Below are positions 1-64,000 of a stretch of DNA of 64,000 nucleotides, one piece after another. How positions within the stretch are numbered: position 1 is the stretch's first letter; the number at the start of each line of letters is the position of its first letter. Below the pieces are notes generated by a model, which ran no database searches, was not told the origin of the DNA, and saw nothing but the letters and a program-made list of their open reading frames with translations. Source of the DNA: Nitrospinaceae bacterium (lineage in GTDB: Bacteria; Nitrospinota; Nitrospinia; Nitrospinales; Nitrospinaceae); contig OZ245011.1 of assembly GCA_965223665.1 (NCBI GenBank), positions 3,648,001 through 3,712,000 of the forward strand, in the 5' to 3' direction. Position numbers and translations under genes: made by a program.

Positions 1-162
1 TAAACTCTCTGAGATACAACGTAAGAGCAGAAATCTCTTTCAAAGTAACCCGCCTATGGTGGCAGGTATTAGGGATTATAATATTTAGTTTCGGCATTTA
101 TGGACTTCCGAAATTGACATATTTACCCTCATCTCCCTACCAATAAATCCTATCAATAGCAA

Positions 163-209
163 ATCCATTATCTTGTGTTACTGGAAAATGATACCACTAT
201 ATATTGTAG
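163..209. promoter_or_regulatory. Tandem NrdR-like boxes (pair 1)
   Basis: CCACTATATATTGTAG (194-209) and ACACAAGATAATGGAT (minus strand, 163-178) resemble the acaCwAtATaTwGtgt consensus and are 31 bp apart, the usual NrdR tandem spacing. Confidence 0.6.
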
Positions 210-313
210 GTGTCAATTATTTTATCTACAATTCATAATTTTGACGCTAATTCTAATAAAATCAAATAATTATGGAGAGTAGTAATTATGGGGTATCTAA
301 TTTATGATTGGGA

Positions 314-359
314 ATACAATATATAGGTAAAAACAAAACTGAGTCCCTATATATGGAGA
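314..359. promoter_or_regulatory. Tandem NrdR-like boxes (pair 2)
   Basis: ATACAATATATAGGTA (314-329) and TCCCTATATATGGAGA (344-359), 30 bp apart. Confidence 0.45.
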
Positions 360-488
360 TAAAAGGAGAACCCATAGAGAAATCAAAATATTTTGAAGAT
401 CTTATGGTTTTTTCGGAAAAATGATATTTTTCTTAGAGAATCTCGATTTTAATTGGAGGTAACCTTAGAATATCCAGGTTAAATTGAT

Positions 489-2249
489 TTATGATTCTTC
501 TTTTTCAAAACGGTCTAAACTGGCAGGAATTTCATCCAAAAATCTCTCTGCAATAATATAAATAACATCTGACCCCTGTATTTTTGCAAGATACTGAGGT
601 TTCCCTTGAAATTGTTTTCCTACCTCAATTTGTCCTATTAGCTTTTCTTTATCAAACAAGGATAACGTAAGCTGACCTTCTCCTAACTCCAAATTCAAAT
701 CTCTCGATTTGGGAGGAAATTGGTCCTGATATTCTAAATTGTTAATTGTCCAAAGAATATCTTTTCCTATAAATGGAGCAATAGGATCAATTTCTTTCGG
801 TTTCTTTAAAGCCCAGTCCTTTTTATTTCTTACCAGCTCAAATGTTTTATTGGGATACTTTATCTGAATCCGTGTTACCTGGTTGGTGTCCAATGAGAAA
901 AGGTTTTTATTTTGAAATTCATCTAAAGACCGAAAAATTTTTTTCTTGGCATCTTTTTCCAAAATAAAAACTGCATTGTCCACACTCCGAGATGCATAAT
1001 AATTATGTTTTTGAGAATCGGCATTTCCTAGAAAAAGAGATTGCCGCTTCCCTTTTTTATCAATAAGAGTTAACTCTTTTCTTGGAGTGTGCAACCCAAA
1101 ATTCTTTAATTCTTCTGCTTTAACGAATTCCTTGATGCGGGTTTCTTTTAAATCGAAAAGTAGGTTATTAACGGTTTCTGAGTCACCTTTTTTTTCTGTG
1201 GGATCAAAAAGTGTCCAGAGTTTTGGATCCTCATTATCTCTTTTTATTTGAATGGTATTTATTCCTTGCCTAATACGAATTTCAACCACCTCGTCCTCTT
1301 GAATATTTATTAGGGATTTATCAAAGTAAGTCACGGGTGGTTTAGATAATGCCTCAATAATTTCTTTATTAACGGTGAAAATATTTGCTGCATGTGTGGT
1401 TTGGGCGTAATAAGTATCTTCTTCATCCTTACCACCAATAATTAATTCCCAGGGTTGATCACTTTTCTCGGATTTTACTGAAAACTTTATTGTTGGAATT
1501 TTTAAGCCGAATGGAGTGATATCTTTTGGCTTTTCATCAACAAACTTTTTAACTCTACTCCGTTTCAAGGTATTGAGTAATTGTTCAATAGAATCTCCAT
1601 CACCTTTTCCAGACAATCCTTTCACTAAAGTCCAACTGTTGTTCTTTTTTTCAAATCTTTGAATTTCATTTTTGTATTTGATTTCGAAAGAAGTAACGTC
1701 TGGTGTCTGGTATTTAAAAATGGACCGGTCCCGAAGATCATTAACTGACTTGTCTAACGCTGATTTTTCCAGGTTTGCGAGCAAGACTCTTGGATTTTCG
1801 GAAAGCTTTACATAATATGAATGGCCAATTGGGCTTGCATCTCCAAGCTCCAGGGTCAAAGGTTTATTGGATTTTAATAATAGTTTGATTTTTAAATCAG
1901 GAGAACTTAGGCCATAGTTTGATAATTTATTAGCTTTCTCTTCTATTACTCTGGAAATTTCGCCGGATTCTAAAGTACCTAATAGTTGATCGATTTGCAT
2001 GGGATCAGCAATTAGTTCCAAAGGTTTTTTTATTTCCCAAAGAAATTCATTTACTTTTTTAACCTTGATAGTTAAATCGTTTTTAATGATTTCAATTCCT
2101 TCGATATCATCATGAGAAAAATTAATGACTTTTTTAGCGAGTATTTTTTCTTGGGTTTTTTTTTCCTCTTTTGGTTTTTCTACATAAAAGGTGTAGAAGG
2201 CTAGAGTGGCACAAACCAAAACCAGAACTATTGTTCCTTTAAATTTCAT
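489..2249 (-). CDS. DUF4340 domain-containing protein (three repeats, N-terminal membrane anchor)
   Basis: Repeated W-x-I/L...D...V..LL..L...FGL..P...L.LG...YYA units; ATG at 2249 overlaps the gldG-like stop (ATGA); usual position after gldG. Confidence 0.75.
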   Translation of the reverse strand: MKFKGTIVLVLVCATLAFYTFYVEKPKEEKKTQEKILAKKVINFSHDDIEGIEIIKNDLTIKVKKVNEFLWEIKKPLELIADPMQIDQLLGTLESGEISRVIEEKANKLSNYGLSSPDLKIKLLLKSNKPLTLELGDASPIGHSYYVKLSENPRVLLANLEKSALDKSVNDLRDRSIFKYQTPDVTSFEIKYKNEIQRFEKKNNSWTLVKGLSGKGDGDSIEQLLNTLKRSRVKKFVDEKPKDITPFGLKIPTIKFSVKSEKSDQPWELIIGGKDEEDTYYAQTTHAANIFTVNKEIIEALSKPPVTYFDKSLINIQEDEVVEIRIRQGINTIQIKRDNEDPKLWTLFDPTEKKGDSETVNNLLFDLKETRIKEFVKAEELKNFGLHTPRKELTLIDKKGKRQSLFLGNADSQKHNYYASRSVDNAVFILEKDAKKKIFRSLDEFQNKNLFSLDTNQVTRIQIKYPNKTFELVRNKKDWALKKPKEIDPIAPFIGKDILWTINNLEYQDQFPPKSRDLNLELGEGQLTLSLFDKEKLIGQIEVGKQFQGKPQYLAKIQGSDVIYIIAERFLDEIPASLDRFEKEES

Positions 2250-3841
2250 AGAGAACGTCTTCTCCACCATACACTGACACCCATTAAAGTCACGGCCATT
2301 GGAATTAGAATAGTACCAACGACGAATGCAAGGTTGCCTTGGGTAGCGGTTAGGGCAAGGGGACTATTTTTTCGTTTGCGGGGACGGATAGAAATTAAAT
2401 TTTCTTCTTGCAAAAGCCAGGAAGCCGAATTTAGAAAAAAGTCACCGTTACCAGAAAAACTGAAATAATTATTACTTGCAAAGTCTGAGTCACCAATTAC
2501 TACCAGGTTTGCTTTTAATCCAGCTTTTACTGGTTCATTTTGGTTGGGTGGATGGCTTGATTGATTTGCAATTGAATTTGAGGATTGAGTGCCAGGTTCT
2601 GCTTTTTGCGCATTTAAATTTTTGGTGATTGCAACTGCTACGGAAACAGGGCCCTTAAGATCCACATTAGGATTGTAGCGTGCTTTACCTGAAGAAATAT
2701 CAGTTTCCGCCCAACTCTCCGGTCCCGAAAATAATACTTCACTGGATTCCAATCCTTCAGTAGTAATAGCTTTTACGGATCGAAGTAAAGGAAAGATAGT
2801 GGGTAATGAAAAATCCTTGGTAATTCCATGGGGGCTGTATTGACTAACCACTGGAGCTGCATAGTCACCACCATATAATTTTGACATGGGGTCGATAATC
2901 AAATCGTTTTGTACTTCTACTCCCCATTTTTCCAGAAACGCCGTCCATCCATTATCAACTTGAGGATCTGCAAGTATTAAAACTGAGCCGCCTCCGTTTA
3001 AATAGTGATCAATGGCTTCAAGCTCCAGTTTTTGTATGGGTTTAGTTGGGCCACTGATTACTAATAAATCTGCGTCCTTAGGTACTTCTCCAGTTTTTAA
3101 TAGAAGAAGAGTTTTTATTTGAAAATTATCTTTTTCCAGAGACTCTTTAACCTTAGAGTATCCATTCTTTTCTTTGTCATGTATATTTTTTTCACCATGC
3201 CCTTTAAGGAAGTAGATAACTTTTTGTTGATCCTGCGTAACTTTAAGAAGAGCATTAGTTACATTTTCTTCTGTAGCTTTTGTTACTTTTGTTTCTTGTT
3301 TGCCGCTTTCAAAAACTACAGTTCCATAAGTGGTTACTCCATATTGTTTAGTGATTGCAGGATTTTTATCAGGATCTACAAACTCTAATTTAATTTTCTC
3401 AGTAAAGTTTTTATACCCATCCATCAATCTTTGAAATTCGTTACGAGTCCCATCATCGGTTTGATAAAAAGCGGTAAGCTTGACCTCTCGTGCTAAATTA
3501 GAAACTACCTTTTGGGTTTGAGGAGCCAGCGTATAAAACTTAGTTTCGGTAAGATCAATTCGGTGTTTATGTTTTAAAAATTGAACATTAAGAAAAATCA
3601 AAATTCCTAAAACTGCAAAAATTATTATGGCAGAGTTGGTTCCATAAAGTGTAGTTCGTGATTTTAAGGAGCTTTTTACTTCTTTACGGTCCAAGTATAA
3701 AAAGAACAATCCATTGGCTAAAGCGATTCCTAATAATGTATAAGTCGCCAAAGTTAGTTGGGGAGCAATGAGATACAATAATAACCCGACAAAACCACAA
3801 GCAAGCGCAATCCAACCGGCATAAGGGGCAAATTGTTTCAT
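2246..3841 (-). CDS. GldG-family ABC transporter auxiliary component (ABC_transp_aux)
   Basis: RIDLTETKFYTL, FVDPDKNP, YFLKGHGE, VIGDSDFASN and NGDFFLNSASWL motifs; N- and C-terminal TM helices. Confidence 0.85.
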   Translation of the reverse strand: MKQFAPYAGWIALACGFVGLLLYLIAPQLTLATYTLLGIALANGLFFLYLDRKEVKSSLKSRTTLYGTNSAIIIFAVLGILIFLNVQFLKHKHRIDLTETKFYTLAPQTQKVVSNLAREVKLTAFYQTDDGTRNEFQRLMDGYKNFTEKIKLEFVDPDKNPAITKQYGVTTYGTVVFESGKQETKVTKATEENVTNALLKVTQDQQKVIYFLKGHGEKNIHDKEKNGYSKVKESLEKDNFQIKTLLLLKTGEVPKDADLLVISGPTKPIQKLELEAIDHYLNGGGSVLILADPQVDNGWTAFLEKWGVEVQNDLIIDPMSKLYGGDYAAPVVSQYSPHGITKDFSLPTIFPLLRSVKAITTEGLESSEVLFSGPESWAETDISSGKARYNPNVDLKGPVSVAVAITKNLNAQKAEPGTQSSNSIANQSSHPPNQNEPVKAGLKANLVVIGDSDFASNNYFSFSGNGDFFLNSASWLLQEENLISIRPRKRKNSPLALTATQGNLAFVVGTILIPMAVTLMGVSVWWRRRSL

Positions 3842-3845
3842 TTAA

Positions 3846-4613
3846 TCACCTCCACCGCCTCGATTCTAAAACCCGATGGGTTAAAAAAAGGCCAAAGAAA
3901 ATAAAAGAAACATAATAGACCAGGTCGCTGGTATCGATGACACCTTTGAGAAATGATTCCAAATGACCAATCAAGGCGAGGTATTGTAAAACTTGGCCTG
4001 CTTCGGGTCCTGCTGCTTGTGCGGCCCATCCTATAATCCACATCAATAGAGCAAATCCAAAACTTATTACAGCTGCAATGATTTGATTATCCGTAAGTGA
4101 AGAGGCGAAAATTCCCATAGAAATATAACATCCACACATAAGAAGTAAGCCGAAGTATCCGGTCAGAATCGGGCCTATTTCCGGTTGACCTAAAGCAACA
4201 ATTAATAAAACAGAATATGCAGATAACAAAAGCATGACCCCCACTACTGCAAGACAAGCTAAAAATTTTCCTAAAATAATTTGTCTTAAATGGACAGGAG
4301 AAGATAACAATAATGGAAGGGTCTTGGTTTTCTTCTCTTCGGCAAAAGTTTTCATAGTAATTATGGGAATAATGAATAACAAAACTACCGCCATATTAGA
4401 AAGAGAAGGCTCGATAACAATTTCATTTACATTTAGACTTATTCCCATTCGTTCCAATTGCGAGGACTGAAAGCTTTGCATACTGAAAAAATTCAAAATG
4501 CTAAAGAACATGAAGCTGAATATTAAAAGAAAAACCGTAGTGACTACATAAAAAATGGGAGAATAAAAATAGGAGCCCATTTCTCTTTTTGTAATCAACC
4601 AAATGGCTCTCAT
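3846..4613 (-). CDS. ABC-2 permease, GldF-like
   Basis: KREMGSYFYSP, TMKTFAEEKKTKTLPLLLSSP; about 6 TM helices. Confidence 0.85.
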   Translation of the reverse strand: MRAIWLITKREMGSYFYSPIFYVVTTVFLLIFSFMFFSILNFFSMQSFQSSQLERMGISLNVNEIVIEPSLSNMAVVLLFIIPIITMKTFAEEKKTKTLPLLLSSPVHLRQIILGKFLACLAVVGVMLLLSAYSVLLIVALGQPEIGPILTGYFGLLLMCGCYISMGIFASSLTDNQIIAAVISFGFALLMWIIGWAAQAAGPEAGQVLQYLALIGHLESFLKGVIDTSDLVYYVSFIFFGLFLTHRVLESRRWR

Positions 4614-5545
4614 TCGCTGACTCCGGTTTCCTCTGTGGTTAATTTTAAGAAAATATCTTCCAAAGTTAATGCAAGAGGTTTCAGTTCAACCAATCCCCAT
4701 TTATTATCTAAGACGACGCGCGCGACTTCATCCTGTAAAGAGATATTTGGGGCACTTTCTATTAAGAATTGTCCTGAAGTTTCTGAGTGTACCGAAATTA
4801 CTTTTTCTATATTTCGAAGATTTTGTTCAACTTCATTAGAGGGGTTTAAAACTTTCAGCTGCAGTCTCGTATTTTTTTTCAGCGATGCCGTAAGACCCTC
4901 TAGAGTATCCATGGCAGCAATTTCACCCTCATTAATGATAATTACTCTCTCACAGATTTGCGTAACCTCTGGAAGAATATGGGAACTTAAAATAATAGTG
5001 TGGGAGGATGCCAATTCTCGAATCAATTTTCTAATTTCAATAATCTGGATGGGATCCAGCCCAATAGTGGGTTCATCCAAAATTAAAATTTCAGGGTCAT
5101 GGATCATAGCCTGGGCTAACCCTACCCGCTGCTGATATCCTTTGGAAAGACGTCCGATAATTCTTTTGCGGACATCTTCCAGTTTGCATTTTTCTATAAC
5201 TCGACCGACTGCTTGTGAAACTTTTGATTTAGGAACATTTCGAATACCTGCAGAAAACTCTAAAAAATCTTCCACCACCATGTCCTGGTAAAGAGGTGGA
5301 GTTTCAGGAAGATAGCCGATTATCTTTCTGATATTAAGGGATTGATCAAAAATATCGAATCCGCAGACTCGTGCAGTTCCGCTACTGGCAGGCAAAATGC
5401 AGGTGAGAATATTCATTGTGGTGGTTTTACCCGCACCATTTGGGCCTAGAAAGCCAACCACTTCCCCTTTATTTACTTTAAATGTCAGTCCTTTAATAGC
5501 AGACCGGGGCCCGTAGGACTTACTTAATTTCTCAACCTCGATCAT
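4610..5545 (-). CDS. ABC transporter ATP-binding protein, GldA-like
   Basis: Walker A GPNGAGKT, signature LSKGYQQRV, Walker B ILILDEP. Confidence 0.9.
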   Translation of the reverse strand: MIEVEKLSKSYGPRSAIKGLTFKVNKGEVVGFLGPNGAGKTTTMNILTCILPASSGTARVCGFDIFDQSLNIRKIIGYLPETPPLYQDMVVEDFLEFSAGIRNVPKSKVSQAVGRVIEKCKLEDVRKRIIGRLSKGYQQRVGLAQAMIHDPEILILDEPTIGLDPIQIIEIRKLIRELASSHTIILSSHILPEVTQICERVIIINEGEIAAMDTLEGLTASLKKNTRLQLKVLNPSNEVEQNLRNIEKVISVHSETSGQFLIESAPNISLQDEVARVVLDNKWGLVELKPLALTLEDIFLKLTTEETGVSE

Positions 5546-5666
5546 AGTTTGGAACGTTTAAATAAGGAAGGATATCGATTAATTACCGTATATATAGTTT
5601 TTAACAAAGATCATTTTAACAATAAAAAATTATCATAAACCAAAATGGCTTTCCATTAAAATTTTT

Positions 5667-6719
5667 TTAATTTCTAAAAACATTTTTAATTCTGATTTTT
5701 TTTCCATTTTGCTGTGCTGATTCATATATTGCACAAATAAGCTGGAGTGCTTTAAACCCATCTACACCGGTGGACTGACTTTGCCTCTTATTTTGTATGG
5801 ATTTGACCATGTCTCGAGCTGCCATTTCGAATGGACTTTTATTTTGTTTTACTTTAGGGAATTCTACGCGTTCCAATTCTCGAAAACCGGAAAAGCGTTT
5901 ACTTTTCCGGGTTACATACAATTCCCTTCCCTGATTTCCAATTAATAGCCGTCCTTCGGTTCCCTGGATGTCTAGTTCAAAGTTAAAGTATTTTCGATTG
6001 CCTCCTCCTTCAATAAATCCAGTTGCACCATTTTCAAATTTAATCATTCCTGAAGCAGTTTCTTCAATATACTTTTTGCCATTAGGTCTTTCTTCATTTC
6101 CTATTACCCATTTTGCGGATCCTCCAAAAAATAATAATAAGTCAGTAAGGTGAGTTCCATCATGAAAAAGTCCTCCACCTCCATATTTTTTGACAGGCAA
6201 TTTTGAAGGTTTTCCTGAGAGAGCATTTCCAATAATTGTTTTTACCTCGCCAATTTTTCCTTTTTGGATTATATTTCTGGCTAATAGGTGATATGGCTCC
6301 CATCGGCGCTCATGGTTAATACTTAAAATGATCTTTTTTTGTTTGCAAAGGCTGACCATTTGTTTTGCTTGATCTAAATTTAAGGCAATAGGTTTTTCAC
6401 AAAAGATTCCTTTCACTCCAGCTTTTACCGCAGCCAAAACCATAGAATGATGAAGTTCAGTCCATGTGGCAATACAGATAATGTCTAGAGATTCATTAGC
6501 AAGCATGGAGTTTAAGTTGCCGTAAAGGTGTTTTACATTCCATTGGTCGCCGAAAGCCCTAAGCCTTTCTTGATCAATATCGCAACCAGCAACTAATTTC
6601 ACAGAAGAGACATGAGCAAATCCTCCTGCATGGGTGCAGGGTTTTGCCCTAAGGGGATCTTGCTCTAATAAGCTACCAATACGTCCACAACCCGCAATTC
6701 CGACTTTGAGTTTCTTCAT
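5667..6719 (-). CDS. Gfo/Idh/MocA family oxidoreductase
   Basis: GIAGCGRIG Rossmann motif, CEKP, HDGTH. Confidence 0.9.
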   Translation of the reverse strand: MKKLKVGIAGCGRIGSLLEQDPLRAKPCTHAGGFAHVSSVKLVAGCDIDQERLRAFGDQWNVKHLYGNLNSMLANESLDIICIATWTELHHSMVLAAVKAGVKGIFCEKPIALNLDQAKQMVSLCKQKKIILSINHERRWEPYHLLARNIIQKGKIGEVKTIIGNALSGKPSKLPVKKYGGGGLFHDGTHLTDLLLFFGGSAKWVIGNEERPNGKKYIEETASGMIKFENGATGFIEGGGNRKYFNFELDIQGTEGRLLIGNQGRELYVTRKSKRFSGFRELERVEFPKVKQNKSPFEMAARDMVKSIQNKRQSQSTGVDGFKALQLICAIYESAQQNGKKIRIKNVFRN

Positions 6720-6776
6720 ATGATAGGGAAACCCCAGAGAATAAAATTAAAATAAAGTATAGCACTTGAAAAACTT

Positions 6777-6811
6777 AAAAAAAAAGCGCTCCTTGGGAGG
6801 AAGGAGCGCTT
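6777..6811 (-). terminator. Rho-independent terminator after flaG
   Basis: 11-bp stem AAGCGCTCCTT/AAGGAGCGCTT followed by a U-tract on the minus strand. Confidence 0.85.
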
Positions 6812-6869
6812 AGAGCTGATCTTTAATAAGATCTGAGGAAATGGCCAGTTCGAATCATTGTTGGCCAAA

Positions 6870-7253
6870 CTAAATATTTGTGTCTATTGTATTCGAGCGG
6901 TGTTGCCCAATAACTTTTGAAAGTCTTTCTGCATTTTCACCGGGTAATTGACGAATTTCTTTATTGGTATCGATATCAATAACTTTTATGACACCTTTTC
7001 TTGATTGCTGATCAATTTCATAAACTATTTTTTGATTATTAATTCCTGCCTTTTGTTCTGTACGGTAAGTTAACCCCAAGTTGTTTTCCTTGTCGGAGGA
7101 TCGAAGTTCAACAATGTCTTCTTGAAGACTTTGAAGAACACTCTTATTTATATTTTGAGAGTTGAGGTTTTGCGAATCCTCTAACTTTTTAACCGGGAGT
7201 GCTTTGGAAAATATTCCCAGGCTGAGTTTGTCGGGAATATGGGTTGAAAACAT
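6870..7253 (-). CDS. flaG: FlaG family flagellar protein
   Basis: C-terminal YEIDQQSRKGVIKVIDIDTNKEIRQLPGE; lies directly downstream of flagellins. Confidence 0.75.
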   Translation of the reverse strand: MFSTHIPDKLSLGIFSKALPVKKLEDSQNLNSQNINKSVLQSLQEDIVELRSSDKENNLGLTYRTEQKAGINNQKIVYEIDQQSRKGVIKVIDIDTNKEIRQLPGENAERLSKVIGQHRSNTIDTNI

Positions 7254-7293
7254 TTCTTAATCTCCTAAATTCAAAATATAAGGTTTAAATAAT

Positions 7294-8148
7294 TTAACCG
7301 CCCAATAAAGTTAATACCGATTGTGGTGTTAAATTAGATTGACTTACCATTGCAGCACCGCTTTGAACCAAGATTTGATTTTTAGTTAAATCTGTTATTT
7401 CTTCTGCTAAGTCTGCGTCGCGGATAGTTGATTCTGCTGCCGTTAAATTTTCAATTGAAATATTCAAGTTATTCAGTGCTCGAACTAATCCTTGTTGAGC
7501 AGCACCCACCCTTGCTCGAACTGAAATTAACTCTTCAATGGCCATTGAAAGATTTTCCATAGCATTTAGGGCACCTGAAACTGTTGAAATGGAATCAGAG
7601 CCATAACCTAATTGCGAAGCAGTTGTTGGCGTTAAATCTAACTCTTGGTTTAAATTGATTCGGTTATCATTTGCTGAACTGGTTCCAACCTGAAGAACAA
7701 TTTGTTCAGGTGCATTAGCTGCTAAAGAACCATTAAGTAGCTTCTGTCCATTGAACTCTGTAGTTCTTGCAATTCGATCGAACTCGGTCCTTAAAGATGT
7801 GAATTCAAGATTGATAGTTTCTCTTTCAACTTGGCCAATGGTTCCGGTGGCTGCTTGAGAGGCCAACTCCCGAAGCCGAATCATGATTGCCCCTTGTTCA
7901 CCCATGGCTCCTTCGGCAGCGTTGATCATAGAAATTCCGTCATTCAGGTTGCGGGCACCTTGTCTAAGAGTACGGGTATCTGCGCGGAGAGATTCTGTAA
8001 TAGCTAGCCCGGCGGCATCATCTGCGGCTTTTTGAATACGAATTCCCGAAGCAACTCGGGAAATAGAGTTGCCCAGCCTTTGATTATTTAGATCTAACAC
8101 TCTTTGAGAATTGAGTGAAGATAGGTTAGTGAAAATTCTTAATGCCAT
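7294..8148 (-). CDS. fliC: Flagellin (divergent paralog, 284 aa)
   Basis: SGIRIQKAADDAAGLAI N-terminal and IRDADLAEE...QIL C-terminal flagellin motifs. Confidence 0.95.
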   Translation of the reverse strand: MALRIFTNLSSLNSQRVLDLNNQRLGNSISRVASGIRIQKAADDAAGLAITESLRADTRTLRQGARNLNDGISMINAAEGAMGEQGAIMIRLRELASQAATGTIGQVERETINLEFTSLRTEFDRIARTTEFNGQKLLNGSLAANAPEQIVLQVGTSSANDNRINLNQELDLTPTTASQLGYGSDSISTVSGALNAMENLSMAIEELISVRARVGAAQQGLVRALNNLNISIENLTAAESTIRDADLAEEITDLTKNQILVQSGAAMVSQSNLTPQSVLTLLGG

Positions 8149-8201
8149 ACGACTTTTCCTCCTTGAATCAGGAATTAGATCGAAAAAGTATTACGATCTT
8201 G

Positions 8202-8219
8202 TTTAGCATCCTTGCTAAA
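8202..8219 (-). promoter_or_regulatory. Putative CsrA/RsmA-binding hairpin in flagellin leader
   Basis: UUUAGC-AAGGAU-GCUAAA with GGA in the loop; a second GGA overlaps the RBS. Confidence 0.65.
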
Positions 8220-8246
8220 TTCCTGCGCGTGTATGCGCTTCGTCGT

Positions 8247-9119
8247 TTACTGTAGTAATTGCAACACGGTTTGTGGAATCAAGTTAGCCTGTCCCACCAT
8301 AGCGGTTGCTGCTTCAACTAAAATTTGATTTCGTGTCAATAATGCTACTTCTTCAGCGATATCTGCATCCCTAATGGCAGATTCAGCGGCTGAAAGATTT
8401 TCAACAGAAATTGAAAGATTTGCAATGGTGCGGACCAATCTATTTTGAACCGCCCCAACTTTACCTCTTCCTTGAGTAACTACGCCAATAGCAGAATTCA
8501 TAGAGTCCAGCGCTGTCAAAGCTGCGGCTGCAGTGGTGACTGCGAGATTAACAATTCCTAATGATGATGCAGTTACTGCTTGTAAATTTACTTCAGAATT
8601 TAGATCAATGCGACTGTCTTGAGAACTGTCGATACCAATTTGGATTAATATTCGGTCACCGCCATTTGAGTTTAAACCGCCTGGTCCTGAACCCAATGAG
8701 CCATCAACCAATTTTTGACCATTAAACTCAGTAGTATTGGCAATTCGGTCAATTTCTGTCCGCAGCGCATCAAACTCCAGTTGGATTGTGGCCCGTTCTG
8801 TAGATCCAACGGTACCAGTTGCCGCTTGCGAAGCCAGCTCACGTAGTCGGATTAAAATTCCCGATTGCTCGTTCAGGGCTCCTTCAGCAACATTGATCAG
8901 AGAAATACCATCGTTGGCATTTCGGATGGCTTGCCTAAGCGCCCGTATATCTGAGCGCAACGATTCAGAAATGGCTAAACCAGCTGCATCGTCTGCACCT
9001 CGATTAATCCTAATACCAGACGCAATCCGTTCAACGGATTGGGCCAGTCGGTCATTATTGATACCTAGGATTCTTTGCGCGTTAAGCGAAGGTATGTTAT
9101 TGAAGATTCTAATTGGCAT
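8247..9119 (-). CDS. fliC: Flagellin (290 aa)
   Basis: SGIRINRGADDAAGLAISE; IRDADIAEE. Confidence 0.95.
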   Translation of the reverse strand: MPIRIFNNIPSLNAQRILGINNDRLAQSVERIASGIRINRGADDAAGLAISESLRSDIRALRQAIRNANDGISLINVAEGALNEQSGILIRLRELASQAATGTVGSTERATIQLEFDALRTEIDRIANTTEFNGQKLVDGSLGSGPGGLNSNGGDRILIQIGIDSSQDSRIDLNSEVNLQAVTASSLGIVNLAVTTAAAALTALDSMNSAIGVVTQGRGKVGAVQNRLVRTIANLSISVENLSAAESAIRDADIAEEVALLTRNQILVEAATAMVGQANLIPQTVLQLLQ

Positions 9120-9122
9120 TAC

Positions 9123-9181
9123 TTATCCTCCGTGATAATTGAAAAGAATCATCTTTTCTTTATTTCAGCTTCCCTGCTGAA
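9123..9181 (-). promoter_or_regulatory. Two putative CsrA-binding hairpins
   Basis: UUCAGC-AGGGAA-GCUGAA (9164-9181) and UUAUC-ACGGAG-GAUAA (9123-9138, covering the RBS). Confidence 0.65.
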
Positions 9182-9279
9182 CATTTCCCTAAACAAGAAC
9201 TAGGCTGCTCTTTTTAGGATTTTAACAAAAACCAGATTTGCTAATAGGTTAGCGAATCCCGTTGTTGTTCATGGTATCT

Positions 9280-9307
9280 CTATCGGGATTTAAAAAATTT
9301 TCCTTTA
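9280..9307 (-). promoter_or_regulatory. Sigma28 (FliA) promoter
   Basis: TAAA-N16-CCCGATAG upstream of flagellin. Confidence 0.6.
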
Positions 9308-9515
9308 CAACTTTTTTTATTTTTGGGTATTTTTATTGAGAATAATGGAAGGAATTGGGATGAAGCGAAAGTAGCTTTTGGGAATCTTAGGTTAAATTAA
9401 AGGAAGAAAAACTCTAAAGAAGTTACTCCGGAAAGTAACCTAACTTGAATAAGATTAAATTACTTCCGGAGTATATTATTTCCTTCCTTACTGAAAACCA
9501 GAATAAAATTTTGGT

Positions 9516-10373
9516 TTATCCGAGTAATGAAAGCACTGATTGTGGGATTAAGTTAGCTTGTCCCGCCATAGAAACCGAAGATTCTACCAAGATTTGGTTT
9601 CGGGTTAATAAGGCAACTTCCTCAGCAATGTCCGCGTCACGAATCGCTGATTCTGCAGCCTGTAAGTTCTCAACTGAAATTCCCAAGTTGGAAACGGTCC
9701 GTACCAATCGGTTCTGTGCGGCACCGATTTTACCTCGACCTTGAGTTACAACTGATATTGCGGAGTTGATGGAATCCAACGCCGTTAATGCAGCTGCAGC
9801 AGAGGTAACTGAAAGTGTATCAATGCCTAGAGAAGTTTGGGTGATTGATTGAAGATTCACCTCGGTATTGAGATTAATACGGCTATTTGCAGTACTATCG
9901 ATACCGACTTGAATCAAAATATGGTTAGCTGCAGATGCAGTGGATGCTAAAGATCCATCAACCAATTTTTGACCATTAAACTCGGTAGTGTTTGCAATAC
10001 GATCGATTTCATTTCTCAAAGCTGAGAATTCTAATTGAATCGTTTGACGTTCAGTAGAACCAACGGTACCTGTTGCTGCTTGAGAAGCTAGTTCTCTTAA
10101 ACGAATAAGAATACCTGCTTGCTCGTTAAGTGCTCCTTCAGTAACATTGATTAATGAAATACCGTCATTTGCGTTTCGAACCGCTTGACGAAGTGCTCGA
10201 ATGTCTGACCGCAAACCTTCAGAAATTGCCAAGCCTGCTGCATCATCTGCACCGCGGTTAATTCTGATACCAGAAGCAATCCGTTCAACGGATTTTGCTA
10301 GCCGGTCATTGTTAATGCCCAATAGTCTTTGAGCATTAAGCGAGGGAATGTTATTAAAGATTCGAACTGGCAT
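9516..10373 (-). CDS. fliC: Flagellin (285 aa)
   Basis: Flagellin N- and C-terminal motifs. Confidence 0.95.
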   Translation of the reverse strand: MPVRIFNNIPSLNAQRLLGINNDRLAKSVERIASGIRINRGADDAAGLAISEGLRSDIRALRQAVRNANDGISLINVTEGALNEQAGILIRLRELASQAATGTVGSTERQTIQLEFSALRNEIDRIANTTEFNGQKLVDGSLASTASAANHILIQVGIDSTANSRINLNTEVNLQSITQTSLGIDTLSVTSAAAALTALDSINSAISVVTQGRGKIGAAQNRLVRTVSNLGISVENLQAAESAIRDADIAEEVALLTRNQILVESSVSMAGQANLIPQSVLSLLG

Positions 10374-10560
10374 TTCCTATCCTCCTTGATGATTTGTGTT
10401 TGCAAACTGGCCTCCCAACCGTTGTCGCAAACTACAGGATTAAAATACTCCGGGTTAGAGCCTCCTATTGCTCGTTCCGGTAAAGATGTTTTCTCAAACA
10501 CCTCCCAAATAAAAATTATTAATGTAAAAAATTCTTTGGATAAACCAAAGGCCACTCTGC

Positions 10561-10587
10561 TTATCGGAGGACTACTTTTGAACTTTA
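10561..10587 (-). promoter_or_regulatory. Sigma28 (FliA) promoter
   Basis: TAAA(GTTC)-N15-TCCGATAA. Confidence 0.8.
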
Positions 10588-10922
10588 GGGGGAATAATTT
10601 AAATTAAGATATCGTGAGGGGACTTGTCTATTTAGTACCTCAAAAACAATCCATTTTAGTTTCGAATAATTTTGAGGTTAAATTTTAAAAAGTTGGTGCA
10701 AATAGGTTTACTCTTTCTTTATTTACACTATTAATGAAAAAGTTTTGTGAAAAAATATAGTAAGGTTGGGAGAGATTAATATTAAGACCTTTCACCACTT
10801 TGGGATTTCCAATTAATCTTTAAAATTAAATGGAAATTCCCAAAGCTAAGGACTTTAAAAAGACCTTAAAATGAAAGGCGGTGTTCAATCCCCAAAAATC
10901 TTGGGAACAAGCTATTCCAAGC

Positions 10923-11771
10923 TTAACCTAACAATTGTAATACGGACTGCGGGATCAAATTAGATTGGCCCACTGCTGCAGTTGCCGTTTCTACTAAAAT
11001 TTGGTTTCTTGTTAACAGTGCAACTTCTTCAGCTATATCAGCATCACGAATAGCTGATTCAGCGGCTTGTAAGTTTTCAACAGATACTCCAAGACTTGAA
11101 ATTGACCGTACCAATCTATTTTGAACCGCCCCAATTTTACCTCGTCCTTGGGTCACCACAGCAATTGCTGAGTTTATAGAATCCAAAGCAGTTAAGGCTG
11201 CTGCTGCAGAGGTAACGGAAAGTGCATCAATTCCTAAGGAAGTTTGGGTGATAGATTGAAGATTAACTTCAGTATTTAAATTAATTCTACTATTTGCAGA
11301 GCTGTCGATTCCAATTTGAATTGAAATTTGAGTTCCAGAAGATGCTAGAGATCCGTCTACTAATTTCTGGCCATTAAATTCAGTGGTAGCTGCAATACGA
11401 TCAATCTCGTTTCTGAGTGCGGAGAACTCTAATTGAATTGTTTGTCGTTCGGTTGAACCAACAGTACCTGTTGCTGCTTGAGAGGCTAACTCACGAAGAC
11501 GAATAAGGATACCAGATTGTTCATTAAGAGCACCTTCCGCAACATTGATTAAGGAAATTCCATCGTTTCCATTTCGGATTCCCTGTCTGAGAGCGCGGAT
11601 GTCGGACCGTAGTCCTTCAGAGATTGCCAAACCTGCGGCATCATCTGCTCCACGGTTAATTCTAATACCCGAAGCAATCCGTTCCACGGATTGTGCAAGT
11701 CTGTCATTGTTGATGCCTAAAATTCTTTGGGAATTTAATGAGGCAATATTATTAAAGATTCGAACTGCCAT
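10923..11771 (-). CDS. fliC: Flagellin (282 aa)
   Basis: Flagellin N- and C-terminal motifs. Confidence 0.95.
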   Translation of the reverse strand: MAVRIFNNIASLNSQRILGINNDRLAQSVERIASGIRINRGADDAAGLAISEGLRSDIRALRQGIRNGNDGISLINVAEGALNEQSGILIRLRELASQAATGTVGSTERQTIQLEFSALRNEIDRIAATTEFNGQKLVDGSLASSGTQISIQIGIDSSANSRINLNTEVNLQSITQTSLGIDALSVTSAAAALTALDSINSAIAVVTQGRGKIGAVQNRLVRSISSLGVSVENLQAAESAIRDADIAEEVALLTRNQILVETATAAVGQSNLIPQSVLQLLG

Positions 11772-11971
11772 TTCCTAATCCTCCACCAAGAGTTGGAATG
11801 TTTTTAATATTATTTAATCGGTTATGATTCCGTTTTGAGCTTTATTTTAGAAACGTCTTTATTACCTCCTTGTGGTTTATTTAGATAATCCTTTTCTAAA
11901 TTTGTTTAGACATTCTCATTTCTGCGTTCAACAATTGAAATGTCTTTTGGGTATACATTGGCTCATGTTCT

Positions 11972-11998
11972 TTATCGGCAAGAAGACTTAGAACTTTA
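11972..11998 (-). promoter_or_regulatory. Sigma28 (FliA) promoter, consensus match
   Basis: TAAA(GTTC)-N15-GCCGATAA. Confidence 0.85.
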
Positions 11999-12025
11999 GG
12001 AATTATTTAAAAAAAATTCAAAAAA

Positions 12026-12763
12026 TTATTTTCGCCAATCTTTTTGTTGAACATGAAGGTTATGAGAGGCAATTTCAGGATGAAGGCTAAGAAAATAAAT
12101 GACTTTTTCCAAGTCGACGATGGATTCAGGCTCGCTATAAAATTTTCCATATAACATTGCGATGAGTTCGAAATCTTTTTCAGTGTCTACTGTCAATCGT
12201 AAATTTATGTTCCTTAGATACCAGGGGGCAGGGATGTTTGAAATTGAAAACTTCTTAGGGTGATCTTGAAACCAGGTGGTTACATGCTCTCTATATTTAT
12301 TTTCTTTAGTTTGGCTCATTATTTTTTTTAAAGCATTTAAGCGAACCATTTCTGTGCCTGTTCCAAGAGGGATAATATCAGGAGTTATTGTATAATCGGC
12401 CTTATCTTTTAGGTGGGTTTGTGCTAATTCTTTTATCAATTCCAAATCTATCAACGGATTATCTCCACATACTCTGAGGGCATGGTCAGTATCAACCGAA
12501 TCACCTGCAAGAACAAATCTTTTGAGAACATCATTTTCGGGCCCTTGAAAATAATTCACATTTGAATTAACTGCTAATTCAATTAACTTTTGTTCTTTTG
12601 TTCCTTCAGGGATTGCCAATACTATTTTGTCAAAAATATCCGTTTTTTTAATTCGATTAATGATATGCTCCAACATCGGGAGGCCCTCTAAAAGTTTTAG
12701 GGATTTTCCCGGTAACCGTTCTGAACCAGTTCGTGATTGAATTATAGCGGCTATTTTTTCCAT
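12026..12763 (-). CDS. SpsF-like cytidylyltransferase (CTP_transf_3)
   Basis: AIIQSRTGSERLPGK, GPENDVLKRF, CGDNPLID, REHVT, RLTVDTEKD. Confidence 0.85.
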   Translation of the reverse strand: MEKIAAIIQSRTGSERLPGKSLKLLEGLPMLEHIINRIKKTDIFDKIVLAIPEGTKEQKLIELAVNSNVNYFQGPENDVLKRFVLAGDSVDTDHALRVCGDNPLIDLELIKELAQTHLKDKADYTITPDIIPLGTGTEMVRLNALKKIMSQTKENKYREHVTTWFQDHPKKFSISNIPAPWYLRNINLRLTVDTEKDFELIAMLYGKFYSEPESIVDLEKVIYFLSLHPEIASHNLHVQQKDWRK

Positions 12764-12819
12764 ATCTTCTCCTTTCCCAAATTCATTATAATTGGGGTTT
12801 ACACTGGGGAAAAATAATT

Positions 12820-13752
12820 ATGAAAAAAATAAATCATCTCATAAAACCTCAAAAACTCCATCCGGGAGATGCCGTAGGTGTGATTGCCCCTTCCGGGCCC
12901 GTAAATTCGGAAGAATTAAGGAAAGGTTTATTAGTATTGGAAAAGATGGGGTTTAAACCCCTTGTTGGAAAATATGTTCATGAAAAAAATCATTTTATAG
13001 CTGGTACGGATGAACAAAGAGCTAAAGATGTAATGGATATGTTTGAGAATCCTGATATTAAAGCAATTTTTTGTGCTCGCGGTGGTTATGGTGTTAATAG
13101 AATCCTCCCCCTGTTGAATAGCAAAGTTATACGAAAAAATCCAAAGCCTCTTGTAGGTTCAAGTGATATTACTCTTCTACTAATTTTTCTTTTACAAAAA
13201 TGTTCGATGGTTTCTTTCCATGGGCCTATGGTTGCAGCCAACTTTGGAAACTTTCAAATGCGTCATTCCAAAAAACATTTTCAGAAATTGTTGATGGAAC
13301 CAGATAATGTTTTGATATCCTGGCCTAAGGCAAAAAATTTAAAATCAGGCAAAGCTGAAGGTCCATTGGTAGGGGGTTGTTTGACATTACTTTGCAGATC
13401 TTTAAAGACCCCTTATGAAATTAAAACTGAAGGATCCATTTTATTTATAGAGGATGTAAATGAGCCCGATTATAAAATTGATGGAATGCTTTGGCATTTG
13501 AAGACCGCGGGAAAGTTTCGTAATGTTAAGGGGATTATTTTTGGAGAAATGGTGAACTGTGGTTCTAAAGGAAAGGGAACCAAAAAATTAAGCTCCTTAT
13601 TTCAGGAGTTTTTTATAAATGAAAAACTTCCCATATTAACCGACTGTCCTATTGGTCACGGGTCCGAAATTTGGACACTTCCTATGGGAAGCCGGGCTGA
13701 ACTTGATTCTGATAAAAAGATAATTACTCTCACGGAACCTGCTTTAATCTAA
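12820..13752 (+). CDS. ldcA: LD-carboxypeptidase (S66 family)
   Basis: CARGGYG, GSSDIT (Ser), FIEDVNE (Glu), IGHG (His). Confidence 0.9.
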   Translation: MKKINHLIKPQKLHPGDAVGVIAPSGPVNSEELRKGLLVLEKMGFKPLVGKYVHEKNHFIAGTDEQRAKDVMDMFENPDIKAIFCARGGYGVNRILPLLNSKVIRKNPKPLVGSSDITLLLIFLLQKCSMVSFHGPMVAANFGNFQMRHSKKHFQKLLMEPDNVLISWPKAKNLKSGKAEGPLVGGCLTLLCRSLKTPYEIKTEGSILFIEDVNEPDYKIDGMLWHLKTAGKFRNVKGIIFGEMVNCGSKGKGTKKLSSLFQEFFINEKLPILTDCPIGHGSEIWTLPMGSRAELDSDKKIITLTEPALI

Positions 13753-13892
13753 ATAATTAGTTATTTTTTTAATATATAGCTTTCCCATTCTGAGTCTCTT
13801 CTAAAAATCACCAATAAAAAGAATAAGTTATTTCGATAAAAATGATTTTAGATAATTATTTGAAGCGAGAATGGCTTTAGATGGAAATTAAG

Positions 13893-13908
13893 TGGCATGA
13901 TACTTGCT
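13893..13908 (+). promoter_or_regulatory. Sigma54 -24/-12 promoter
   Basis: TGGCATGATACTTGCT (GG-N10-GC), about 70 bp upstream of the ATG at 13977. Confidence 0.65.
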
Positions 13909-13976
13909 TTTTGAATACTAAAACTAATTGATAGCGGGTGGCTAAAATACTGTTCCAATAATTTTTGGGGTGCCCA

Positions 13977-14441
13977 ATGGAATATTTTGCAATTTTTTTT
14001 AGTATATTTCTTTTAATTTTGGGTAGTTATTCCTTTATGACTTCTAAAGAAAGGGATAATGCCTTTAAAAAATCTTTGAAATGGCCTTCAGCAAAAGGGC
14101 AAATCCTTTTTTCTGGAACTTGCTTTTTGTACGATTTACCAGACAAGAAAAATAGTGAGTTAACTTTCCCTCAAATATTTTATCGTTATTCAGTTAACGG
14201 TATTTCTTACCGGTCCAATATCCTTCAAATGGAAGGAGCCTCCAATTATACTCAATCTCAAGATATTGATTATTACAAAGTAAAGTATCCCAAAGATGCT
14301 TCTGTTCAGGTTTTTTACAATCCTCAATGTCCAGGAGAAGCTTATATTGAGCCCTCTCAAAATTCTCATTGGATTGATCAGTTGCTAGGAATGTCAATTT
14401 TTATAATTGGCTTTTTAATGGCCTGCAGGTATTACGGTTAA
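13977..14441 (+). CDS. DUF3592 domain membrane protein
   Basis: TM, WPSAKGQI, YRYSVNGISY, VQVFYNPQCPGEA, TM; ATG at 13977 preferred as start. Confidence 0.75.
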   Translation: MEYFAIFFSIFLLILGSYSFMTSKERDNAFKKSLKWPSAKGQILFSGTCFLYDLPDKKNSELTFPQIFYRYSVNGISYRSNILQMEGASNYTQSQDIDYYKVKYPKDASVQVFYNPQCPGEAYIEPSQNSHWIDQLLGMSIFIIGFLMACRYYG

Positions 14442-14551
14442 TTCTTTCTAAATTAAAAATGGATTAAGGTTTAAGTTAAATTAAAACCTTGAATCAAAAA
14501 TTGAATTCAATTGATTCAGAAAAATTAATTTCTTCAATATCCTTAAATTAA

Positions 14552-15577
14552 TTAGAAACCGTACTGTACTGCAAAAATCCATGTGTGATCTTTGTCTTTA
14601 ATGCCTGGGGCCGGTTGAGAATTTTGTTGAAATATATGGGTGAATTTAAAAGACCAATTTTCAGCAAACTGAGAAATCAAGGACGCTTCATTTCGAAGTC
14701 TATATTCTTTGGGGCTTTCGAAATTTGGGTAATAGAGAAAATAATTTGTAAAAAGTAACTGAGTGAAAATTTGGTAAGCTAAATTCACCGCAACCCTGCC
14801 GGATATAAATCGATCATCCATTCCCACTTTTCGATCCTCAGAAAAATAAGTAATACCAAGTTCAATTTCGGCTAAGTTTGCAGCTTGTTTCCAAATTTGA
14901 TAACCCAATCCGGCTCCCACAATAGCACGTAAATTCAGATCCTGAAAATCATCTCTTAATAATTCAACACTTAATACACTATAGATTACCTTTGTAAAAA
15001 AATGATCAAATTTCATGGATCCAAAAGTGTTTCTAGCGGTCATTGCTCCGTTTTGCTCACCATAGTTGTATAAAAATCTAAATGAAAAACGATCACGCTC
15101 CCATTCTCTTTTAGCTTCAGCAGAGACGTTAAAGGTAAACTGGGAGGTGTTTCCTGATTGCAAGGTTCCACCTGAGGCAATAAATCCAGTCCATTTTCCG
15201 GGAGGTTCATTTATAGTTTTTACATTCTTCCAATTTAGACTGACTTTTTCTTTAATGGTCGCCAGCAGGATCCCAAATTGTCCATCTTTTAACATAACCA
15301 GATTTCCGGTAAGAATTGAACCATCGTTTAATTTTATTTTGACTGGTTTTTGAGTTTCGATAAATTTAATTTTTTCGACAGGAATTTTTACAGAATCTGC
15401 AAACCCATTCTTAAACTCCAGTACACCTCCCGCTAACCCCTGTACAGTGCCAAAAAGAACATTACCTTTTCCAAATTCGACCCGATCTGCATAGGAGTAA
15501 ATGGGATTAACAAGAAATAAAGCAAAAGTAACAAGGAATAAAAGGCACGAATAAAAACGTTTGCAATGTTCAATCAC
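14552..15577 (-). CDS. DUF481 family outer-membrane beta-barrel protein
   Basis: Signal peptide, SGNT motif, DDFQDLNLR, amphipathic strands, C-terminal YGF. Confidence 0.75.
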   Translation of the reverse strand: MIEHCKRFYSCLLFLVTFALFLVNPIYSYADRVEFGKGNVLFGTVQGLAGGVLEFKNGFADSVKIPVEKIKFIETQKPVKIKLNDGSILTGNLVMLKDGQFGILLATIKEKVSLNWKNVKTINEPPGKWTGFIASGGTLQSGNTSQFTFNVSAEAKREWERDRFSFRFLYNYGEQNGAMTARNTFGSMKFDHFFTKVIYSVLSVELLRDDFQDLNLRAIVGAGLGYQIWKQAANLAEIELGITYFSEDRKVGMDDRFISGRVAVNLAYQIFTQLLFTNYFLYYPNFESPKEYRLRNEASLISQFAENWSFKFTHIFQQNSQPAPGIKDKDHTWIFAVQYGF

Positions 15578-15737
15578 TGTAAAGGTACCTCCTTATTTGA
15601 ATTTAATTGGTTTTTGGAAATTTCAAGATCCAATTGAGGGAATATTGGTAAGACGAAGTTATTTTATAGTAGATATATAATCAAATGAAGTAGTTTTTTT
15701 TAAAAATTTAACATTAGGAAAATAAACCTGAGCCATT

Positions 15738-16571
15738 CTACGTAGTTCTGACAATAATTCCTTTATTTGCTAGATAAGCTTTGGTTTCTGGAATTGTAAA
15801 TTCTTTAAAATGAAAAATTGATGCCGCTAAAACGGCGTCGGCCTTTCCATTAACCAAGGCTTGATAAAGATGATCTAAATTCCCAGCTCCTCCTGAAGCA
15901 ATAATAGGAATATTTGTTGTTTCTGATACCGATTTATTTAGTTGCACATCGAATCCCTCTTTTGTTCCATCTTGGTCCATGCTCGTAAGTAAAATTTCTC
16001 CGGCACCAAATTGTTCCATTAGTTGAGCCCAGGGAATTACTTGAATACCGGTGGGATTTCTCCCGCCATGAGTAAATACTTCCCATGATGAATGGTTAGG
16101 ACGTTCAAATAGTTTGGGGAATTTATTTTTCCATTCCAGGGTAGGCTCAAATAGAGAAGAGTCTTTTTGAACCCTTTTTGCATCAATAGCAACAACAATG
16201 CATTGACTTCCAAATCGTTGCGCTGCCTCTTGGACAAATTGAGGATTGAATACAGCCGCTGTGTTGATGGCAACCTTATCGGCTCCCGCTTTTAATAAAT
16301 TTCTTATATCCTCCAGTGAACGAACTCCACCACCAACAGTCAAAGGCATGAACACTTGCTCAGCTGTCCGAGAGACAACATCTAAAATAATGTCCCTTTT
16401 CTCATGAGATGCTGTTATGTCTAAGAAAGTAAGCTCATCGGCTCCTTCTTTTTCATAAGCAGCAGCAATTTCGACCGGATCTCCTGCATCGCGAAGATTT
16501 ACAAACTTTACCCCTTTAACTACTCGTCCGTCTTTGACATCTAAGCAAGGAATAATTCGTTTAGCCAGCAT
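15738..16571 (-). CDS. hisF: Imidazole glycerol phosphate synthase cyclase subunit
   Basis: [40 protein letters not shown]. Confidence 0.97.
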
Positions 16572-17295
16572 GGGGTTTAATCCGTTTTATAGCCTGTCGG
16601 TAATCAATGCGTTTGTCGTATAAGGCTTTACCTACAATTACGCCTTGAATGCCAAGGGATTCAATTTTTTGAAGGGCCTCCAGGTCTTCTAAGCGGCTTA
16701 CTCCTCCGGAAGCAATTACAGGTAAGGTAGTGGATTGGGCAAAGGATTGGATACTTTCCAAATTAGGCCCCTGCATCATTCCATCCCGTCCAATATCTGT
16801 AAAAATAAAACCTGCAACACCAAGGGATTCCATTGACTTTGCAAGATCGGTAGCCTTTTGTTCAGATATTTCAACCCAGCCTTTTATTGCCACATTTCCA
16901 TCACGTGCATCAATCCCTACTATTATTTTATTGGGAAATTTTTCACATGCTTCTTTTACAAAGTTTGGGTTTTGGTGTGCAATGGTTCCCAGGATCACTT
17001 TATAGGCACCGGCATTAATATACCCTGCGATAGTATCCATATTACGAATGCCCCCACCCACTTGAATATCCACCGTACTGTTATAAATAATATTTTTAAT
17101 TAACTCTGCATTCACTGGCTTGCCATCGAATGCCCCATCTAAATCTACCACATGAATGAGTTGAGCCCCCTGTTCATCCCAATAGCAAGCCATGGAAAGG
17201 GGGTCATCTGAATATACTGTTTCTTGATCTGCCTTACCTTGTGTTAGTCGAACACAGCGGCCGTTTTTTATATCCACCGCAGGAATAATTCGCAA
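16561..17295 (-). CDS. hisA: ProFAR isomerase
   Basis: [31 protein letters not shown]; probable TTG start at 17295 after a GGAGG RBS. Confidence 0.95.
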
Positions 17296-17431
17296 TGTAT
17301 CCCTCCAAATTTGAAATTTTGTCTGGGGATTATAAGTGGAGTGGGGAGTGGGTGTCAATGAGTGTAAAGGGAAACTTCGACTTTATTATTAGAAAACGGG
17401 GTTTTAACTGAGAATTGTTGAAATTTTAAAA

Positions 17432-17602
17432 CTAGGAGAATTTGGATTGTCCCATTTTTTCGAACATTTTAGGATTTTTGTCAGCTAGCTTTTTTGCTCG
17501 TTTTAGATTTTTTCTAACAATGGAGAGATATTCTTTAATAGTTTGACGTTCTTGTGGATTAAATTCTGCCTGGGTTTGATTGTTGGGGGAAATGGTCTTC
17601 AT
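17432..17602 (-). CDS. Small basic hypothetical protein (56 aa)
   Basis: AGGAG RBS before the ATG at 17602; sigma28-like promoter upstream. Confidence 0.55.
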   Translation of the reverse strand: MKTISPNNQTQAEFNPQERQTIKEYLSIVRKNLKRAKKLADKNPKMFEKMGQSKFS

Positions 17603-17669
17603 TAGGGAGGCTCCTATCACTATCTCATGGTTTTTTTTGGGATATCAAAGTAACTCTACTTTTCAATTT

Positions 17670-17697
17670 GTATCGACCAGGCTTTAGGAAAGCTTTA
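17670..17697 (-). promoter_or_regulatory. Sigma28-like promoter
   Basis: TAAAG...GTCGATAC with a 16-bp spacer. Confidence 0.45.
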
Positions 17698-17781
17698 TTA
17701 ATTTTTAAGGATTGAAGACTTTAAAAAGTTTAAGGTACAATCAAGAGGTCTTTAAAAAAATGCAAAGGTTTTTATAAAATT

Positions 17782-18327
17782 ATGAAAACACTGACTACGA
17801 AATTAAAGGGCTTACTCTTGATTGAACCTGATATCTTTAAAGATGAGCGAGGTTTTTTCATGGAAACCTATAGCCAAAAAAAATATCAATCTGTAGGAGT
17901 TAAAGTTCCTTTTGTTCAGGATAATTTTGCCAGATCTTCAAGGGGAGTTTTGCGGGGGTTGCACTATCAAGTTCAATTTGGCCAGGATAAGTTGGTTTAT
18001 GTGTCACAGGGAGAGGTTTTTGATGTTGTGGTAGATATTCGAAGAGAATCGGAAACCTTTGGTCAATGGGAGGGATTTTCGTTGTCTTCAAGTAATAAGA
18101 GACAATTATTCATCCCTAAGGGTTTTGCACATGGATATTGTGTGGTTTCCGATATTGCAGAATTTCAATATAAATGTTCGGATTATTATCATCCAGAAGA
18201 TGAGGGAGGTTTAATATGGAATGATCCAACGGTTAATATCGAATGGCCAGTACAAAATCCTGTTATTTCTGAAAAAGATTTAAACCTTCCCAAAATAAAT
18301 GAGATTTCTTATCCTGTCCTCGTTTAA
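17782..18327 (+). CDS. rfbC: dTDP-4-dehydrorhamnose 3,5-epimerase
   Basis: DERGFFME, FVQDN, GVLRGLHYQ, GFAHGY, YKCSDYY. Confidence 0.95.
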   Translation: MKTLTTKLKGLLLIEPDIFKDERGFFMETYSQKKYQSVGVKVPFVQDNFARSSRGVLRGLHYQVQFGQDKLVYVSQGEVFDVVVDIRRESETFGQWEGFSLSSSNKRQLFIPKGFAHGYCVVSDIAEFQYKCSDYYHPEDEGGLIWNDPTVNIEWPVQNPVISEKDLNLPKINEISYPVLV

Positions 18328-18329
18328 AT

Positions 18330-18992
18330 TTATTGTAAATTTTCCTTTAGAGCCTGAACAAAGTCGTTGTAAATTTCTCTAATAAATTGCTCAATATCAA
18401 AACTTTTTGAGGGATTTTTTGCTTGAAACCTAATAAGAGCATCGTCAATTTGATTGATTATTTGGTCTTGAAAGGCTGGAGTGTTTTGCATTTCTTTCCA
18501 ATAAATGGCAATCAATTCGTTCATTATTTTTTGAGCAGATGGATTTTCCAGAAATGTATCGTAAGAAAACCCTTTTTGATTGGCACTTTTTAATAAGTTA
18601 TAAATTTTTTGGTTATATTCTTCCCATAAATCATTTCCAAGAAGGATGGCAACGGATTTGGCTAAAGCGGGATAAATTGTTTGCCTAATTTGGCTCTTTT
18701 TGAAGTATGGTTCCAATTTGTGGACGAATAAGCGTCCGACATGGTCTTTTCGTTGACTTTTTTCGGTATTAATAAAATATTGATTTACTAATTTTGGGCA
18801 TTGGTCATCAAAGGCAGATTCAATACATAAATCACAAACTTGAATTGCTTCTTTTTCAGCTATTTCTAGTAGTTCAGACTCCTCCATATCTGGATTTTCC
18901 CTTACTAATTGAAGAGATTTCCGAATAATAACTCTCCGGAATTGTTCCGTACGCTTAGATTCGTCTGGAAATAATGGATTATAATTATTCAC
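18330..18992 (-). CDS. Hypothetical helical protein
   Basis: 220-aa ORF with no recognised motif. Confidence 0.7.
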   Translation of the reverse strand: MNNYNPLFPDESKRTEQFRRVIIRKSLQLVRENPDMEESELLEIAEKEAIQVCDLCIESAFDDQCPKLVNQYFINTEKSQRKDHVGRLFVHKLEPYFKKSQIRQTIYPALAKSVAILLGNDLWEEYNQKIYNLLKSANQKGFSYDTFLENPSAQKIMNELIAIYWKEMQNTPAFQDQIINQIDDALIRFQAKNPSKSFDIEQFIREIYNDFVQALKENLQ

Positions 18993-19153
18993 ATTGAACC
19001 TTTGAAAAAGGTGACTTTAGAGTTTTTAATTAAAAATATATTAAGAAAATTTAACTAAAAACTGCTTATGTTTGGTATTCAAATTACCGATTATTTATAC
19101 ATAAGTATTAATAGCAATTAACTTTAGAGTAATGGTAAATTGGGAAAAATACA

Positions 19154-19984
19154 ATGGAAGTTCAAACGACAACAAATGATGTAAACTTGATAGGCAAAAA
19201 GTCTATTGAAACGCAAATAGAATCTTTATTGTCTGGCGATATCAGTTTGAAAACTCAGGAAGGTGACGTTGTTAAAATTTCTGTAGGATCGGAGAAGTCA
19301 TTCGAGGAATCGGAAACCACCAGCCAGTTTTCCAATGGTAGTGTTCATCAGGAGTTGTCTGTCGTAGCGGTGGCCGCTTCTAAATATTCCTTATACGTAC
19401 AGGGTGATTTAAATGAAGAAGAGATTCGAGCAATTACTCAATTGGCGGAAAAAATAAACCCAATTGCTTCAAATTTTTTTAATTCTGAACAAATCAATTT
19501 AGAAGAATTGACTTCCTCCTTTTCAAATAATTCAGGGGTGATTCAGGCTTTAGAATTAAATTTAGAAAAAAGTGTGACAGCGGTATTTTCGAGTGAAACA
19601 TTTTCTAGGATTCCAACGCAGGTTCCTGCAAATAATCCCACAGAAATTCCAGTGGAAAATAACCCTTTGGCAAACCTGGCTGAGATTAGAAACCCTGTAG
19701 AATTGATCAATGTAACGACAGAAGCAGTTTTTGCTGAGCAAGCTATTTCAGTTTTACAGGAAAAAGAAATTATTCAAACATTGAGAGAATTCTTTAAGTT
19801 CCTACGTGAAAGATTGACTGCTTTTGCTGAAGTAGGACAGCTACCGTTTGAAACTCAAGCCAATCAAAACCAATCACCTGCTTTTGCAGATAATGAAAGT
19901 GATTTTTCTCAGTCAGAGGGAAATCCACCCAATCCAGCCCCTGAATCTCCAACCAAAGCACCTGAAATTGCTATCGATGTTTAA
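19154..19984 (+). CDS. Hypothetical acidic protein (DUF5610-like)
   Basis: LKTQEGDVVKIS...VQGDLNEEEIRAI motif, low-complexity C-terminus. Confidence 0.55.
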   Translation: MEVQTTTNDVNLIGKKSIETQIESLLSGDISLKTQEGDVVKISVGSEKSFEESETTSQFSNGSVHQELSVVAVAASKYSLYVQGDLNEEEIRAITQLAEKINPIASNFFNSEQINLEELTSSFSNNSGVIQALELNLEKSVTAVFSSETFSRIPTQVPANNPTEIPVENNPLANLAEIRNPVELINVTTEAVFAEQAISVLQEKEIIQTLREFFKFLRERLTAFAEVGQLPFETQANQNQSPAFADNESDFSQSEGNPPNPAPESPTKAPEIAIDV

Positions 19985-20049
19985 GTGAGGACATAAAAAG
20001 TAGATTTCGGAAGATTACTTTTTAAAGGAACATTAGAAGAAAAAATGAA

Positions 20050-20808
20050 TTACGGCATTAAGGCTCCATTATTGATATCTAAAGTCTGCCCTGTAATTGA
20101 AACTTGATCGCCGGAAATAAGAAAAGCCACCATTTGGGCAATTTCTTCAGGCTCCGACATTTTTCCCAAGGGAACATCATTCATTGCTTGTTTAAAGGCT
20201 TCATCTTTGGAAATTTTTAGAAAGTCGGCAAAGCTTTGCAAACCTTCATGTGCCATATCTGTGTTTACCCATCCGGGGCATAAGGCATTGACAAGGATTT
20301 TATCTTGAGTTAATTGATTAGAAAGAGAACGCATCAGGCCTAATATCCCAGCTTTAGAAGCACAATAAGCGGAATACCCGGGAACTCCTAATCTAGCCAA
20401 TATTGAAGAAATGAATACAATATGTCGAAACCCAATTGTATTATTTTTTAAGTAGGGAATAGTTTCATGAGCAGTAAAATAGCTTCCCGTTAGATTTGTA
20501 TCTATAATCTCATTCCACCGGTCTGTCTTGCCATATTGGTTTTCTCCGCCAATTCCTGCATTGATGATTACCGCATATAAATTCTTTGGATTGCTTGATT
20601 GCAGGGCTTCTTTGATTTCTTCAGGTTTGCGAATATCACAAGAAAAAGTTTGGTGGTGATTGCTGTTTTGAAAATTTTGAACCGCCTGATCCAGTTTAGT
20701 CCTATTTCTGCCCAGAAGAATAAGATGATATCCTCTTTGATCTAATAAGCTTGCAATGGCTAATCCAATTCCCGAGCCTGCTCCAGTTATAAGAATTTGG
20801 TTTTCCAT
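20050..20808 (-). CDS. Short-chain dehydrogenase/reductase
   Basis: TGAGSGIG, NAG, YCASK. Confidence 0.92.
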   Translation of the reverse strand: MENQILITGAGSGIGLAIASLLDQRGYHLILLGRNRTKLDQAVQNFQNSNHHQTFSCDIRKPEEIKEALQSSNPKNLYAVIINAGIGGENQYGKTDRWNEIIDTNLTGSYFTAHETIPYLKNNTIGFRHIVFISSILARLGVPGYSAYCASKAGILGLMRSLSNQLTQDKILVNALCPGWVNTDMAHEGLQSFADFLKISKDEAFKQAMNDVPLGKMSEPEEIAQMVAFLISGDQVSITGQTLDINNGALMP

Positions 20809-20824
20809 CGGTTTTTAATGGTTG

Positions 20825-21679
20825 TTAACGGTTTAAAATGACTTCAATGAAATTCTCTAAATCTTTGGCTTTTTCGTCTTCCTTGTTTTTTTGATAAACT
20901 TTATTAAGGTTATACATCATGCGTACAATAATATCTCTATAGGTCAAGGGAAAAAGGTAATGCTCTTGAAATTCAATTCCAAAGCTTCGTACTAAATCTG
21001 CGCAATCTTTCGTAGAAAGAACCTTGCCGTCATTAAATGGATCAAAATAAATTGGGTTTTTAGGGGTATTATATTTCAAAATAAAATGTCCCGGCAGACC
21101 TATTCCAACTATGGGAAGGTTTAGCCGTTGACCAATTAATATATAAATAGCTGAAAGAGAAATTGGAATTCCGGTTTTATTCTTTATTACTGTGTCAAAG
21201 TAACTATTGTCCGGATCAAAATAATTTGACTTGTTTCCTTTGAAACCTTTTGTTTCGCTTAAGAATTTTGTTAATTCAGATACAATGATTTCATTTTTTT
21301 CCTTTAAAGAAACCTTGCTTGAAAATTCTTTGGCAAAATTATCTAAAGTGTCAGTGACCATTTTAGGGTCCGCGTTGGGATGGCCGTATTGCATTAATAG
21401 GAGAATGGCACTTTCAAGATTAATTTCTTCTCCAGATTTGGTTTTTGCAAGTTCTCGAAATTTTTCAGCTATTTGCCGAGGGGCAATTCTTTTTAAAATA
21501 TTTTCAATATGAAACCGTAGGTTTAAATTTTCTTCTCTCTGAGCCATTTCTAAAAAGGGAATAGCGTCAGTTCCTAATTCAATTAATCGTTGGCTCACTT
21601 TATCCCTGATGTCTGGATCACGATCTTCCAATAGCCTGATTAAAGAGAAGATTTCTGAGTTTTCCGAAGAAGTTGCCAT
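20825..21679 (-). CDS. SirB1 / transglutaminase-like core 2 protein with N-terminal HEAT-like region
   Basis: GFKGNKSNYFDPDNSY, GIPISLS, GLPGHF, DPFNDG. Confidence 0.85.
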   Translation of the reverse strand: MATSSENSEIFSLIRLLEDRDPDIRDKVSQRLIELGTDAIPFLEMAQREENLNLRFHIENILKRIAPRQIAEKFRELAKTKSGEEINLESAILLLMQYGHPNADPKMVTDTLDNFAKEFSSKVSLKEKNEIIVSELTKFLSETKGFKGNKSNYFDPDNSYFDTVIKNKTGIPISLSAIYILIGQRLNLPIVGIGLPGHFILKYNTPKNPIYFDPFNDGKVLSTKDCADLVRSFGIEFQEHYLFPLTYRDIIVRMMYNLNKVYQKNKEDEKAKDLENFIEVILNR

Positions 21680-21704
21680 GAAATAAATCAGTAAAATGAT
21701 TATA

Positions 21705-21742
21705 AAAGAAACATGAGTTTGATGTTCTCAAACTCATGCTTC
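21705..21742 (-). terminator. Terminator after peroxiredoxin
   Basis: CATGAGTTTGA/TCAAACTCATG stem with a U-rich tail on the minus strand. Confidence 0.7.
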
Positions 21743-21751
21743 TATAATATT

Positions 21752-22387
21752 TTATAAATCTGGTTGAGGAGTCATACGTAAATAGGGCTTGACCACTTTA
21801 TGCCCTTTAGGGAATTTCGCTGGAATATCCTCAGTTTTTATTGCAGGGACTACTACACAATCCTCTCCATGTTTCCAATCTGCAGGTGTCGCTACACTAT
21901 AATTAGCTGTCAATTGTAATGAATCGAGGACACGAAGTAATTCATTAAAATTTCTACCTGTAGAGGCAGGGTAGGTTAGGGTGAGTTTTACTTTTTTATC
22001 AGGTCCAATAATGAAAACGGATCGAACTGTTAAATTATCCAAAGCGTTGGGATGAATCATATCGTAAGTAGTAGCAATTTTTTTTTCAGGATCAGCAATG
22101 ATCGGGTAATTAACTTTGCAATTTTGTGTTTCATTTATATCGTTGATCCACCCTTTGTGATCATCAACTGAATCCACACTTAAGGCGATTACCTTGCAAT
22201 TCCGTTTAGAGAATTCTTCTTTTAGGTTGGCAACTCTGCCAAGTTCAGTCGTGCATACCGGGGTATAATCTTTAGGATGTGAAAAAAAGATTCCCCAGCC
22301 ATCGCCCAGCCATTCATGAAAATCTATAGTTCCTTCTGTGGTTTCGGCGGTAAAATTCGGTGCAGTATCTCCAAGTCTTATGGCCAT
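21752..22387 (-). CDS. 1-Cys peroxiredoxin (Prx6 family)
   Basis: HPKDYTPVCTTE, YPASTGRNF. Confidence 0.95.
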   Translation of the reverse strand: MAIRLGDTAPNFTAETTEGTIDFHEWLGDGWGIFFSHPKDYTPVCTTELGRVANLKEEFSKRNCKVIALSVDSVDDHKGWINDINETQNCKVNYPIIADPEKKIATTYDMIHPNALDNLTVRSVFIIGPDKKVKLTLTYPASTGRNFNELLRVLDSLQLTANYSVATPADWKHGEDCVVVPAIKTEDIPAKFPKGHKVVKPYLRMTPQPDL

Positions 22388-22609
22388 GATTTGGGTCCTT
22401 TCTAAATCAGGTTTTCTTTATCAAATTAATAAATGTAAAATATTTGCAATGATTCTTACTATTTTTTAAGGACGTAAAATCTGAAACCTTGAGGGAGGAT
22501 TCAACGTCCAATAATACAAGCAAATTTGTAGCTTTAAGAGGGATTATACCAAAAAAGTATTTAAGTTGGGTTCTAAAGCGTAATTAACCTAATCATTCTT
22601 GTAGAAATC

Positions 22610-22957
22610 ATGGGTAATGAAGCAAATTTTGATGAGCAATTCGACTACACACTGACTTTATTAAAGAAAATCTGGGTTGTATTGGTGATTGGGCTGTATG
22701 CGCTCTGTTTTTATAATGAATATAAATTTCCGGGAGCACACATTCAACCCTTAAAAGGTGAAGAGATATTGTGGAAAATGGAGCGGGTCTTATATTTTGG
22801 GTTGCTCGGAGTTGGGGTGCTTACAGATATTGTTCAAATGCGATTAGACAGAAATAAAGCATTTCTTTTTTTATTCGCTTCGCTAATTTTGGGAGGGCTT
22901 TCCACTTCGATAGGGGCTCTGCATTTTAAATCCGTACAATTTTTATTTGGAAATTAA
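22610..22957 (+). CDS. Hypothetical membrane protein (3 TM)
   Basis: 115-aa ORF with three hydrophobic segments. Confidence 0.65.
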   Translation: MGNEANFDEQFDYTLTLLKKIWVVLVIGLYALCFYNEYKFPGAHIQPLKGEEILWKMERVLYFGLLGVGVLTDIVQMRLDRNKAFLFLFASLILGGLSTSIGALHFKSVQFLFGN

Positions 22958-23046
22958 GAGAGCAAAAGATTTATATAGGAATGCATTCTATATTTAAAGC
23001 GATTTATTTTTGAATTAAAATAATTCACAAAAAAATTTTAGAAGAT

Positions 23047-23119
<73 letters not shown>

Positions 23120-23177
23120 TCTGTTATCTGGAAGGGGGCTGTAGGGGCTGAGATTTTATTAGTTCAAGCTTTGATCT

Positions 23178-24647
23178 TTATGGATTAAAATCCTTAATGA
23201 GATGAATCACACTCGCATCCATCATCTCCATCAATGGTCCAGGATACAAACCAATACCCAATACCAGGAAAGCCAATGGAATCAACGCAGCAAGTTCCAA
23301 ATTCGATAAATCCGGGAGCATTTTTGCGGTTTCTGTTTTAGGCTCCCCTAATGCCACCCTTTGGAGCATCCACAACATATAAGCTGCAGCTAAAACAATA
23401 CCGCCCATAGAGATAAGAACTATTGGAAAATTGACATAGGAAGTTCCTACCAGTACTAAAAACTCACCAATGAAATTGCAGGTACCTGGTAGTCCAAAAG
23501 CAGCGACTGAGAACAAAAAGAAAAATGCAACAAATCTTGGCATGGGTTTATGCAATCCGCCGTAGTCCGAAATAGCTCGACTGTGAGTGCGGTCATATAA
23601 TTGTCCAACAGCAATAAACAAAGCGGCCGTAGTAATTCCATGGTTGAACATTTGCAAGACGGCTCCCTGAATGCCCTGATTATTAAACACAAAAATTCCG
23701 AGTGTGACAAAACCCATGTGAGAAACTGAAGAATATGCCACGAGTTTTTTAAGGTCGGATTGAGCTAAAGCCAGATAACCCCCATATATAATGGCTATGA
23801 CTGATAACCACAAAGTGTATGGTGCGAATTGTGCCGAAGCCTCCGGAAACATTGGCAAACAAAAACGTATAAATCCATAACCTCCCATTTTTAAAAGCAC
23901 ACCAGCCAGAATCACACTGCCAGCAGTCGGAGCTTCCGAGTGTGCGTCAGGGAGCCAAGTATGAAAGGGAACCATTGGCATTTTGATGGCAAAAGCCAGA
24001 AAAAACGCCAGGAACAACCAGAATTGTGTAGTGGAGGAATAAGTTTGTTTGGATAAAACCAATAGATCGTAGGTATGTCCCCCATTTAGATAAATGCCTA
24101 ATATACCCACCAGTAGCAGTAAGCTTCCAGTTAGACTGTACAAAACGAACTTTAGTCCGGCAGCTATACGATTTGGTCCTCCCCATAGAATAATCATAAA
24201 ATACATGGGAATCATTGTTACTTCCCACAACATGAAAAACAGGAATAGATCCAGAGCGGTAAAGACCACAATCATGGCCCCTTCAACTAACAATATTAAC
24301 GAGAGATAGGCTCTTACTCGATTGGTGATTCCCTTCCACGAGCAAAGGACACAAATTGGGCAAAGTAGAGCTGTGAGCATCACTAATAGAATACTGATGC
24401 CATCCACACCAACTGCGTACTGGATATTAAAAGTAGTCATCCATTCCACGCGTTCCACGAACTGCATGTCTTTTAGAGAGGGATCAAAATTCCTCCAAAG
24501 AATTAGCGAAAGGAAAAACACCACCAATGTGATGCACAAGGCAATTCGTCGAATCCATTCTTCATTACGCACGAAAGCCAGAATGACGATTCCTAAAAAA
24601 GGAACGGCAATCATCCCGCTAATCAGATGATCCATTAAAATAGCCAT
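23178..24647 (-). CDS. NuoM-like antiporter-like membrane subunit
   Basis: VGVDGIS, WEVTMIPMYF, KMPMVPFHTWLPDAHSEAPTAGS, AYSSVSHMG, FIGEF. Confidence 0.9.
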   Translation of the reverse strand: MAILMDHLISGMIAVPFLGIVILAFVRNEEWIRRIALCITLVVFFLSLILWRNFDPSLKDMQFVERVEWMTTFNIQYAVGVDGISILLVMLTALLCPICVLCSWKGITNRVRAYLSLILLVEGAMIVVFTALDLFLFFMLWEVTMIPMYFMIILWGGPNRIAAGLKFVLYSLTGSLLLLVGILGIYLNGGHTYDLLVLSKQTYSSTTQFWLFLAFFLAFAIKMPMVPFHTWLPDAHSEAPTAGSVILAGVLLKMGGYGFIRFCLPMFPEASAQFAPYTLWLSVIAIIYGGYLALAQSDLKKLVAYSSVSHMGFVTLGIFVFNNQGIQGAVLQMFNHGITTAALFIAVGQLYDRTHSRAISDYGGLHKPMPRFVAFFFLFSVAAFGLPGTCNFIGEFLVLVGTSYVNFPIVLISMGGIVLAAAYMLWMLQRVALGEPKTETAKMLPDLSNLELAALIPLAFLVLGIGLYPGPLMEMMDASVIHLIKDFNP

Positions 24648-24771
24648 TTTAGTATCCTCCTGCCTACGAAATAAACAATCTCTCGGATTTTTATATTAGC
24701 TCATGAAAAATGAAGTAAGGCAAATTGCAACCAGATTCTTTTATTATAACTGGGGTACAAATCGGAAACGT

Positions 24772-26868
24772 TTAAACCAAAAAATACAATAGACCAGTCA
24801 TTGCCACTAACCAAAATATCATTACTAATAACTGATGTTGGATAGTACGGGATTCCATTTCTCGTAGCATTTGTCCTGCCGCAACGCGTTCTGCTACTTT
24901 CCCAACCCTTTGATCCAACCAGTGAATGTCAATAATTCGCCATAACTTCCCGGCCAAATACACAGTAATGTTGGCCAAAGAATGGATAAAATGATCTATT
25001 ACCCTTATATCCATAAAACGCCACAACCACCTGGCAAAACTCACAGTATAAGTGGCCATAGATCCGATGAAACCATCAATAACTTTTACATCAACATTTC
25101 GCCACAACCAATGTGCGACCCTAATAGAAGGGTTTACAATAAAGGCCTCATAGAATTCATCAAAATACCCTTTATTCCAAAACAAGACATACAATCGACG
25201 GTTTTTTACGTTGGCATGTGAGGCTTGAGGTTTGGTTTGAGAATGTTTTGAGTATGCATAGAACCATCCTGCTACTGCTACGCCGAGAGAAACTACCAGC
25301 CAAAAAGAAAAGTTTTGTTCAACTGGGCCTTTCCCCAAATCAACTCCTGGAATGGTTAAGGCAGGAGCAAGAAAATTGGCAAACCAACTCCAAAAAAATG
25401 TCAATAACCCACCTACCAAAACCGTAACCAGAAAAAGGCCAGATAAAATTGACATATTTAAAAACTGAGGCCTAATTGATCGCATTTCCAAACTTTGTTT
25501 TCCTGAAGCAGGTAAGTACGTCTTTGGACCATGAGCAAAAAGCGAGATGATGCTTTTAAAAATATATTGAGAGGCGATAAATACAGTAATCAAGCCAATG
25601 ATTTTGAATCCTATCGAGGCTGACGCAAACCCTGTGATTCCCCATAAATATTCATACGATCCGGAAAAAAGTACTAACGGCGGGAGTAAAGCCAATAAAA
25701 AAGCCCCGCCATATAGGATACCCATGCCCTCATTGGTATGAGGTTCATGATCCTCATGCCCAAGTCCCTGTTCCACCGATCGCAAACTATTACCCGTAGA
25801 CAGAAAAAAGAAAGCTTTGTAGCACCCATGAGCAAGAAGATGAAAAATGGCCACTGCAAAAGCACCCAAACCGCAAGCCATGACCATGAATCCAATTTGA
25901 CTAATGGTGGAATAGGCTAAAGACTTTTTGATATCAGATTGAGGCAAGGAAACTATTCCGGCAAATATAGCGGTTGTAGCCCCAATTATGGCAATGAACG
26001 TCATGGCGGATGGAGAAAGGATAATCAATGGGCTCAATCGTACCAACAAAAAAGGACCTGCATTTACCATAGTAGCGGCATGAATAAGGGCTGAAACTGG
26101 AGTCGGAGCTTCCATCGCCCCCGGCAACCATACATGAAACGGTATTTGTGCTGACTTTCCCATAGCTCCCATAAAGAGGAAAAAAGGAATAAGAGTTAAG
26201 GGATATATATGAAATTCCAAGCCCATCCATCCTAAGATATTGATAGTATGGTTTTGCATGCTTTCAGCCTGGCCAAGAATAGTCGGAATATCCAGAGTTC
26301 CAAAGGTAAAGAAGGTTAAAATAATGCCAAAACTTAATCCGACATCCGCGATTGAGTTTACGAGAAAAGCTTTGGTGGCTGCGCGGCCAGCGGAAGGTCT
26401 TTCCGCTGCGTGAGAAATCAAAAGATAGGAACAGATTCCCATGACTTCCCAACTTATCAATAGCATCAAAAGGTTGCCACTCATAACTAACAAAATCATA
26501 GAAAAAGTAAACAACGCAATGACAGCAAAAAAACGATTATAGGTTGACTCTCCAATCATATAACGAGAAGAATATACATGCACAACCCCACTTACTCCGG
26601 TGACTAAGAGTAAAAGCAAAACAGTCAGTTGATCAACAAACAGAGTTAGATCAATGGTCAGCGAACCAGAGTGAAACAGTCGGTAAAGGGAAATGGTAAA
26701 CGATCCATTTTTTAACACTTCAATGAATGCGGCAACAGATAACGCAAAGGAAATTCCAATGGCAGGAATTCCAATACGGTGACCGTTCTCCCCCCAACGA
26801 CGTCCCCCAAGTAAAAGAATGAGAGAAGCTAGAAAAGGAAGCAAAGGAATGAGGACGTAAATTGCCAT
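24772..26868 (-). CDS. NuoL/MrpA/DabB-like antiporter-like subunit with extended lateral helix
   Basis: SWEVMG, KSAQIPFHVWLPGAMEAPTPVSALIHAATMV, AYSTISQIG, HLLAHGCYKA; C-terminal 3x27-aa repeat. Confidence 0.9.
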   Translation of the reverse strand: MAIYVLIPLLPFLASLILLLGGRRWGENGHRIGIPAIGISFALSVAAFIEVLKNGSFTISLYRLFHSGSLTIDLTLFVDQLTVLLLLLVTGVSGVVHVYSSRYMIGESTYNRFFAVIALFTFSMILLVMSGNLLMLLISWEVMGICSYLLISHAAERPSAGRAATKAFLVNSIADVGLSFGIILTFFTFGTLDIPTILGQAESMQNHTINILGWMGLEFHIYPLTLIPFFLFMGAMGKSAQIPFHVWLPGAMEAPTPVSALIHAATMVNAGPFLLVRLSPLIILSPSAMTFIAIIGATTAIFAGIVSLPQSDIKKSLAYSTISQIGFMVMACGLGAFAVAIFHLLAHGCYKAFFFLSTGNSLRSVEQGLGHEDHEPHTNEGMGILYGGAFLLALLPPLVLFSGSYEYLWGITGFASASIGFKIIGLITVFIASQYIFKSIISLFAHGPKTYLPASGKQSLEMRSIRPQFLNMSILSGLFLVTVLVGGLLTFFWSWFANFLAPALTIPGVDLGKGPVEQNFSFWLVVSLGVAVAGWFYAYSKHSQTKPQASHANVKNRRLYVLFWNKGYFDEFYEAFIVNPSIRVAHWLWRNVDVKVIDGFIGSMATYTVSFARWLWRFMDIRVIDHFIHSLANITVYLAGKLWRIIDIHWLDQRVGKVAERVAAGQMLREMESRTIQHQLLVMIFWLVAMTGLLYFLV
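24880..25122 (-). repeat. Three tandem 81-nt (27-aa) repeats in the NuoL-like C-terminal amphipathic helix
   Basis: The Trp codon of LWR falls at 25102, 25021 and 24940, a period of exactly 81 nt. Confidence 0.9.
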
Positions 26869-26876
26869 AATTTCCC

Positions 26877-28346
26877 TTAAAGACCTGGTGGTAGAGCTTG
26901 ATTTAACAACATTTGAACAATGGGAGCACTGAATATTCCAAGAATCATAATTGCGGCGGACGTGATTCCAAGAGTCAGTTTAAATGACAGTGGAATTGCA
27001 CCAAATGTTCCGTCGGATGGAGTTGATGATTGACGGAAAATCCGCTCGAAGAGTTTGACGAAATAGGCAAGCGTCAAGAGCGTAGAAAGTAGTACTGCAG
27101 CGACTGAAAAATAATTGCTTTCATCCAACGCTCCAAGAATAATGTACCATTTGCCAAAAAAACCTCCGGTCGGAGGTAGGCCAATCATGCCCAAGGCCAT
27201 AACCACTAAAGACCCGGTAAGCCAGGGAGCTTGTTTTCCTACACGCCCTATATCATCAATAGTTCTGACCCCATAATGGCAAATTGCTACACCGGCTAAA
27301 AAAAACAGGGCAGCCTGCATAACAGCATCGTTCAATAAATAAAATACTCCTCCGGCAAATCCCGTTGGGTTTCCTTGACTGATGCCAATCAGAATGATGC
27401 CAATGTGCGAAATTCCTCCATAAGAAAACATCATTTTTATATCCCGCTGGGCCAAGGCCAGGCTTGCACCTATGACGGCAGCTAAGGCACCAACAACTTC
27501 CATCAGAACCAAAATAGGAATATTGTAAATAACAATCGATGCATTTAAGACCCAATAGATTATTCTGACCCACGCTAGAAGTGCTACCTTGGTGAGGAGA
27601 GGAGCCAAAATAGGTGAAACAGAATCAGGAGCATAAGTGTAGGCATCCGGCATCCAAGCATGAAACGGTACCAGGGCCATCTTGATTCCCAGGCCAATAA
27701 ACATAAACAGCAGTCCCCCCACTAAAGCTTTTGAACCTAATAATAAGGGAAGTCTTTCGGCTATATCCGCCATATTCAGAGTGCCGCTCACCGCATAAAG
27801 ATAACTAACCCCTAGAAGATAAAGGGAAGCGCCGAGTGTTCCTAAGATAAGATAACGGAATGCGGCAAACAGAGCTCTTCCGCCTGCGACACCGACAAGT
27901 GCGTAACTTGAGATAGCCGCAACTTCTAAAAATACGAATAGATTGAATAGATCCCTGGCGAAAACAATGCCGGTTAAAGCTGATATCAATAGCAAGATCA
28001 ACGTATAATAATGAACGATCCGGCCACCCAGAGCCTTGGGTGAAGTTGTTCCTGTAAATATCACACCCAGCAAACCCAAAGCACTCAGCAATACTAACAT
28101 GACACTCGCTAATCCATCAGCCACCCATTCAATGCCGAGGGGTACTGTCCAACCGCTAAAAACATAACGCACCTCTCCATGATTAGTGACGTTGTAAAGA
28201 TTCCAAATTGAGACAAGAACCATAACTGCTAGAATTACCAAAGAAATTCTGTGGCTCCAGTGACGATGTTTTAAACAAACCACTGGCATAGAAATGGCGG
28301 CGAATAATGGAAGTAAAAATAAGATTGCAGGAAGTTGGTGATTCAT
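26877..28346 (-). CDS. mrpD: Mrp antiporter subunit D-like
   Basis: FSGWTVPLGIE, DLFNLFVFLEV, GTLNMAD, PFHAWMPDAY, GLPPTGGFFGKW. Confidence 0.9.
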   Translation of the reverse strand: MNHQLPAILFLLPLFAAISMPVVCLKHRHWSHRISLVILAVMVLVSIWNLYNVTNHGEVRYVFSGWTVPLGIEWVADGLASVMLVLLSALGLLGVIFTGTTSPKALGGRIVHYYTLILLLISALTGIVFARDLFNLFVFLEVAAISSYALVGVAGGRALFAAFRYLILGTLGASLYLLGVSYLYAVSGTLNMADIAERLPLLLGSKALVGGLLFMFIGLGIKMALVPFHAWMPDAYTYAPDSVSPILAPLLTKVALLAWVRIIYWVLNASIVIYNIPILVLMEVVGALAAVIGASLALAQRDIKMMFSYGGISHIGIILIGISQGNPTGFAGGVFYLLNDAVMQAALFFLAGVAICHYGVRTIDDIGRVGKQAPWLTGSLVVMALGMIGLPPTGGFFGKWYIILGALDESNYFSVAAVLLSTLLTLAYFVKLFERIFRQSSTPSDGTFGAIPLSFKLTLGITSAAIMILGIFSAPIVQMLLNQALPPGL

Positions 28347-28720
28347 TCTAATTTTTCAAGAATATTTTGTTCGTCAAGGCTTCCATATTTTCGATAGATA
28401 GCTGCGCACAGGGCTAATCCTACGCCCGTGGTCGCCACGCCGACCACAATAGCAGTCAGCGTCAAGACATGAGGTAATGGATTTGCGTAAGTGGCCGCTT
28501 GCACAGGCTCCGAGGTGGACAAAAGTACAGGAACGGTTGCGCCCTTCTTCGCACTGATAGATACTAGAAAAAAAATCACGCTGGTTTGCACTAAATACAA
28601 CCCGATAAGTTTCTTTACAAGATTGTATCTTGTAACCATTATATAAAATCCCCATAGAAAAAGGATAACGAACGTCAAAAAATTAGGTCGCTGAAGAACG
28701 GCCAAAAATGCATCAACCAT
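28343..28720 (-). CDS. mrpC: Mrp subunit C-like
   Basis: NLVKKLIGL, NPLPHVLTLTAIVVG; probable start MVDAF at 28720. Confidence 0.9.
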   Translation of the reverse strand: MVDAFLAVLQRPNFLTFVILFLWGFYIMVTRYNLVKKLIGLYLVQTSVIFFLVSISAKKGATVPVLLSTSEPVQAATYANPLPHVLTLTAIVVGVATTGVGLALCAAIYRKYGSLDEQNILEKLE

Positions 28721-29165
28721 TAATTGAATCCTCAATAATTTCTTCGGCAGATAAGCTGAATACAATAGAAACGGCTGTTACCGCAACGTCTATTGCCACG
28801 CCGACTTGTGTGAGCACAATTCCCAATGATCTTCGAGAAGCAGTTTCAAGGCCTGGGATTTCTAAATTTGCATAATTGAGAAATTCTCCACCACCGATCA
28901 TACATAAGCCTCCCACACCTGCGTAAATCAACATTCCAACTCCATCTCCATGTAAAACACTTTTAGCTATTTGACCCCTGGAGCCATCATGACCAAATAT
29001 CAAAACCGATAAAATCATTCCTGTGCCCAAAATCACCCCACCCACAAATCCACCTCCTGGTCCGAATTGACCGAAAAACAATACATAGATTCCAAAAATT
29101 TGGACCACAGGAATCAGAAAGCGGCCTAGAGTTTGAACAATAATGCTATCGTGTTGGCGTATCAT
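28713..29165 (-). CDS. mrpB: Mrp subunit B (MnhB domain)
   Basis: GQFGPGGGFVGG; probable start MIRQH at 29165, coupled to the upstream stop. Confidence 0.88.
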   Translation of the reverse strand: MIRQHDSIIVQTLGRFLIPVVQIFGIYVLFFGQFGPGGGFVGGVILGTGMILSVLIFGHDGSRGQIAKSVLHGDGVGMLIYAGVGGLCMIGGGEFLNYANLEIPGLETASRRSLGIVLTQVGVAIDVAVTAVSIVFSLSAEEIIEDSING

Positions 29166-29683
29166 TATGTTTGCCTCCTGAGAAGTAGAGCGCAAGCAAT
29201 ACCCGCTGCAAAAATCACCACAGTTTCGATCATCGTATCAAGTGATCGATAGTCCATCAGTACTGAAGTCACAACATTCGGAGTGTGAGTATCCTGATAA
29301 CTTTGTTCGAGATAGGTAGGTGAAATATGAACACTCGCTGGAGAATTCGGGTCCCCATAACCTGGAAGATCATTTGCGGCATAGAGTAATAGAAGCCCCA
29401 AAAGAGGAAAAACAATTAAGGTTGTTAAAGAAGGCGGAGGGCGCCGGAGTCGAGTGTCTTTGGGAGCAGTTCCAAATAGAGTCAATAGAAATAGAACGGT
29501 AGCTAATCCCGCTCCAACAACGGCTTCTACGAAGGCGACATCTACAGCTCCCAGCCATCCCCAAACCAGCGCGAGGAAAAAGCTGTAAGAACCCAATAGC
29601 AGAATGGCACTCATTAAATCCTTAACGAGGATGGCACCAGCGGCAGTAGCTAAAAGAAGTAGGAGTAAAGGAATTTCTATCAT
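29165..29683 (-). CDS. DUF4040 plus MrpB N-terminal (MbhD/E-like) subunit
   Basis: AVDVAFVEAVVGAG; PNVVTSVLMDYRSLDTMIE. Confidence 0.85.
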   Translation of the reverse strand: MIEIPLLLLLLATAAGAILVKDLMSAILLLGSYSFFLALVWGWLGAVDVAFVEAVVGAGLATVLFLLTLFGTAPKDTRLRRPPPSLTTLIVFPLLGLLLLYAANDLPGYGDPNSPASVHISPTYLEQSYQDTHTPNVVTSVLMDYRSLDTMIETVVIFAAGIACALLLRRQT

Positions 29684-29979
29684 GAGGATTCCCTTCGCCA
29701 GGGTTTTAAACCAGATCGGAGGGCTGCGCGCACCGTTGCATGTGCAATGCCAGGATTTAAAATATACAACAATACCAACACTACCAGAATTTTTAGCATA
29801 TTTTTTCCCAGTCCCTCATGCAAAGCAATTCCGATTAACATCAAAAAGGCCCCAATAGAATCTGTTAATGATACGGCGTGGGAGCGACTAAACACATCAG
29901 GTAATCGAATCACACCGATCGCCGCAACAATAAGAAAAAATAAACCTGCAATGATAAAAATAATGGAAAGTATATCCAT
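29680..29979 (-). CDS. mrpG: Mrp subunit G
   Basis: GVIRLPDVFSRSHA; NPGIAHA. Confidence 0.9.
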   Translation of the reverse strand: MDILSIIFIIAGLFFLIVAAIGVIRLPDVFSRSHAVSLTDSIGAFLMLIGIALHEGLGKNMLKILVVLVLLYILNPGIAHATVRAALRSGLKPWRRESS

Positions 29980-29980
29980 G

Positions 29981-30247
29981 CTATGGAAGCCCCTTTTCTT
30001 CCAAATATTTTGCCACGGCCAGCGCTCCTACTAAATTTAACAGAGCATACCCGGTGGAGATATCAATAAACATATCGACTCGATCAAAATAAATACCAAT
30101 AACAATAAGCAGAATAATTGCTTTTGTGGAAATGCCATTGAGACCCAACACACGGTCAAAAATTGTGGGTCCCCGCAGGACACGATAAAGATAGGCGCCA
30201 ATTAGAATAGCCAGCAATATTATTACGTAAAAGAGAAAAGGCTTCAT
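29981..30247 (-). CDS. mrpF: Mrp subunit F
   Basis: YRVLRGPTIFDRVLG; AKYLE. Confidence 0.9.
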   Translation of the reverse strand: MKPFLFYVIILLAILIGAYLYRVLRGPTIFDRVLGLNGISTKAIILLIVIGIYFDRVDMFIDISTGYALLNLVGALAVAKYLEEKGLP

Positions 30248-30750
30248 AAATCTGGCTCTACGTCCTTAAAAATATTTGCAATTTTATTTTCCATCTGTTT
30301 ACTTTCAACATCTTCACTTAATTCTTTATCCATTGCGTGAACGATAAGGTTATTGCCGTCAACTTCGGCAGTTATCGTTCCTGGAGTTAAGGTAATGGAA
30401 TTACCAAATAGAACCACGGCCCCGTGGTGACGCAATTTTGATTCCACAGAAATCAAATGAGGAGCAATTGGAAGTGAAGGATGCAAAATGAGTTTTGACA
30501 AATGCAGGCCGCTTTGTATGATTTTATAAAAAAGCCAAGGTATATAGAGGAGGATTCTAAACCACAAATTAAATTTAGGAACAAAAGGCGAATGACCAGA
30601 ATTGATCCAGGTCACTAAGAAAGAAAAAATAATTCCCAAAAAAAGGTGAATCCATTCAAAACTGGCAGATAATAAAACCCAAAACAAAAACAGTGAAAGG
30701 GTTTTTAAAAACAGGAATTTTGAGGATATTGGTCGAGATCGAATTGCCAT
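30244..30750 (-). CDS. mrpE: Mrp subunit E
   Basis: NSITLTPGTIT; LIVHAM. Confidence 0.9.
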   Translation of the reverse strand: MAIRSRPISSKFLFLKTLSLFLFWVLLSASFEWIHLFLGIIFSFLVTWINSGHSPFVPKFNLWFRILLYIPWLFYKIIQSGLHLSKLILHPSLPIAPHLISVESKLRHHGAVVLFGNSITLTPGTITAEVDGNNLIVHAMDKELSEDVESKQMENKIANIFKDVEPDL

Positions 30751-30871
30751 AATATTACCAGATACAATTTTGATTGAAGAATATCAGTGGTTTTCGATTT
30801 TTCCAAAAAAAACTATTTAAGGACTTAATTTGAAATTTCCAAACGCCAATATGCAATATTTATAATTCTAA

Positions 30872-33800
30872 TTATAAAACATCAACTTTTTCCCAGGTAG
30901 CATTTGGATTGTACCGATGAAACTCAAATTTATGGCAATCCAAAGCTACAAGATTTAACCATTCATTATGAAACAACTGTTGAAGAATCGCATGCTTTTT
31001 AATGATGGATGAGATCACACTTGGTATTTGTTCGATGATGGCTAAAAGTCGCATCGGTTCATGATAGTGTATTTTCCCATTATTAACTGTTTGTAAAGGA
31101 AATCCCATTTGCAAATCACTTTGGGTTCCCAGCATCATCCCAACACCCCCAACGACATTGTGTAACACCTTACTCGCACTGCCAAACTTATAGGGATCGA
31201 CAGCTGAAAAATAATAACCAGTATTTATCCATTCCCCAACAATTAACGGTGCGGTCATAATTTTTTCAAGAATAGCCCCTTCGGGATCAGCAATAGGATC
31301 ATAAGAATGCAAGAAAACTCGACCTCCTAAATCTAACCCTTTAGTCAGTTTTCGTCTTCCAATGAGAAATGCGCCATTGCCCGCTAACCCCCATTCTGGC
31401 CGAGTATTTGCCCAATCGCAACTTCGCTCGTCTACATGAGCAAAGGCCTCCTTTGGAGAAATTTTAGTTGGCGCACTGGGAATGCGTTGACATCTTTCAA
31501 GAGCCTGCTTTGCGCCAGCTTCTTCGAGATCTCTTCTTAAGGCCTGAATATCTTCTTTATGAGAAGCGGGGAATTCCTCTAGATCGTAAAACTCGACTCG
31601 ATCTGTTGTCGTATTATGTTTACCGGGAAGGAACCAGGTGTCGTCGGGAATAGGCAATCCTTTTTCATTGAGAATATGACGAACCTCAGGTTCATTCGCC
31701 ATTGCAGCAAAAACACGAGCATTTGCATCTCCTGGTCTTCCACCGCATGCTCCGCAATCCAAGGCCCCATAATAAGGATTATTATCTGTCTCACTACCGT
31801 GGCCACAGAGGCAAACTAACCGAGCAAAATTTTTAGTAAGCCCCATAGCACGCAAGCCATTTTCGACAAATGTGGCTCGTTCCTCAAGAGAAAAACCCTG
31901 TGAAAGCCCCTCAGGAATCCCTTCGGCATTCACTTCTCCAATTTCCGGGTCTTGTGGATTCGACGGAGTGGAAATTAAGATTTGAGTTGGAACCCTTTGT
32001 GTTAACCAACCCTCAATAGAGGAGGTTATTCCACGAAATGTTTTTTGGAATAAGGTCTTGCCTATTAATCCTAAACTAAAAAAGAACCCCATCACATCAA
32101 TCACCATCATCGACCCGATAGGATGATGTTTTAAATCGTGAAAAATATGGTGTCCCAGTTGGGTCCAGCGAGTACCAGATGAATATTTTTCTAACGCCGT
32201 TCTTTCTCCCAGCCGAGGTGATTCAGTCACCGCATGATTGGGTGTCAATAAAACCGGACATAAAGCGTCTCGAAGATTTCCATCAAAAGCTTGATGGCTA
32301 ATGGGAATTCCAAAAAATCCAGCAAACCCGAAGGTTTCATAAGGGCCTTGGGCTTCAAGATGACGACGAAACGATTCAGAACGTACATCAATACAAAAAA
32401 CCAGTTGAGCATGGGGGCGGATTTCCAATTCAGGTATCGTCCCGTGATGCGCAAAAATATTTTTTAGAATTTTCTGTCGAAAGGAATCTTCATATGCTTC
32501 AATCCATACCTTTCCATGCTGATCAGCAGGAAAGTGATCTAACCATTCTAATAACTTATGGGCATCAGTGATTGAGAGGGCTCCAACTTCTTTTGGAGAT
32601 AACTCAAGAAACTGTGCCAAATGAAATAATCGCCAAGCATGTCGACATTTCACCTTTTTGGTAGGATCTACGGACTGGGTTCCCTGCCCAATGCGTTGGT
32701 GGTATTCTTCGGATCGATTATTCCAATATGCGGTTAGTGCAGAAACAGTTCCGTCAATTCCCCATTCTTGTTTGCATTTGAGGTTGGTTAACTCTACTTC
32801 ATAGAATAAGCGCACTGCAAGATATTGTGTGGTGTCAATTGGGTGTTTTTGCTGTGCATGGTACATAGGGTGTTCCCCTAACCACCTTATGTATCTTGTC
32901 CAGCCGGGTAATAGCGAAAGTTGTCTTGAGAGATAGTCTTTCCATTGTTTCTTAGGAATTTCGAGTTGGTGTAAACTGGAATCAATTGCTTCCTCAGGAA
33001 CGGTAGAGAGACTTCCAACTTTTTGAGAAAAATCTTTTATTCCCAGAAGCTGACCAGAAAAATCTTTCTGTGCGAGGTTTTTCCATACTTGATAGAAACC
33101 TTCTTCCCGGCCAGGCATTTTCCAGCCAGCCAACCCTTCATCAACAAACGCCGTCACCCATTTTATAAGTATATTGTTGATTTGTTCAACCACTTCACCA
33201 TCAGTCAAGTCATCAATCCAATCACTGAGGGTTCTAAGTGACGGTAAGGAAATTGGTAAAGGCGTTTGCGAATCTGAATCTTGATGTGTATGAGATAATC
33301 CATTTGAATCCGTCAAACCTAAGGCGACACATACGCCTTCCCATAAACTTGACAGGTAAGTCTCTTCTGGATATTCCAGATGCTGTTCACATTCCTGGAT
33401 GGTTTTTTCAATAATTGACTTTCGGGAATCTTCAGAAAGATCCCGGCGAAACTGTTTAGTAGCACCTCCACCATTAAATTCCCAATCGAGTAGGGAAAAT
33501 GGCAATTCCTCTATGCCAAAAAGAAGGTGGATCTGCCAAACATCCTTAGCTGAAATTTTTCGGTCTCCAACCTCAATAAAAACTGTTTCATCAAAGTGAG
33601 GTCCCACTCGGGAAAAAGCACGCTCAAAATTTTCCTGGGTAATACGTCCATTTCTGTAAAATTCACGGTACTCATCATTTGTGAGATATCCATTTCCTCC
33701 AAGGAGGGTCTTGCCTTTTCGAACAGCTTGATCAAAAGATAAATATTCCAATCCATGGATCGGATTCTGAGCGACCATTGTCCTCATTGGCCAAAATGGC

Positions 33801-33886
33801 GCAATTGGCTCACTGGCGTCCAATATTAATTGCCGAACTTGATCAAGATCTTCTGGAGAAAGGGACTTCACAAAATTAGTACTCAT
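30872..33886 (-). CDS. dabA: DUF2309 / DabA (MpsB-like) beta-carbonic-anhydrase-like subunit of an inorganic carbon transporter
   Basis: IAPFWPMRTMVAQNP, FCIDVRSESFRRHLE, GHGS, LDCGACGG (predicted Zn ligands C/D/H/C), HNTTTD, RPEWGLAGN, MTAPLIV, HEPMRL. Confidence 0.93.
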   Translation of the reverse strand: MSTNFVKSLSPEDLDQVRQLILDASEPIAPFWPMRTMVAQNPIHGLEYLSFDQAVRKGKTLLGGNGYLTNDEYREFYRNGRITQENFERAFSRVGPHFDETVFIEVGDRKISAKDVWQIHLLFGIEELPFSLLDWEFNGGGATKQFRRDLSEDSRKSIIEKTIQECEQHLEYPEETYLSSLWEGVCVALGLTDSNGLSHTHQDSDSQTPLPISLPSLRTLSDWIDDLTDGEVVEQINNILIKWVTAFVDEGLAGWKMPGREEGFYQVWKNLAQKDFSGQLLGIKDFSQKVGSLSTVPEEAIDSSLHQLEIPKKQWKDYLSRQLSLLPGWTRYIRWLGEHPMYHAQQKHPIDTTQYLAVRLFYEVELTNLKCKQEWGIDGTVSALTAYWNNRSEEYHQRIGQGTQSVDPTKKVKCRHAWRLFHLAQFLELSPKEVGALSITDAHKLLEWLDHFPADQHGKVWIEAYEDSFRQKILKNIFAHHGTIPELEIRPHAQLVFCIDVRSESFRRHLEAQGPYETFGFAGFFGIPISHQAFDGNLRDALCPVLLTPNHAVTESPRLGERTALEKYSSGTRWTQLGHHIFHDLKHHPIGSMMVIDVMGFFFSLGLIGKTLFQKTFRGITSSIEGWLTQRVPTQILISTPSNPQDPEIGEVNAEGIPEGLSQGFSLEERATFVENGLRAMGLTKNFARLVCLCGHGSETDNNPYYGALDCGACGGRPGDANARVFAAMANEPEVRHILNEKGLPIPDDTWFLPGKHNTTTDRVEFYDLEEFPASHKEDIQALRRDLEEAGAKQALERCQRIPSAPTKISPKEAFAHVDERSCDWANTRPEWGLAGNGAFLIGRRKLTKGLDLGGRVFLHSYDPIADPEGAILEKIMTAPLIVGEWINTGYYFSAVDPYKFGSASKVLHNVVGGVGMMLGTQSDLQMGFPLQTVNNGKIHYHEPMRLLAIIEQIPSVISSIIKKHAILQQLFHNEWLNLVALDCHKFEFHRYNPNATWEKVDVL

Positions 33887-33917
33887 ATTTAGAGCGACAG
33901 TTGTCTATCTCAGAAAC

Positions 33918-33974
33918 AAAAAAAACCAACCGTCCCTCTATATCTACAATGAAATAGTTAGTAATACGGTTGGC
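33918..33974 (-). terminator. Leader terminator upstream of dabA
   Basis: GCCAACCGU...ACGGUUGGU stem running into an 8-U tract, about 30 nt before the dabA start codon. Confidence 0.75.
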
Positions 33975-33979
33975 TTGTG

Positions 33980-34036
33980 TTTTGGCTTATGCTGCAGTTA
34001 ACCTCGCAAACTAAACGAGTCGAACACCCTGTAGCC
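33980..34036 (-). ncRNA. Candidate Na+-I (DUF1646)/nhaA-I-type cation riboswitch aptamer
   Basis: CAGGGUG-UUCGA-CUCGU(UUAGUUU)GCGAG-GUUAACUG-CAGCAUAAGCC; GGGUG, AGGUU and 3' AGCC as I recall them for this RNA class; directly followed by a terminator and Mrp genes. Confidence 0.55.
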
Positions 34037-34424
34037 TAAACAAAAAACTGAACTCAAGCCTAGAGTGCCTATGTCTTTTTTTTTGATAACCAAAAGACAG
34101 TTTAAGTCTAGTCTTGATATGAAAAAAAAACAATAGTTTTTACAATTTTTTATTACCGCGTTTTTAAGATCAAATTTTTTCTTTGAAGAATTCATAAACA
34201 TATATTAATGGTCTCATATCCCCCTCACAAATAATTGAATAGCTTATAGAAGTAAATTTTTTCAGGTAGAGTTTAAGGAAGAAACTGAAACTTAACTTGT
34301 GATATAACTTAAGGGAGCAAGCCGCTTTGAAAGACCGAATGAGCTGTTTCCTTCAGTGGATGCTTTAAAATGAAAAATCTGGCTACAGTCACACTGCCGG
34401 GAAATTTAATGAGGAGAGAAACTT

Positions 34425-35009
34425 ATGAATCCGGGCGAAGTGCTTGACATCTTGGTAGCGGGAAACGAGCGATACCTGAATGGTAATACCCACAAACACG
34501 ATTTTCATGCAGAACGGGCTGAACTTGCACAGAGCCAACATCCTATTGCAGCAGTGCTTAGTTGCGCGGATTCTCGAGTTGTTCCACAATTCGCGTTTGA
34601 CCAGGGTTCTGGCAAATTGTTTGTTGTACGCGTGGCGGGCAACATTGCCACCACTTATGGGATCGCATCACTTGAATATGCTGTTGAATACCTCAAAACC
34701 CCTTTGATCTATGTCTTAGGACACACATCTTGCGGAGCGGTAGATGCAGCGGTTAAAGTGGTAAAGGATGGCGCAGAGTTTCCCGGGGAGCTTCCGGAGT
34801 TAGTTTCCTCTATTGCCCGTGCGGTGGATATCACTGGGTCAAATACGGAGGAAATTTTAGGAAAAGCCGTGCAAGAGAATGTTCGATTAACCGTTTCTAA
34901 ACTAGCGGACTCGAGTCAAATTATTCGGTCGCGTATGCAATCGGGAAACCTTCGTATTGTTGGTGGAATTTACGAACTCGCAAGTGGCAAAGTTTCCCTT
35001 GTGGAATGA
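34425..35009 (+). CDS. Beta-class carbonic anhydrase (no signal peptide)
   Basis: GNERY, SCADSRV, VRVAGN, GHTSCGAV; in-frame stop just upstream. Confidence 0.95.
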   Translation: MNPGEVLDILVAGNERYLNGNTHKHDFHAERAELAQSQHPIAAVLSCADSRVVPQFAFDQGSGKLFVVRVAGNIATTYGIASLEYAVEYLKTPLIYVLGHTSCGAVDAAVKVVKDGAEFPGELPELVSSIARAVDITGSNTEEILGKAVQENVRLTVSKLADSSQIIRSRMQSGNLRIVGGIYELASGKVSLVE

Positions 35010-35221
35010 GTGAGCAGATATCAAAATATAGATAGAGATTTCATCCGATATATCGACAGTTTGCTCACCAGCCAAAACATATTGTCAAAGTAAGGTAAGA
35101 AAAGATCCTAATCATTATGACCAGCCTTTCAAGAACCTGGTCCTGAGTTTTTTAATTCCCGGGTGCTTAAAAAAATAATCAATTAGATATAGGTTCTTTT
35201 TTTCAATTTACCAGGTTTGAA

Positions 35222-36514
35222 ATGGCAACATTTTATTTCAGTTGGGTCTCAAAAGAAACCGAACTCGTAGTCGAAAGACTAACTTCTACGTGTGAATCCT
35301 TCTTTGAAGGAAAAACCGTATTAGGTAAAGTAGGGGACCGATTTATTCCTGAAAAGATTAAAGGAAACTTAAATGATTGTGATGTTTTTTGTGTTGTATT
35401 TGAGGGAAATTCGTTTTCCGCAGAACAATCGGAATCACATATCCAGGATCAGTTATTAAATGAGCGTCTTCGATTTGAAATTATAACGGCAATGAATTTA
35501 GATGTAATTATTGTTTCGCTTTTGGTTGGCGAAGTGGTTCTTCCAGATAAAGAGAATATGCCGGGTGCCTGGAAGCGTTTATTAGAATGCAAATCATATC
35601 GACTGAGAAGTTCTTTCTGGTCTGAAGATTTGCATCGGTTTTTTGAGGATATTGAGGAAGAACTAAATTTTAAAAAAGACGTTACAGGGAAACTATCCCA
35701 ATCCATTTTTGAAAACTATAAAGATTTGACAGATTCTAAAGGTGAAATACTTAAAGCGCCGGGTTTGGATTTTGGTTTTTCAGGAGCTCTGAAGCTACGT
35801 CAGGTAATCGAGTCAGAAACCTTTAACTTAGAAGAAGCCCGTCGCATAGGAGATCGAGACAGAGAAAAAAACGCGTTATCTGTATTGGGTTTGACTTTTG
35901 CCGAGTTGGGTCAAACGCAACGTGCGATTCAATACTTTAAAGAACAACTTGTCCTTGTGCGTGAAAATGAGAATGTAGAGGAAGAATGCGAACTACTTGC
36001 TAGTTTGGGTGATGCTTATGCGATTTCAGGAAATATAGAAATGGCAAAGGCATATTACCAGGAGCAATTGTTGCGAGCTGATCCTAAAGGCCTTCGAAAA
36101 TTTGTAGGGAGTGCTTATAATGGCCTTGGATTTGTCTATGTGAAACAAGAAAAAATTTCTCGTGCAATTGAATGTTATCTCAAAGCTTTGGAGATTTATA
36201 GAGAATTTGAAGACCATGAAAAAGAATTAGAACTACTGGTTGGCATCGGCTTGAATTATCAGAAATTGGGAGAATCTGACCGCACTACTGAGTACTTGGA
36301 GGCGGCTTTAAACGTCTCAAAATATTTAGAAAATAGAAAAGAAGAAGTGCATTTGTTAGTGGATCTAGGTGGTGCTTTCCTCAACCTAAAAAACTATGAG
36401 CGTGTTAAATTCTACCTTGATAGAGCCGATAAAATTTTAGTTTATTATCAGGAACCATGGGCATTGAATTTGAAAGATCGTATAATTAAATTACGTCTGT
36501 CAATGAACCAATAA
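35222..36514 (+). CDS. TIR-like N-terminal domain plus TPR repeat protein
   Basis: FYFSW...DCDVFCVVF...RFEIITAM...IIVSLLVG..LP....MP..W..L resembles TIR_2; C-terminal TPRs (ALSVLGLTF, LASLGDAY, AYNGLGFVY). Confidence 0.65.
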   Translation: MATFYFSWVSKETELVVERLTSTCESFFEGKTVLGKVGDRFIPEKIKGNLNDCDVFCVVFEGNSFSAEQSESHIQDQLLNERLRFEIITAMNLDVIIVSLLVGEVVLPDKENMPGAWKRLLECKSYRLRSSFWSEDLHRFFEDIEEELNFKKDVTGKLSQSIFENYKDLTDSKGEILKAPGLDFGFSGALKLRQVIESETFNLEEARRIGDRDREKNALSVLGLTFAELGQTQRAIQYFKEQLVLVRENENVEEECELLASLGDAYAISGNIEMAKAYYQEQLLRADPKGLRKFVGSAYNGLGFVYVKQEKISRAIECYLKALEIYREFEDHEKELELLVGIGLNYQKLGESDRTTEYLEAALNVSKYLENRKEEVHLLVDLGGAFLNLKNYERVKFYLDRADKILVYYQEPWALNLKDRIIKLRLSMNQ

Positions 36515-36644
36515 TATAAGAAATTTTTATATAAAAAAGAATTGGTGAATTCTCTAGTCTAATCATTTATGGATTTACTATTACAAAAGCATTGGACATT
36601 TAAAAATTAATGAAGATGAAATGGGGAGTCAGGTCTTAATGTGA

Positions 36645-37109
36645 TTAAAGATTGGGTTGGCCATTTTCCAATTCATCTTCTGTGGCGGGGCGGATGCTGA
36701 CAATATCAACTCCATAGTGAAGTGTTTTGCCGGCCATGGGATGATTTCCATCCATATAAACAGTATCGCCATCCACTGCAATGATCCGGAATCGTTGCTT
36801 CACTCCATTTTCATCACGCTCTAATACCCGGTTTTTTTCAATTTTAATTTCAGGTGGAAACTGCGACTTATTGGCTTTCAATTTTAAGGAAGGATCAACC
36901 TCGCCAAAACCTTCTTCCGGATAAACGGTAATGGTTTTTTTTTCTCCCAATTTCATACCCTTTAATCCTTTCTCCAGCCCTTGCACCAAATTTCCAGCTC
37001 CCTGCAAGTAAACAAGGGGTTGCCCAGGAGGAGAGGATTCCAATACATTCTCTTCCTCATCCTTCACGGTGAAATTGATCGACACCACGCATTCGCTTTC
37101 AATTTTCAT
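36645..37109 (-). CDS. slyD: FKBP-type peptidyl-prolyl isomerase, SlyD-like (no His-rich tail)
   Basis: YLQGAGNLVQGLE, DGNHPMAGKTL, RPATEDEL. Confidence 0.88.
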   Translation of the reverse strand: MKIESECVVSINFTVKDEEENVLESSPPGQPLVYLQGAGNLVQGLEKGLKGMKLGEKKTITVYPEEGFGEVDPSLKLKANKSQFPPEIKIEKNRVLERDENGVKQRFRIIAVDGDTVYMDGNHPMAGKTLHYGVDIVSIRPATEDELENGQPNL

Positions 37110-37318
37110 GGCTTTTCCTAATGGTAAAAAACTAAAACGGTTTTTAAATTTGGAACCTTACAATATTTTTCGTTTGGTCAGCTATTATTGCCTGCCTCCT
37201 TTAACAGGTCAAGTCTTTCCCAATGAAAGATGGAAAGGGGGGTATTCATGTTTAATCTATAGTTGCTTCAGACTGGGAGTAAGGGAAAATATGACTCATT
37301 AGTCTCAGGGTATATGGT

Positions 37319-38290
37319 TCAGGATCGCTTTTGTAATGTAAGTCTGCCCTCACCCCAATACCAATAGCATAATGCAGGAAGGGCAATTATTATTTCGCGA
37401 GATCGTTTTGCAAGCACCAAAGACAAGGAAAGGCTGGTAGGAAGTCCCAGAAGTGTTCCTATCATCATCAAGCCTCCTTCCTGAACTCCATATCCACCAG
37501 GGACCAAAAAAGCAGCGGCCTTGATCGTTTGAGCTATTGTTTCGATCAAAATTGCTTCAATAATATTAACAGGGTGGCCCATCAAGTAGAGGATAAACCA
37601 TGTTTCCCCGGCCATTAATAAACGGGCGATCACCCTGAAAATTAAAGAAACGAATAAACTATTATGCTTTTTATAGATTTGACGAACGCTTGCATCAAAA
37701 TTTTCAGCGTTACCAGCGAGGGCAACAAACTTTTTACCGTTAGACAACCGTAGGGCAAACTTTGTCAGGCGTGACGCCAAACCTAATTTTTGAAGGCAAT
37801 AAAATAGATAAATCAAACCAAATAATAAAATTGAAAATATTATTAATGGTAAAGTCCATTCACTATCGTCAATGAAACTCACCCATATCCCGATCCCGAT
37901 TATGGAAACTATAAATTGAGCGAAGGCCTGCAGAGTTTTGTCCACGAGCGTAGAAGCACCTATTAATGCTCCCTGGCTTTCTCTTCGAGATAACCAAATG
38001 GCTTTTGAAAAATCTCCTCCAACTTGAGCTACAGGTAATAACCAATTAATGGCGGTTCCAATCCAAGTTGCCAAAAAAACATTTCTAAATCCGGGTTTAT
38101 GGTTTTTATGAAATAAAACATTCCAAGATTCACTTAATAGCAGTAAGGGAAAAATGAAGTAAGGAAGGAGCCAAAATAACCTCCATCCTGCTTGAGAAAA
38201 GGAAGTTCCAATAGAATCAATTCCCTGCCAGAGGACAAGCGATAATATTAAAAATATCCCTATAAACAACAATAACCAGGTTACCAGCAT
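37319..38290 (-). CDS. LPG synthase TM / HpnL-like flippase family membrane protein
   Basis: INWLLPVAQVGGD, AFLVPGGYGVQEGG, KRSRE. Confidence 0.8.
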   Translation of the reverse strand: MLVTWLLLFIGIFLILSLVLWQGIDSIGTSFSQAGWRLFWLLPYFIFPLLLLSESWNVLFHKNHKPGFRNVFLATWIGTAINWLLPVAQVGGDFSKAIWLSRRESQGALIGASTLVDKTLQAFAQFIVSIIGIGIWVSFIDDSEWTLPLIIFSILLFGLIYLFYCLQKLGLASRLTKFALRLSNGKKFVALAGNAENFDASVRQIYKKHNSLFVSLIFRVIARLLMAGETWFILYLMGHPVNIIEAILIETIAQTIKAAAFLVPGGYGVQEGGLMMIGTLLGLPTSLSLSLVLAKRSREIIIALPALCYWYWGEGRLTLQKRS

Positions 38291-38587
38291 TGAGTAGCCT
38301 TAAAAAGGGAGATTTGTTTTAATTCAAAATGTGATGGAAAAAATATGGATTCTGACTTTAAATCAACAAAAGATAACAAGTTTAAAGCTTTGTTTTTTTG
38401 AGCCATTGGAGCATTAAGGGTTTGCGCCAAAAGGAGGATTGGTAATTTATTTTTTTTTGTAAGTTCGATAAAAAATCAAAGACAAAAAATTAATTAAAAT
38501 AACTATTTCAATTAATAAATTGAATAAGATATTATATGCAAAATTTACTCATAATATACATATTATTCACTCACAATATTCAAATGA

Positions 38588-39031
38588 GTGTTGTTGTTCG
38601 TCGCTAATGACGATTTGAAAAAGTTTATGGAAAAAGCAATTAAATTAGATGCCGAAAGAAAGAAAAGACGTTCTAGTTTCAGAAATTTGGATATTGTGAC
38701 AAGAATTCTAGTTGGATGGGCGGGAATTCAGTTTGCCTGGCGGGAAGAACGTGGATTTCGCAATCAGGTCTATGGCTTTATGGCATTATTTTTTGTTTTA
38801 TTGATCGTCCAACCCCCTTTGATTTGGTGGGGGATAACTTTTCTAACAGCTTTAATTGTTCTTTCACTTGAAATTTTTAATACCGCATTAGAAACTCTAA
38901 TTGACAAACTGCATCCCGACTATCACCCAATAATAGGAAAGGTCAAGGATCTTTCATGCGGCGCTGTTATTATTGCAAGCTTTGGGCTCTTCCTCATTGG
39001 CATTGCTATGATTGCCGATACTTTAACTTAA
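38588..39031 (+). CDS. dgkA: Prokaryotic diacylglycerol/undecaprenol kinase family protein
   Basis: EIFNTALETLID, KVKDLSCGAV; start codon uncertain. Confidence 0.85.
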   Translation: MLLFVANDDLKKFMEKAIKLDAERKKRRSSFRNLDIVTRILVGWAGIQFAWREERGFRNQVYGFMALFFVLLIVQPPLIWWGITFLTALIVLSLEIFNTALETLIDKLHPDYHPIIGKVKDLSCGAVIIASFGLFLIGIAMIADTLT

Positions 39032-39107
39032 TAAACCAAGTTATATTTTTCTATAATCCTTACCAACTATTTTGATCAGAAAATTCGACAAGAATTCTTG
39101 AGATAGA

Positions 39108-39884
39108 TCACTTTAGTCTTTCCACAAACAGGTCAACATTGATGGTAATGTCATCTGAACCTACTTTATCAAAGGGGTTTTCCAGATGGGATTGAATATT
39201 ATCCAGACCGACAAGAATCAACGAAAATAATACTGGCATTATATAGACCAACCCTGATGCTGAAAAATCTTTTGCAATATGGGCAAAATAGGGACCATAA
39301 AGTGGAGGCAATAGCGCGATAAACACGTCACTGAACAAACGTAATGTTTTTGGGGTTCTGTATTGATAGATATGTTTTATCCGTTCAAATGAAATAAACA
39401 TTTTACTTAAATATTGATTACACCTTGAAACTTCACCGGTAGCTAATCCATTTTTTCGAAGATCACTTTTTATGAATTTGGAAAGATTTGAAAAATTATC
39501 ATAGACTGCGTCCTCCCGTTTACGAAAGGTCGACACATCGCCAGAAAAAAGAACGTCTGAGGAGGAAAATAAAGCACCCAACAGTTCACGACCTTTACTC
39601 AAAGTTTTTTCACCCGGTCCTTCAAGCCAGTCTCTGGTTGCTAAATAGATAGCCTTGCCATTTCCCTTCATGGATGCATATTCACCTAATGCAGATTCTC
39701 GTCTTTTATAAGCTCCGGCAATAGAAAATACGATGGGAAATATTACAGCGGTGGAAACCAGTGTTAAAGGAAAGTCGGCAGTTAAATTATTTTCTATGCA
39801 CAAGTATGTAGATAAAATAGCCAAAAAAGTAATTACAAATGTCTTCCTATTTATGATTAAAATCATGCTCTTAACACTTTCCAT
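39108..39884 (-). CDS. Bestrophin-like membrane protein
   Basis: AYKRR after TM2, ERIK..YRTP, GLDNIQSHLENPFD...DDI. Confidence 0.7.
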   Translation of the reverse strand: MESVKSMILIINRKTFVITFLAILSTYLCIENNLTADFPLTLVSTAVIFPIVFSIAGAYKRRESALGEYASMKGNGKAIYLATRDWLEGPGEKTLSKGRELLGALFSSSDVLFSGDVSTFRKREDAVYDNFSNLSKFIKSDLRKNGLATGEVSRCNQYLSKMFISFERIKHIYQYRTPKTLRLFSDVFIALLPPLYGPYFAHIAKDFSASGLVYIMPVLFSLILVGLDNIQSHLENPFDKVGSDDITINVDLFVERLK

Positions 39885-40254
39885 GAAATTTCCCTTTTTA
39901 AAAATTATCTTGTAGACTTTTTTATTACTTCACAAACTAAAACCCAGAACTTGCGCTCTATTTATAGAGTGATTTTTGAATGTTTTTTTATATAAATAGG
40001 TTAAAGCCCAAGTTTCCTGCTGACAATAAATTTCGCAGATAATTAAATTATGGATTTTTAAAAACCAAACTACCTTTTAGGTCGTCCCAAATAGAAAGTG
40101 ACGAATATAATCGGTAAAAGAAGGGTTCCTTTTGCTTCAATTAAGGTTAAGCAGGTTCTGTTAACCTCATTTCAGTCGTTATGATAAACTTCGTAATAAA
40201 GTTGTCTGTAATGGGAAATGAAAGCTCACGAAAAGTTTCAGTGAAACGGTTACG

Positions 40255-41565
40255 ATGAAAGATACCCGAAAGCAGAGATGGATTCTCATTTTGATAATGA
40301 CTGCCGTGGGTCTTACCATGACTCTAACTTCCATTTTTATTCTTTATCAAACAGCTTTTGAACAGGAACGATCTCGCTTGGTAGAAGTCGCACAAAGCCA
40401 GGCTCGGTTGATGGAAGCGGTGGCGCGATTCGACATGGAATATAGCCAAAATTTTCCAGGAGGAACGGAAGCGGCCACTCTAAGTCAGTTCATTGATGCT
40501 CACAAAAGATTTGAAGGGTTTGGTCATTCGGGTGAATTTCTTTTAGCTCGGAGAAAAGAAAATAATATTGAGTTCATTTTAAGCCATAAACACACGGACC
40601 TCATGGTTCCGAAATCTTTTCATTTTGATGCACCGTTTGGAATTCCAATTCAAAAAGCTCTAAATGGAGAGTCAGGGACTATGGTGAGCCTGGACTATAG
40701 AAATGTGGAAGTTCTTTCAGCCTATGAACCTATTAAAATATTAAATCTTGGCCTGGTTGCAAAAATTGACTTGAATGAAATTCGAACTCCTTTTTACCAA
40801 GCCGGTTTAATAGCCATTGGAATTGGTTTATTAATTATCTCAATTGGCGTTATTCTTTTTTTAAGAGTCAGCGATCCTCTAATCAGGGAAATTTCGAATT
40901 CTCGGGAGCAATTACGGAATTTTGCACAACGCCTTGAAAATGTCCGCGAAGAAGAAAAAGAACGAATTGCTCGGGCTGTCCATGATGATTTAGGGCAAGA
41001 ACTCACAGCTATTCAACTTGAATTGAATTATTTGGAAGAAGAAATCGAAACAAATGGACAGAATAAGTCACTTAAGGAGTCAGTCGGTTCCATGTATCAA
41101 ATGATTGATAATACAATTGGTTCTGTTCAACGAATTGCAACCGAACTTAGACCTCTGACTTTGGATATGTTTGGACTTGGTGAAGCAATTCTTTGGCAAA
41201 CGAAGGACTATCAAGCGCGTACCGATATTCAAATTAATACAAGCGAAGTGGATAACCAAATTGACCTGGACCGGGACCGATCTATCACCCTATTCAGAGT
41301 TTTTCAGGAGTTACTGACTAATATTTTTCGTCACGCTAAAGCGACACAAGTGAACATTCAGTTGTTCAAGGAAAACAATTTAGTCGTTCTAAAAGTTCAG
41401 GATAATGGAATAGGTATCCCTTTACAAAAAATCAAGAATCCCCAATCGTTGGGTTTGCTTGGAATCCGAGAACGACTACTGGCCTGGGGAGGGACTGTAG
41501 ACATAAAAAGTCAACAAGGAAAAGGAACATCCGTTGTTATAAACTTGCCCTTAGGAGAACAGTGA
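40255..41565 (+). CDS. Sensor histidine kinase (Cache-like sensor, HisKA_3)
   Basis: 2 TM; EEEKERIARAVHDDLGQ; QELLTNIFRHA; DNGIG; GLLGIRER. Confidence 0.92.
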   Translation: MKDTRKQRWILILIMTAVGLTMTLTSIFILYQTAFEQERSRLVEVAQSQARLMEAVARFDMEYSQNFPGGTEAATLSQFIDAHKRFEGFGHSGEFLLARRKENNIEFILSHKHTDLMVPKSFHFDAPFGIPIQKALNGESGTMVSLDYRNVEVLSAYEPIKILNLGLVAKIDLNEIRTPFYQAGLIAIGIGLLIISIGVILFLRVSDPLIREISNSREQLRNFAQRLENVREEEKERIARAVHDDLGQELTAIQLELNYLEEEIETNGQNKSLKESVGSMYQMIDNTIGSVQRIATELRPLTLDMFGLGEAILWQTKDYQARTDIQINTSEVDNQIDLDRDRSITLFRVFQELLTNIFRHAKATQVNIQLFKENNLVVLKVQDNGIGIPLQKIKNPQSLGLLGIRERLLAWGGTVDIKSQQGKGTSVVINLPLGEQ

Positions 41566-42212
41566 TGTCAAACCTCTCCAAAATCAAAGTTCTCATTGCA
41601 GATGACCATGACATCGTTCGCCAGGGCATTGAAAAAATCCTTTCAAAATCGGATGATGTGGAAATTGTCGGAAAAGCTTCAAATGGGCAGGAAGTTTTAG
41701 ACCAGGTAAAAAAAATAAACATTGATGTTTTGCTGATGGATATTGAAATGCCTGGCAAAACTGGATGGGAGGTGCTCTCTGAATTGAAGATTTTGAAACC
41801 AGGTTTACCTGTCCTGGTTTTAAGTATTTATCCTGAAGAACATTATGGACCAAGATTTATCAAGGCTGGCGCAGCTGGTTATCTCAATAAATCCAGTAAA
41901 CCTGCAGTCCTTCTAGAAGCCATTCGAAAAGTGCACCGAGGTGGGCGTTTTGTCAGCGACAATCTTGCCGAAATGTTGATTCAAGATATGGGTCGAGTTA
42001 CAAAAGATAAACCGCACGATTTGCTTTCCCCTAGAGAATTTCAGGTTTTTTGCCAGATCGCCACAGGTGCCAAATTAAAGCAAATTGCGGATGGCCTTTC
42101 CTTGAGTATTAGCACAGTGAGTACCCACCGCACACGTATCTTGGAGAAGTTGAACCTGAAAACTAACGCTGAACTTATCCGTTATGCCGTCAAACACGGA
42201 TTAATTTCCTGA
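41562..42212 (+). CDS. NarL/LuxR family response regulator
   Basis: IADDH, MDIEMP, LSPREFQV HTH. Confidence 0.95.
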   Translation: MMSNLSKIKVLIADDHDIVRQGIEKILSKSDDVEIVGKASNGQEVLDQVKKINIDVLLMDIEMPGKTGWEVLSELKILKPGLPVLVLSIYPEEHYGPRFIKAGAAGYLNKSSKPAVLLEAIRKVHRGGRFVSDNLAEMLIQDMGRVTKDKPHDLLSPREFQVFCQIATGAKLKQIADGLSLSISTVSTHRTRILEKLNLKTNAELIRYAVKHGLIS

Positions 42213-42227
42213 CTCCTTTTTCTCCTC

Positions 42228-42245
42228 TGTCGTATTTATGCGACA
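42228..42245. promoter_or_regulatory. 18-bp near-palindrome, candidate response-regulator operator
   Basis: TGTCGTATTTATGCGACA between the regulator and the secreted-protein gene. Confidence 0.5.
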
Positions 42246-42410
42246 AACTGTCATAAACGCATCTACCTAAAAAATAACAATTTGTGTGACATGCATTCGC
42301 CTCCTGAAAATCATATTATGAATTCAGATAACAAGAATATTTCTCAGTTAGAAATAATTTTTTATAAATAATAAATAAATTTTTGGATTCTTAAACCAAG
42401 GGGGATAATC

Positions 42411-43052
42411 ATGAGAATGAAAACTGTATTGACGACCTTCTTATTTTTAATAGTTTCACTGGCCAGTACGGCCGCAGCCAACTACGACATAAAATTAATT
42501 AGTTTGTCACAACCCACTGGAGCTTTAGGACAAATTGGAGGATCTGTAAAAAGTTGTTCTGAAAATTTAGATTTCAGCGGAACTCTTGTCCATATTCCAG
42601 GTATTTCTGTTTCCACTAAATTGGGGTCTAAGCCAGACTTTAAGTTACTCTCAGTTCCTGAGGGTGAATATGAACTAGTGTTCGAGCATAAAGGACAGGT
42701 GCTGACTACAATTCCTACGGTAGAGGTCCGTGAAAAGATGCTGACTTCTTTGGATAACATCACCTTGTGTCCTGATAATGACGGCGATGGTTATAATTAC
42801 ATGGCAGATATGGATGATTTTAATCCTAATGTCTATCCAGGTGCAAAGGAAGTCTGTGACCGAATCGACAATAACGGTAATGGGGAAGTGGATGAAGGAT
42901 GTTCCTATCGAAAATGTCCTAAAGGCGGTAAGTTTTGCCTGAATAACTGGAACAACAGTAATCGTATCATCCATAAAAACCCAGTTTCTTCCTTGCCGCC
43001 GGCGAAACCAGAGCAAACCTCTGATATAGTGGCACGAAACTACCTAAATTAA
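42411..43052 (+). CDS. Secreted protein with MopE-type putative metal-binding motif
   Basis: Signal peptide; DNDGDGY...DDFNPNVYPGAKEVCDRIDNNGNGEVDEG. Confidence 0.75.
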   Translation: MRMKTVLTTFLFLIVSLASTAAANYDIKLISLSQPTGALGQIGGSVKSCSENLDFSGTLVHIPGISVSTKLGSKPDFKLLSVPEGEYELVFEHKGQVLTTIPTVEVREKMLTSLDNITLCPDNDGDGYNYMADMDDFNPNVYPGAKEVCDRIDNNGNGEVDEGCSYRKCPKGGKFCLNNWNNSNRIIHKNPVSSLPPAKPEQTSDIVARNYLN

Positions 43053-43072
43053 ACTTCCTTTTACCCCCGCTT

Positions 43073-43109
43073 CCTGCGGCTGGCTGAGCTGGCCGCAGGC
43101 CTCTTTTTT
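43073..43109 (+). terminator. Rho-independent terminator
   Basis: CCTGCGGCTGGC-TGA-GCTGGCCGCAGG followed by a T-tract. Confidence 0.8.
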
Positions 43110-43198
43110 ACTTTAGCAAACTTCATTGCTCAAAATTTTAGCTAGTAAAAAAGTATTACGTTATAAAATCAAAAGAAAAAAGTTTTTAAAAAATTAAT

Positions 43199-44653
43199 TT
43201 AACTTTTTGGTCTTTCCAGAAGGAAGTAAAGTATATTGTCTGTAAACGAAGGGTCTTTAGTAATTCCAAGGTGGTCTGAAAAAACAAATAATACCTGGGA
43301 CCATGGTATTGGGGACATTAATCTTGACATGTGGTGAGGACCTTCTCTTTCATCCAGTAGAGCACTACTGCGCAAAACGGTACCATCTCCCGGGCCGGTT
43401 TCGTGGATATCAATTTTTCCGCCTTCGTCAAATTTAAGAGCTTTTACGGTATCTTCCGCATCCCCGGCTATAAGCATAAATTTTAATGAGTCAGGAGCTT
43501 CAACGGTAACATCCATAGACAAGGAAAATTGCTTAGCCCTGGCCAACGCCATTCGTTGAAAATTTAAAGCAATTTTGCGTCTTTCTTCAAAGGTTGGAAC
43601 ATTAGGTAAAATAGATTGTAAAACATTATCTTGTTTTGGGTTGGCTAATCCCCATTCATTTTTTTGCCAAAGGGATACATCAAAAATGTCTACGGCTTTC
43701 CCTTTTGAGTCTAATAAGGGGTTGTGGCGGGTGCGGGGAAGTAGTTGGTATAAAGAGGGCCAGGTGCCTAACACAGCGGCAGGATAGTAAGGAAAAAATT
43801 TCTCTGGTCGTCCCCCGTCAATTAATTTTTCCAGAGAATCTAATGAACCGGCATTGGGAGTTCCAATGATCACCAGGCTTTCTATATGTTGCGCTCCTGC
43901 CCAGGTAACTTTAGGAAGACTTCCGTCTTCAGGGAGGTCGGCACCCCCATACATTGCATAATAACGGGCAACCAAGCCACCCATTGAATGGGCTACAATA
44001 TCAAACTTTATCTCATCCAGTTGAACTCCGAAACGTTTCTCTGTTTCCTTTTTTACATAATCAGCTTTTGCTTTTATAAACTGACCTAATACTTTTGCGC
44101 TTTCGACAATATCCCGTCGCCAATCGTAATCGAATTGGAAACAAGTATAGTGTTTGTCACCATATTCAACTGCTTCGGCTTCCCCCAAGCCTTCATCCCG
44201 ATAACCACCTACTCCTAAAGTTTGTAAAATATTATAGTAAGCATTAAGCCGAAGGGGGAGGCCTAGAAAGTTAAAAATGACTCGATCTAAAGCTCCATCC
44301 GATAGTACTTTGTCTTTTAAATCGCTTAATTTTTTTCCCACCGCCATGGGAAGTGCAACCAGTTTGGCTCCTTGTTCACTATTCGGGTCCACCTGGCCTA
44401 ATCCAAAAGCTCCCCAAACAATTGAGTGAGAAGATTGATCCACCAATTTCGAACCTAAAAGTCCAGGTATGACAATTATAGGGTTTCTATGCGGATCCTC
44501 ACTCTGAGCCACATCACTATATAAATGTCCCAGTTTAGGCGTATGGAAAAACATTCCACATCCTGAAAAAAATATGAGAAAAAAAATAATTTTACAACTG
44601 CGAATTTGCATAGAAAGAAAATTCAATGTTATTAGGGTTAAATCAAAATTCAA
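43199..44653 (-). CDS. Alpha/beta hydrolase lipoprotein (lipase/LCAT-like)
   Basis: Lipobox FFSGC, IPGLLGS, YDWRR, AHSMGG, GTPNAGS, GDGTV; start uncertain. Confidence 0.85.
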   Translation of the reverse strand: MNFDLTLITLNFLSMQIRSCKIIFFLIFFSGCGMFFHTPKLGHLYSDVAQSEDPHRNPIIVIPGLLGSKLVDQSSHSIVWGAFGLGQVDPNSEQGAKLVALPMAVGKKLSDLKDKVLSDGALDRVIFNFLGLPLRLNAYYNILQTLGVGGYRDEGLGEAEAVEYGDKHYTCFQFDYDWRRDIVESAKVLGQFIKAKADYVKKETEKRFGVQLDEIKFDIVAHSMGGLVARYYAMYGGADLPEDGSLPKVTWAGAQHIESLVIIGTPNAGSLDSLEKLIDGGRPEKFFPYYPAAVLGTWPSLYQLLPRTRHNPLLDSKGKAVDIFDVSLWQKNEWGLANPKQDNVLQSILPNVPTFEERRKIALNFQRMALARAKQFSLSMDVTVEAPDSLKFMLIAGDAEDTVKALKFDEGGKIDIHETGPGDGTVLRSSALLDEREGPHHMSRLMSPIPWSQVLFVFSDHLGITKDPSFTDNILYFLLERPKS

Positions 44654-44760
44654 TTAACCAGATATCCTAAAATATTCCCATGATATTTCACAATGTCTCA
44701 CTGTCAATTGTTTAATTTTTTGGATGGAATGGGAAGGAAATTTCAATAGATCAAAATGTG

Positions 44761-44790
44761 AAAAGGCCGCACCGGACGTGCGGCCTTAAT
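44761..44790 (-). terminator. Terminator after chemoreceptor
   Basis: 10-bp stem AAGGCCGCAC/GTGCGGCCTT. Confidence 0.75.
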
Positions 44791-44831
44791 TTTACTTTTT
44801 AGGAAAGAAACAATTTACAAAATATCTACCC

Positions 44832-46964
44832 TTAATTCTCAATTTTAAATTGCCCAACAATATTTTGCAGGTCAGTGGCCATTCTTGAAAGCTCTGTGGC
44901 TGCTTTTTGAGAATCAGTGGCTCCTTCCGAAGTGCTTTTGGCAGCGTCCGCCACTCCGGATATGTTTTGGGTAATTTCTTGAGTCCCCTTGGCTGCTTCA
45001 TTGACACTTCGTCCAATCTCAGCCGTGGTCGCAGTTTGTTCTTCCACCGCACTGGCAATGGTTTGTGAAATATCGCTGATTTGGTTAATGATTTCTGTGA
45101 TTTCACCAATGGCGTCCACAGAGTTTTTTGTATCCGCCTGAATTGCTTCTATTTTTTGACTGATGTCTTCAGTTGCTTTTGCGGTCTGATTGGCAAGCTC
45201 TTTAACTTCATTAGCAACCACCGCAAAGCCTTTCCCAGCTTCACCCGCTCGAGCCGCTTCAATAGTGGCGTTTAGAGCCAGGAGGTTGGTTTGCTCTGCA
45301 ATGGAGGTAATAACTTTGATTACCTGGCCGATTTCTGCAGAACTTTCTCCCAACTTAGTTACGGTAGAGTTTGTATTCTTTGCAACTTCAACAGCCGATG
45401 TGGCAATTTTAGCTGCTTCGTTAGAGTTTTGAGCAATTTCACGGATGCTGGCTTCCATTTCTTCCGCACCTGTAGCAACAGATTCAACATTTTTACTGAC
45501 TTGTTCCGATGCCGCAGCAACCACGCCCACTTGTGCGGCTGTTTCTTCAGCATTTCCAGCCAGCTGTTGGTTAATAGATGTCATCTCTTCAACGGAAGAG
45601 GCAAGGGTACCTGCATTACTACCAATGAGATTTATATTTTGCTGTAAATTTGAAATCAGTGTTGATAAGCTTTCACCAATTTTTCCAAGATCGTCGGAAC
45701 CTTTTACCTCAAGTTTATAAGTTAAGTCACCTTCCGCCGTTTTACTAGCTGCTTCCATTATCTTTGCTACTTTAAAAACTTTGTCAGTGATATCAGTAGC
45801 ATATTTGACAACTTTGAATGGTTTACCGTTCATGTCCATAATGGGGTTATAGGTCGCTTGTATCCAAATTTCTTTTCCATTTTTGCCTATCCGTTTATAT
45901 TCACCACCGTCGAACTCACCTCGGTTTAATTTTTCCCAAAAAGCTTTATATTCTGAACTGTTTGCATAAGAGCTTTCACAAAAAATGCGGTGATGTTGGC
46001 CTTGAATTTCATTAAGGGTATAGCCGACGGTATTTAAAAAATTGTCATTTGCTTTTATTATAGTTCCATCCATATTAAAGGAAATGACTGCTTGGGATTT
46101 TCCAATGGAATCGATTTGGCCTTGAAAATCAGCATTTTGAAGTTTTTGAGCGGTTATGTCAGTGGCAAATTTTACCACCTTAAATGGCTTGCCGTTCATA
46201 TCCATAATGGGGTTATAGGTCGCTTGTATCCAAATTTCTTTTCCATTTTTGCCTATCCGTTTATATTCACCACTATCAAACTCACCTCGGTTCAATTTTT
46301 CCCAAAAAGCTTTATAATTTGAACTGTTTACATAAGAGCTTTCACAAAACATGCGGTGATGTTGGCCTCTAATTTCATCAATGGAATAACCAACGGCATT
46401 GAGGAAATTGTCATTGGCCCTTATGATGGTTCCATCCATGTTAAAGGAAATGACCGCCTGGGATTTTCTAATTGCACTGTTTTCACCTTCTGATTCCAAA
46501 TTTTTTAATTTTTGTTGGGTAATATCCTGAGCAATTTTTATTATTTTGGTCACCTTTCCGGAAGAATTGGTAACCGGCATGTAAGAGGCGCTCAACCAAA
46601 TAGGATCTCCCCCTTTTTTGAAACGTTTGAATTCTCTGGTTTGGGAATGCCCTCTACCCAATTCAGACCAGAAATTTTGGTAATCCTGGCTCCGGGCCAT
46701 TTCAGGGTCTACAAACATTCTATGATGACGACCTTTAATTTCGTTTGAACTATATCCCATTCCTTCACAAAAATGTTCGTTGGCAGTGAGGATGTTTCCT
46801 TGAGGATCAAATTCAATAACGGCTAAGGCATTATGAATGGCCTTCAACTGACTATTGGCATCTGAACTGTTTCTATTCTCGTTCTTAAAAATGCTGAATA
46901 ACTTATTTCCGGTGGAAGAGGTTTCTTCTGAAGTGTAAGTAGAAAATTCCATATTTTTCCTCAT
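44832..46964 (-). CDS. Cytoplasmic methyl-accepting chemotaxis protein, 3xPAS-HAMP-MA (BdlA-like)
   Basis: Three PAS/PAC units, no [29 protein letters not shown]. Confidence 0.95.
45790..46470 (-). repeat. 366-nt tandem duplication (PAS2/PAS3)
   Basis: Identical 73-nt block at 45835-45907 and 46201-46273; high similarity across both units. Confidence 0.9.
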
Positions 46965-47840
46965 GTAAAAAGGTATTGGATAAAAATAATATATTGAAAA
47001 TATTTATAGTTTTAAAAAAGCAACATAAACTAGGACAAAATTTGTTATTAACAAAAGCCCCAAAATGGGGCATGTAATATTTTTTAGGTCGATATCAAAA
47101 GCCTATAATTTTTTGATTCGAATCCCGGAAGGCCACATGAGATAAGCCTCGAAATTAGAGCACATATGATTACATTTATTTTATTTGTTAATTTAATAGT
47201 GAGGCTTTTTGTTTCCAATTTCAAGAGAAAAGAATACCCTTTTTATGGGAGCTTTATTTGGCAAAGTTACCCTAAAATGGTATATAGTTGGGAATATTTC
47301 CTCATTCCAAATTATGAAGATAACTTATCTGATATTTTTTAAGATAAAATTAATAAATCAAAAGTTGATTGCGCCCTTTAGAAGACCTTATTTTTAATTA
47401 GAAAAGAGATCTATTCTTAAATTTGGCCTATAGTGTCATGGTTGTATTATTTGAAAATACTTGTATTTTTAAATTCAGTTGCTTCTTTACATCCTGCTTA
47501 TTCAATTTTTAAATATCATCTGCTTCCAAGCCTTTCTTAAATTTGAAATAGAATGGGGTTTAATTAAAAGTTATTCCGAATTCAAAATAATCGGAAATCC
47601 TAACTCATCGATCCCTGGTTTTTTATTAAAAAAATTTTGATTAAGCAAAAATATGACCCAAATCTACATGGTTAGATGCTTTTGGAGATTTAATTTTAAA
47701 AAGATATTCATTCTAAGAATTTGTTTTTAACAATTAAGCCGAATATGGGTTTTATTTAAACAGCCCAATTTATCAAACCATCTCTACACGAACCTTTAAA
47801 TCTAGAATCCTTTTTCTAATTCATTCTTTTTAAGAAAGTG

Positions 47841-48578
47841 TTAAACCAGAGTCAGTTCCATTTGCGAACCCATTTTAAAGCTTGCCCTGGCAGCCATGGC
47901 GTAGTAGGTCATCCCATTGATCACAGCACGTTTTACACGTTCCTGTTCCACGGGATCCACTGCAAATTCTTTTATAATTTCCAAAGCCTCTTCTGGGTGA
48001 TGGTCGTCATAACGGGCATGGGCTTTTAACCATATGACTGATTTTGGATTTATATCAACACCTTCTTCATTTTCATAACTCGATATGTTTTCATAGACAC
48101 TTTTTGACCATTTACCGGTAGGTCCCTCAATTGCAAAATTTAATCCTGCGATGGCCTCCGGGATAGTCCCATAGGTGCAAATTTTCCAAAGGAAGTTGTT
48201 TACGGCATCGACTTCTGGGCGAGGAAAGACTTCTTTGTCCGTGGCTGCTTTGGGAACTCCAAATCCCCAAATCCAGTTTCGATACCAATCTGCATGTTTT
48301 CGTTCTATATTGAGATTTTCAATTAACCAATATCGTGCCATATTACATTTTTTATTATTTTCCATTGGAATTCTTGAAAGTATTAATGCCATGTATTTAG
48401 GAAAGTTTTCGACTAATGGATAAAAATCAAGCATTACTTGCCGAAAAGTATCAATAGCCAACTCCCCTTTGCACATTTTTCCAAAACAATCGCCCTCCAA
48501 GATTTCTTTTTCGTATGGAAGAATTTCATTTAGAAAGTCATTAACCCAAGTTGGATGTTCTGTTAATTCAATTTTCAT
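47841..48578 (-). CDS. UndA-like heme-oxygenase-like diiron oxidase (TenA/PqqC superfamily)
   Basis: ARYWLIENLNIERKHADWY, NFAIEGPTGKWS and WLKAHARYDDHHPEEALEII align with Pseudomonas UndA motifs as recalled. Confidence 0.8.
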   Translation of the reverse strand: MKIELTEHPTWVNDFLNEILPYEKEILEGDCFGKMCKGELAIDTFRQVMLDFYPLVENFPKYMALILSRIPMENNKKCNMARYWLIENLNIERKHADWYRNWIWGFGVPKAATDKEVFPRPEVDAVNNFLWKICTYGTIPEAIAGLNFAIEGPTGKWSKSVYENISSYENEEGVDINPKSVIWLKAHARYDDHHPEEALEIIKEFAVDPVEQERVKRAVINGMTYYAMAARASFKMGSQMELTLV

Positions 48579-48960
48579 TTTTCACCCCTCTGATAGAAAA
48601 TTTACAATAAAAGTTTTTAAAAAGTAACATTCCTAATCAAAGAGTAATATCGTGCTAACAATAATATTTTTGTCGTTCAGCAGAGTATTTCCTGTCCTAT
48701 TTTGTTTTACAGAATTAAAAAGTGGATAGACGCAGTTTCAATCTAATAATTCTACCTTTTTTAGCATTGGGATATTTCGTACGCTGTTGTCATACAAACT
48801 ACTACACAAAAACTATTTAATATCGATATAAAAAGCATGTTTACAACGATATGTGCGGCCAATTGACTTGGGTACAATTTTTTCATGCTTTAGGTTTTAC
48901 ATTGGTATCAAGAGGGAAGGGGAACATTAGTTGCTAAATGAATATTGGGAGGATTAAAAA

Positions 48961-49356
48961 ATGAGTGAAGGAAAAATAATGATAATCGACGATGAGAGAG
49001 ATGTTCGTGAGATTGTTAAATTTTATTTAGGATCAGAAGACTATCAAATTTTAGAAGCGACAAATGGAGAAGAAGCTATTCGATGTTTGCACACTGGAAA
49101 TAATTTATTTTATGTCGGCGTTATCTTTTGCGATATCGAAATGCCCCGGGTCAATGGAATTGAGTTTATTGAATACTTAATGTATGAAGCGCCAGGTATA
49201 CCCGTTGTGGTAATTACAGAAAATCCAAATCCTGAAATGGCTGTCAAATTAATGCAAATGGGGGTTAGAGATTATTTGATTAAACCAATTAATAAGGACG
49301 ACCTACTAGATGTAATCAACCAGCAGTTTGCAGTAGGAAAAGATTTTTCTTATTAA
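48961..49356 (+). CDS. Single-domain response regulator (CheY-like)
   Basis: IIDDE, CDIEMP, VIT, YLIKP; GGAGG RBS. Confidence 0.92.
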   Translation: MSEGKIMIIDDERDVREIVKFYLGSEDYQILEATNGEEAIRCLHTGNNLFYVGVIFCDIEMPRVNGIEFIEYLMYEAPGIPVVVITENPNPEMAVKLMQMGVRDYLIKPINKDDLLDVINQQFAVGKDFSY

Positions 49357-49440
49357 ACATTTTGATTCTAATTTTGAATTATTTGTATTGAAACCATCAA
49401 TAAAGAAAAAAGAAAACTTTTATAGAAGCTAGGAATTTTA

Positions 49441-50037
49441 ATGCTAAAAGAGTTGAAGTCAATTTTGGAACGATTTTTCCAATTTATGGCGTAGATTCCT
49501 TTGCCGAAGTAATCCGCTTTATTGCTAAAGATACTAACCATAATTATTTTGCTTTGATGGAATTACTCTTTTTCCTATTAATTTAAATCAAAAAACGGAT
49601 TCTTACACTGTTGCCATTTTGCATGCCGGAATTAAAAATATTTATAACAATTTATCTGTAAGTTTGATGGGGAATATTCAAATTCGGGAAATATGAATAA
49701 TCGAGATTTTGAGTAAAATTGCAAAAAAAAACACCGTATGAATTTTTTTATTAAGCCTTCGATTACCCATTAGGAGTTGTCTGATCACCATACTCTTTTT
49801 ATATGTAAAACTAAGATAAATTTGCACAATATTCTAGGAGAAGTTAAAAACCAACCAAAACTATTTATTGGTGATATTCCAAATTATGAAGAAAAGAGAG
49901 TGGCGATAAACTTTTTTAATCGAAAAATCAGAATCCGATTTGAGATTAGTCAAGAAGAGGTGAAATGTGTTTATTTGCAGATTAGTTTAGAACTTTTAAT
50001 TTTAGCTACTATTGTCGAAAAAGAGCGTTTGAAATGA
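49441..50037 (+). pseudogene. Decayed YfiR/DUF4154-like gene
   Basis: 49777-50037 encodes the YfiR C-terminus (HTLFI...PKLFIGD...INFF...RFEIS...LQISLELLILATIV); upstream fragments (LERFFQFMA*, EILSKIAKK) are broken by stops or frameshifts; overlaps the kinase start. Confidence 0.65.
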
Positions 50038-51857
50038 ACTTTTTAAAATCTTTGTCCATTAAAGGCAAGCTGGTAATGATTGTGCTTACCATTACCATAT
50101 TTAGCCTCTTGGCTTCGACAGGTATATTTGTGTTTAATGACCTAAAAATTTTTAAAAGAGACATGTTGCGAAATTTAACGGTTTTAGCCAATGCGATTGG
50201 GATCAATAGTAGAACTTCCATAATATTTTTAGATAGTGAATCTGCCGAGAATATTCTTTCAACTTTAAAAGAAGAAGAGCATATTAAATATGCTGGACTT
50301 TATGATTCCGATAAAAATTTATTTGCAATGTATAAAAGAAGTCCAAACGAAAACTATACTTCCCCCACAAGCTTTAATGCAGGCCATCATTTTTATGAAG
50401 AACATATAGAAATTCTTCTTCCGATTTTTTTGAAAGATGAGGTAGTTGGAAAGATTTTTTTAAACGCAGATATGAAAGAATTTCAATCAAGAACTCAGGT
50501 TTACTTATCGGTTGTAGGATTGATCCTTATTTTTATCCCTATAGTTGCTTATAGTTTAACAATGAATTTGCAAAAATTTATTTCTAAACCTATATTAGCC
50601 TTAGCTGAAACCGCGAAATCTATTTCCCAAAATCCAGATTATTCTATTCGGGTTCAGTACGACAATTCTGATGAATTGGGCATCCTTTATTCAGGCTTTA
50701 ATGAAATGCTTTCTCAAATTGAAAGAAGAGAAGAAGAAATAGTTCTGAAGCGAAAATTTTTAGAAGGAAAAATCATTGAAGGTAACCTTACAATTGAAGA
50801 ATTGCGTAAAAAGGAAGAATCAACTCGCACAATTTTAGATAATGCTTTTGATGCAATTATTACTATGGATGCTAGTGGACTCATTTTGAGTTGGAATCAG
50901 CGAGCAACTTCCGTGTTTGGATTACATGCGAATGAAGCGATTGGAAAAAAACTAGTTGATCTCATAATTCCTTCTGAATACCGAGAATCACATAATAGAG
51001 GTTTAGCAAGATTTCTTGAAACGGGAAAGCACGAAATTTTAAATCAACAGATTGAAGTTTCAGCATTGCATGCCAACGGACATTTATTCCCGATCGAAAT
51101 CGCTGTTTCCGCAATTGAAAGAGATGGGTCTTACATTTTTACGGGTATTTTGCGTGATATTTCAAAACGAAAACATTCAGCCAAAGAATTGATTGAATCT
51201 CGAGAACGTTTGCGAAACTTGAGTAATCGTTTACAATCTGCACGAGAAGAAGAAAAAGAAAAAATTGCCCGAGAAATTCATGATGAACTTGGGCAATCTT
51301 TATCAGCTTTAAAATTTGAGCTTGGTTGGATTGAGAATAATATTTCCTCCGAGGAAACCGAAATTTTTAAAAGGGTACATACAATGTCTGCGTTAATTGA
51401 AAATGCGGTTCAAAATGTGCAAAGAATAGCAAGTGAGTTGCGTCCTCGAATTTTGGATATTCTCGGACTTTGTGAGGGATTAAAGTGGCAGGCAAAAGAA
51501 TTCCAAAAACGTACTGGAATTCAATGTAAATTGACAATAGAACCGAATAATATTGATGTGGACCCTGATCGTTCTATAACATTGTTTCGGATTTATCAGG
51601 AAACCTTGACCAATGTGGCTCGTCATTCCCAGGCTAAAAGAGTAGAAACTTCATTTAAAAGGAGGGACAAATTTCTGGAATTGGAAATTGAAGATGATGG
51701 GCAAGGAATGGATCCAGATCAAGCCGAAAACCCAAATTCTTTTGGATTAATCGGAATTAAAGAACGTACTTTGGTGTGGGGTGGTGAAGCCCGCATTCAT
51801 AGCAAAAAAGGAGAAGGGACAAAAATTATTGTGAGTTTGCCCTTAACAGAATCATGA
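50034..51857 (+). CDS. Sensor histidine kinase (CHASE8-like, HAMP, PAS, HisKA_3)
   Basis: YfiN-like N-terminal sensor, DELGILYSGFNEM HAMP, PAS, AREIHDELGQ, DDGQG. Confidence 0.92.
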   Translation: MNFLKSLSIKGKLVMIVLTITIFSLLASTGIFVFNDLKIFKRDMLRNLTVLANAIGINSRTSIIFLDSESAENILSTLKEEEHIKYAGLYDSDKNLFAMYKRSPNENYTSPTSFNAGHHFYEEHIEILLPIFLKDEVVGKIFLNADMKEFQSRTQVYLSVVGLILIFIPIVAYSLTMNLQKFISKPILALAETAKSISQNPDYSIRVQYDNSDELGILYSGFNEMLSQIERREEEIVLKRKFLEGKIIEGNLTIEELRKKEESTRTILDNAFDAIITMDASGLILSWNQRATSVFGLHANEAIGKKLVDLIIPSEYRESHNRGLARFLETGKHEILNQQIEVSALHANGHLFPIEIAVSAIERDGSYIFTGILRDISKRKHSAKELIESRERLRNLSNRLQSAREEEKEKIAREIHDELGQSLSALKFELGWIENNISSEETEIFKRVHTMSALIENAVQNVQRIASELRPRILDILGLCEGLKWQAKEFQKRTGIQCKLTIEPNNIDVDPDRSITLFRIYQETLTNVARHSQAKRVETSFKRRDKFLELEIEDDGQGMDPDQAENPNSFGLIGIKERTLVWGGEARIHSKKGEGTKIIVSLPLTES

Positions 51858-52501
51858 ATAATTTAAATGGGAAAATAAAAGTTATTATTGCAGACGATCA
51901 TGCTTTCATTCGACAGGGGGTAAAACAAATCATTTCTGAAATACCCGACATGATAGTGATTGGAGAGGCAAAGAATGGAAACCAACTTTTGGAGATGATT
52001 CGTGCTCAGGAAATGGATGTTGTTGTCATGGATGTTGATATGCCGGAAAAAAGTGGTTGGGATGTTATTGTTCAGTTAAAAGCTGAATTTCCTAATCTTC
52101 CAGTTATTATACTAAGTGTTTTTCCTGAAGAGGATTACGCAGTTAAATTTTTTAAAGCTGGTGCCTCCGGATATATAAATAAAACTGCAGTTCCTGAGTT
52201 ACTGGTGGAAGCCATCAGAAAGGTTGCTAAGGGTGGTCGGTTTGTAACTGCAAGTTTAGCAGAAAAATTAGCGTTTGAATTGGATCAGGATTCAGAAAAA
52301 CTTCCCCATGAAACTCTTTCACCTCGTGAATTCCAGGTTTTTTGTATGATTGCCTCTGGAAAAACGGTAAAGGAAATTTCTGAAGAGCTTGCTCTAAGTG
52401 TACCTACCATTAGCACTTATAGGGCGCGAATTCTAGAAAAAATGGACTTAAAAAGTAATGCTAAGTTAACTCAATATGCCTATAAAAATAAACTTTTGTA
52501 A
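51854..52501 (+). CDS. NarL/LuxR family response regulator
   Basis: IADDH, MDVDMP, LSPREFQV HTH. Confidence 0.95.
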   Translation: MNNLNGKIKVIIADDHAFIRQGVKQIISEIPDMIVIGEAKNGNQLLEMIRAQEMDVVVMDVDMPEKSGWDVIVQLKAEFPNLPVIILSVFPEEDYAVKFFKAGASGYINKTAVPELLVEAIRKVAKGGRFVTASLAEKLAFELDQDSEKLPHETLSPREFQVFCMIASGKTVKEISEELALSVPTISTYRARILEKMDLKSNAKLTQYAYKNKLL

Positions 52502-53459
52502 TTTAATAATGATTTTATTAATAGATGGGATGTAACAATAATTGCCATGAAAAGTAGGAATGTGTATTCATGGAATTAGTTTCAAATTTAAAATCAAAAT
52601 AAATTATAAGATTTAGCCCGCTTTTGAAACCTCCTTAGTAAAACCCTTGATTGGAAATTGTTTCTTTTCCTTAAATTACCTGAAAAGAAGTCATTAAAAA
52701 AACGACAGCATTATTATTTTTATTCTATTAAAAAAGAATGTTTTGAATGATACCCAGAGTATTTCCAAAGGCTCATATTTATCATTGATATTAATAAGGA
52801 AAAAGGATCTGAAATTTGAAATAAAAATTATGAAATTTTGTAAACCAATTTTTTAGCAGAATGGCGGGGGCATCATGAGTATAAAAAAAGATTTACCAAT
52901 TTATATTTTGTTAATTTCCTTATACACGTTAGCGTTTTTGGGTTTGACTTTTCTTTTGAACCCATTGTATTTGTTGGGAAGTTGAATGCAAGGCCCTTCT
53001 ATTCGTTAAAAAATTTTTTTGTTATAGGGAATTATTAATTTGTACAATGGGATTTTTGTTTTGATCTTTTTAAGTCTGTTTATCTTTCAGAATTGAAAAA
53101 AGAATATTAAGAATTCAATCAATGAATTCGGCAAAAAGAGGAATTGAACATCATTTTATCTATATTTTTGTTGTCGTTTATGGGAAGATCCGCAGTCCAA
53201 TTGGTTTTAAATGATAGCCTTATTCATAAAGAGCAAATAGATGACAAAAAAACTTTTGATCCTTAAATTTTTCTAACCTTCAAGCAAAAAAACTTGAAAT
53301 ATAAAATTTAAAGTTTGAATTGTTCTAAAATTAATTCCATACTGAAATAGTTAATGATTAGTATTTGATTCTGATGTAATGACCTCTCAAAAATTGAATC
53401 CTTTCCTTTAACTGATATTCAAATTTTTCTTTTTAAAATTAATCCACTTGAGTCTATGA

Positions 53460-55343
53460 ATGAGCCATTTTAAAAGAGTAGCGCTTTTAAAAGCGCAGCA
53501 AAAGCTAGAACCTCCTGCAGATGTTTATTCTTCTGACCTTGTAGAAATATGCTACTTGGGAGCGTTTATTCAAAATGATGTAGAGTATGTATCCATCCCC
53601 GTTTCTCCATATGATAAGAATCCATTTAAGCTTTTTGAGAAAAGCTTAAAGAGAGAAAGGTTTGATTTAGTCGGTATTTCCTCAATGACCGGGGGTTATT
53701 ATAGTGCCCAGGAATATGCGAGGCTTGCTCGCCAGGCTGGAGCATATGTTGTTATGGGTGGTTATCATCCCACCGCTTTAACCGATGAGGTCCTTGCTGA
53801 TCCCAATGTAGATTCAGTTATTCGGGGAGAAGGAGATAACCCTTTCAGAGATCTGGTTCTAAATGGGCCCAGCAGAGATGTCCTGGGGTTGTCTTATAAA
53901 GAAAAAGGAGAACCGATCCATAATCCTGATCAAGAACTTATTGAAGATATGGATTTTCTTCCTCAACCTTTAAGATCTATTCGTCCCCTTCGTTTTGGGG
54001 AAAGAGGGGATGCTTATTCAATTGATACAGTTTATAGCTCCAGAGGTTGTATTGCGAAATGCACATTTTGTGCAAATGACACTGTTAATCAGGGATGGAG
54101 ACCCAGGAGCCCGGAGCACTTTATTGAAGAGTTAAAACAAATTCACAGTAAACATGTTCGTAGAACAGTTAAATTTTTTGATTCCATCTTTTTGTTTGAT
54201 GCCAAAAGGGTGGAACGAATTATTGAACTAATGTTTAAGCATGATTTAACCAATTTTAAAATTATTACAGAATCACGATCTGATGATGTGATTCGATGCG
54301 CTCATTTAATGAAAGATTTAAAGCGGATTGGGTTTGATAAAATTCAAATTGGTATTGAAACCCCGGACCCTGAAACTTTTAAAACTTTAAGAAAAGGGGG
54401 ATCAGTTCAAAAACATGAGAAGGCCATCCGGCTTGTCCAAGAATCGGGATTAAAAGTTGAAGGGTTCCTTATCATTGGTCACCCTAATGAAACCAAAGAA
54501 GATATTTTAAGATACCCTGAGTTTGCAAAACATATGGGGCTTGATCATAGAGCGCTTTATTTTGTTATGACCCCTTATCCCGGGACTCAAATTTATAGAG
54601 ATTACGAGGAAAAAAAATTGATCGAATCATTGGATTGGGATTGTTACAACAATTTTGGAACCGTTGTCCATTTAGAAAAAATGAAACGATCCGAGTTAAG
54701 GAATCTTCTTTCACTTTGTTATGGAACTACTTCTGGAATACCTTTTATTTTTAAAAAGCATAAAACTGTCCCCACCATGGTAGGTCATCTTTTGTATGTG
54801 ACAATTATTTGGTTATACCTGTATGATATTCAAGGAAAGAAAGATTTGAAATCGAGAAACGATTTTATTTGGTCGTTTTATCAATCAGGAATAGGACAAT
54901 TTCAAAAAACCCGAAAATTAAAATCGCGAATGCGTTTTACAATGTGGTTTAAGAAATCATTTTCTTTGCGACTTAAGCTGGAAGAGGAGAAAACTTTAAT
55001 CTTTAAATTTAAAATGATTAAAGACCAATTGTATATGAATGTTTTAAATGATCATTCCAATAAGAAAAGAATGGTAACGGTTACTTTAGACGATTTAGAC
55101 CATCTGCACCAAACTCTTGATATGTCTGATATTAATAATGGGGCTATGATTCAGCTTTTAAAACATGCTCCGTGGTCAAACCGAATAACTCAAATTAGCC
55201 ATTGTCTTCCTGCTTTGTTAAGAACGGCTGGAGCATTAGGAAAAATTGTTTTCAGTGTGGGGCGAAGATATTTTTTTAAATCAAGTCCCTCAACTTTAGC
55301 CTCTCCAATGGGTCCTTTTTCTGATAGTACTTTGAAGAATTAA
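53460..55343 (+). CDS. B12-binding-domain radical SAM protein
   Basis: DLVGISSMT, MGGYHPT, RGEG, SRGCIAKCTFC, GIET, TPYPGT; long unrecognised C-terminal extension. Confidence 0.9.
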   Translation: MSHFKRVALLKAQQKLEPPADVYSSDLVEICYLGAFIQNDVEYVSIPVSPYDKNPFKLFEKSLKRERFDLVGISSMTGGYYSAQEYARLARQAGAYVVMGGYHPTALTDEVLADPNVDSVIRGEGDNPFRDLVLNGPSRDVLGLSYKEKGEPIHNPDQELIEDMDFLPQPLRSIRPLRFGERGDAYSIDTVYSSRGCIAKCTFCANDTVNQGWRPRSPEHFIEELKQIHSKHVRRTVKFFDSIFLFDAKRVERIIELMFKHDLTNFKIITESRSDDVIRCAHLMKDLKRIGFDKIQIGIETPDPETFKTLRKGGSVQKHEKAIRLVQESGLKVEGFLIIGHPNETKEDILRYPEFAKHMGLDHRALYFVMTPYPGTQIYRDYEEKKLIESLDWDCYNNFGTVVHLEKMKRSELRNLLSLCYGTTSGIPFIFKKHKTVPTMVGHLLYVTIIWLYLYDIQGKKDLKSRNDFIWSFYQSGIGQFQKTRKLKSRMRFTMWFKKSFSLRLKLEEEKTLIFKFKMIKDQLYMNVLNDHSNKKRMVTVTLDDLDHLHQTLDMSDINNGAMIQLLKHAPWSNRITQISHCLPALLRTAGALGKIVFSVGRRYFFKSSPSTLASPMGPFSDSTLKN

Positions 55344-55386
55344 GCTAAAGGTTTCTTATTTTGTAGATAGTTCCTATCTGGAATTT

Positions 55387-56418
55387 CTATTCTCCAAGAA
55401 AACGAATAAAGCTTTCAATAATTTGTAAATCAAACTCCGTGCTCATTTGTTCTTTCATCAATTTAAGGGCTTTTTGGGGGGGCATTGCTGATTTATAAGA
55501 GCGGCGTGTTGTTAATGCATCGTAAACATCCATAACTTTGCATATGCGTGCAAAATAGGGAATTTCTTCTGCGACTAAACCTTCCGGATAACCATTACCA
55601 TCATATTTTTCATGATGGGAGGTTGCCATTTGAATTATCTTTTTCCCATAACAATTCATGCCTTCCAAAATTTGACCTCCCAGGTATGTATGTTTTTTTA
55701 TTTCTCCAAATTCTTGATCAGTCAATTTTCCGTTTTTGTTGACAATTTTTTGAGAGACTTTTGTTTTTCCTACATCATGAAGCATTCCACCAACTCCCAG
55801 CTCCTGAATGTCCGAAGAAATCATTTTCGTTTTTAATCCAAAAATAAAACAATAAAGGCCTACATTAACGCTATGTGTATAGGTATAATAATCCTTGTTA
55901 ATAATTTCGGAAATTCCCCCAAAACTTAATGAGTCTGACTGCATACTTTGGCTCATCAATTCCATGGCTTCGCTGGCTGTGTTTAAAAAACTGTTTGGAG
56001 CATTATTTTTAAAAAAATCTTTCATGACTTGTTCAGATAATTTATAAATCTTCTTTGCTTTTTCTTTTACAGAAATATTATCTTTGGAAATGAATTCTCT
56101 TAACGTTTGAGTAGCTTTTTGAAAATATTCAAATGTGTCTTCTTCTTTTATATAAAGTTCCTCTGTAAGGTCTCCTGAAAAAGCAAGTTCTTTAACTTTT
56201 TGTATTTGTTCGGGATTGTCAGTAGCGAACTTTATGAATTTAGTTTTTCCAAATAGATTAGTTTTATAATAAAGATTCATATGGTTTAAAGAACCATGAC
56301 CTAAAAGATCAATGTCGATTAAGCGATAGGAGGGTGTAATTGTTTGCATAAATTTGATATTCGGATAAACGATTGGACCAGAATGGCAACAAAATAACCA
56401 ATTTACAGTATAAACCAT
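55387..56418 (-). CDS. HD-GYP domain phosphodiesterase
   Basis: YTYTHSVNV, LHDVGK, HHEKYDGNGYP, DVYDAL, RSYK; the true start is probably downstream of 56418. Confidence 0.9.
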   Translation of the reverse strand: MVYTVNWLFCCHSGPIVYPNIKFMQTITPSYRLIDIDLLGHGSLNHMNLYYKTNLFGKTKFIKFATDNPEQIQKVKELAFSGDLTEELYIKEEDTFEYFQKATQTLREFISKDNISVKEKAKKIYKLSEQVMKDFFKNNAPNSFLNTASEAMELMSQSMQSDSLSFGGISEIINKDYYTYTHSVNVGLYCFIFGLKTKMISSDIQELGVGGMLHDVGKTKVSQKIVNKNGKLTDQEFGEIKKHTYLGGQILEGMNCYGKKIIQMATSHHEKYDGNGYPEGLVAEEIPYFARICKVMDVYDALTTRRSYKSAMPPQKALKLMKEQMSTEFDLQIIESFIRFLGE

Positions 56419-56823
56419 AATCCCATATTGGAAAGAGAGTAAAGAAAATTTAGGGAAATTAATTCCTTAAATAGTTAAAAACAAGCCATTGAGGGACCAT
56501 ATTTCTATATGGTTAAGGCCAAAATCAATCAATATTTACCCAATAGAATTATGAGATAATTTTTAAGCGAAGTTTCTAAAAGGTCGGAAATGATTCCCCA
56601 GACCGTTATTTCAGATTCTTGAATCATAAATCTTCAATCATTTTTCTTTGGTCTCCGCAAAAAAAATTGCTCTCCTCAAAAAGTTTATAAAATTTTAAAG
56701 AACAATGTTTGGATTGTGAGTTTTGTTTAGAGTCAAAATATAGACAAAATTGATATATGTGCGATACTAAGCAAAGCTCTAATTTAAGTTAAGTATAATT
56801 TAATAGTATGTTTCTAGGTATAT

Positions 56824-58113
56824 ATGAGCGGTTTATTCTTGTTTAAGAAATTAGTAATTATTTTATTAGTAATATTAACAGGGTTTCCTTCCTCAATTTT
56901 TGCTTTGACAGAAAAAGCCCAGGAGTTATATAAGCGTTTTCACAACTCTGTTTATCAGATCCAAATAATCGATATTGATTCGAAGGAAAAGTCAACCATT
57001 GGCTCGGGATTCCAGTTTTCCAGAGAAGGACTTATTGCTACGAACTATCATGTTATTTCCGAAGTAGTGGCAAAACCTGAGCGTTACCGAATTGAATTTC
57101 ATAAAGAAAATGGAGAAAAAGGGCAATTAAAAATAAAAACTTTTGATGTCAGTCACGATCTTGCCATTTTAGAAGGAGAGAACAGCAACCAATCCTATCT
57201 AATTTTGGGAGGTTCCTCCTTGGCAAAGGGCGACCATGTATTCCCTCTGGGAAATCCCCTGGATTTGGGAATGACAATAATTGAAGGCACCTATAACGGT
57301 CTTGTAGGGCCGGACCAATATCAGCACGTATTGCTTTCTGCATCTTTGAACCCAGGGATGAGTGGAGGCCCAGCCCTGGATTCCAAGGGAAAAGTGGTTG
57401 GAGTGAACGTGGCTATCGAGGGAAATGATTTAAGTTATTTGGTTCCGGTGGAGTACCTGGTCGAACTTGTGGAAGAAAATTTTAAGGATGATATTAAAAA
57501 AGACTCAAAACAAATCATTGAAAAACAGATATTGAAAAAGTTTAATCATGTAATTAATAAAGTCTTGCAAATTGAATGGAGCTATGAAAGGTTTGGTCAT
57601 TTAAACATTCCTAAAAACATACCTCGCTCAATTTTTAAATGCTGGGGAAATAGTGAACCGGAAGATCTAGAGGAAGAACAATTTTATTCGATAAGTTATA
57701 AAAGATGTGAAAGCGAGAACAAGATTTATTTGTCTCGTGGTTTTTTTACTGGGTCGGTGGGGTATTCAATTATTCGATTAAAAAGTGATCAATTGAACCC
57801 CTTAAAATTTTATAAGGAATATTCTCTAGAATTCTCAAAAAGCGAATTTTATCCTTTTGCAGGGGAAAAGCAGGTTGCAGACTTTAAATGTAAAAATAAT
57901 TTTATAAATCTTGCGGAACAAAATTGGAAAGCCGTTTATTGTGCTCGCTCATATAAGGAGTATCCTAAGCTCAATGATATATTTTTAACTTTTGCCCTTT
58001 TGGGGAAACCAAAGCAAGGGTATGTTATTCGCATTGGTCTATCGGGTATTAGTCAGCCGTTGGCAGTTGGTTTTCTCCAGCATTTTATTGGAGGAATTCA
58101 GTGGGCCGAATAA
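56824..58113 (+). CDS. Exported trypsin-like (S1) serine protease with C-terminal domain
   Basis: Signal peptide; ATNYHV, HDLAIL, NPGMSGGP. Confidence 0.88.
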   Translation: MSGLFLFKKLVIILLVILTGFPSSIFALTEKAQELYKRFHNSVYQIQIIDIDSKEKSTIGSGFQFSREGLIATNYHVISEVVAKPERYRIEFHKENGEKGQLKIKTFDVSHDLAILEGENSNQSYLILGGSSLAKGDHVFPLGNPLDLGMTIIEGTYNGLVGPDQYQHVLLSASLNPGMSGGPALDSKGKVVGVNVAIEGNDLSYLVPVEYLVELVEENFKDDIKKDSKQIIEKQILKKFNHVINKVLQIEWSYERFGHLNIPKNIPRSIFKCWGNSEPEDLEEEQFYSISYKRCESENKIYLSRGFFTGSVGYSIIRLKSDQLNPLKFYKEYSLEFSKSEFYPFAGEKQVADFKCKNNFINLAEQNWKAVYCARSYKEYPKLNDIFLTFALLGKPKQGYVIRIGLSGISQPLAVGFLQHFIGGIQWAE

Positions 58114-59060
58114 TCATTGAGCTGTTTTCCTCCCATGGGAATCACATGGAACGGCGATTTATATTTAAAAAAGGACCCATTAGCATTGGCAGAGCGTATT
58201 CAAATGACATAATTCTAGATGATCCTTTTGTGTCTAATCAACACATTTTGATTACCAGAAACAATGGAAATCTTTTTGTTTCAGATTTGAAAAGTGAAAA
58301 TGGGACTAAAATTAACCAACATTTAAGCTTAAAAGGCCAATCAGTAAAATTAGGGTCTGGAAATGAGATTTATCTTGGCAAAACCAGATTAAAAGTATTT
58401 CTTCCTGATCACCCTATTGTTCCCACTAAAAAGTTTCAAAGATTTACAAATTTACGAGAACTATTTGACAAGAATTCTGTTGCTATTGGATTTTCTCTTT
58501 TTGTATTAGGGATAATGATCTGGGCGGGATATTTAGAAAAACCCAGTCAGAAATATTGGAAAGAAGGTTTGATTGAGGCAGTTTTAAGTTATGGGTTTGG
58601 AGCATTATTTTATGTAATTATTGTGGGTTTTATAATTAATTTAAAAACTCATAAGGTGTTCTATAAACGACATCTTGCAGTTTCCAATTTTGGGACTTTA
58701 GTGTATTTAATTTATGAAGCGTTGGATCCGTTTATTGCTTTTTGGTTGCCAAATATTAATTGGGTTGCTTCAATTGATTACATATTGAATCTGGCAATAT
58801 TTTTAGGAATGTTTTGGGCCAGTATTCAATTAACAAAAGATTTAATTAAACCTAGAGATTATCTTCAACCTGTAATAATTTCCCTCATTTTACTTTTCTT
58901 GACCGCTTGGGGAGAGCAAAAAATCCAATTTGCTTTTTCAAGAAAACCAGCCTACTCAGCAAAATTAGCACCCTATCTGAAACCAATCACTGAGCCGGTT
59001 ACTTTGGATCAATTTTTAGAGGATTCGGGTTCTGATCTATTTAAATCTGGAAAGAAATAA
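58101..59060 (+). CDS. FHA domain membrane protein
   Basis: IGRAYSND...VSNQH...DLKSENGT FHA motifs followed by about 5 TM helices. Confidence 0.85.
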   Translation: MGRIIIELFSSHGNHMERRFIFKKGPISIGRAYSNDIILDDPFVSNQHILITRNNGNLFVSDLKSENGTKINQHLSLKGQSVKLGSGNEIYLGKTRLKVFLPDHPIVPTKKFQRFTNLRELFDKNSVAIGFSLFVLGIMIWAGYLEKPSQKYWKEGLIEAVLSYGFGALFYVIIVGFIINLKTHKVFYKRHLAVSNFGTLVYLIYEALDPFIAFWLPNINWVASIDYILNLAIFLGMFWASIQLTKDLIKPRDYLQPVIISLILLFLTAWGEQKIQFAFSRKPAYSAKLAPYLKPITEPVTLDQFLEDSGSDLFKSGKK

Positions 59061-59235
59061 AAAATCTTAGATATTTATGGCCATTTATAAGAAACTTTAA
59101 ATTTAATGTGATCCATTGTCTTTGGGATCAAACTTTTGCCTATTTAGTTTCCAAGGTATTTCACTGCAAGAAACATTTTTAACTAATATCTATTCTCATT
59201 TTTTCAAATAATTAGAAAAGTTTTAAATTAAGTAA

Positions 59236-62200
59236 TTAATTCGATGGATTACCTTGGAAATTTTTAAAATCACCGAGGATTGAATAGAAAGAAGGAATTA
59301 CAATTAGAACCAGAAGAGTGGATGCCATAAGTCCAAAGATGATACTGGTAACCAAGGGAATTAATACCTGAGCTTGCAAACTCTTTTCGAGAAGGAGAGG
59401 GGTTAACCCTGCGATAGTTGTTAAAGATGTTAAAAGTACAGCTCTAAATCTTTGTCGACTGGCTTTTCTTGCTGATTCTTCAATTTTTTCACCTTGTTCC
59501 AAACGCATCTTAATGAATTGAACTAGTAAGATGGAATCATTAATGACCACACCCGATAGTGAAACAAATCCCATTATACTTACCATCGATAAATCTAATC
59601 CCATTGCTACATGACCCCAAATAATGCCAATTAAAGATAAGGGAATAGCAGATAAGACCACTAATGATTCGACATAACTTTTCAATTGAAAACTTAGAAG
59701 GACAAATACTCCAAAAATTCCCACTAGGAAAGCGGTCATCATTGATTGGCCGGTAATTTTGGAACCTTTGAGTTGTCCTTCAAAGGAGTATAGGATTCCA
59801 GGATACTTTTTCAAAAAATCCGGGAAAAATTTTTTTTTAGTTTCGTCAATTATTTCTTTGGCATTTGCCACTTTGCTGTCAAGGTCAGCACGAATAGTGA
59901 TTGTTTTTAATCCATTGACTCGAAAAATCCGTGCGGGCCCTCGGCTTTGCTCCAAAACAGCGACTTCACCTATGGGATACAATTTCCCAGAAGGATCAGT
60001 GATATAGAAGAGTTCTAAATCTGAAAAACTGTTCTGATCTACATCTGCCAGTCTGACATCAATTTCATAAGCCTCGGATCCTACTTGAATTTCACTTGCT
60101 GTTTTACCAAAAAAAGCTGCACGTAGTTGATTGGCTATTAGTGATGCATTTAATCCCTTAGCCATAGCTCCACGCTTCATTCGAATTTTGATTTCCGGCT
60201 TACCCGGCCGCATATCATCGTTAAGATCTAAAACACCCTCATAACCATTTAACCAGTTTGATAATTCCAGTGAGGCTTTTTTTAACTCGTCTAAATCCTT
60301 TCCCATCAATCTAATTTCAATGGGTAAACCTCCAGGGCCCATTTGTGGTTCTTTATAAGTAATATTGATGACGTCAGGAATTTCACCTAAAGATTCGCGC
60401 CATTTTTTGGATATTTCATCTAAGGAGCTATTTCTAATTTCTGCCTTTAGTAGATCCACAGATACAGTGGCAACATGAGTCCCTGTTTCAAAAGCATCTA
60501 AATTAGTATTAAATTGGACATTAGTGTTTTGAACTAAAGGTTGATTACCGGGTTGAATTGGGGTTAGCTCTAAATTAACTTTGTCTAAGGCCTGGACGAC
60601 CTGCTCCACCACACTTTCAGTTTTTTCAATGGGTGTTCCTTGTGGGAGTAAAATTCTTGCTTGAAGTACGTCTCCGTCAATTTCTGGGAATCCAATAATT
60701 TTTAATTTTCCTCCGGAAATTAAACCCAGTGTGAATAAAAAAACGAAAATCAAAATTCCTATAAAAAGATACCGCCATCGAATGGCCCAATCTACAAAAC
60801 TTCCTAAAATATTTTCGCGAAAAGTTTCAAGCAATTTTTCAAATTTTTTTCTAAAATCTGAAGTAATATTAGAATCTATTTTTTGAAATGTGTGATGTAA
60901 ATGGTGAGGCAATATGCAAAATGCTTCAATCAAACTTATCGAAAGAGCGAGTATCAATACTACAGGCATGACCCATAATACTTTTCCCATTTCTCCTTTT
61001 ATGAAAATCGGTATGGCTCCAAAAATTGCCAGAGTGGTCAGGAATGAAGATAATACTCCCGGAGTAACTTCCTGTGTACCTTGGACAGCAGCTTCTAATG
61101 CAGATTTTCCTTTTGAATAATGGGAAGCTATATTTTCGGATATTACAATAGCATCGTCCATAATCAATCCCAAAGCCAAGAGCAAGCCCACCATAGTAAG
61201 CATGTTGATGGAAAAATCTATATGATGCATGAAAAAAATTGTTCCTAAGAAGGCGACGGGGAGACCCATGGTTACCCAAAAAGCCAAGCGAAGCGAAAAA
61301 AAAAGCCAAAGTGAAAGAAATACAAGAAATAGCCCTTGAATTCCATTTTTTGAAAGCATAGTAAGTCGATCCTGTACTATGTCTGTCATATTTTTGGTTA
61401 ATTCAAAATTAACATTTGGAGGAACTTTTTTACGTTCTTTTTCTAAAAAATTATTTAGAGCAGCAATAATTTTTAGAGAGTCTTCGCTTTTAAGTTTTTT
61501 TATTGTTAACATCCCAGCTCTTTGGCCATTAAACCAAATTTTTTCTTCATGACGTTCAAACCGATCCTCTACAAAAGCGATATCTCCTAATCGGATTTCC
61601 TCTCCGGAGGTGCCCGAAATAATTAGAATATCTTCATATTCAGAAACACTTTTGCGTTCTTCTGAAAATCTAATTATTATGTTTCCCTCGGGAGTCTCTA
61701 TGGTTCCAGCCGGCAGATCTATATTTTGTTTGGCAATTGCCTCTGTGATATCGACAATGCTTAAACCAAAACGCATTAATTCTTTAGCTCTTAACTGAAT
61801 TTGGATTTGGTGATCAGAAAAACCTTCTACATTTACATGAGAGATCTCATCTAAAAGTAATAATCGATTTTTAATATCTTCACAGAAGAGCTTTAAATCC
61901 GGAGTGGACATGGGACCAGTTATAGCAACTGAAACTACTAAGTCCATACGGCCCAATTGTTTTATGATAGGCTTCTCTACTCTATCGGGAAAATCATCTA
62001 TGGCTTCCACTTCGGTCTTAATGTCATCCATGAATTGATTTAAGTTTCCACCTTCCCGCATTTCAACCACAATGCGTGATATGCCTTCTTTGGACTCACT
62101 TTTTACTTCGTATACATCGTTTACATTCTCCAGGACATTTTCAATCCTTTGGCTAATGGCCTCATCAATTTCTAAAGCGTGGGCTCCAGGGTAGGGTACT

Positions 62201-62355
62201 AAAATTTCAACCTCAGTTGGTGTGAAATCTGGAAAAGTTTCTCGACGGACATCCATAATTGTAATGGAGCCCAAAAAAATAAAAGAAACCATTAAGAGAG
62301 TAGAAGCTGTGGGATGGCTGGCAAAGAATTTCAGCCAATTATTATTGGGATTCAT
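59236..62355 (-). CDS. RND (AcrB/D/F family) transporter permease
   Basis: GLIMDDAIVISEN, GVVINDSILL, RFRAVLLTSLTT. Confidence 0.95.
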   Translation of the reverse strand: MNPNNNWLKFFASHPTASTLLMVSFIFLGSITIMDVRRETFPDFTPTEVEILVPYPGAHALEIDEAISQRIENVLENVNDVYEVKSESKEGISRIVVEMREGGNLNQFMDDIKTEVEAIDDFPDRVEKPIIKQLGRMDLVVSVAITGPMSTPDLKLFCEDIKNRLLLLDEISHVNVEGFSDHQIQIQLRAKELMRFGLSIVDITEAIAKQNIDLPAGTIETPEGNIIIRFSEERKSVSEYEDILIISGTSGEEIRLGDIAFVEDRFERHEEKIWFNGQRAGMLTIKKLKSEDSLKIIAALNNFLEKERKKVPPNVNFELTKNMTDIVQDRLTMLSKNGIQGLFLVFLSLWLFFSLRLAFWVTMGLPVAFLGTIFFMHHIDFSINMLTMVGLLLALGLIMDDAIVISENIASHYSKGKSALEAAVQGTQEVTPGVLSSFLTTLAIFGAIPIFIKGEMGKVLWVMPVVLILALSISLIEAFCILPHHLHHTFQKIDSNITSDFRKKFEKLLETFRENILGSFVDWAIRWRYLFIGILIFVFLFTLGLISGGKLKIIGFPEIDGDVLQARILLPQGTPIEKTESVVEQVVQALDKVNLELTPIQPGNQPLVQNTNVQFNTNLDAFETGTHVATVSVDLLKAEIRNSSLDEISKKWRESLGEIPDVINITYKEPQMGPGGLPIEIRLMGKDLDELKKASLELSNWLNGYEGVLDLNDDMRPGKPEIKIRMKRGAMAKGLNASLIANQLRAAFFGKTASEIQVGSEAYEIDVRLADVDQNSFSDLELFYITDPSGKLYPIGEVAVLEQSRGPARIFRVNGLKTITIRADLDSKVANAKEIIDETKKKFFPDFLKKYPGILYSFEGQLKGSKITGQSMMTAFLVGIFGVFVLLSFQLKSYVESLVVLSAIPLSLIGIIWGHVAMGLDLSMVSIMGFVSLSGVVINDSILLVQFIKMRLEQGEKIEESARKASRQRFRAVLLTSLTTIAGLTPLLLEKSLQAQVLIPLVTSIIFGLMASTLLVLIVIPSFYSILGDFKNFQGNPSN

Positions 62356-63713
62356 CTTTTTTCCAGCGTCCGAGAGGCCTTGCTTGATAGGGAGGACTCG
62401 AGTTTTTTGTCCATATGAATAGATAAAAGCATACCCTCAATTGCAGGAATAACATCGCTTACTATTATTTTTTCACCGGAATGAAGTCCTGTTTGAATGG
62501 AAACTAAGTCCTCCTGAAAAAAACCAATTTGTACCTTCCTTTTTTCTAATCTATTTTCTTGATTGACAATATAAACTAAATTTTGGTGAAGGGCGGATCG
62601 AGGAATTATTATACTTTTGGGCTGAGGTTTTCCATAAAGCTCTACCTCACAATAATTATTTTTTTGTAAGGGGGGCCGTTTTCCAGGTTTCGTTTTTAGA
62701 AAAGGGTCATCCACAGCGACAACAATTCCAATGGTTCCTGTTTTGGGATCTGTTTCAGTAAATCTCAAAAACCGAGCTTTCCACTCTACGGATTTAGAGT
62801 TTATTTCAAGACGAACAATGGCATTTAAGTCAAAAAAATTTTTCGCATCACCTCTAGTGATATTCCGGAAAGCTTCCAAATCGAGGGATTGAGGAGAATC
62901 TTTTGGAATAAGATTTCTTAGTTTGTATCGAGGAATTTGCGCTTCAATTTCCGCGGTTTTAATGCTATCTGTCACCGCCAGTATTTGGCCCACAGTGGCA
63001 GCTTGACCCAGTTCTACATTTACTTGTGAAATTCGACTATCAAAAGGAACTGTGATTATAGTTTTATCAAGGTTAATATTTGCATTCGCTAATCTGGATT
63101 GGGAAGCTTTAAGGTTGGCCAAAAGAGCTTGGCGTTCGGAAGGTATTCTATTGATAGTGCTTAAATAATTTTCAACACTGTTTTTTTGAATTAATACTCT
63201 TTGTTTTTCCAGATCGAGGTCAGATTTAGAAACTACGCCTTCTTTAAATAGTTTTTTCTTTCTATCAAGCTCGTTTTGATTAATATTCAGTGAGCTTCGT
63301 TCAATTTCAAGTTGCCGCTTAGTGTCAGTTAAATTTTGCTCCAATTTTGCAATTTGTGCTTTGATATTTAATATTTCAGCTTGAATTTCTTCTATGGCTA
63401 ATCGACTGGGATTTGCCTCAATCCGAAAAAGTATTTCTCCTTTTTTAAGGAAAACACCCTTTTTCAAATTGGGGTGCATTTCCACGATTTTTCCACCAAT
63501 TTCCGCCACAGCTTCCCAGATTTTGTCGGGTTGTACATATCCATATCCAACGGCGCGCGGAATGAAATTAATTTCAGATAAAGTTATTACTCGAACAGCC
63601 TTAGCTCGTTCAGTTACTTTTGTTCTTTTTGGTGGTTCCTTGGCTTTTACTAATATAACTAGAATAGTAAGGCCTAAAATGAGTCCTGGAAGAATTAAAA
63701 GCTTTTTGCCCAT
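62352..63713 (-). CDS. RND periplasmic adaptor (membrane fusion protein)
   Basis: N-terminal TM, lipoyl halves, long coiled coil, IIIPRSAL, GLHSGEKII. Confidence 0.9.
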   Translation of the reverse strand: MGKKLLILPGLILGLTILVILVKAKEPPKRTKVTERAKAVRVITLSEINFIPRAVGYGYVQPDKIWEAVAEIGGKIVEMHPNLKKGVFLKKGEILFRIEANPSRLAIEEIQAEILNIKAQIAKLEQNLTDTKRQLEIERSSLNINQNELDRKKKLFKEGVVSKSDLDLEKQRVLIQKNSVENYLSTINRIPSERQALLANLKASQSRLANANINLDKTIITVPFDSRISQVNVELGQAATVGQILAVTDSIKTAEIEAQIPRYKLRNLIPKDSPQSLDLEAFRNITRGDAKNFFDLNAIVRLEINSKSVEWKARFLRFTETDPKTGTIGIVVAVDDPFLKTKPGKRPPLQKNNYCEVELYGKPQPKSIIIPRSALHQNLVYIVNQENRLEKRKVQIGFFQEDLVSIQTGLHSGEKIIVSDVIPAIEGMLLSIHMDKKLESSLSSKASRTLEKR

Positions 63714-64000
63714 TATTTACCAAATATGAAAATAGCTGATTTAATTTTGCTCTTAATTGATTTTATAACAAATTTAGGAGAGAACCTAGTTGGTTGGCGT
63801 TTTTTCCAATAATAAAGGTTGGGTGAAAATGGACAAATAATTGGTTCAGGCGATATTAGTAAGGAACATGGGGATATGACTGTTTAGTATATGTTGAATA
63901 AGTTTAACGGATGAAATTTGTAGCCATTTTTTTATTGGTTAGATTTCCCCTGTCAACTAACTTATTGCAAGAGGACCGCTTAGAATTCGGATAATAAAAA

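Follow-up and report, generated by a model that had tools for sequence, protein, structure and literature searches.

No energy-coupled CO2 hydratases simpler than the DAB pumps are known, and they are candidate tools for building carbon concentration into crops and microbes; their coupling mechanism was structurally resolved only in 2026. In DAB2 (Halothiobacillus neapolitanus, PDB 9rd0) and MpsAB (Staphylococcus aureus), a PF10070 subunit (DabA) with four zinc ligands and an acidic membrane finger (carrying Glu) is combined with a NuoL-type partner that lacks the Lys/Asp pair of TM12 and in which the Arg/Glu pair is broken. The DAB2 preprint reports both of these losses for DabB2, together with the absence of the long helix. 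DAB1 of Thermocrinis albus (PNAS 2026, PMC13684180) is described as a heterotrimer of DabA, DabB and DabC, the last of which aligns with the helices of NuoM beside NuoL; DabC is small, belongs to no Pfam family and carries no channel residues. A published criterion for such a pump is the presence of a PF00361 membrane partner within the same apparent operon (PMC13147460).

Larger membrane arms, in which small subunits and a row of antiporter-like subunits are combined with a lateral-helix clamp, occur in MBH, MBS and complex I. In complex I and Mrp, the arm has the NuoL-type subunit at its distal end, opposite the side of the redox module. In MBH, the MbhA-H membrane module functions with only one antiporter-like subunit. 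In cyanobacterial NDH-1MS, the CO2-hydrating zinc protein CupA (CupA/CupS) is located on the distal NdhF3/NdhD3 pair of a multi-channel arm that is driven by electron transfer via a redox arm; CupA is unrelated to DabA.

Clusters of the kind analysed here have been described as an 'eight subunit Mnh-type' antiporter involved in salt tolerance (Nitrospina gracilis), as a Mrp of group 3 to which mrpA/D-like genes are added ('Ca. Nitrospira alkalitolerans') and as a marine adaptation (lineage IV Nitrospirales), and comparative work ties them to saline habitats. A 2026 survey lists Nitrospira DabA genes 'lacking a companion gene', suggests that their products act alone, and states that DabA subunits without a membrane partner have shown no activity. 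The COGNAT paper, whose proposal predates the known function of DabA, noted YbcC-NuoL operons with several membrane subunits. No published link between the membrane genes and DabA was found in the literature.

Gene content and layout of the block

The window refers to the whole stretch of DNA that was analysed, i.e. 64,000 nucleotides from a Nitrospinaceae bacterium (assembly GCA_965223665.1, contig OZ245011.1, positions 3,648,001-3,712,000 of the forward strand). A Pfam search identified a ten-gene run on the minus strand (window positions 23178-33886) with the order dabA-mrpEFG-mbhD/E-mrpBCD-nuoL*-nuoM* (Table 1), and every gene named in the initial annotation was recovered at its assigned position and strand.

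Table 1. Features of the ten-gene block and its flanks (window coordinates)
Feature	Position	Strand	Description
dabA	30872-33886	-	1004 aa; PF10070 871.9 bits; beta-CA-like catalytic subunit, Mrp-linked clade
mrpE-like	30244-30750	-	168 aa; PF01899 112.9 bits
mrpF-like	29981-30247	-	88 aa; PF04066 53.3 bits
mrpG-like	29680-29979	-	99 aa; PF03334 72.8 bits
MbhD/MbhE-like	29165-29683	-	172 aa; PF13244 55.7 bits and PF20501 36.3 bits
mrpB-like	28713-29195	-	PF04039 73.6 bits
mrpC/NuoK-like	28343-28765	-	PF00420 80.6 bits
MrpD/MbhH-type antiporter-like subunit (MrpD*)	26877-28346	-	489 aa; PF00361 184.9 bits
DabB-like NuoL-type subunit (NuoL*)	24772-26868	-	698 aa; PF00361 191.7 bits, PF00662 54.1 bits
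NuoM-type antiporter-like subunit (NuoM*)	23178-24647	-	489 aa; PF00361 264 bits, PF01059 30.6 bits
RNA leader	33910..34053	-	stem-loop, then terminator-like hairpin and U-run; covariance model R1 74.8 bits
beta-carbonic anhydrase	34425-35009	+	PF00484 125.9 bits; divergent from block
tRNA-Lys (CTT)	23046..23121	+	convergent with nuoM; block end marker

Orthologue starts and lengths indicate that mrpB and mrpC likely begin at ATG codons at positions 29165 (150 aa) and 28720 (125 aa), respectively. Given these majority-orthologue starts, the junctions from mrpE to nuoL* range from -8 to +8 nt (8 nt between mrpD and nuoL*), in agreement with the tight coupling noted earlier for this part of the run. 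The gaps between dabA and mrpE (121 nt) and between nuoL* and nuoM* (124 nt) are AT-rich and could harbour internal promoters.

Hydrogenase, Fe-S, NuoH-like and NADH-module domains were not detected by the Pfam search in any of the ten genes or their eight scanned neighbours, nor was any Pfam family of a redox module (NuoB/D/H-like or MbhJ-N-like subunits), and the earlier observation that the run contains no hydrogenase, Fe-S or NADH-module genes thus stands. The divergently transcribed beta-carbonic anhydrase that had been included in the description of the locus is a genuine member of its family, but its adjacency to dabA was seen, with this query, only in the same-genus relative (L033/L074); it is a neighbour and not a conserved member of the block.

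For each of MrpB, C, D, E, F and G, and for the C-terminal MrpA domain, a homologue scored above the Pfam cut-off. The last of these is the MbhD/E-like protein, which is NuoJ-like and displays a weak PF00499 match below the cut-off. The MrpE and MrpB proteins of the block are the only MrpE and MnhB matches in the genome, and the block is the sole Mrp-type system of this marine organism. The gene order E-F-G-(A C-terminal domain)-B-C-D, which had been compared to group-3/MBH-type operons, is one that we take to be the Mbh order. The block shares with Mrp (CPA3; PDB 6z16, 7qru, 7d3u) the MrpB-G homologues and the MrpA C-terminal domain; unlike Mrp, it possesses an extra complex-I-type NuoM and a linked soluble enzyme subunit, and the place of the MrpA N-domain is taken by a DabB-like NuoL-type protein. 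No MrpA-clade N-terminal antiporter-like domain was found among the Mrp-order genes, the sole candidate (NuoL*) grouping with DabB.

Among solved structures, MrpD* is most closely related to MBS (6u8y_H, 189 bits), MrpD (7qru_D, 172 bits) and MbhH (6cfw_H, 172 bits), while NuoM* scores 437 bits against the NuoM of complex I (8qby_M) as opposed to 112 bits against MrpD. Residues E141, K222, K253 and K399 of MrpD* and E142, K222, K253 and E395 of NuoM* are retained by 95% or more of 54 orthologues. The block thereby resembles the arms of MBH, MBS and complex I (PDB 6cfw, 6u8y) in its small subunits, its antiporter-like row and its lateral-helix clamp, MrpD* being closest to the MBS/MBH subunits, and NuoM* and NuoL* to those of complex I. 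Unlike these arms, it is devoid of NuoH/MbhM-like, NuoB/D-like, Fe-S and NiFe subunits, and its soluble enzyme is predicted to be located on the distal subunit.

DabA and its predicted membrane partner

Alignment of DabA to DabA2 of PDB 9rd0 (382 bits) predicts C498, D500, H696 and C711 as zinc ligands, and these four residues are invariant in 15 orthologues, in line with the intact motifs noted earlier. The membrane finger carries an acidic residue (D597), which is Asp where DAB2 and MpsAB have Glu. The genome also holds a DabB-410 aa-DabA locus of the general kind of DAB1. Compared with the canonical DabA encoded elsewhere in the genome, the block DabA lacks an insertion of approximately 70 residues.

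In a tree without MrpA sequences, which places NuoL* relative to NuoL and DabB alone, this protein was sister to 11 canonical DabB sequences (SH-aLRT 92) and apart from the NuoL1 and NuoL2 of the genome itself; it scored 274 bits against NuoL, 137 against DabB2 and 127 against MrpA. NuoL* and canonical DabB have in common a 12-residue insertion and a His-rich loop replacing a NuoL motif. Furthermore, the alignment with canonical DabB and with NuoL1 of the genome, and the conserved residues in 54 orthologues, indicate that NuoL* lacks the TM12 Lys/Asp pair and that its Arg/Glu pair is broken, as in DAB2 and MpsAB; with the acidic residue (D597) supplied by the DabA finger, these are the traits of a DabB-type partner. 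NuoL* constitutes a membrane partner of the PF00361 family whose gene belongs to the strand run of dabA, seven genes downstream, a distance that is probably the reason why such DabA genes have been called companion-less.

Conversely, the short partner of about 550 aa without a long helix that typifies DAB/DAC systems, with their complexes of two or three subunits, was not encountered: NuoL* comprises 698 aa and nine membrane genes are linked to dabA. Unlike DAB2 and MpsAB, the partner gene is thus remote from dabA, its product retains a lengthy lateral helix as well as a last TM helix, and NuoM-type, MrpD-type and six small Mrp-type subunits are added. With DAB1 the block shares a third membrane subunit at the NuoM position beside the NuoL-like one; unlike DAB1, this is a full NuoM with its four conserved charged residues, and it is followed by another channel subunit and by the small subunits of the Mrp type.

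The C-terminus of NuoL* is a long helical extension made up of repeats of 27 residues and closed by a terminal TM helix, neither of which is found in the canonical DabB of the same genome. Orthologues with the same gene set have from approximately 1 to 4 copies of the repeat; therefore, helix length does not count subunits, and the lateral-helix argument is softer for this block than in complex I. A helix-lengthening unit of ~26-27 residues is described in PMC9040806 for the NuoL of 2M complex I (Nitrospira) and the MrpD2 of 'Ca. Manganitrophaceae'. Like that of NuoL*, it lies in the amphipathic helix at the C-terminus of a NuoL-type subunit; unlike the insertions described there, the NuoL* unit is arranged in tandem and varies in copy number at an identical gene set.

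Complex prediction of NuoL* (residues 1-470) with DabA (residues 480-1004) yielded an ipSAE of 0.79 (0.78-0.79 in three runs; best control 0.00), a mark reached by 58 of 80 solved complexes and by two of 110 mismatched pairs. At least 81% of contacts were common to the runs, with a partner pLDDT of at least 82, although the AlphaFold model of NuoL* was itself poor (mean pLDDT 59.5) and the score may reflect likeness to solved DAB complexes. The predicted interface sets the DabA finger (587-612) against NuoL* residues 339-363, i.e. NuoL* would receive the membrane finger of DabA through a finger-TM11 contact as in DAB2. The initial annotation had proposed that DabA may stand in for a redox head; the likeness to DAB and the predicted interface instead suggest docking on the distal NuoL*, on the side opposite to that of a redox module.

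Conservation of the block and its leader

All ten genes were present at 15 of the 16 loci of relatives, the remaining one (G011) displaying a split dabA and no NuoL* match at a coverage of 50% or more. A wider set of 73 genome-contig loci comprised 42 with at least 9 kb of DNA downstream of dabA and 31 shorter ones, under record titles from Nitrospinota, Nitrospirota, Acidimicrobiia, Acidobacteria and Planctomycetia. All nine downstream genes were found in 38 of the 42; in three of the four incomplete loci a canonical dab block stands between dabA and mrpE, so that some module genes lie past the fetched DNA, and in the fourth (L101) two genes fell under the thresholds. The shorter loci showed an unbroken prefix of the gene order (13) or had no downstream DNA (18). 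A reciprocal search with the MbhD/E-like protein retrieved 80 metagenome contigs, and dabA lay upstream in all 55 informative ones, namely in 21 of the 21 contigs with at least 4.6 kb of upstream DNA and as a partial gene in 34 shorter ones, while 25 were too short. The linkage of dabA, the Mrp genes, nuoL* and nuoM*, for which a synteny survey had been recommended, is thus kept across genomes and phyla, and since the block recurs as a unit its arrangement is far beyond chance.

The presence of the DabA clade and that of the module track each other closely in both Nitrospinota and Nitrospirales. Among 120 Nitrospinota genomes, 38 carry the clade-type module marker (46 have a match of any kind, as do 32 of 57 high-quality genomes), 41 the DabA clade and 36 both (hand tally), and a contig end was seen in one of the two marker-only genomes (G015) and in four of the five DabA-only ones. 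In the Nitrospirales sample (251 genomes), 93 carry the marker and 86 both parts, marker and DabA being 1.1-3.0 kb apart in 62 and 3.0-13.6 kb apart on one strand in 16. Two of the seven marker-only Nitrospirales genomes were fetched, and both possess a divergent DabA of 1259-1265 aa directly upstream of mrpE. In genomes where no module was detected, the gene of the DabA clade is often degraded: in seven from Nitrospirales only its N-terminal piece is left, with an in-frame TGA in six of the seven. In the complete genome G142, dabA lies 260 kb from the nine-gene module, on the opposite strand. Five genomes that carry this type of DabA (G121-G124 and G142) yielded no separate DabB, the best candidates displaying 33-49% identity, and no second DabA was found in G121-G124.

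The small subunits and MrpD of 'type B' modules are 44-62% identical to those of the window, as against 67-80% for DabA, and the NuoL* tree disagrees with those of MrpD and NuoM*. The block is therefore a mosaic, its small subunits having evolved in part separately.

An RNA leader ends approximately 24 nt before the ATG of dabA and is matched by covariance model R1 with an E-value of 8.5e-16. Both sides have changed in eight of the 12 pairs of helix 1, and the covariation of 0.285 (0.177 +/- 0.018 in shuffles) was reached by none of 500 shuffles. A search of Rfam 15 (window 22900-35100, E <= 1, permissive filters) returned a tRNA only and no match for the leader. The 53 full-length sense-strand R1 matches, which include 14 seed sequences, precede dabA (21), mrpE (18, one scored on the next gene), a SulP transporter gene (13) and a CitMHS gene (one); it is in Nitrospirales that the leader is also found ahead of mrpE and of a SulP transporter gene. 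The conserved leader and its terminator probably control transcription of the block, and the common leader offers a directly testable handle on the signal controlling inorganic-carbon uptake in these organisms.

Models for the function of the block

The features of the sequences speak for a single assembly and against genes that are neighbours by accident, and the block probably builds a large, undescribed ion-driven inorganic-carbon pump. The explanation that we favour, with some reservation, is that the ten genes encode one redox-free complex, in which a DAB-type vectorial carbonic anhydrase is mounted on a three-channel complex-I-like arm in place of one DabB; the single complex, its direction of ion flow and its role in carbon uptake are what we infer from these data. 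By analogy with the solved structures of Mrp, complex I and DAB, an end made of MrpE/G/F/B/C and the MbhD/E-like protein would be followed by MrpD, NuoM* and the distal NuoL*, whose lateral helix would extend back along its neighbours. DabA would be seated on the cytoplasmic face of NuoL*, its inserted hydrophobic finger bringing D597 beside H343, H347 and K351 of TM11. Ion flow in the three antiporter-like channels would be transmitted to NuoL* and would gate the buried zinc site of DabA, with H+/Na+ exchange in the Mrp part possibly adding to the drive. CO2 diffusing in would then be irreversibly hydrated to HCO3-, supplying the reductive TCA cycle, the published carbon fixation route of the nitrite oxidiser.

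The lack of a NuoL-type MrpA N-domain in the Mrp-order genes and the 8-nt mrpD-nuoL* junction support a single complex, as do the conserved gene order, the co-occurrence of the two parts, the DabB-like traits of NuoL* and its predicted DabA interface, the shared leader, the genomes without a separate DabB and the DabA remnants where no module was detected. The AT-rich gaps, the variable helix repeats, the unlinked genes of G142, the mosaic history and the poor NuoL* model speak against it. In addition, the genes from E to D amount to the MbhA-H module, which has one antiporter-like subunit, so the Mrp part need not require NuoL*, and a sole Mrp system tied to saline habitats fits a plain Na+/H+ antiporter role. 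NDH-1MS, with CupA on NdhF3, would be the closest analogy for the working of the block, although the latter has no redox arm. A more elaborate and, taken jointly, rather doubtful proposal is that the block is a redox-free counterpart of NDH-1MS, in which Na+/H+ exchange at the Mrp end would drive three serial proton channels pulling the hydration proton from the zinc site of DabA, with a higher ion-per-CO2 ratio than DabAB, and in which a SulP/DabA/Mrp-arm regulon would be switched by a new riboswitch-like leader sensing inorganic carbon or Na+; energy-starved nitrite oxidisers could in that case accumulate bicarbonate from micromolar seawater CO2. If DAB is indeed joined to an arm, the block would exemplify a non-redox soluble enzyme driven by a complex-I-like arm, provide a missing link among DabB, NuoL and MrpA, account for the 'orphan' DabA genes reported in Nitrospira, and give a new reading of carbon acquisition and of the supposed salt-tolerance antiporter in Nitrospina and lineage IV Nitrospira.

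Alternatively, and as a minority possibility to which we assign some weight, the block may encode two machines within one regulon: a DAB1-like DabA-NuoL*-NuoM* trimer, with NuoM* at the position of DabC, and a separate MBH-like Na+/H+ module. These would cooperate through the ion circuit only, e.g. by a Na+ gradient for a SulP/BicA-type bicarbonate symporter and by disposal of the hydration proton. The heterotrimeric DAB1, with DabC at the NuoM helices (PMC13684180), is consistent with this arrangement, as are the Pfam MbhD and MbhE matches that complete an MbhA-H module, the mosaic history in which the small subunits have diverged on a course of their own relative to DabA and NuoL*, the unlinked dabA of G142, the variable number of helix repeats, and the leader preceding SulP genes, read as their control. 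However, the seven Mrp genes split those of the supposed trimer at every locus seen, nuoL* is joined far more tightly to mrpD than to nuoM* (8 versus 124 nt), and neither the long helix of NuoL* nor its terminal TM helix, absent from the canonical DabB, would have a role in a trimer. Moreover, no MBH-like module is known to operate unless a partner gives it a lateral helix or anchor. The stand-alone Mrp antiporter beside an ordinary DabAB, named as the alternative in the initial annotation, is weakened, while the unlinked dabA of G142 and the history of the small subunits still favour it.

It is unlikely that the block is an ordinary Mrp-type Na+/H+ antiporter for salt and pH homeostasis, with NuoL* and NuoM* as extra MrpA/MrpD-like subunits and DabA as a free or loosely attached carbonic anhydrase, as would accord with the published salt-tolerance, group-3 Mrp and marine-adaptation descriptions, with the lone-acting DabA of the 2026 survey and with the status of the block as the sole Mrp system. 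Module and DabA clade are hardly ever met with one in the absence of the other, and about a third of the sampled marine Nitrospinota carry the module, which is therefore no general requirement for marine life in the phylum. Additionally, NuoL* has DabB-specific traits and a predicted DabA interface, and partnerless DabA has, according to the same survey, shown no activity so far.

Finally, a reverse device, in which CO2/HCO3- interconversion by DabA drives or modulates ion export for energy conservation or pH regulation, accords with the export by YbcC/COG3002 via NuoL homologues proposed in the COGNAT paper and with the charged residues conserved in all three channel subunits, but is very improbable given the little free energy available from CO2 hydration and the consumption of membrane potential by characterised DAB complexes, which are described as uncoupler-sensitive.

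Gene content, leader and genomic setting of the block

The initial annotation had reported a minus-strand run of ten genes headed by dabA, an observation that was confirmed, with all genes assigned to Pfam families on that strand (see table). In addition to the shared PF00361 domain, the NuoL/ND5 N-terminal domain was identified in the 698-residue protein (the DabB-like NuoL-type subunit) and the NuoM/ND4 N-terminal domain in the last protein (the NuoM-type subunit). The further claim that hydrogenase, Fe-S and NADH-module genes are missing also held, as Pfam revealed none among the flanking genes either; the neighbours encode a peroxiredoxin, a transglutaminase-like protein, a short-chain dehydrogenase, a TPR protein, an FKBP isomerase and a lysyl-PG-synthase-like membrane protein. 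Given the ATG starts of most orthologues, the junctions from mrpE to the NuoL-type gene range from -8 to +8 nt, with gaps of 121 nt between dabA and mrpE and 124 nt between the NuoL-type and NuoM-type genes. A promoter and terminator scan returned no more sites than shuffled sequences, and none within the 121-nt or 124-nt gap. A search for sequencing runs with this sequence listed four of DNA type from a single study and none of RNA.

Features of the dabA-headed block and its surroundings (positions within the window)
Feature	Position	Strand	Remarks
Ten-gene block	23178-33886	minus	all Pfam assignments above curated cut-offs
DabA	in block	minus	PF10070, 871.9 bits
MrpE, MrpF, MrpG	in block	minus	Pfam
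Fused MbhD/MbhE-like protein	in block, 29165-29683	minus	Pfam; equivalent of MrpA C-terminal domain
MnhB and NuoK/MrpC-like protein	in block	minus	Pfam
Three PF00361 proteins	in block	minus	Pfam; 489, 698 and 489 residues
NuoL-type subunit	24772-26868	minus	698 residues
Lateral-helix repeat region of NuoL-type gene	~24790-25150	minus	protein-level repeats
NuoM-type subunit	23178-24647	minus	last gene of block
Leader RNA	33910-34053	minus	stem-loop, directly followed by invariant terminator-like hairpin and U-run; ends ~24 nt before dabA start
Beta-carbonic anhydrase	34425-35009	plus	divergent from dabA
tRNA-Lys (CTT)	23046-23121	plus	convergent; just downstream of NuoM-type gene; closes block
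115-aa ORF	22610-22957	plus	no Pfam family; downstream of NuoM-type gene

The leader RNA upstream of dabA has no match in Rfam 15. In an alignment of 14 sequences, changes on both sides were observed in 8 of the 12 pairs of helix 1, and the covariation score of 0.285 was equalled by none of 500 shuffles (0.177 +/- 0.018); when the partners were slid by 1-3 columns, 26-44% of cells remained paired instead of 92.5%. A covariance model of this alignment yielded 57 matches at E <= 0.01 across 63 sources, 53 of which (the 14 seeds included) were full-length and on the sense strand. These 53 precede dabA (21), mrpE (18, one of them scored on the next gene), a SulP-family gene (13) or a CitMHS-family gene (1), and the SulP-family transporter genes carrying the leader sit just upstream of dabA. 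Other copies lie, among further examples, in loci L056 (7612-7734), L060 (13148-13275) and L124 (5564-5689), where L- and G-numbers denote loci and genomes and coordinates are those within each. In Nitrospirales the leader marks sulP, dabA and the membrane module (the nine genes downstream of dabA) as one regulon, and in genome G142 it stands ahead of both dabA and the module (L123 and L124; 32.6 and 96.7 bits). Within the Nitrospinota, the window included, it was seen before dabA only, and the window's own genome holds one strong copy, which fits a single transcription unit in this genome. The leader may be either a riboswitch or a protein-binding attenuator. A second match in the same genome (28 bits), located just after an AMP-binding enzyme gene, was rejected as it looks like a terminator only.

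The host belongs to the Nitrospinota and is a marine nitrite oxidiser with a genome of 4.35 Mb (98.6% complete), in which two complex-I gene sets are present, and the single MrpE match and the single MnhB match both fall inside the window. A second, canonical DAB locus (the ordinary pump type without Mrp genes) was identified at G000:C1:1522276-1528773 (L133, 4276-10773), encoding in order DabB (566 aa), a 410-aa protein without a Pfam family that is possibly DabC-like, and DabA (1082 aa), an arrangement that matches the known DAB layout; a CitMHS/TrkA_C transporter gene comes next.

Conservation of the linkage between dabA and the membrane module

Two arrangements of the encoded proteins were weighed. 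The evidence fits best with all ten subunits forming one complex, which we consider probable. In the main rival reading, considered rather unlikely, DabA and the NuoL-type and NuoM-type subunits constitute a DAB1-like trimer, and the remaining subunits form a separate MBH-like Na+/H+ module that shares its regulation. The interpretation offered in the initial annotation is borne out in part. All ten genes were found in the same order in 15 of 16 relatives' loci, drawn from four families of the order and displaying 45-97% amino-acid identity; in the sixteenth (G011) dabA is split and no NuoL-type match covers half of the query. The linkage that the initial annotation had pointed out is conserved. 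The beta-carbonic anhydrase that it had noted as divergently transcribed was rejected as a part of the system because its adjacency was observed, with the query used, only in a same-genus relative.

A scan with an alignment of the DabA clade, limited to one genome per species, identified 73 loci, and the survey of synteny proposed at the outset bore out the association, the nine downstream genes being complete in 38 of the 42 loci with at least 9 kb 3' of dabA. In three of the four incomplete loci the module runs off the fetched DNA because a canonical dabB-dabA block is inserted before mrpE; in the remaining one, an Acidimicrobiia record, two genes fall under the thresholds. The 31 shorter loci retain an unbroken prefix of the order (13) or end at dabA (18). 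Complete blocks occur in records titled Nitrospinota, Nitrospirota, Acidimicrobiia and Planctomycetia, among which binning errors are possible, and an Acidobacteria contig, to which the same caution applies, carries dabA and the next seven genes before it ends. The reciprocal scan of metagenomes with the MbhD/E-like protein (the marker for the module) retrieved 80 contigs, all from close relatives (82-93% identity) and hence adding contigs rather than diversity; dabA was present in 21 of the 21 with at least 4.6 kb upstream of the marker, 34 shorter contigs contained a partial dabA and 25 were too short to tell.

The marker and the DabA clade were also counted across genomes, as a pattern and not as a statistical test, the relatives not being mutually independent. 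Among 120 Nitrospinota genomes (cut-offs of at least 55% identity for the marker and at least 70% for DabA), a hand tally gave 38 with the marker, 41 with DabA and 36 with both; in one marker-only genome (G015) the contig ends inside the marker gene, and four of five DabA-only matches run up to the edge of a contig. Of 251 Nitrospirales genomes sampled, 93 have the marker, and 86 of the 93 also have a DabA match at E <= 1e-130. The marker begins 1.1-3.0 kb after the end of dabA in 62 of these 86, is 3.0-13.6 kb away on the same strand in 16 and lies on a different contig in seven; in the complete genome G142 (L123, L124), 260 kb separate dabA from the nine-gene module, which is encoded on the other strand. 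This unlinked state counts in favour of a DabA-containing trimer that is distinct from the module or, failing that, makes a rigid single design less likely.

Of the seven marker-only Nitrospirales genomes, two were fetched; in each of them the gene immediately 5' of mrpE encodes a more divergent DabA (1259-1265 residues). The 23 DabA-only Nitrospirales comprise nine with low-identity matches alone (38-45%), which represent other DabA types, seven with an N-terminal fragment alone (with an in-frame TGA in six), two with split genes and five with partial or otherwise unclassified matches. N-terminal remnants of the Mrp-linked DabA were observed in L122 (8420-9877; G158), where the leader motif still precedes the remnant, in six similar Nitrospirales genomes and in L127 (G176); they are 54-57% identical, and no Mrp-type module was detected in their host genomes.

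Insertions and neighbouring loci were also encountered. In the Nitrospirales loci L065, L089, L105/L130 and L129, the Mrp-linked dabA is separated from mrpE by a canonical dabB-(410 aa)-dabA set in reverse orientation, and in one Nitrospirales genome an HtrA-like protease gene (Trypsin_2 and PDZ; L125, 12769-14310, minus strand) occupies this position. The two DAB loci adjoin in L035/L049, L048/L090 and L063 of the Nitrospinota. Six modules, termed type B (L037, L058, L061, L081, L099 and L125), are 67-80% identical to the window in DabA, 59-72% in the NuoL-type subunit, which is ~55 residues shorter, and 44-62% in the small subunits and MrpD. These identities point to a mosaic evolution of the block, and the separate history of the small subunits relative to DabA likewise favours a module of their own, or at the least disfavours a rigid single design.

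Channel subunits and the predicted contact with DabA

The NuoM-type subunit scored 437 bits against complex-I NuoM and 112 against MrpD, so that the last gene of the block encodes a genuine NuoM. The 489-residue protein after mrpC has as its best solved relatives an MBS subunit (189 bits), MrpD (172) and MbhH (172), and is assigned on these matches to the MrpD/MbhH type. In both proteins TM5 Glu, TM7 Lys, TM8 Lys and TM12 Glu/Lys, the roles of which are known from complex I, are kept in at least 95% of 54 orthologues.

The NuoL-type subunit matched NuoL at 274 bits, DabB2 at 137 and MrpA at 127; however, such phmmer ranking of solved structures proved indecisive as a separator of DabB and NuoL because the genome's own canonical DabB behaves alike (NdhF/NuoL 250 versus DabB2 150 bits), and a tree and shared indels were therefore relied upon. 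In a maximum-likelihood tree of 59 sequences, 14 NuoL-type subunits cluster with 11 canonical DabB (SH-aLRT 92), in a group that leaves out both complex-I NuoL proteins of the window's genome. The antiporter-subunit phylogeny suggested in the initial annotation hence sides with DabB, a placement that is provisional because the tree contains neither MrpA nor foreign NuoL sequences. The NuoL-type subunit and canonical DabB have in common an insertion of 12 residues and, where NuoL has a conserved motif, a cytoplasmic loop rich in His. The NuoL-type subunit lacks the TM12 Lys/Asp pair, and the Arg of its Arg/Glu ion pair is replaced; the DAB2 structure preprint describes Lys399/Asp400 as lost in DabB2, with Glu444 in the finger of DabA standing in for them, and regards the broken Arg/Glu pair as a hallmark of DabB2. 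The retained TM5 Glu (E141) was considered as a sign of coupling to a neighbour, a reading that was dropped because its Arg partner is replaced and the pair is broken as in DabB2.

Unlike DabB2, which lacks a long axial helix according to the same preprint, the NuoL-type subunit is extended at its C-terminus by a long helical stretch, the last helix of which is hydrophobic. Its AlphaFold model, which is poor (mean pLDDT 59.5) and was used, cautiously, for helix boundaries alone, places helices at 569-618, 621-645, 648-661 and 665-697. The extension consists of 27-residue repeats, approximately three in the window and one to four among the aligned orthologues, with the fewest in type B; a tandem repeat finder detected no DNA-level tandem repeats in this region of the window. 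The repeat number varies between orthologues having the same ten genes, which again favours the trimer with a separate module, or at least disfavours a rigid single design.

DabA aligned to DabA2 of PDB 9rd0 at 382 bits with its zinc ligands C498, D500, H696 and C711 kept, and its hydrophobic finger (~587-612) carries Asp597 where canonical DabA of these phyla have Glu. An insertion of ~70 residues after the finger, present in canonical DabA, is missing from all aligned Mrp-linked DabA and, judged by position, would correspond to the flexible 'arm' described for DAB1. A tree of DabA (26 sequences) places the 19 proteins of the Mrp-linked kind, including divergent types and the unlinked G142 copy, on one side of a branch with support of 100, the comparison group being canonical DabA from the same phyla only.

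The complex prediction proposed in the initial annotation was performed for DabA (residues 480-1004) and the NuoL-type subunit (residues 1-470), each with its own alignment, and agreed with a partnership of the two: ipSAE was 0.79 (0.78-0.79 in three runs) against 0.00 for the best of three controls. Of 80 solved complexes, 58 attained this ipSAE mark, as did 2 of 110 mismatched pairs. At least 81% of contacts recur between runs, and the partner pLDDT is at least 82. The finger of DabA is predicted to pack against residues 339-363 of the NuoL-type subunit, including the conserved His343, His347 and Lys351, and both 2026 structure papers (DAB1, PMC13684180; DAB2 preprint) describe a contact in the same region. 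The model lends support to binding of DabA to the NuoL-type subunit, and its score may stem from resemblance to solved DAB complexes. Five genomes with the Mrp-linked DabA type (G121-G124 and G142) yielded no stand-alone DabB, the best DabB matches in them being NuoL-type genes with 33-49% identity, including the block's own; G121-G124 also revealed no second DabA.

Proposed assembly and published readings

In the single ten-subunit complex, the DabB-like NuoL-type subunit would occupy the distal end of the arm with DabA on top of it, the NuoM-type and MrpD-type subunits would adjoin it as M and N adjoin L in complex I, and the Mrp small subunits would lie at the end far from DabA. Cyanobacterial NDH-1MS provides an architectural parallel for an arm carrying a CO2-hydrating protein, being analogous in architecture, but the block lacks a redox arm. 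Ion flow through the arm would gate the buried zinc site of DabA such that CO2 is hydrated one way, in line with proposals for DAB1 and DAB2. For sodium coupling, the only pointers are that the small subunits are homologous to Mrp and that carriers are reported from saline habitats.

In earlier publications, the cluster was read as a putative eight-subunit Mnh-type antiporter for salt tolerance (Nitrospina gracilis genome paper) and as a group-3 Mrp beside bicA, with two downstream NuoM/NuoL-like genes as extra mrpA/D-like genes ('Ca. Nitrospira alkalitolerans' paper). A 2025 comparison of Nitrospirales follows this Mrp interpretation and regards the cluster as an adaptation to marine life; the terms 'DAB' and 'carbonic anhydrase' are absent from its main text. 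According to a 2026 survey of autotrophs that use the reductive TCA cycle, one of the DabA genes in Nitrospira moscoviensis and in N. tepida 'lacks a companion gene' encoding transmembrane helices, and the survey suggests that this DabA acts alone. The COGNAT paper reports ybcC-first operons with NuoM and SulP genes, and the original DAB preprint left genes 'with divergent operon structure' out when its set of DabB was assembled. A link between DabA and Mrp-type genes was not found in the passages covered; supplementary figures (COGNAT Additional file 1, PMC7784846 Fig. S8 and PMC12342949 Fig. S15) may show the neighbourhood; by this literature search the block is a variant of DAB pumps that is apparently undescribed in print. 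Further DabA types were seen as search rows only in G061 and G095 (Nitrospinota) and in G143, G256, G292 and G304 (Nitrospirales), among them one of 999 aa with 47% identity and open frames of 1454-1482 aa that are possibly fused DabA-DabB proteins.

Follow-up and report, generated by a model that had tools for sequence, protein, structure and literature searches.

AntL, a NuoL-type antiporter-like subunit of 698 aa encoded on the minus strand at 24772..26868 of the window (the whole 64,000-nucleotide stretch of Nitrospinaceae DNA analyzed here), carries at residues 583-663 three in-register 27-aa copies of the lateral-helix motif of NuoL. The added segment is homologous to the canonical motif and represents a net insertion, its period is conserved, and its copy number varies among orthologues at constant gene content. 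We give a probability of roughly 0.5 to the reading that this segment is a tandem triplication of the strap-helix module of NuoL, acting as a passive modular strap with a labile module number in a DabB-equivalent subunit.

These features are of interest for several reasons. First, one orthologous family has four helix lengths in exact 27-residue steps, with neighboring genes and partner sizes unchanged, which is hard to reconcile with a helix length that matches a fixed subunit count. The role of the lateral helix in complex I has long been disputed (coupling rod, clamp or assembly ruler), and the natural one- to four-module variants can be used for assembly and activity tests of this helix. 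Second, the operon unites a DabA-type vectorial carbonic anhydrase, a full Mrp-type subunit set and a NuoL/NuoM pair. According to the accessible text of PMC10839748, Nitrospinota are the main marine nitrite oxidizers and fix a notable share of dark-ocean carbon.

A triplicated lateral-helix module in AntL

The first unit (residues 583-609; 25042..25122, minus strand) aligns to the canonical lateral-helix motif, residues 612-661 of P. denitrificans NuoL. The second unit (residues 610-636; 24961..25041, minus strand) is identical to the first at 15/27 aa and 53/81 nt. The third (residues 637-663; 24880..24960, minus strand) is a divergent terminal unit running into the helix end; it shares 8/27 aa and 33/81 nt with unit 1 and 8/27 aa and 38/81 nt with unit 2, and its LWR..D motif is kept in orthologues. 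The triplicated 27-aa segment described on the minus strand in the first-pass annotation was thus confirmed by the open reading frame and the unit boundaries, except that for unit 3 the coordinates correctly covered 27 aa while the letters given there spelled 26 aa.

The three-unit repeat far exceeds chance expectation. Across the whole protein, the highest-scoring ungapped self-match of 54 aa lies at offset 27, starting at residue 579, with a BLOSUM62 score of 117, compared with a mean of 22.9 (sd 7.0, maximum 45) in 100 shuffles. Tandem Repeats Finder, applied to 23000-26500, did not report the repeat, because its copies are merely 41-65% identical in nucleotides, and returned just two short unrelated rows. 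In two public runs, independently assembled contigs cover 24400-25600 without any difference or any joint within the repeat, and no unit-number variant was found in the contigs of four runs from one study, in which rare variants are dropped; the runs probably represent the source sample, so these contigs are not independent support.

By alignment, the conserved NuoL helix motif is what recurs in the added segments, and the expected net insertion was also borne out. From the first residue of the FWNKGYFDEFY motif to the C-terminus, AntL has 136 aa, compared with 79-82 aa in five canonical NuoL proteins; its tail is 54-57 aa longer, and PDB alignments gave an insertion of +54 to +56 aa.

Fold of AntL and its TM12 site

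AntL (open reading frame with translation; Pfam PF00361 and PF00662) scored 468.4 against the NCBIfam subfamily model TIGR01974 NDH_I_L, above the cut-off of 407.5, and 464.9 against the equivalog model NF005141, below the cut-off of 556. Its AlphaFold2 model (pTM 0.79) has an antiporter-like core, helices across residues 553-670 and a final helix at 673-697, and the top 50 Foldseek matches of this model are NuoL/ND5/NdhF chains with target-normalized TM-scores of about 0.62-0.79. The predicted lateral helix region (24859..25212, minus strand) is composed of helices 553-564, 566-619, 623-645, 650-661 and 666-670. The final helix, equivalent to TM16, maps to 24778..24852 on the minus strand, and the repeat therefore ends about 10 residues ahead of the last transmembrane helix, in agreement with its earlier placement just before that helix. 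The direction of the hydrophobic moment flips by ~180° at residues ~593-596, ~620-623 and ~647-650, and breaks in the AlphaFold2 helix were found at 620-622 and 646-649. Averaged over 10-residue blocks, pLDDT is about 83-91 at residues 571-610 and 41-67 at 611-670; this low confidence of the monomer model over units 2 and 3 counts against the strap reading.

The TM12 site (residues 401-407; 25648..25668, minus strand) lacks the canonical Lys-Asp motif of NuoL. In comparison with 91 distant NuoL-like proteins, the consensus FFSKDEIL is replaced by LFSGSYEYL in AntL and 42 orthologues. With GSYE in place of SKDE, the NuoL/ND5 proton-path set is thus incomplete, and AntL retains Glu in TM5, Lys in TM7 and His/His/Lys in TM11.

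The ten-gene operon

AntL is encoded in a ten-gene minus-strand operon in the order DabA, MrpE, MrpF, MrpG, MbhD/E-like, MnhB, MrpC, AntD, AntL and AntM, whose products total about 3,500 residues. The first gene encodes DabA (30872..33886, minus strand; 1004 aa; PF10070, E 5.9e-262), which matches the solved DabA2 (9rd0_A) with an E-value of 7.9e-113 and conserves the FCIDVRSE and GHGS...CGAC stretches, so that the β-CA-like motifs are kept. It is followed, all on the minus strand, by MrpE (30244-30750; PF01899), MrpF (29981-30247; PF04066), MrpG (29680-29979; PF03334), a 172-aa MbhD/MbhE-like protein (29165..29683; PF13244 and PF20501), the MrpB-like MnhB (28713..29195; PF04039) and an MrpC/NuoK-like protein (28343..28765; PF00420). 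The MbhD/MbhE-like protein, a separate-gene equivalent of the C-terminal domain of MrpA, scored 166.2 against NCBIfam NF009159 (cut-off 141) and aligns to ~601-790 of MrpA models. Two further antiporter-like subunits of 489 aa each flank AntL on the same strand: the MrpD-type AntD (26877..28346; PF00361), for which the closest NCBIfam models, those of cation/H+ antiporter subunit D, were all matched below cut-off, and the NuoM-type AntM (23178..24647; PF00361 and PF01059), the last gene, which scored 612.8 against TIGR01972 NDH_I_M (cut-off 263.8). The nuoL-M-N genes of the same genome lie apart from this operon, from C1:1215601 onward.

Conservation of the operon extends across Nitrospinota and to some Nitrospirota, and the complete ten-gene order was found in 27 of 36 loci, spanning all four length classes of AntL. 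No description of it was found in the literature searched, which included the main texts of Nitrospina/Nitrospinota genome papers. In one of the 36 loci (L021), the three-module gene and the NuoM-like gene are preceded by unrelated genes, and no close MrpD-like or Mrp-linked DabA orthologue was found in the assembly of this genome; if real, this arrangement means that the extra helix length does not need the Mrp module.

Module number among orthologues

Module number is evolutionarily labile and is not tied to operon gene content. Of the 150 rows of orthologues, three modules occur in 106, two in 37 and four in 4, and 3 have a canonical-length tail; protein rows and locus rows overlap, so these are not independent species counts. 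N. gracilis is an example with four modules. At least 20 changes in module number were counted on the tree of these rows, which includes well-supported sister pairs differing by one module, and in one four-module gene adjacent copies are identical at 76/81 nt. In two phyla, the majority carries three modules. Whatever the module number, the gene content of the operon and the lengths of the nine other proteins remain constant.

The period is equally well conserved. Module-to-module spacing is 27 in 255/256 cases, with no indel other than whole units in the repeat region, whereas the tail length outside this region varies by 1-2 residues. The 27-aa spacing was also recognized by eye in four-module relatives that are only 45-57% identical, and every module across the orthologues keeps the WLWR..D...ID core.

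The three loci with a canonical-length tail have Mrp-type proteins that share only 44-62% identity with those of the window, a DabA that is 78-80% identical, and an AntL whose repeat region matches at only 13-14/80 positions. Over four blocks of residues 1-552, identity to the AntL of the window is 65-86% in L030 and 50-79% in L033. A single recombination tract fails to explain the co-divergence, because the divergent helix is at the gene end far from the Mrp genes. Together with the conserved ten-gene order, the occurrence of divergent Mrp proteins with a divergent helix in these three loci lends indirect support to the first-pass proposal that the operon products form one complex.

The modules as a proposed passive strap

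In the strap reading, each module would be one amphipathic helical segment, and the conserved D-x-(K/R) at its end would mark the point at which the hydrophobic face changes sides. If extended, one module would add ~40 Å, and three modules would give a lateral helix of ~118 residues, compared with ~64 for one module. The terminal transmembrane helix could then enter the membrane arm farther out than in complex I, by one, two or three module widths, and with three modules the anchor may come to lie past the NuoM-like and MrpD-like subunits, docking over the small-subunit module of Mrp type, which the extra length probably spans. Modules are gained and lost as whole units, presumably through unequal recombination between copies. 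A rough count based on general dimensions would place the end of a four-module helix beyond a single copy of the complex, which counts against this reading.

The most serious competitor is tolerated slack, in which the extra modules are partnerless surface amphipathic helices whose copy number drifts while the strap needs a minimum length only. The frequent changes among close relatives, including sister pairs one unit apart, the very recent duplication in the four-module gene, the two-module helices in ordinary L-M-N operons described below and the locus without upstream Mrp genes (L021) all point this way. However, drifting and partnerless helices do not readily account for a motif retained by every module, for indels restricted to whole units, for a 27-aa period that persists in distant relatives or for the predominance of three modules in two phyla, and we regard slack as possible but rather unlikely.

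A stronger version of the strap can be formulated, in which the strap is quantized and evolvable. Each 27-residue module would shift the anchor by ~40 Å along an undescribed ten-subunit DabA-Mrp-NuoL/NuoM CO2-hydrating supercomplex of marine nitrite oxidizers, and variants with one to four modules would differ in how much of the arm is clamped or in stoichiometry, or would have a strap that passes into a second protomer. If true, the variants would provide a natural series with which to test what the lateral helix of complex I does. For either version of the strap, the exact period is no proof of a geometric constraint, because the mutational mechanism alone would also yield whole-unit changes. 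We consider the quantized version unlikely, somewhat more so than slack.

Helix length and the number of pump subunits

The first-pass annotation read the repeat as a molecular ruler for extra subunits. In its strict form, each extra module stands for one extra antiporter-like subunit, and three modules for two more pump subunits than in complex I. The module length of ~40 Å, roughly one subunit width, fits this proposal, and complex I offers a parallel in the '2M' NuoL of Nitrospira and relatives, which has an insert of ~26 aa at the same place in the same helix. This insert is itself a second copy of the helix motif, diverged and at a period of 26, whereas AntL has two extra modules with a period of 27. 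In three Nitrospirota genomes, a one-module NuoL was followed by NuoM and NuoN (3/3), and a NuoL with the second module was followed by two NuoM and NuoN (3/3); in the latter three genes, FWNKGYFDEFY is 110-119 aa from the C-terminus. The '2M' complex I reportedly goes back to a 2018 ISME J paper. In the accessible text of PMC9040806, its 26-aa insert is proposed to span a fourth pump subunit, but such inserts are also reported there in complexes without extra subunits.

Other evidence stands against the strict ruler. First, in unrelated complex I operons, a two-module NuoL was followed by just one NuoM and one NuoN in 16/16 cases, as was a one-module NuoL (NuoM and NuoN only, 13/13), both counted in metagenome loci whose downstream sequence reached 5 kb or more. 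For 150 distant representatives, length class was assigned by tail length alone, with 24 lacking a recognizable anchor and 19 being fragments. Second, the AntL operon has no extra NuoM: one NuoM-type and one MrpD-type gene accompany AntL, that is, two other antiporter-like genes, as in complex I with one module. Third, unlike '2M' NuoL, AntL varies from one to four modules among orthologues with the same three antiporter-like genes and unchanged lengths of the nine partners. At the level of genes, the expected tie between repeat number and subunit count was therefore not observed: the length of the helix is unrelated to how many pump genes the operon holds, the outcome that the first-pass annotation had named as refuting its proposal. 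The ruler reading as a whole thus finds partial support, and a strict ruler is improbable. Least probable is a cross-protomer strap or oligomer organizer, in which the helix extends into a second copy of the complex, for example across an MrpE-mediated dimer interface like that of Mrp, or recruits repeated copies of one subunit. In its favor, Mrp dimers do form through MrpE in the accessible text of PMC7419157, and a three- or four-module helix would exceed a rough length estimate for one arm copy.

Relation to DabB, Mrp and NDH-1MS

Returning to the passive strap, AntL is probably the DabA-binding, DabB-equivalent subunit, as judged from its sequence. Like DabB, it belongs to the NuoL-like PF00361 family and shares an operon with dabA, although seven Mrp-type genes lie between the two, and its partners are DabA and Mrp-type proteins, not those of a nuo operon. 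AntL lacks the TM12 Lys-Asp pair, as does DabB (accessible text of PMC13144422), including the genome's own, and is therefore probably the subunit that binds DabA. The whole assembly could then be a cation-gradient-driven CO2-hydrating complex, provided that the products form one complex.

The two proteins differ at the C-terminus. In the same genome, the DabB of the two-subunit type (567-aa frame) stops ~30 aa past the FWNKGYFDEFY motif and has no long helix and no final transmembrane helix, in line with the earlier remark that an ordinary two-subunit DabB would not need the lengthening. This agrees with the solved DabB2, for which the accessible text of PMC13144422 describes 15 transmembrane helices and a short axial helix at residues 499-527. 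DabB is about 550 aa in that source, compared with 698 aa, a helix region of ~118 residues and a further transmembrane helix in AntL. In sequence, AntL is nearer to NuoL (E 3.7e-80) than to DabB2 (E 7.4e-39).

MrpA, and MbhH/MbhI/MbhD/MbhE of MBH, share with AntL an antiporter-like core, a lateral helix and an anchor helix. As described in the accessible text of PMC7419157, helix HL of Mrp 'braces the complex' and connects the antiporter-like subunits through their TMH7s, the core, lateral helix and anchor helix of MrpA brace MrpD-type and small subunits, and Mrp dimerizes via MrpE. Every other Mrp subunit family is present in the AntL operon, but the DUF4040/MnhB-like C-terminal domain, part of a single polypeptide in MrpA, is here a separate 172-aa gene, and a NuoM-type subunit and DabA are additional. 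Against MrpA equivalog models AntL scored 171-235, with cut-offs of 937-1117 (e.g., 234.6 against 937).

In the cyanobacterial CO2-uptake complex NDH-1MS (NdhF3/NdhD3/CupA), the membrane arm resembles that of complex I, and the protein that hydrates CO2 sits at its end on a pair of NuoL-type and NuoM-type subunits. The AntL operon is conceptually similar, but it has no redox module genes and has DabA instead of CupA. By score, AntL is a weak match to the NdhF3 family TIGR01960 and not a member of it (151.9, cut-off 588.7).

The lateral helix of AntL is lengthened by two modules

AntL, a NuoL-like subunit, is a 698-aa protein (24772..26868, minus strand; ORF and translation) containing three in-register 27-aa units at residues 583-609, 610-636 and 637-663 (25122..24880, minus strand). 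Units 1 and 2 are identical at 15 of 27 residues and 53 of 81 bases, and the terminal unit shares 8 of 27 residues with each of them. The best ungapped self-match of AntL lies at offset 27 with a score of 117, compared with a mean of 22.9 (sd 7.0) and a maximum of 45 in 100 shuffles, and thus the triplicated segment described in the first-pass annotation is confirmed. Tandem Repeats Finder missed the repeat at the DNA level. Contigs of two public runs, probably from the source sample, cross the region without a difference and have no joint in the repeat.

The net lengthening is also real when AntL is compared with canonical and '2M'-type NuoL. The tail of AntL, measured to the C-terminus from the residue at which the conserved helix-start motif begins, is 136 aa, compared with 79 and 82 aa in the two other long NuoL paralogues of the same genome, and therefore the net insertion amounts to two modules. 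Among Nitrospirota, three NuoL genes with NuoM and NuoN downstream have tails of 82 aa each, and three with two NuoM and NuoN downstream have tails of 110-119 aa. A '26-aa insert' in NuoL of '2M' complex I, the variant with an extra NuoM, is already reported (PMC9040806). We found that this insert is a diverged second copy of the lateral-helix motif with a period of 26, and the lengthening in AntL is homologous to it. The AntL repeat is a variant of this known lengthening, present in an operon that we did not find described.

AntL has the Pfam domains PF00662 and PF00361, passes the NCBIfam NuoL subfamily model (468.4; cut-off 407.5) and fails the NuoL equivalog model (464.9; cut-off 556). Among solved chains, the nearest to it belong to NuoL/ND5/NdhF (from E 3.7e-80), with DabB2 at 7.4e-39 and MrpA at about 1e-35. 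The AlphaFold2 model (143-row alignment, mean pLDDT 77.9, pTM 0.79) has the NuoL fold, with helices predicted at residues 553-564, 566-619, 623-645, 650-661 and 666-670 and a final one at 673-697. Confidence in the model is good at about 571-610 and poor at 611-670 (block means 41-67). In alignments with P. denitrificans NuoL and T. elongatus NdhF, unit 1 and the stretch preceding it fall on the canonical lateral-helix motif.

A ten-gene operon with DabA and Mrp-type genes

AntL stands ninth in a row of ten genes with the same orientation, in the order DabA, MrpE, MrpF, MrpG, MbhD/E-like, MnhB, MrpC, MrpD-like, AntL and AntM (NuoM-like), where the MbhD/E-like protein corresponds to the C-terminal domain of MrpA as a separate gene. 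No description of this operon was found in the literature searched, including the main texts of Nitrospina/Nitrospinota genome papers. The DabA of the operon retains the β-CA-like motifs and matches the solved DabA2 at E 7.9e-113. AntL retains the Glu of TM5, the Lys of TM7 and the His/His/Lys of TM11; the TM12 Lys-Asp motif is missing, as it is from 42 orthologues and from the DabB of the same genome. Since a glutamate of the membrane finger of DabA is reported to fill the TM12 Lys-Asp site in DAB2 (PMC13144422), we infer that AntL would be the DabA-binding subunit of its operon.

The closest 120 AntL protein clusters are 70-100% identical, Nitrospinota by name, and fall into length classes near 672, 699 and 722-726 aa. 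When 36 of the 43 gathered genome loci, namely those from Nitrospinota and Nitrospirota, were analysed, 27 had the complete ten-gene order, and 7 were cut by contig ends and carried subsets in the same order; L047 deviates only in how two small, overlapping frames are sorted. At locus L021 (1-12662), a three-module AntL and an AntM cut by the contig end are preceded by a CitMHS transporter, a TPR protein and glycosyltransferases, not by Mrp genes, and its genome assembly (G004) lacks both a close MrpD-like orthologue and a DabA orthologue linked to Mrp genes. L026, a 3.4-kb contig binned as Anaerolineales, encodes MnhB, MrpC, the MrpD-like AntD and AntL 84-93% identical to those of the window, and is probably mis-binned Nitrospinota.

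The genome that contains the window has a second, ordinary DAB pair (G000:C1:1522276-1528767; loci L003, L053-L056), in which DabB is a 567-aa NuoL-like frame ending about 30 aa past the helix-start motif, and a 1092-aa DabA frame about 2 kb downstream is 39-54% identical to the window's DabA. Downstream of the operon lie a 1-Cys peroxiredoxin (21752-22387, minus strand) and, between it and AntM, a 115-aa hydrophobic ORF (22610-22957, plus strand) without a Pfam match.

Module number varies with a constant operon

Using 150 usable rows, in which the protein and locus-frame sets overlap, we counted three modules in 106, two in 37 and four in 4, and in the remaining 3 a tail of canonical length that holds no more than one degenerate unit. 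Six rows were left out: no anchor matched in P0017 and P0111, L026 was truncated, the core was short in L037 and L042, and L027 was masked. By a strict pattern, distinct C-termini comprise 87 three-module, 34 two-module and 2 four-module forms. Of 256 spacings between modules, 255 are 27. On a FastTree tree of the core, with the repeat excluded, module number changes at least 20 times (mean 40.0, minimum 35 in 200 label shuffles), and sister pairs with good support differ by a single unit. Two adjacent copies in the four-module locus L035 are identical at 76 of 81 nt, which indicates a recent duplication.

The first-pass annotation had read the repeats as a ruler measuring out extra subunits, and at the gene level this is contradicted, since the complete operon is present at 3 one-module, 5 two-module, 18 three-module and 1 four-module loci. 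The other nine operon proteins do not change in estimated length with module number either. In other NuoL operons the result is divided: module number matches NuoM number in all six operons of three Nitrospirota genomes, whereas two-module NuoL genes of metagenome loci were followed by just NuoM and NuoN in 16 of 16 cases. These come from 80 loci related to a three-module representative, 29 of which were classifiable (at least 5 kb of sequence past the last antiporter-like gene); the others lacked an anchor (10), were cut short or had insufficient flanking sequence. One-module NuoL genes were likewise followed by just NuoM and NuoN (13/13), and L089, a 17th locus read by eye because the motif pattern was mis-anchored, has two modules and then NuoM and NuoN. 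The operons of the 16 two-module genes contain no extra pump gene. Inserts in NuoL are also reported in complexes without extra subunits (PMC9040806).

At 14 of the 16 two-module loci, a second antiporter-like set (NuoN/NuoM-like) lies convergent downstream, with a NuoL-like frame wherever the sequence extends far enough. Metagenome contigs with two convergent L-M-N-type sets, separated by about 2 kb, include L077, L088, L090, L095, L100, L101, L106, L109, L112, L116, L119, L139 and others, in which the examined set has the two-module NuoL, and L099, L141 and L152 give the reverse view, with a one-module NuoL in the examined set.

Possible role of the lengthened helix

The claim that the operon products form one complex has indirect support from sequence comparison of three canonical-length loci. 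L030, L031 and L033 are Nitrospinota with the same ten-gene order, and their AntL (at about 9914-11929 in each) has a canonical-length tail without recognisable repeats. Compared with the window, DabA is 78-80% and AntM 68-70% identical, and the seven Mrp-type proteins only 44-62%. Four blocks of AntL residues 1-552 are 65-86% identical in L030 and 50-79% in L033, and the repeat region only at 13-14 of 80 positions. A conserved AntL core is thus flanked by a divergent helix on one side and divergent Mrp genes on the other, a pattern that fits co-adaptation of the helix and its anchor with the Mrp module.

Computed for an ideal helix, the hydrophobic moment points in one direction up to the conserved D-x-K/R of a module and in the opposite direction after it, recurring in every module, and AlphaFold2 predicts a helix break at this position in units 2 and 3. 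Each module may therefore combine a single amphipathic stretch with a brief interruption that holds the hydrophobic face against the membrane. The Mrp helix is described as one that 'braces the complex' and connects the TMH7s of the pump subunits (PMC7419157). For two pump-type neighbours, one module would suffice, as in complex I and at the three canonical-length loci, so extra modules would carry the anchor helix further, presumably over the MbhD/E-MnhB-MrpC group towards MrpE/F/G; a four-module helix may overshoot a single complex.

By tail length alone, 107 classifiable distant representatives comprise 68 one-module, 23 two-module, 6 three-module, 4 four-module and 6 other forms. Two of the latter, the distant NuoL-family proteins P0149 (801 aa) and P0213 (786 aa), extend about 240 aa beyond the helix-start motif, and several further 'W-x-E-K-x-V'-type repeats were seen by eye in the P0149 tail and in the inspected part of the P0213 tail.

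Follow-up and report, generated by a model that had tools for sequence, protein, structure and literature searches.

What signal governs the operon in which a Nitrospinaceae bacterium carries dabA together with a set of Mrp-like membrane subunits, and does the leader RNA in front of that operon belong to a riboswitch class already known? Nitrospira and Nitrospina, which fix CO2 by the reductive TCA cycle, account for most nitrite oxidation in the ocean as well as in soils and wastewater plants. In the literature searched, we found no account of the regulation of carbon uptake in either genus. In the window, by which we mean the whole 64-kb stretch of DNA analysed here, the leader sits in a 540-bp divergent intergenic space adjoining a gene for beta-carbonic anhydrase, which is taken as context only. 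The relatives of the operon retrieved by protein search were labelled Nitrospinaceae or Nitrospinota and, more distantly, marine Nitrospirales. A first-pass annotation had put the leader forward as a candidate member of the Na+/Li+ riboswitch classes, which would be independent support for Na+ coupling of the encoded carbon-uptake system. We propose instead, at a probability of about 0.7, that the leader represents an undescribed family of cis-acting RNAs that controls inorganic-carbon uptake genes in Nitrospinota and Nitrospirales by transcription attenuation, and that the window copy is a divergent member of this family.

The leader in front of dabA

Read on the minus strand, the leader runs from GGC through U, ACA and GGGU into a hairpin, which is followed by G-CAG-CAU, a first AAGCC, an AAAACAC spacer and a second AAGCC (Table 1). 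The hairpin, both AAGCC copies and a terminator with its U tract shortly before the ATG had been recorded in the first-pass annotation and are all present, the ATG of dabA at 33886 lying 31 nt past the end of the U8 tract. That the second AAGCC opens the left arm of the terminator, at 33976, is borne out by the sequence and by RNAfold, which together predict an intrinsic terminator with an 11-bp stem followed by U8. The terminator loop spans 32 nt and holds a small inner hairpin, and because of this loop length the terminator was missed by a simple terminator scan; a simple scan for promoter-like sites on the minus strand also returned none. The annotation had further suggested that GGUU could switch between two partners. 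The two copies of AAGCC stand, but the switch built on them is weak, as the second copy can form 11 bp and the first could pair through no more than GCCAA (5 nt). Of 200 shuffled versions of the 194-nt leader, 7 fold as well as the original, and its fold has a modest z-score of -2.26.

Table 1. Features of the dabA leader, its operon and its neighbourhood in the 64-kb window
Feature	Position	Strand	Basis
dabA, 1004 aa, first gene downstream of the leader	30872..33886	-	PF10070 DabA, E 5.9e-262
Nine Mrp/complex-I-like membrane subunit genes after dabA, in the order mnhE, mnhF, mnhG, MbhD/E-like, mnhB, NuoK-like mnhC, 489-aa antiporter subunit, 698-aa NuoL-like, 489-aa NuoM-like	23178..30750	-	Pfam matches, ORF coordinates
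Beta-carbonic anhydrase gene, 194 aa, divergent	34425..35009	+	PF00484 Pro_CA, E 2.2e-36
Clade-specific 5' hairpin domain	34055..34116	-	By eye in alignments
Helix of the 5' domain, CAAGACUAG paired with CUAGGCUUG, enclosing an A/U hairpin (34099-34092 with 34079-34072)	34116-34108 with 34063-34055	-	
Aptamer-like irregular hairpin	33984..34036	-	Sequence; alignment to models R1, R2 and R3; family-wide P2 covariation
P1a, 5' strand GGC; 3' strand GCC (33986-33984) in the first AAGCC copy	34036-34034	-	
Bulge U between the P1a and P1b 5' strands	34033	-	
P1b, 5' strand ACA (family consensus GUA/GUG)	34032-34030	-	
Conserved GGGU	34029-34026	-	Sequence
P2 hairpin, arms GUUCGACUCG/CGAGGUUAACU, loop UUUAGUUUG (34015-34007)	34025-33996	-	
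CAG and CAU, followed by AA	33994-33992 and 33991-33989	-	Sequence
AAGCC, first and second copies	33988-33984 and 33976-33972	-	
First unit of the 12-nt tandem duplication UAAGCCAAAACA, source of the second AAGCC	33978..33989	-	Alignments
Predicted intrinsic terminator	33918..33976	-	RNAfold, 11 bp, -18.5 kcal/mol; family-wide pairing and U runs
Terminator left arm AAGCCAACCGU, beginning with the second AAGCC	33976-33966	-	
Terminator right arm ACGGUUGGUUU, pairing with the left arm	33933-33923	-	
U8 tract	33925-33918	-	Sequence

Comparison with sodium and lithium riboswitch models

The leader was compared with the Rfam 15 covariance models of the Na+-I (DUF1646; RF03071, Sodium), Li+-I/Na+-II (nhaA-I; RF03057) and Li+-II (nhaA-II; RF03038) riboswitches, for which the thresholds are 40.5, 37 and 70.4 bits, respectively. 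At the gathering score, the whole 64-kb window matched only tRNA among the Rfam 15 families and no riboswitch, and the interval 33800-34450 gave nothing riboswitch-like at E<=10. Scans of the whole genome to which the window belongs, also at E<=10, gave five sub-threshold matches to RF03071, none of them at the leader, a single match of 15.5 bits to RF03057 away from the leader, and no match to RF03038. Homologous loci returned no riboswitch match either, 12 of them being searched at E<=1 and 20 more at E<=5. The Sodium and nhaA-I searches were controlled on one genome each, in which the model exceeded its cut-off. With no match at the leader or in the 32 homologous loci, the class assignment of the first-pass annotation fails.

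The annotation had pointed to a likeness to a GGGUG ... AGCC arrangement, and a few letters do match, since the Na+-I consensus P2 ggCUuCugGGGUGgGaAGcc (ggCUuC-ugGGGUGg-GaAGcc) can be set against GGCUGUGGGGUG ... CAAGCC of the Nitrospinota leaders. Mrp-type antiporter subunits are among the downstream genes, and the ON-type terminator design is common to the leader, Na+-I and Na+-II (passages of PMC9337991 and PMC9646797). The architecture, however, differs. In Na+-I the two hairpins are separate and GGGGUG occupies a terminal loop, whereas here GGGU is located in the internal loop of a single nested hairpin; the hairpin upstream of it is not universal in the family, and most Nitrospirales members carry the core GUAGGGU, not GGGGUG. 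Considering both the layout and the silent covariance models, the leader is very unlikely to belong to any of these classes or to be a near variant of one.

A conserved leader RNA in Nitrospinota and Nitrospirales

Conservation of the noncoding leader amounts to 82% in the sister species and, in further families belonging to the order, to 72-74% across some 270 nt; it matches locus L003 at 73% over 275 nt (E 9e-42). The same element lies upstream of dabA in three marine Nitrospirales records (L057, L064 and L071). A first model, R1, was built from 13 sequences drawn from the upstream regions of dabA in 97 loci. Among 120 Nitrospinota genomes, R1 found one strong copy in each of 11 (14 at E<=0.01), and among 151 sampled Nitrospirales genomes it found copies in 77 (E<=0.01), often two or three per genome and spaced 3-5 kb apart. 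Four weaker R1 matches in Nitrospinota (G067, G083, G030 and a second one in G001) were rejected as look-alike terminators lacking the hairpin, as was a weak second match in the genome of the window (G000, C1:4096906). Among the low-scoring Nitrospirales matches, L313 and L326 look terminator-only and L282 is a partial copy.

The second model, R2, comprises 88 sequences and describes the aptamer-only structure. When 151 genomes drawn from the whole phylum Nitrospirota were searched with R2, 20 had matches, each of them coming from the Nitrospirales sample; in the genome of the window R2 matched the dabA leader only. A pattern scan of metagenomes returned at least 119 stretches, and among the 80 loci examined one real copy was recognised by R1 (L211), the yield being low because the 14-letter pattern was too loose. 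Among the matches listed from the literature searched, no report tied riboswitches to DabA/DUF2309, Nitrospira or bicarbonate. The RNA family and its regulon are apparently undescribed, being absent from Rfam 15 and from that literature.

Secondary structure and covariation

The family consensus reads (U)GGC, 1-6 nt, GUA/GUG, G-GG-U, a P2 helix of about 10 bp with a bulged G, R-CAG, UAC/CAC, AA and GCC, and continues past the aptamer with AACCRG, a variable loop and CYGGUUGGCUUUUUU. In its shortest form the core can be written GGC-N-GUAGGGU-(covarying hairpin)-RCAGUACAAGCC. It is composed of P1a (GGC/GCC), a bulge of 1-6 nt opposite AA, P1b (GUR/YRC), an internal loop in which G-GG faces CAG, and P2, and its AGCC doubles as the left foot of the intrinsic terminator (AAGCCAACCRG ... 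CYGGUUGGCUUUUUU). The first pairing model, in which R1 had CUGUGG/CCACAG as P1, fits Nitrospinota but not Nitrospirales (GUAGGGU ... ACAGUAC) and was replaced by P1a plus P1b. The 5' hairpin was likewise rejected as an obligatory second domain, which would have given a two-hairpin layout like that of Na+-I, as it is absent in L285, L292, L306 and L308, where a -10-like box is found about 35 nt before the aptamer, and the alignments show that the upstream 5' hairpins differ between clades.

Pairing within the aptamer holds in 81.6% of the cells of the 88 sequences against 73.6 +/- 0.5% in shuffles, and both sides of a pair change in 177 cells against 66.6 +/- 12.4, a count reached in 0 of 500 shuffles, the alignments behind these counts being fitted to the R-series models and therefore biased towards the proposed structure. 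When the partners are slid by 1-3 columns, pairing drops to 25-44%, and an alignment of 43 sequences gives the same picture of aptamer covariation. Double changes occur in all 12 P2 pairs, one of which is CG in 40, UA in 28 and UG in 10 sequences, and the inner pair of P1b appears as AU (65), GU (9) and GC (5). The terminator pairs in 94.7% of cells across the family, 6 of its 11 pairs being doubly changed, and a U run of at least four ends 83 of the 88 members. As GGC/GCC hardly varies, covariation cannot confirm P1a, which rests on position and energy; in two of its column pairs, 9-96 and 11-95, the deviations are chiefly unpaired cells, and 12-94 is CG in 80 sequences and UG in 8.

The core letters are conserved in 74-88 of the 88 sequences, with the exception of the purine position A18 (A 67, G 15). 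The near-fixed ones are G16 (85), U17 (83), G22 (86), G23 (86), C74 (86), A75 (86), G76 (87), G94 (88) and C95 (88). RNAfold of the aptamer part recovers P1a, P1b, the internal loop and P2 in L124, L122, L113 and L003, and energy folding of the full-length RNAs of the same four loci replaces P1a with the terminator. In these canonical members the aptamer and the terminator exclude each other through the shared AGCC. In five loci (L010, L012, L013, L014 and L032) the hairpin and the left arm of the terminator were lost in the same deletion, which is consistent with a terminator that is overcome only with the help of the hairpin.

Genes downstream of the element

Within 1.5 kb downstream, 105 of the 107 copies have dabA, dabB, mnhE, SulP or a second DabA type as the best match, the pooled counts being dabB 38, dabA 29, mnhE 23, SulP 12, second DabA type 3 and none 2. 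The 99 R1 copies (blastx, 1.5 kb) contribute dabB/NuoL-like 36, dabA 28, mnhE 23, SulP 8, second DabA type 3 and none 1, and the 8 further R2 copies contribute SulP 4, dabB 2, dabA 1 and none 1. Pfam confirms representative downstream genes. One complete cluster, in G144, carries three copies of the element, placed before SulP, before dabA and before a run starting with mnhEFG, respectively. None of the 107 copies precedes an nhaA-type, osmolyte or other Na+ gene.

The best solved relative of the SulP protein is chain 6ki1_A (E 4e-23), named 'low affinity sulfate transporter' by its depositors, which we take to be the cyanobacterial bicarbonate transporter BicA. Passages of PMC10880623 describe DAB/DAC complexes and SulP/BicA as the dissolved-inorganic-carbon toolkit of autotrophs and mention that 'Nitrospirae' carry such genes. 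As DAB/DAC and SulP belong to this toolkit, the regulon is one of carbon uptake.

The window copy as a probable divergent member

The third model, R3, was made from 67 Nitrospirales leaders of dabB, mnhE, sulP and second-type dabA, and excludes dabA-type leaders and Nitrospinota sequences. It matches the window at 33915-34044 on the minus strand (38.3 bits, E 6e-7), and this is the sole significant match in the 64 kb, the next ones having E 0.2 and 0.9. Among the 15 dabA-type leaders tested, which range from 26 to 76 bits, the window copy ranks 12th. Together with Pfam, covariation and RNAfold, the R3 match supports the broader part of the first-pass annotation, namely that a structured, conserved, riboswitch-like leader with a terminator precedes the dabA-mrp-like operon.

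GGC, GGGU, CAG and AAGCC are retained in the window. At position 16 the window copy has A in place of the G found in 85 of the 88 members, and at position 17 it has C in place of the U found in 83 of the 88; CAU stands opposite ACA and leaves P1b mostly unpaired, P2 is weaker than that of the family, and R2 flags P1b and two P2 positions as non-canonical. The 12-nt duplication, which R2 treats as an insertion, is restricted to the window and its sister species L002 (2 of 13, later 2 of 88 aligned sequences). In the minimum free energy structure of the window leader, P1a, formed with the first AGCC, and the terminator are held simultaneously, because the duplication supplies P1a with an AGCC of its own, whereas in canonical members the two are mutually exclusive. 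The sharing of AGCC by which the hairpin excludes the terminator is lacking in both the window and L002. Judged from its sequence, the window leader (34036-33918, minus strand) is a divergent member of the family with an aptamer predicted to be uncoupled from the terminator by the 12-nt duplication.

Proposed mechanism, effector and alternative explanations

The mechanism is of a known kind, that of a terminator/antiterminator leader. The folded hairpin, presumably stabilised by an effector, would deny the terminator its last G-C pairs by the U tract, and RNA polymerase would then read through the weakened terminator, so that the element would act as an ON switch. In the window copy, where P1a has its own AGCC, the hairpin and the terminator could coexist; this copy also differs at two of the most conserved core bases. 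We give roughly even odds to the effector being a small molecule or ion that is bound directly by the RNA, which would make the element a riboswitch. Because the regulon is one of carbon uptake, such an effector is more likely to report carbon demand than Na+. As its effector is putative, the leader lends no support to Na+ coupling, for which it had been put forward as independent evidence. A bolder version would make the family the first RNA sensor of inorganic-carbon status, binding bicarbonate or a metabolite that accumulates at CO2/HCO3- shortage and switching on the uptake toolkit (DAB, Mrp-like, SulP) in nitrite-oxidising Nitrospirales and Nitrospinota; we regard this as speculative and doubtful.

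The family could be new and still respond to Na+ or another alkali cation, without homology to the known Na+ riboswitches. All four gene types encode cation-coupled membrane systems (Mrp-like subunits, NuoL-like DabB, SulP), the aptamer is small, as in ion-sensing classes (55 positions in each of the Rfam models Sodium and nhaA-I), and an ON logic would suit the induction of a Na+ exporter. We nevertheless consider a cation effector distinctly unlikely, as the regulon is the dissolved-inorganic-carbon toolkit (passages of PMC10880623) and not general Na+ homeostasis, no copy among the 107 stands before the Na+ genes looked for, and inducing Na+-coupled importers at high cytoplasmic Na+ would not be obviously useful; many members, with 56-68% G+C over the matched stretch, also probably come from non-marine Nitrospirales. 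It is also conceivable that an antiterminator protein binds the hairpin, in the manner of RAT, and that the signal is sensed by this protein rather than by the RNA. In P1a and P1b the sequence itself is conserved and not just the pairing, as in hairpins recognised by proteins, the element is restricted to one regulon, and in Nitrospirales mpsC (PF10057, E 1e-36), a gene for a small conserved cytoplasmic protein, is located divergently upstream of dabA. MpsC is weakened as the partner of the RNA, however, as the genome of the window (98.6% complete) has no MpsC match yet retains the element. With no candidate RNA-binding regulator identified, and with a near-invariant internal loop next to a freely covarying helix, which is the usual riboswitch pattern, a protein site appears rather unlikely.

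Conservation of a transcription-factor operator or promoter at the level of DNA, or of a leader-peptide attenuator, instead of an RNA structure would agree with the location in the divergent intergenic space beside the carbonic anhydrase gene and, in the case of the peptide, with a 14-codon ORF seen by eye across the right arm of the terminator in relatives such as L003. Against this stand the compensatory changes in 12 of 12 P2 and 6 of 11 terminator pairs, the fixed orientation and the U tract in 83 of 88 members; in relatives, promoter-like boxes are seen by eye upstream of the element, and in the window the short ORF lacks a start codon, so that these readings are hardly credible. A separate possibility, limited to the window copy and in agreement with the family explanation, is that this copy is a relic, either decaying or put to another use, and acts as a constitutive attenuator, or as a plain hairpin plus terminator, which has ceased to respond to the effector of the family. 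The duplication that permits P1a and the terminator together, the A and C at positions 16 and 17, the non-canonical P1b and P2 positions, and a leave-out score among the lowest (38.3 bits, 12th of 15 dabA-type leaders) all speak for it. Two species of the genus (L001 versus L002), however, have retained the duplication together with an intact terminator while differing in their point changes, which argues for continued selection; besides, a constitutive strong terminator ahead of a 10-gene operon would be costly, and the GGGU and CAG loop letters are intact. A relic is a possibility to be kept in mind for this copy, though not the one we would expect.

Significance and comparison with known systems

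The attenuating leader family that we favour places one RNA element before nearly every DAB, Mrp-like and SulP unit of these genomes, which defines a carbon-uptake regulon from sequence alone and gives a testable handle on the signal controlling carbon uptake. The list of orphan riboswitch candidates thereby gains a well-supported entry, for which over 100 examples, covariation and a coherent regulon are available. The joint control of dabA and a full Mrp-like module, which share one operon here, suggests that a DabA-Mrp supercomplex is worth biochemical study. If the effector were bicarbonate or a carbon-status metabolite, the family would fill a gap noted in a passage of a 2024 opinion article, according to which no gas-sensing RNA is known (PMC11259077). 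If it were Na+, the family would be a further, structurally independent solution to Na+ sensing, with bearing on the ion coupling of DAB complexes.

The family resembles Na+-I (RF03071) in several respects. In both, a small aptamer is followed by a terminator, and competition between the terminator stem and a helix of the aptamer makes for an ON-switch design (passages of PMC9337991); both have a G-rich conserved stretch (GGGU here, GGGGUG in Na+-I) framed by ggCU ... AGcc, and both stand before membrane cation-transport genes. According to the same passages of PMC9337991, Na+-I has its conserved letters in two hairpins, where they occupy the P1 base and the terminal loop of P2, whereas here they are found in the internal loop of one nested hairpin. 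The leader has a covarying hairpin where Na+-I has a loop, its regulon is carbon uptake only, and no covariance model matches it. The nhaA-I (RF03057) and nhaA-II (RF03038) riboswitches are alike in being cis-regulatory leaders of cation transporter genes, and rare Na+-II variants share the use of a terminator (sections of PMC9646797). In those sections, the nhaA-I consensus is akin to the two-hairpin layout of Na+-I, a model without a match here, and the Na+-II variants are described from Deltaproteobacteria only, before genes for proteins of unknown function.

The BglG/LicT-type RAT attenuators are like the family in logic only, their taxa and regulon being different. In these attenuators an imperfect conserved hairpin overlaps with its 3' side the 5' arm of a terminator, and stabilisation of the hairpin leads to read-through. 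The regulon of the cyanobacterial regulators NdhR/CcmR and CmpR includes CO2-hydrating complexes, Na+-dependent bicarbonate transporters, among them the SulP-type BicA, and mrp/mnh genes. The same mix of genes is found behind the new RNA, with the difference that the cyanobacterial regulators are DNA-binding proteins of the LysR type, whereas here the control would be exerted by an RNA structure in the 5' leader.

Conservation of the leader upstream of the hairpin

In Nitrospinaceae and marine Nitrospirales (loci L002-L006 and L113-L121), leaders of the dabA type have in common an extra 5' hairpin, closed by the helix (GG)UCAAG.../...UUGAG(CC), and promoter-like boxes upstream. As this leader is shared and DabA identity is 55-67%, the sequences suggest that the whole unit was transferred between the two phyla. 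Other clades carry a different 5' hairpin (GAUGGGGCC.../...GGACCCAUC), and the leaders of some clades have none.

Changes between the element and dabA

The 30 nt separating terminator and ATG are strongly conserved in relatives (CUGAGACAGGAAUAAGUCGCUCUAUAUG), even where the leader has lost its hairpin. The window version has diverged (GAUAGACAACUGUCGCUCUAAAUAUG) and its 30 nt contain no obvious Shine-Dalgarno sequence. In several Nitrospinaceae (L010, L012, L013, L014 and L032) the hairpin and the left arm of the terminator were removed together by one clean deletion, leaving ...UCUAGGCU|GCGGUUGGCC... before dabA. L007 / L108 (genome G046) carry the element with a shortened terminator loop, and about 200 nt containing G+C-rich REP-like inverted repeats lie between it and dabA. 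Look-alike terminators with arms AAAAAGCCAACCC...GGGUUGGCUUUUUU, almost identical to those of the dabA leader, occur without the hairpin in the window's genome (G000) and in G001.

Coordinates of the features (L270, G144 cluster of Nitrospirales; L145, locus in the window's genome)
Feature	Location	Strand	Match
Extra 5' hairpin of dabA-type leader	window 34055-34116	-	
Terminator-to-ATG stretch, 30 nt	window 33887-33917	-	
Look-alike terminator	G000:C1:4096906-4096976	-	
Look-alike terminator	G001:C13:664830-664904	-	
tRNA gene	window 23047-23119	+	RF00005, 71.7 bits
Cobalamin riboswitch	L145:2879-3036, within G000:C1:3203450-3206489	-	RF00174, 87.5 bits, E 2.9e-21
HtrA-like serine protease (Trypsin_2 and PDZ domains)	L270:8769-10310	-	
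MpsC-family gene, 123 aa	L270:13763-14131	+	PF10057, E 1e-36

Neighbouring genes and other RNAs

The tRNA gene is encoded on the opposite strand, just past the final gene of the dabA-mrp operon. A cobalamin riboswitch in the window's genome is located outside the window. In the G144 cluster, the HtrA-like serine protease follows dabA at the place where dabB might be expected. MpsC had no match in the window's genome. Comparison of the regions upstream of dabA across many Nitrospirales loci revealed an MpsC-family neighbour, which is divergently oriented and was seen in loci with and without the RNA element.
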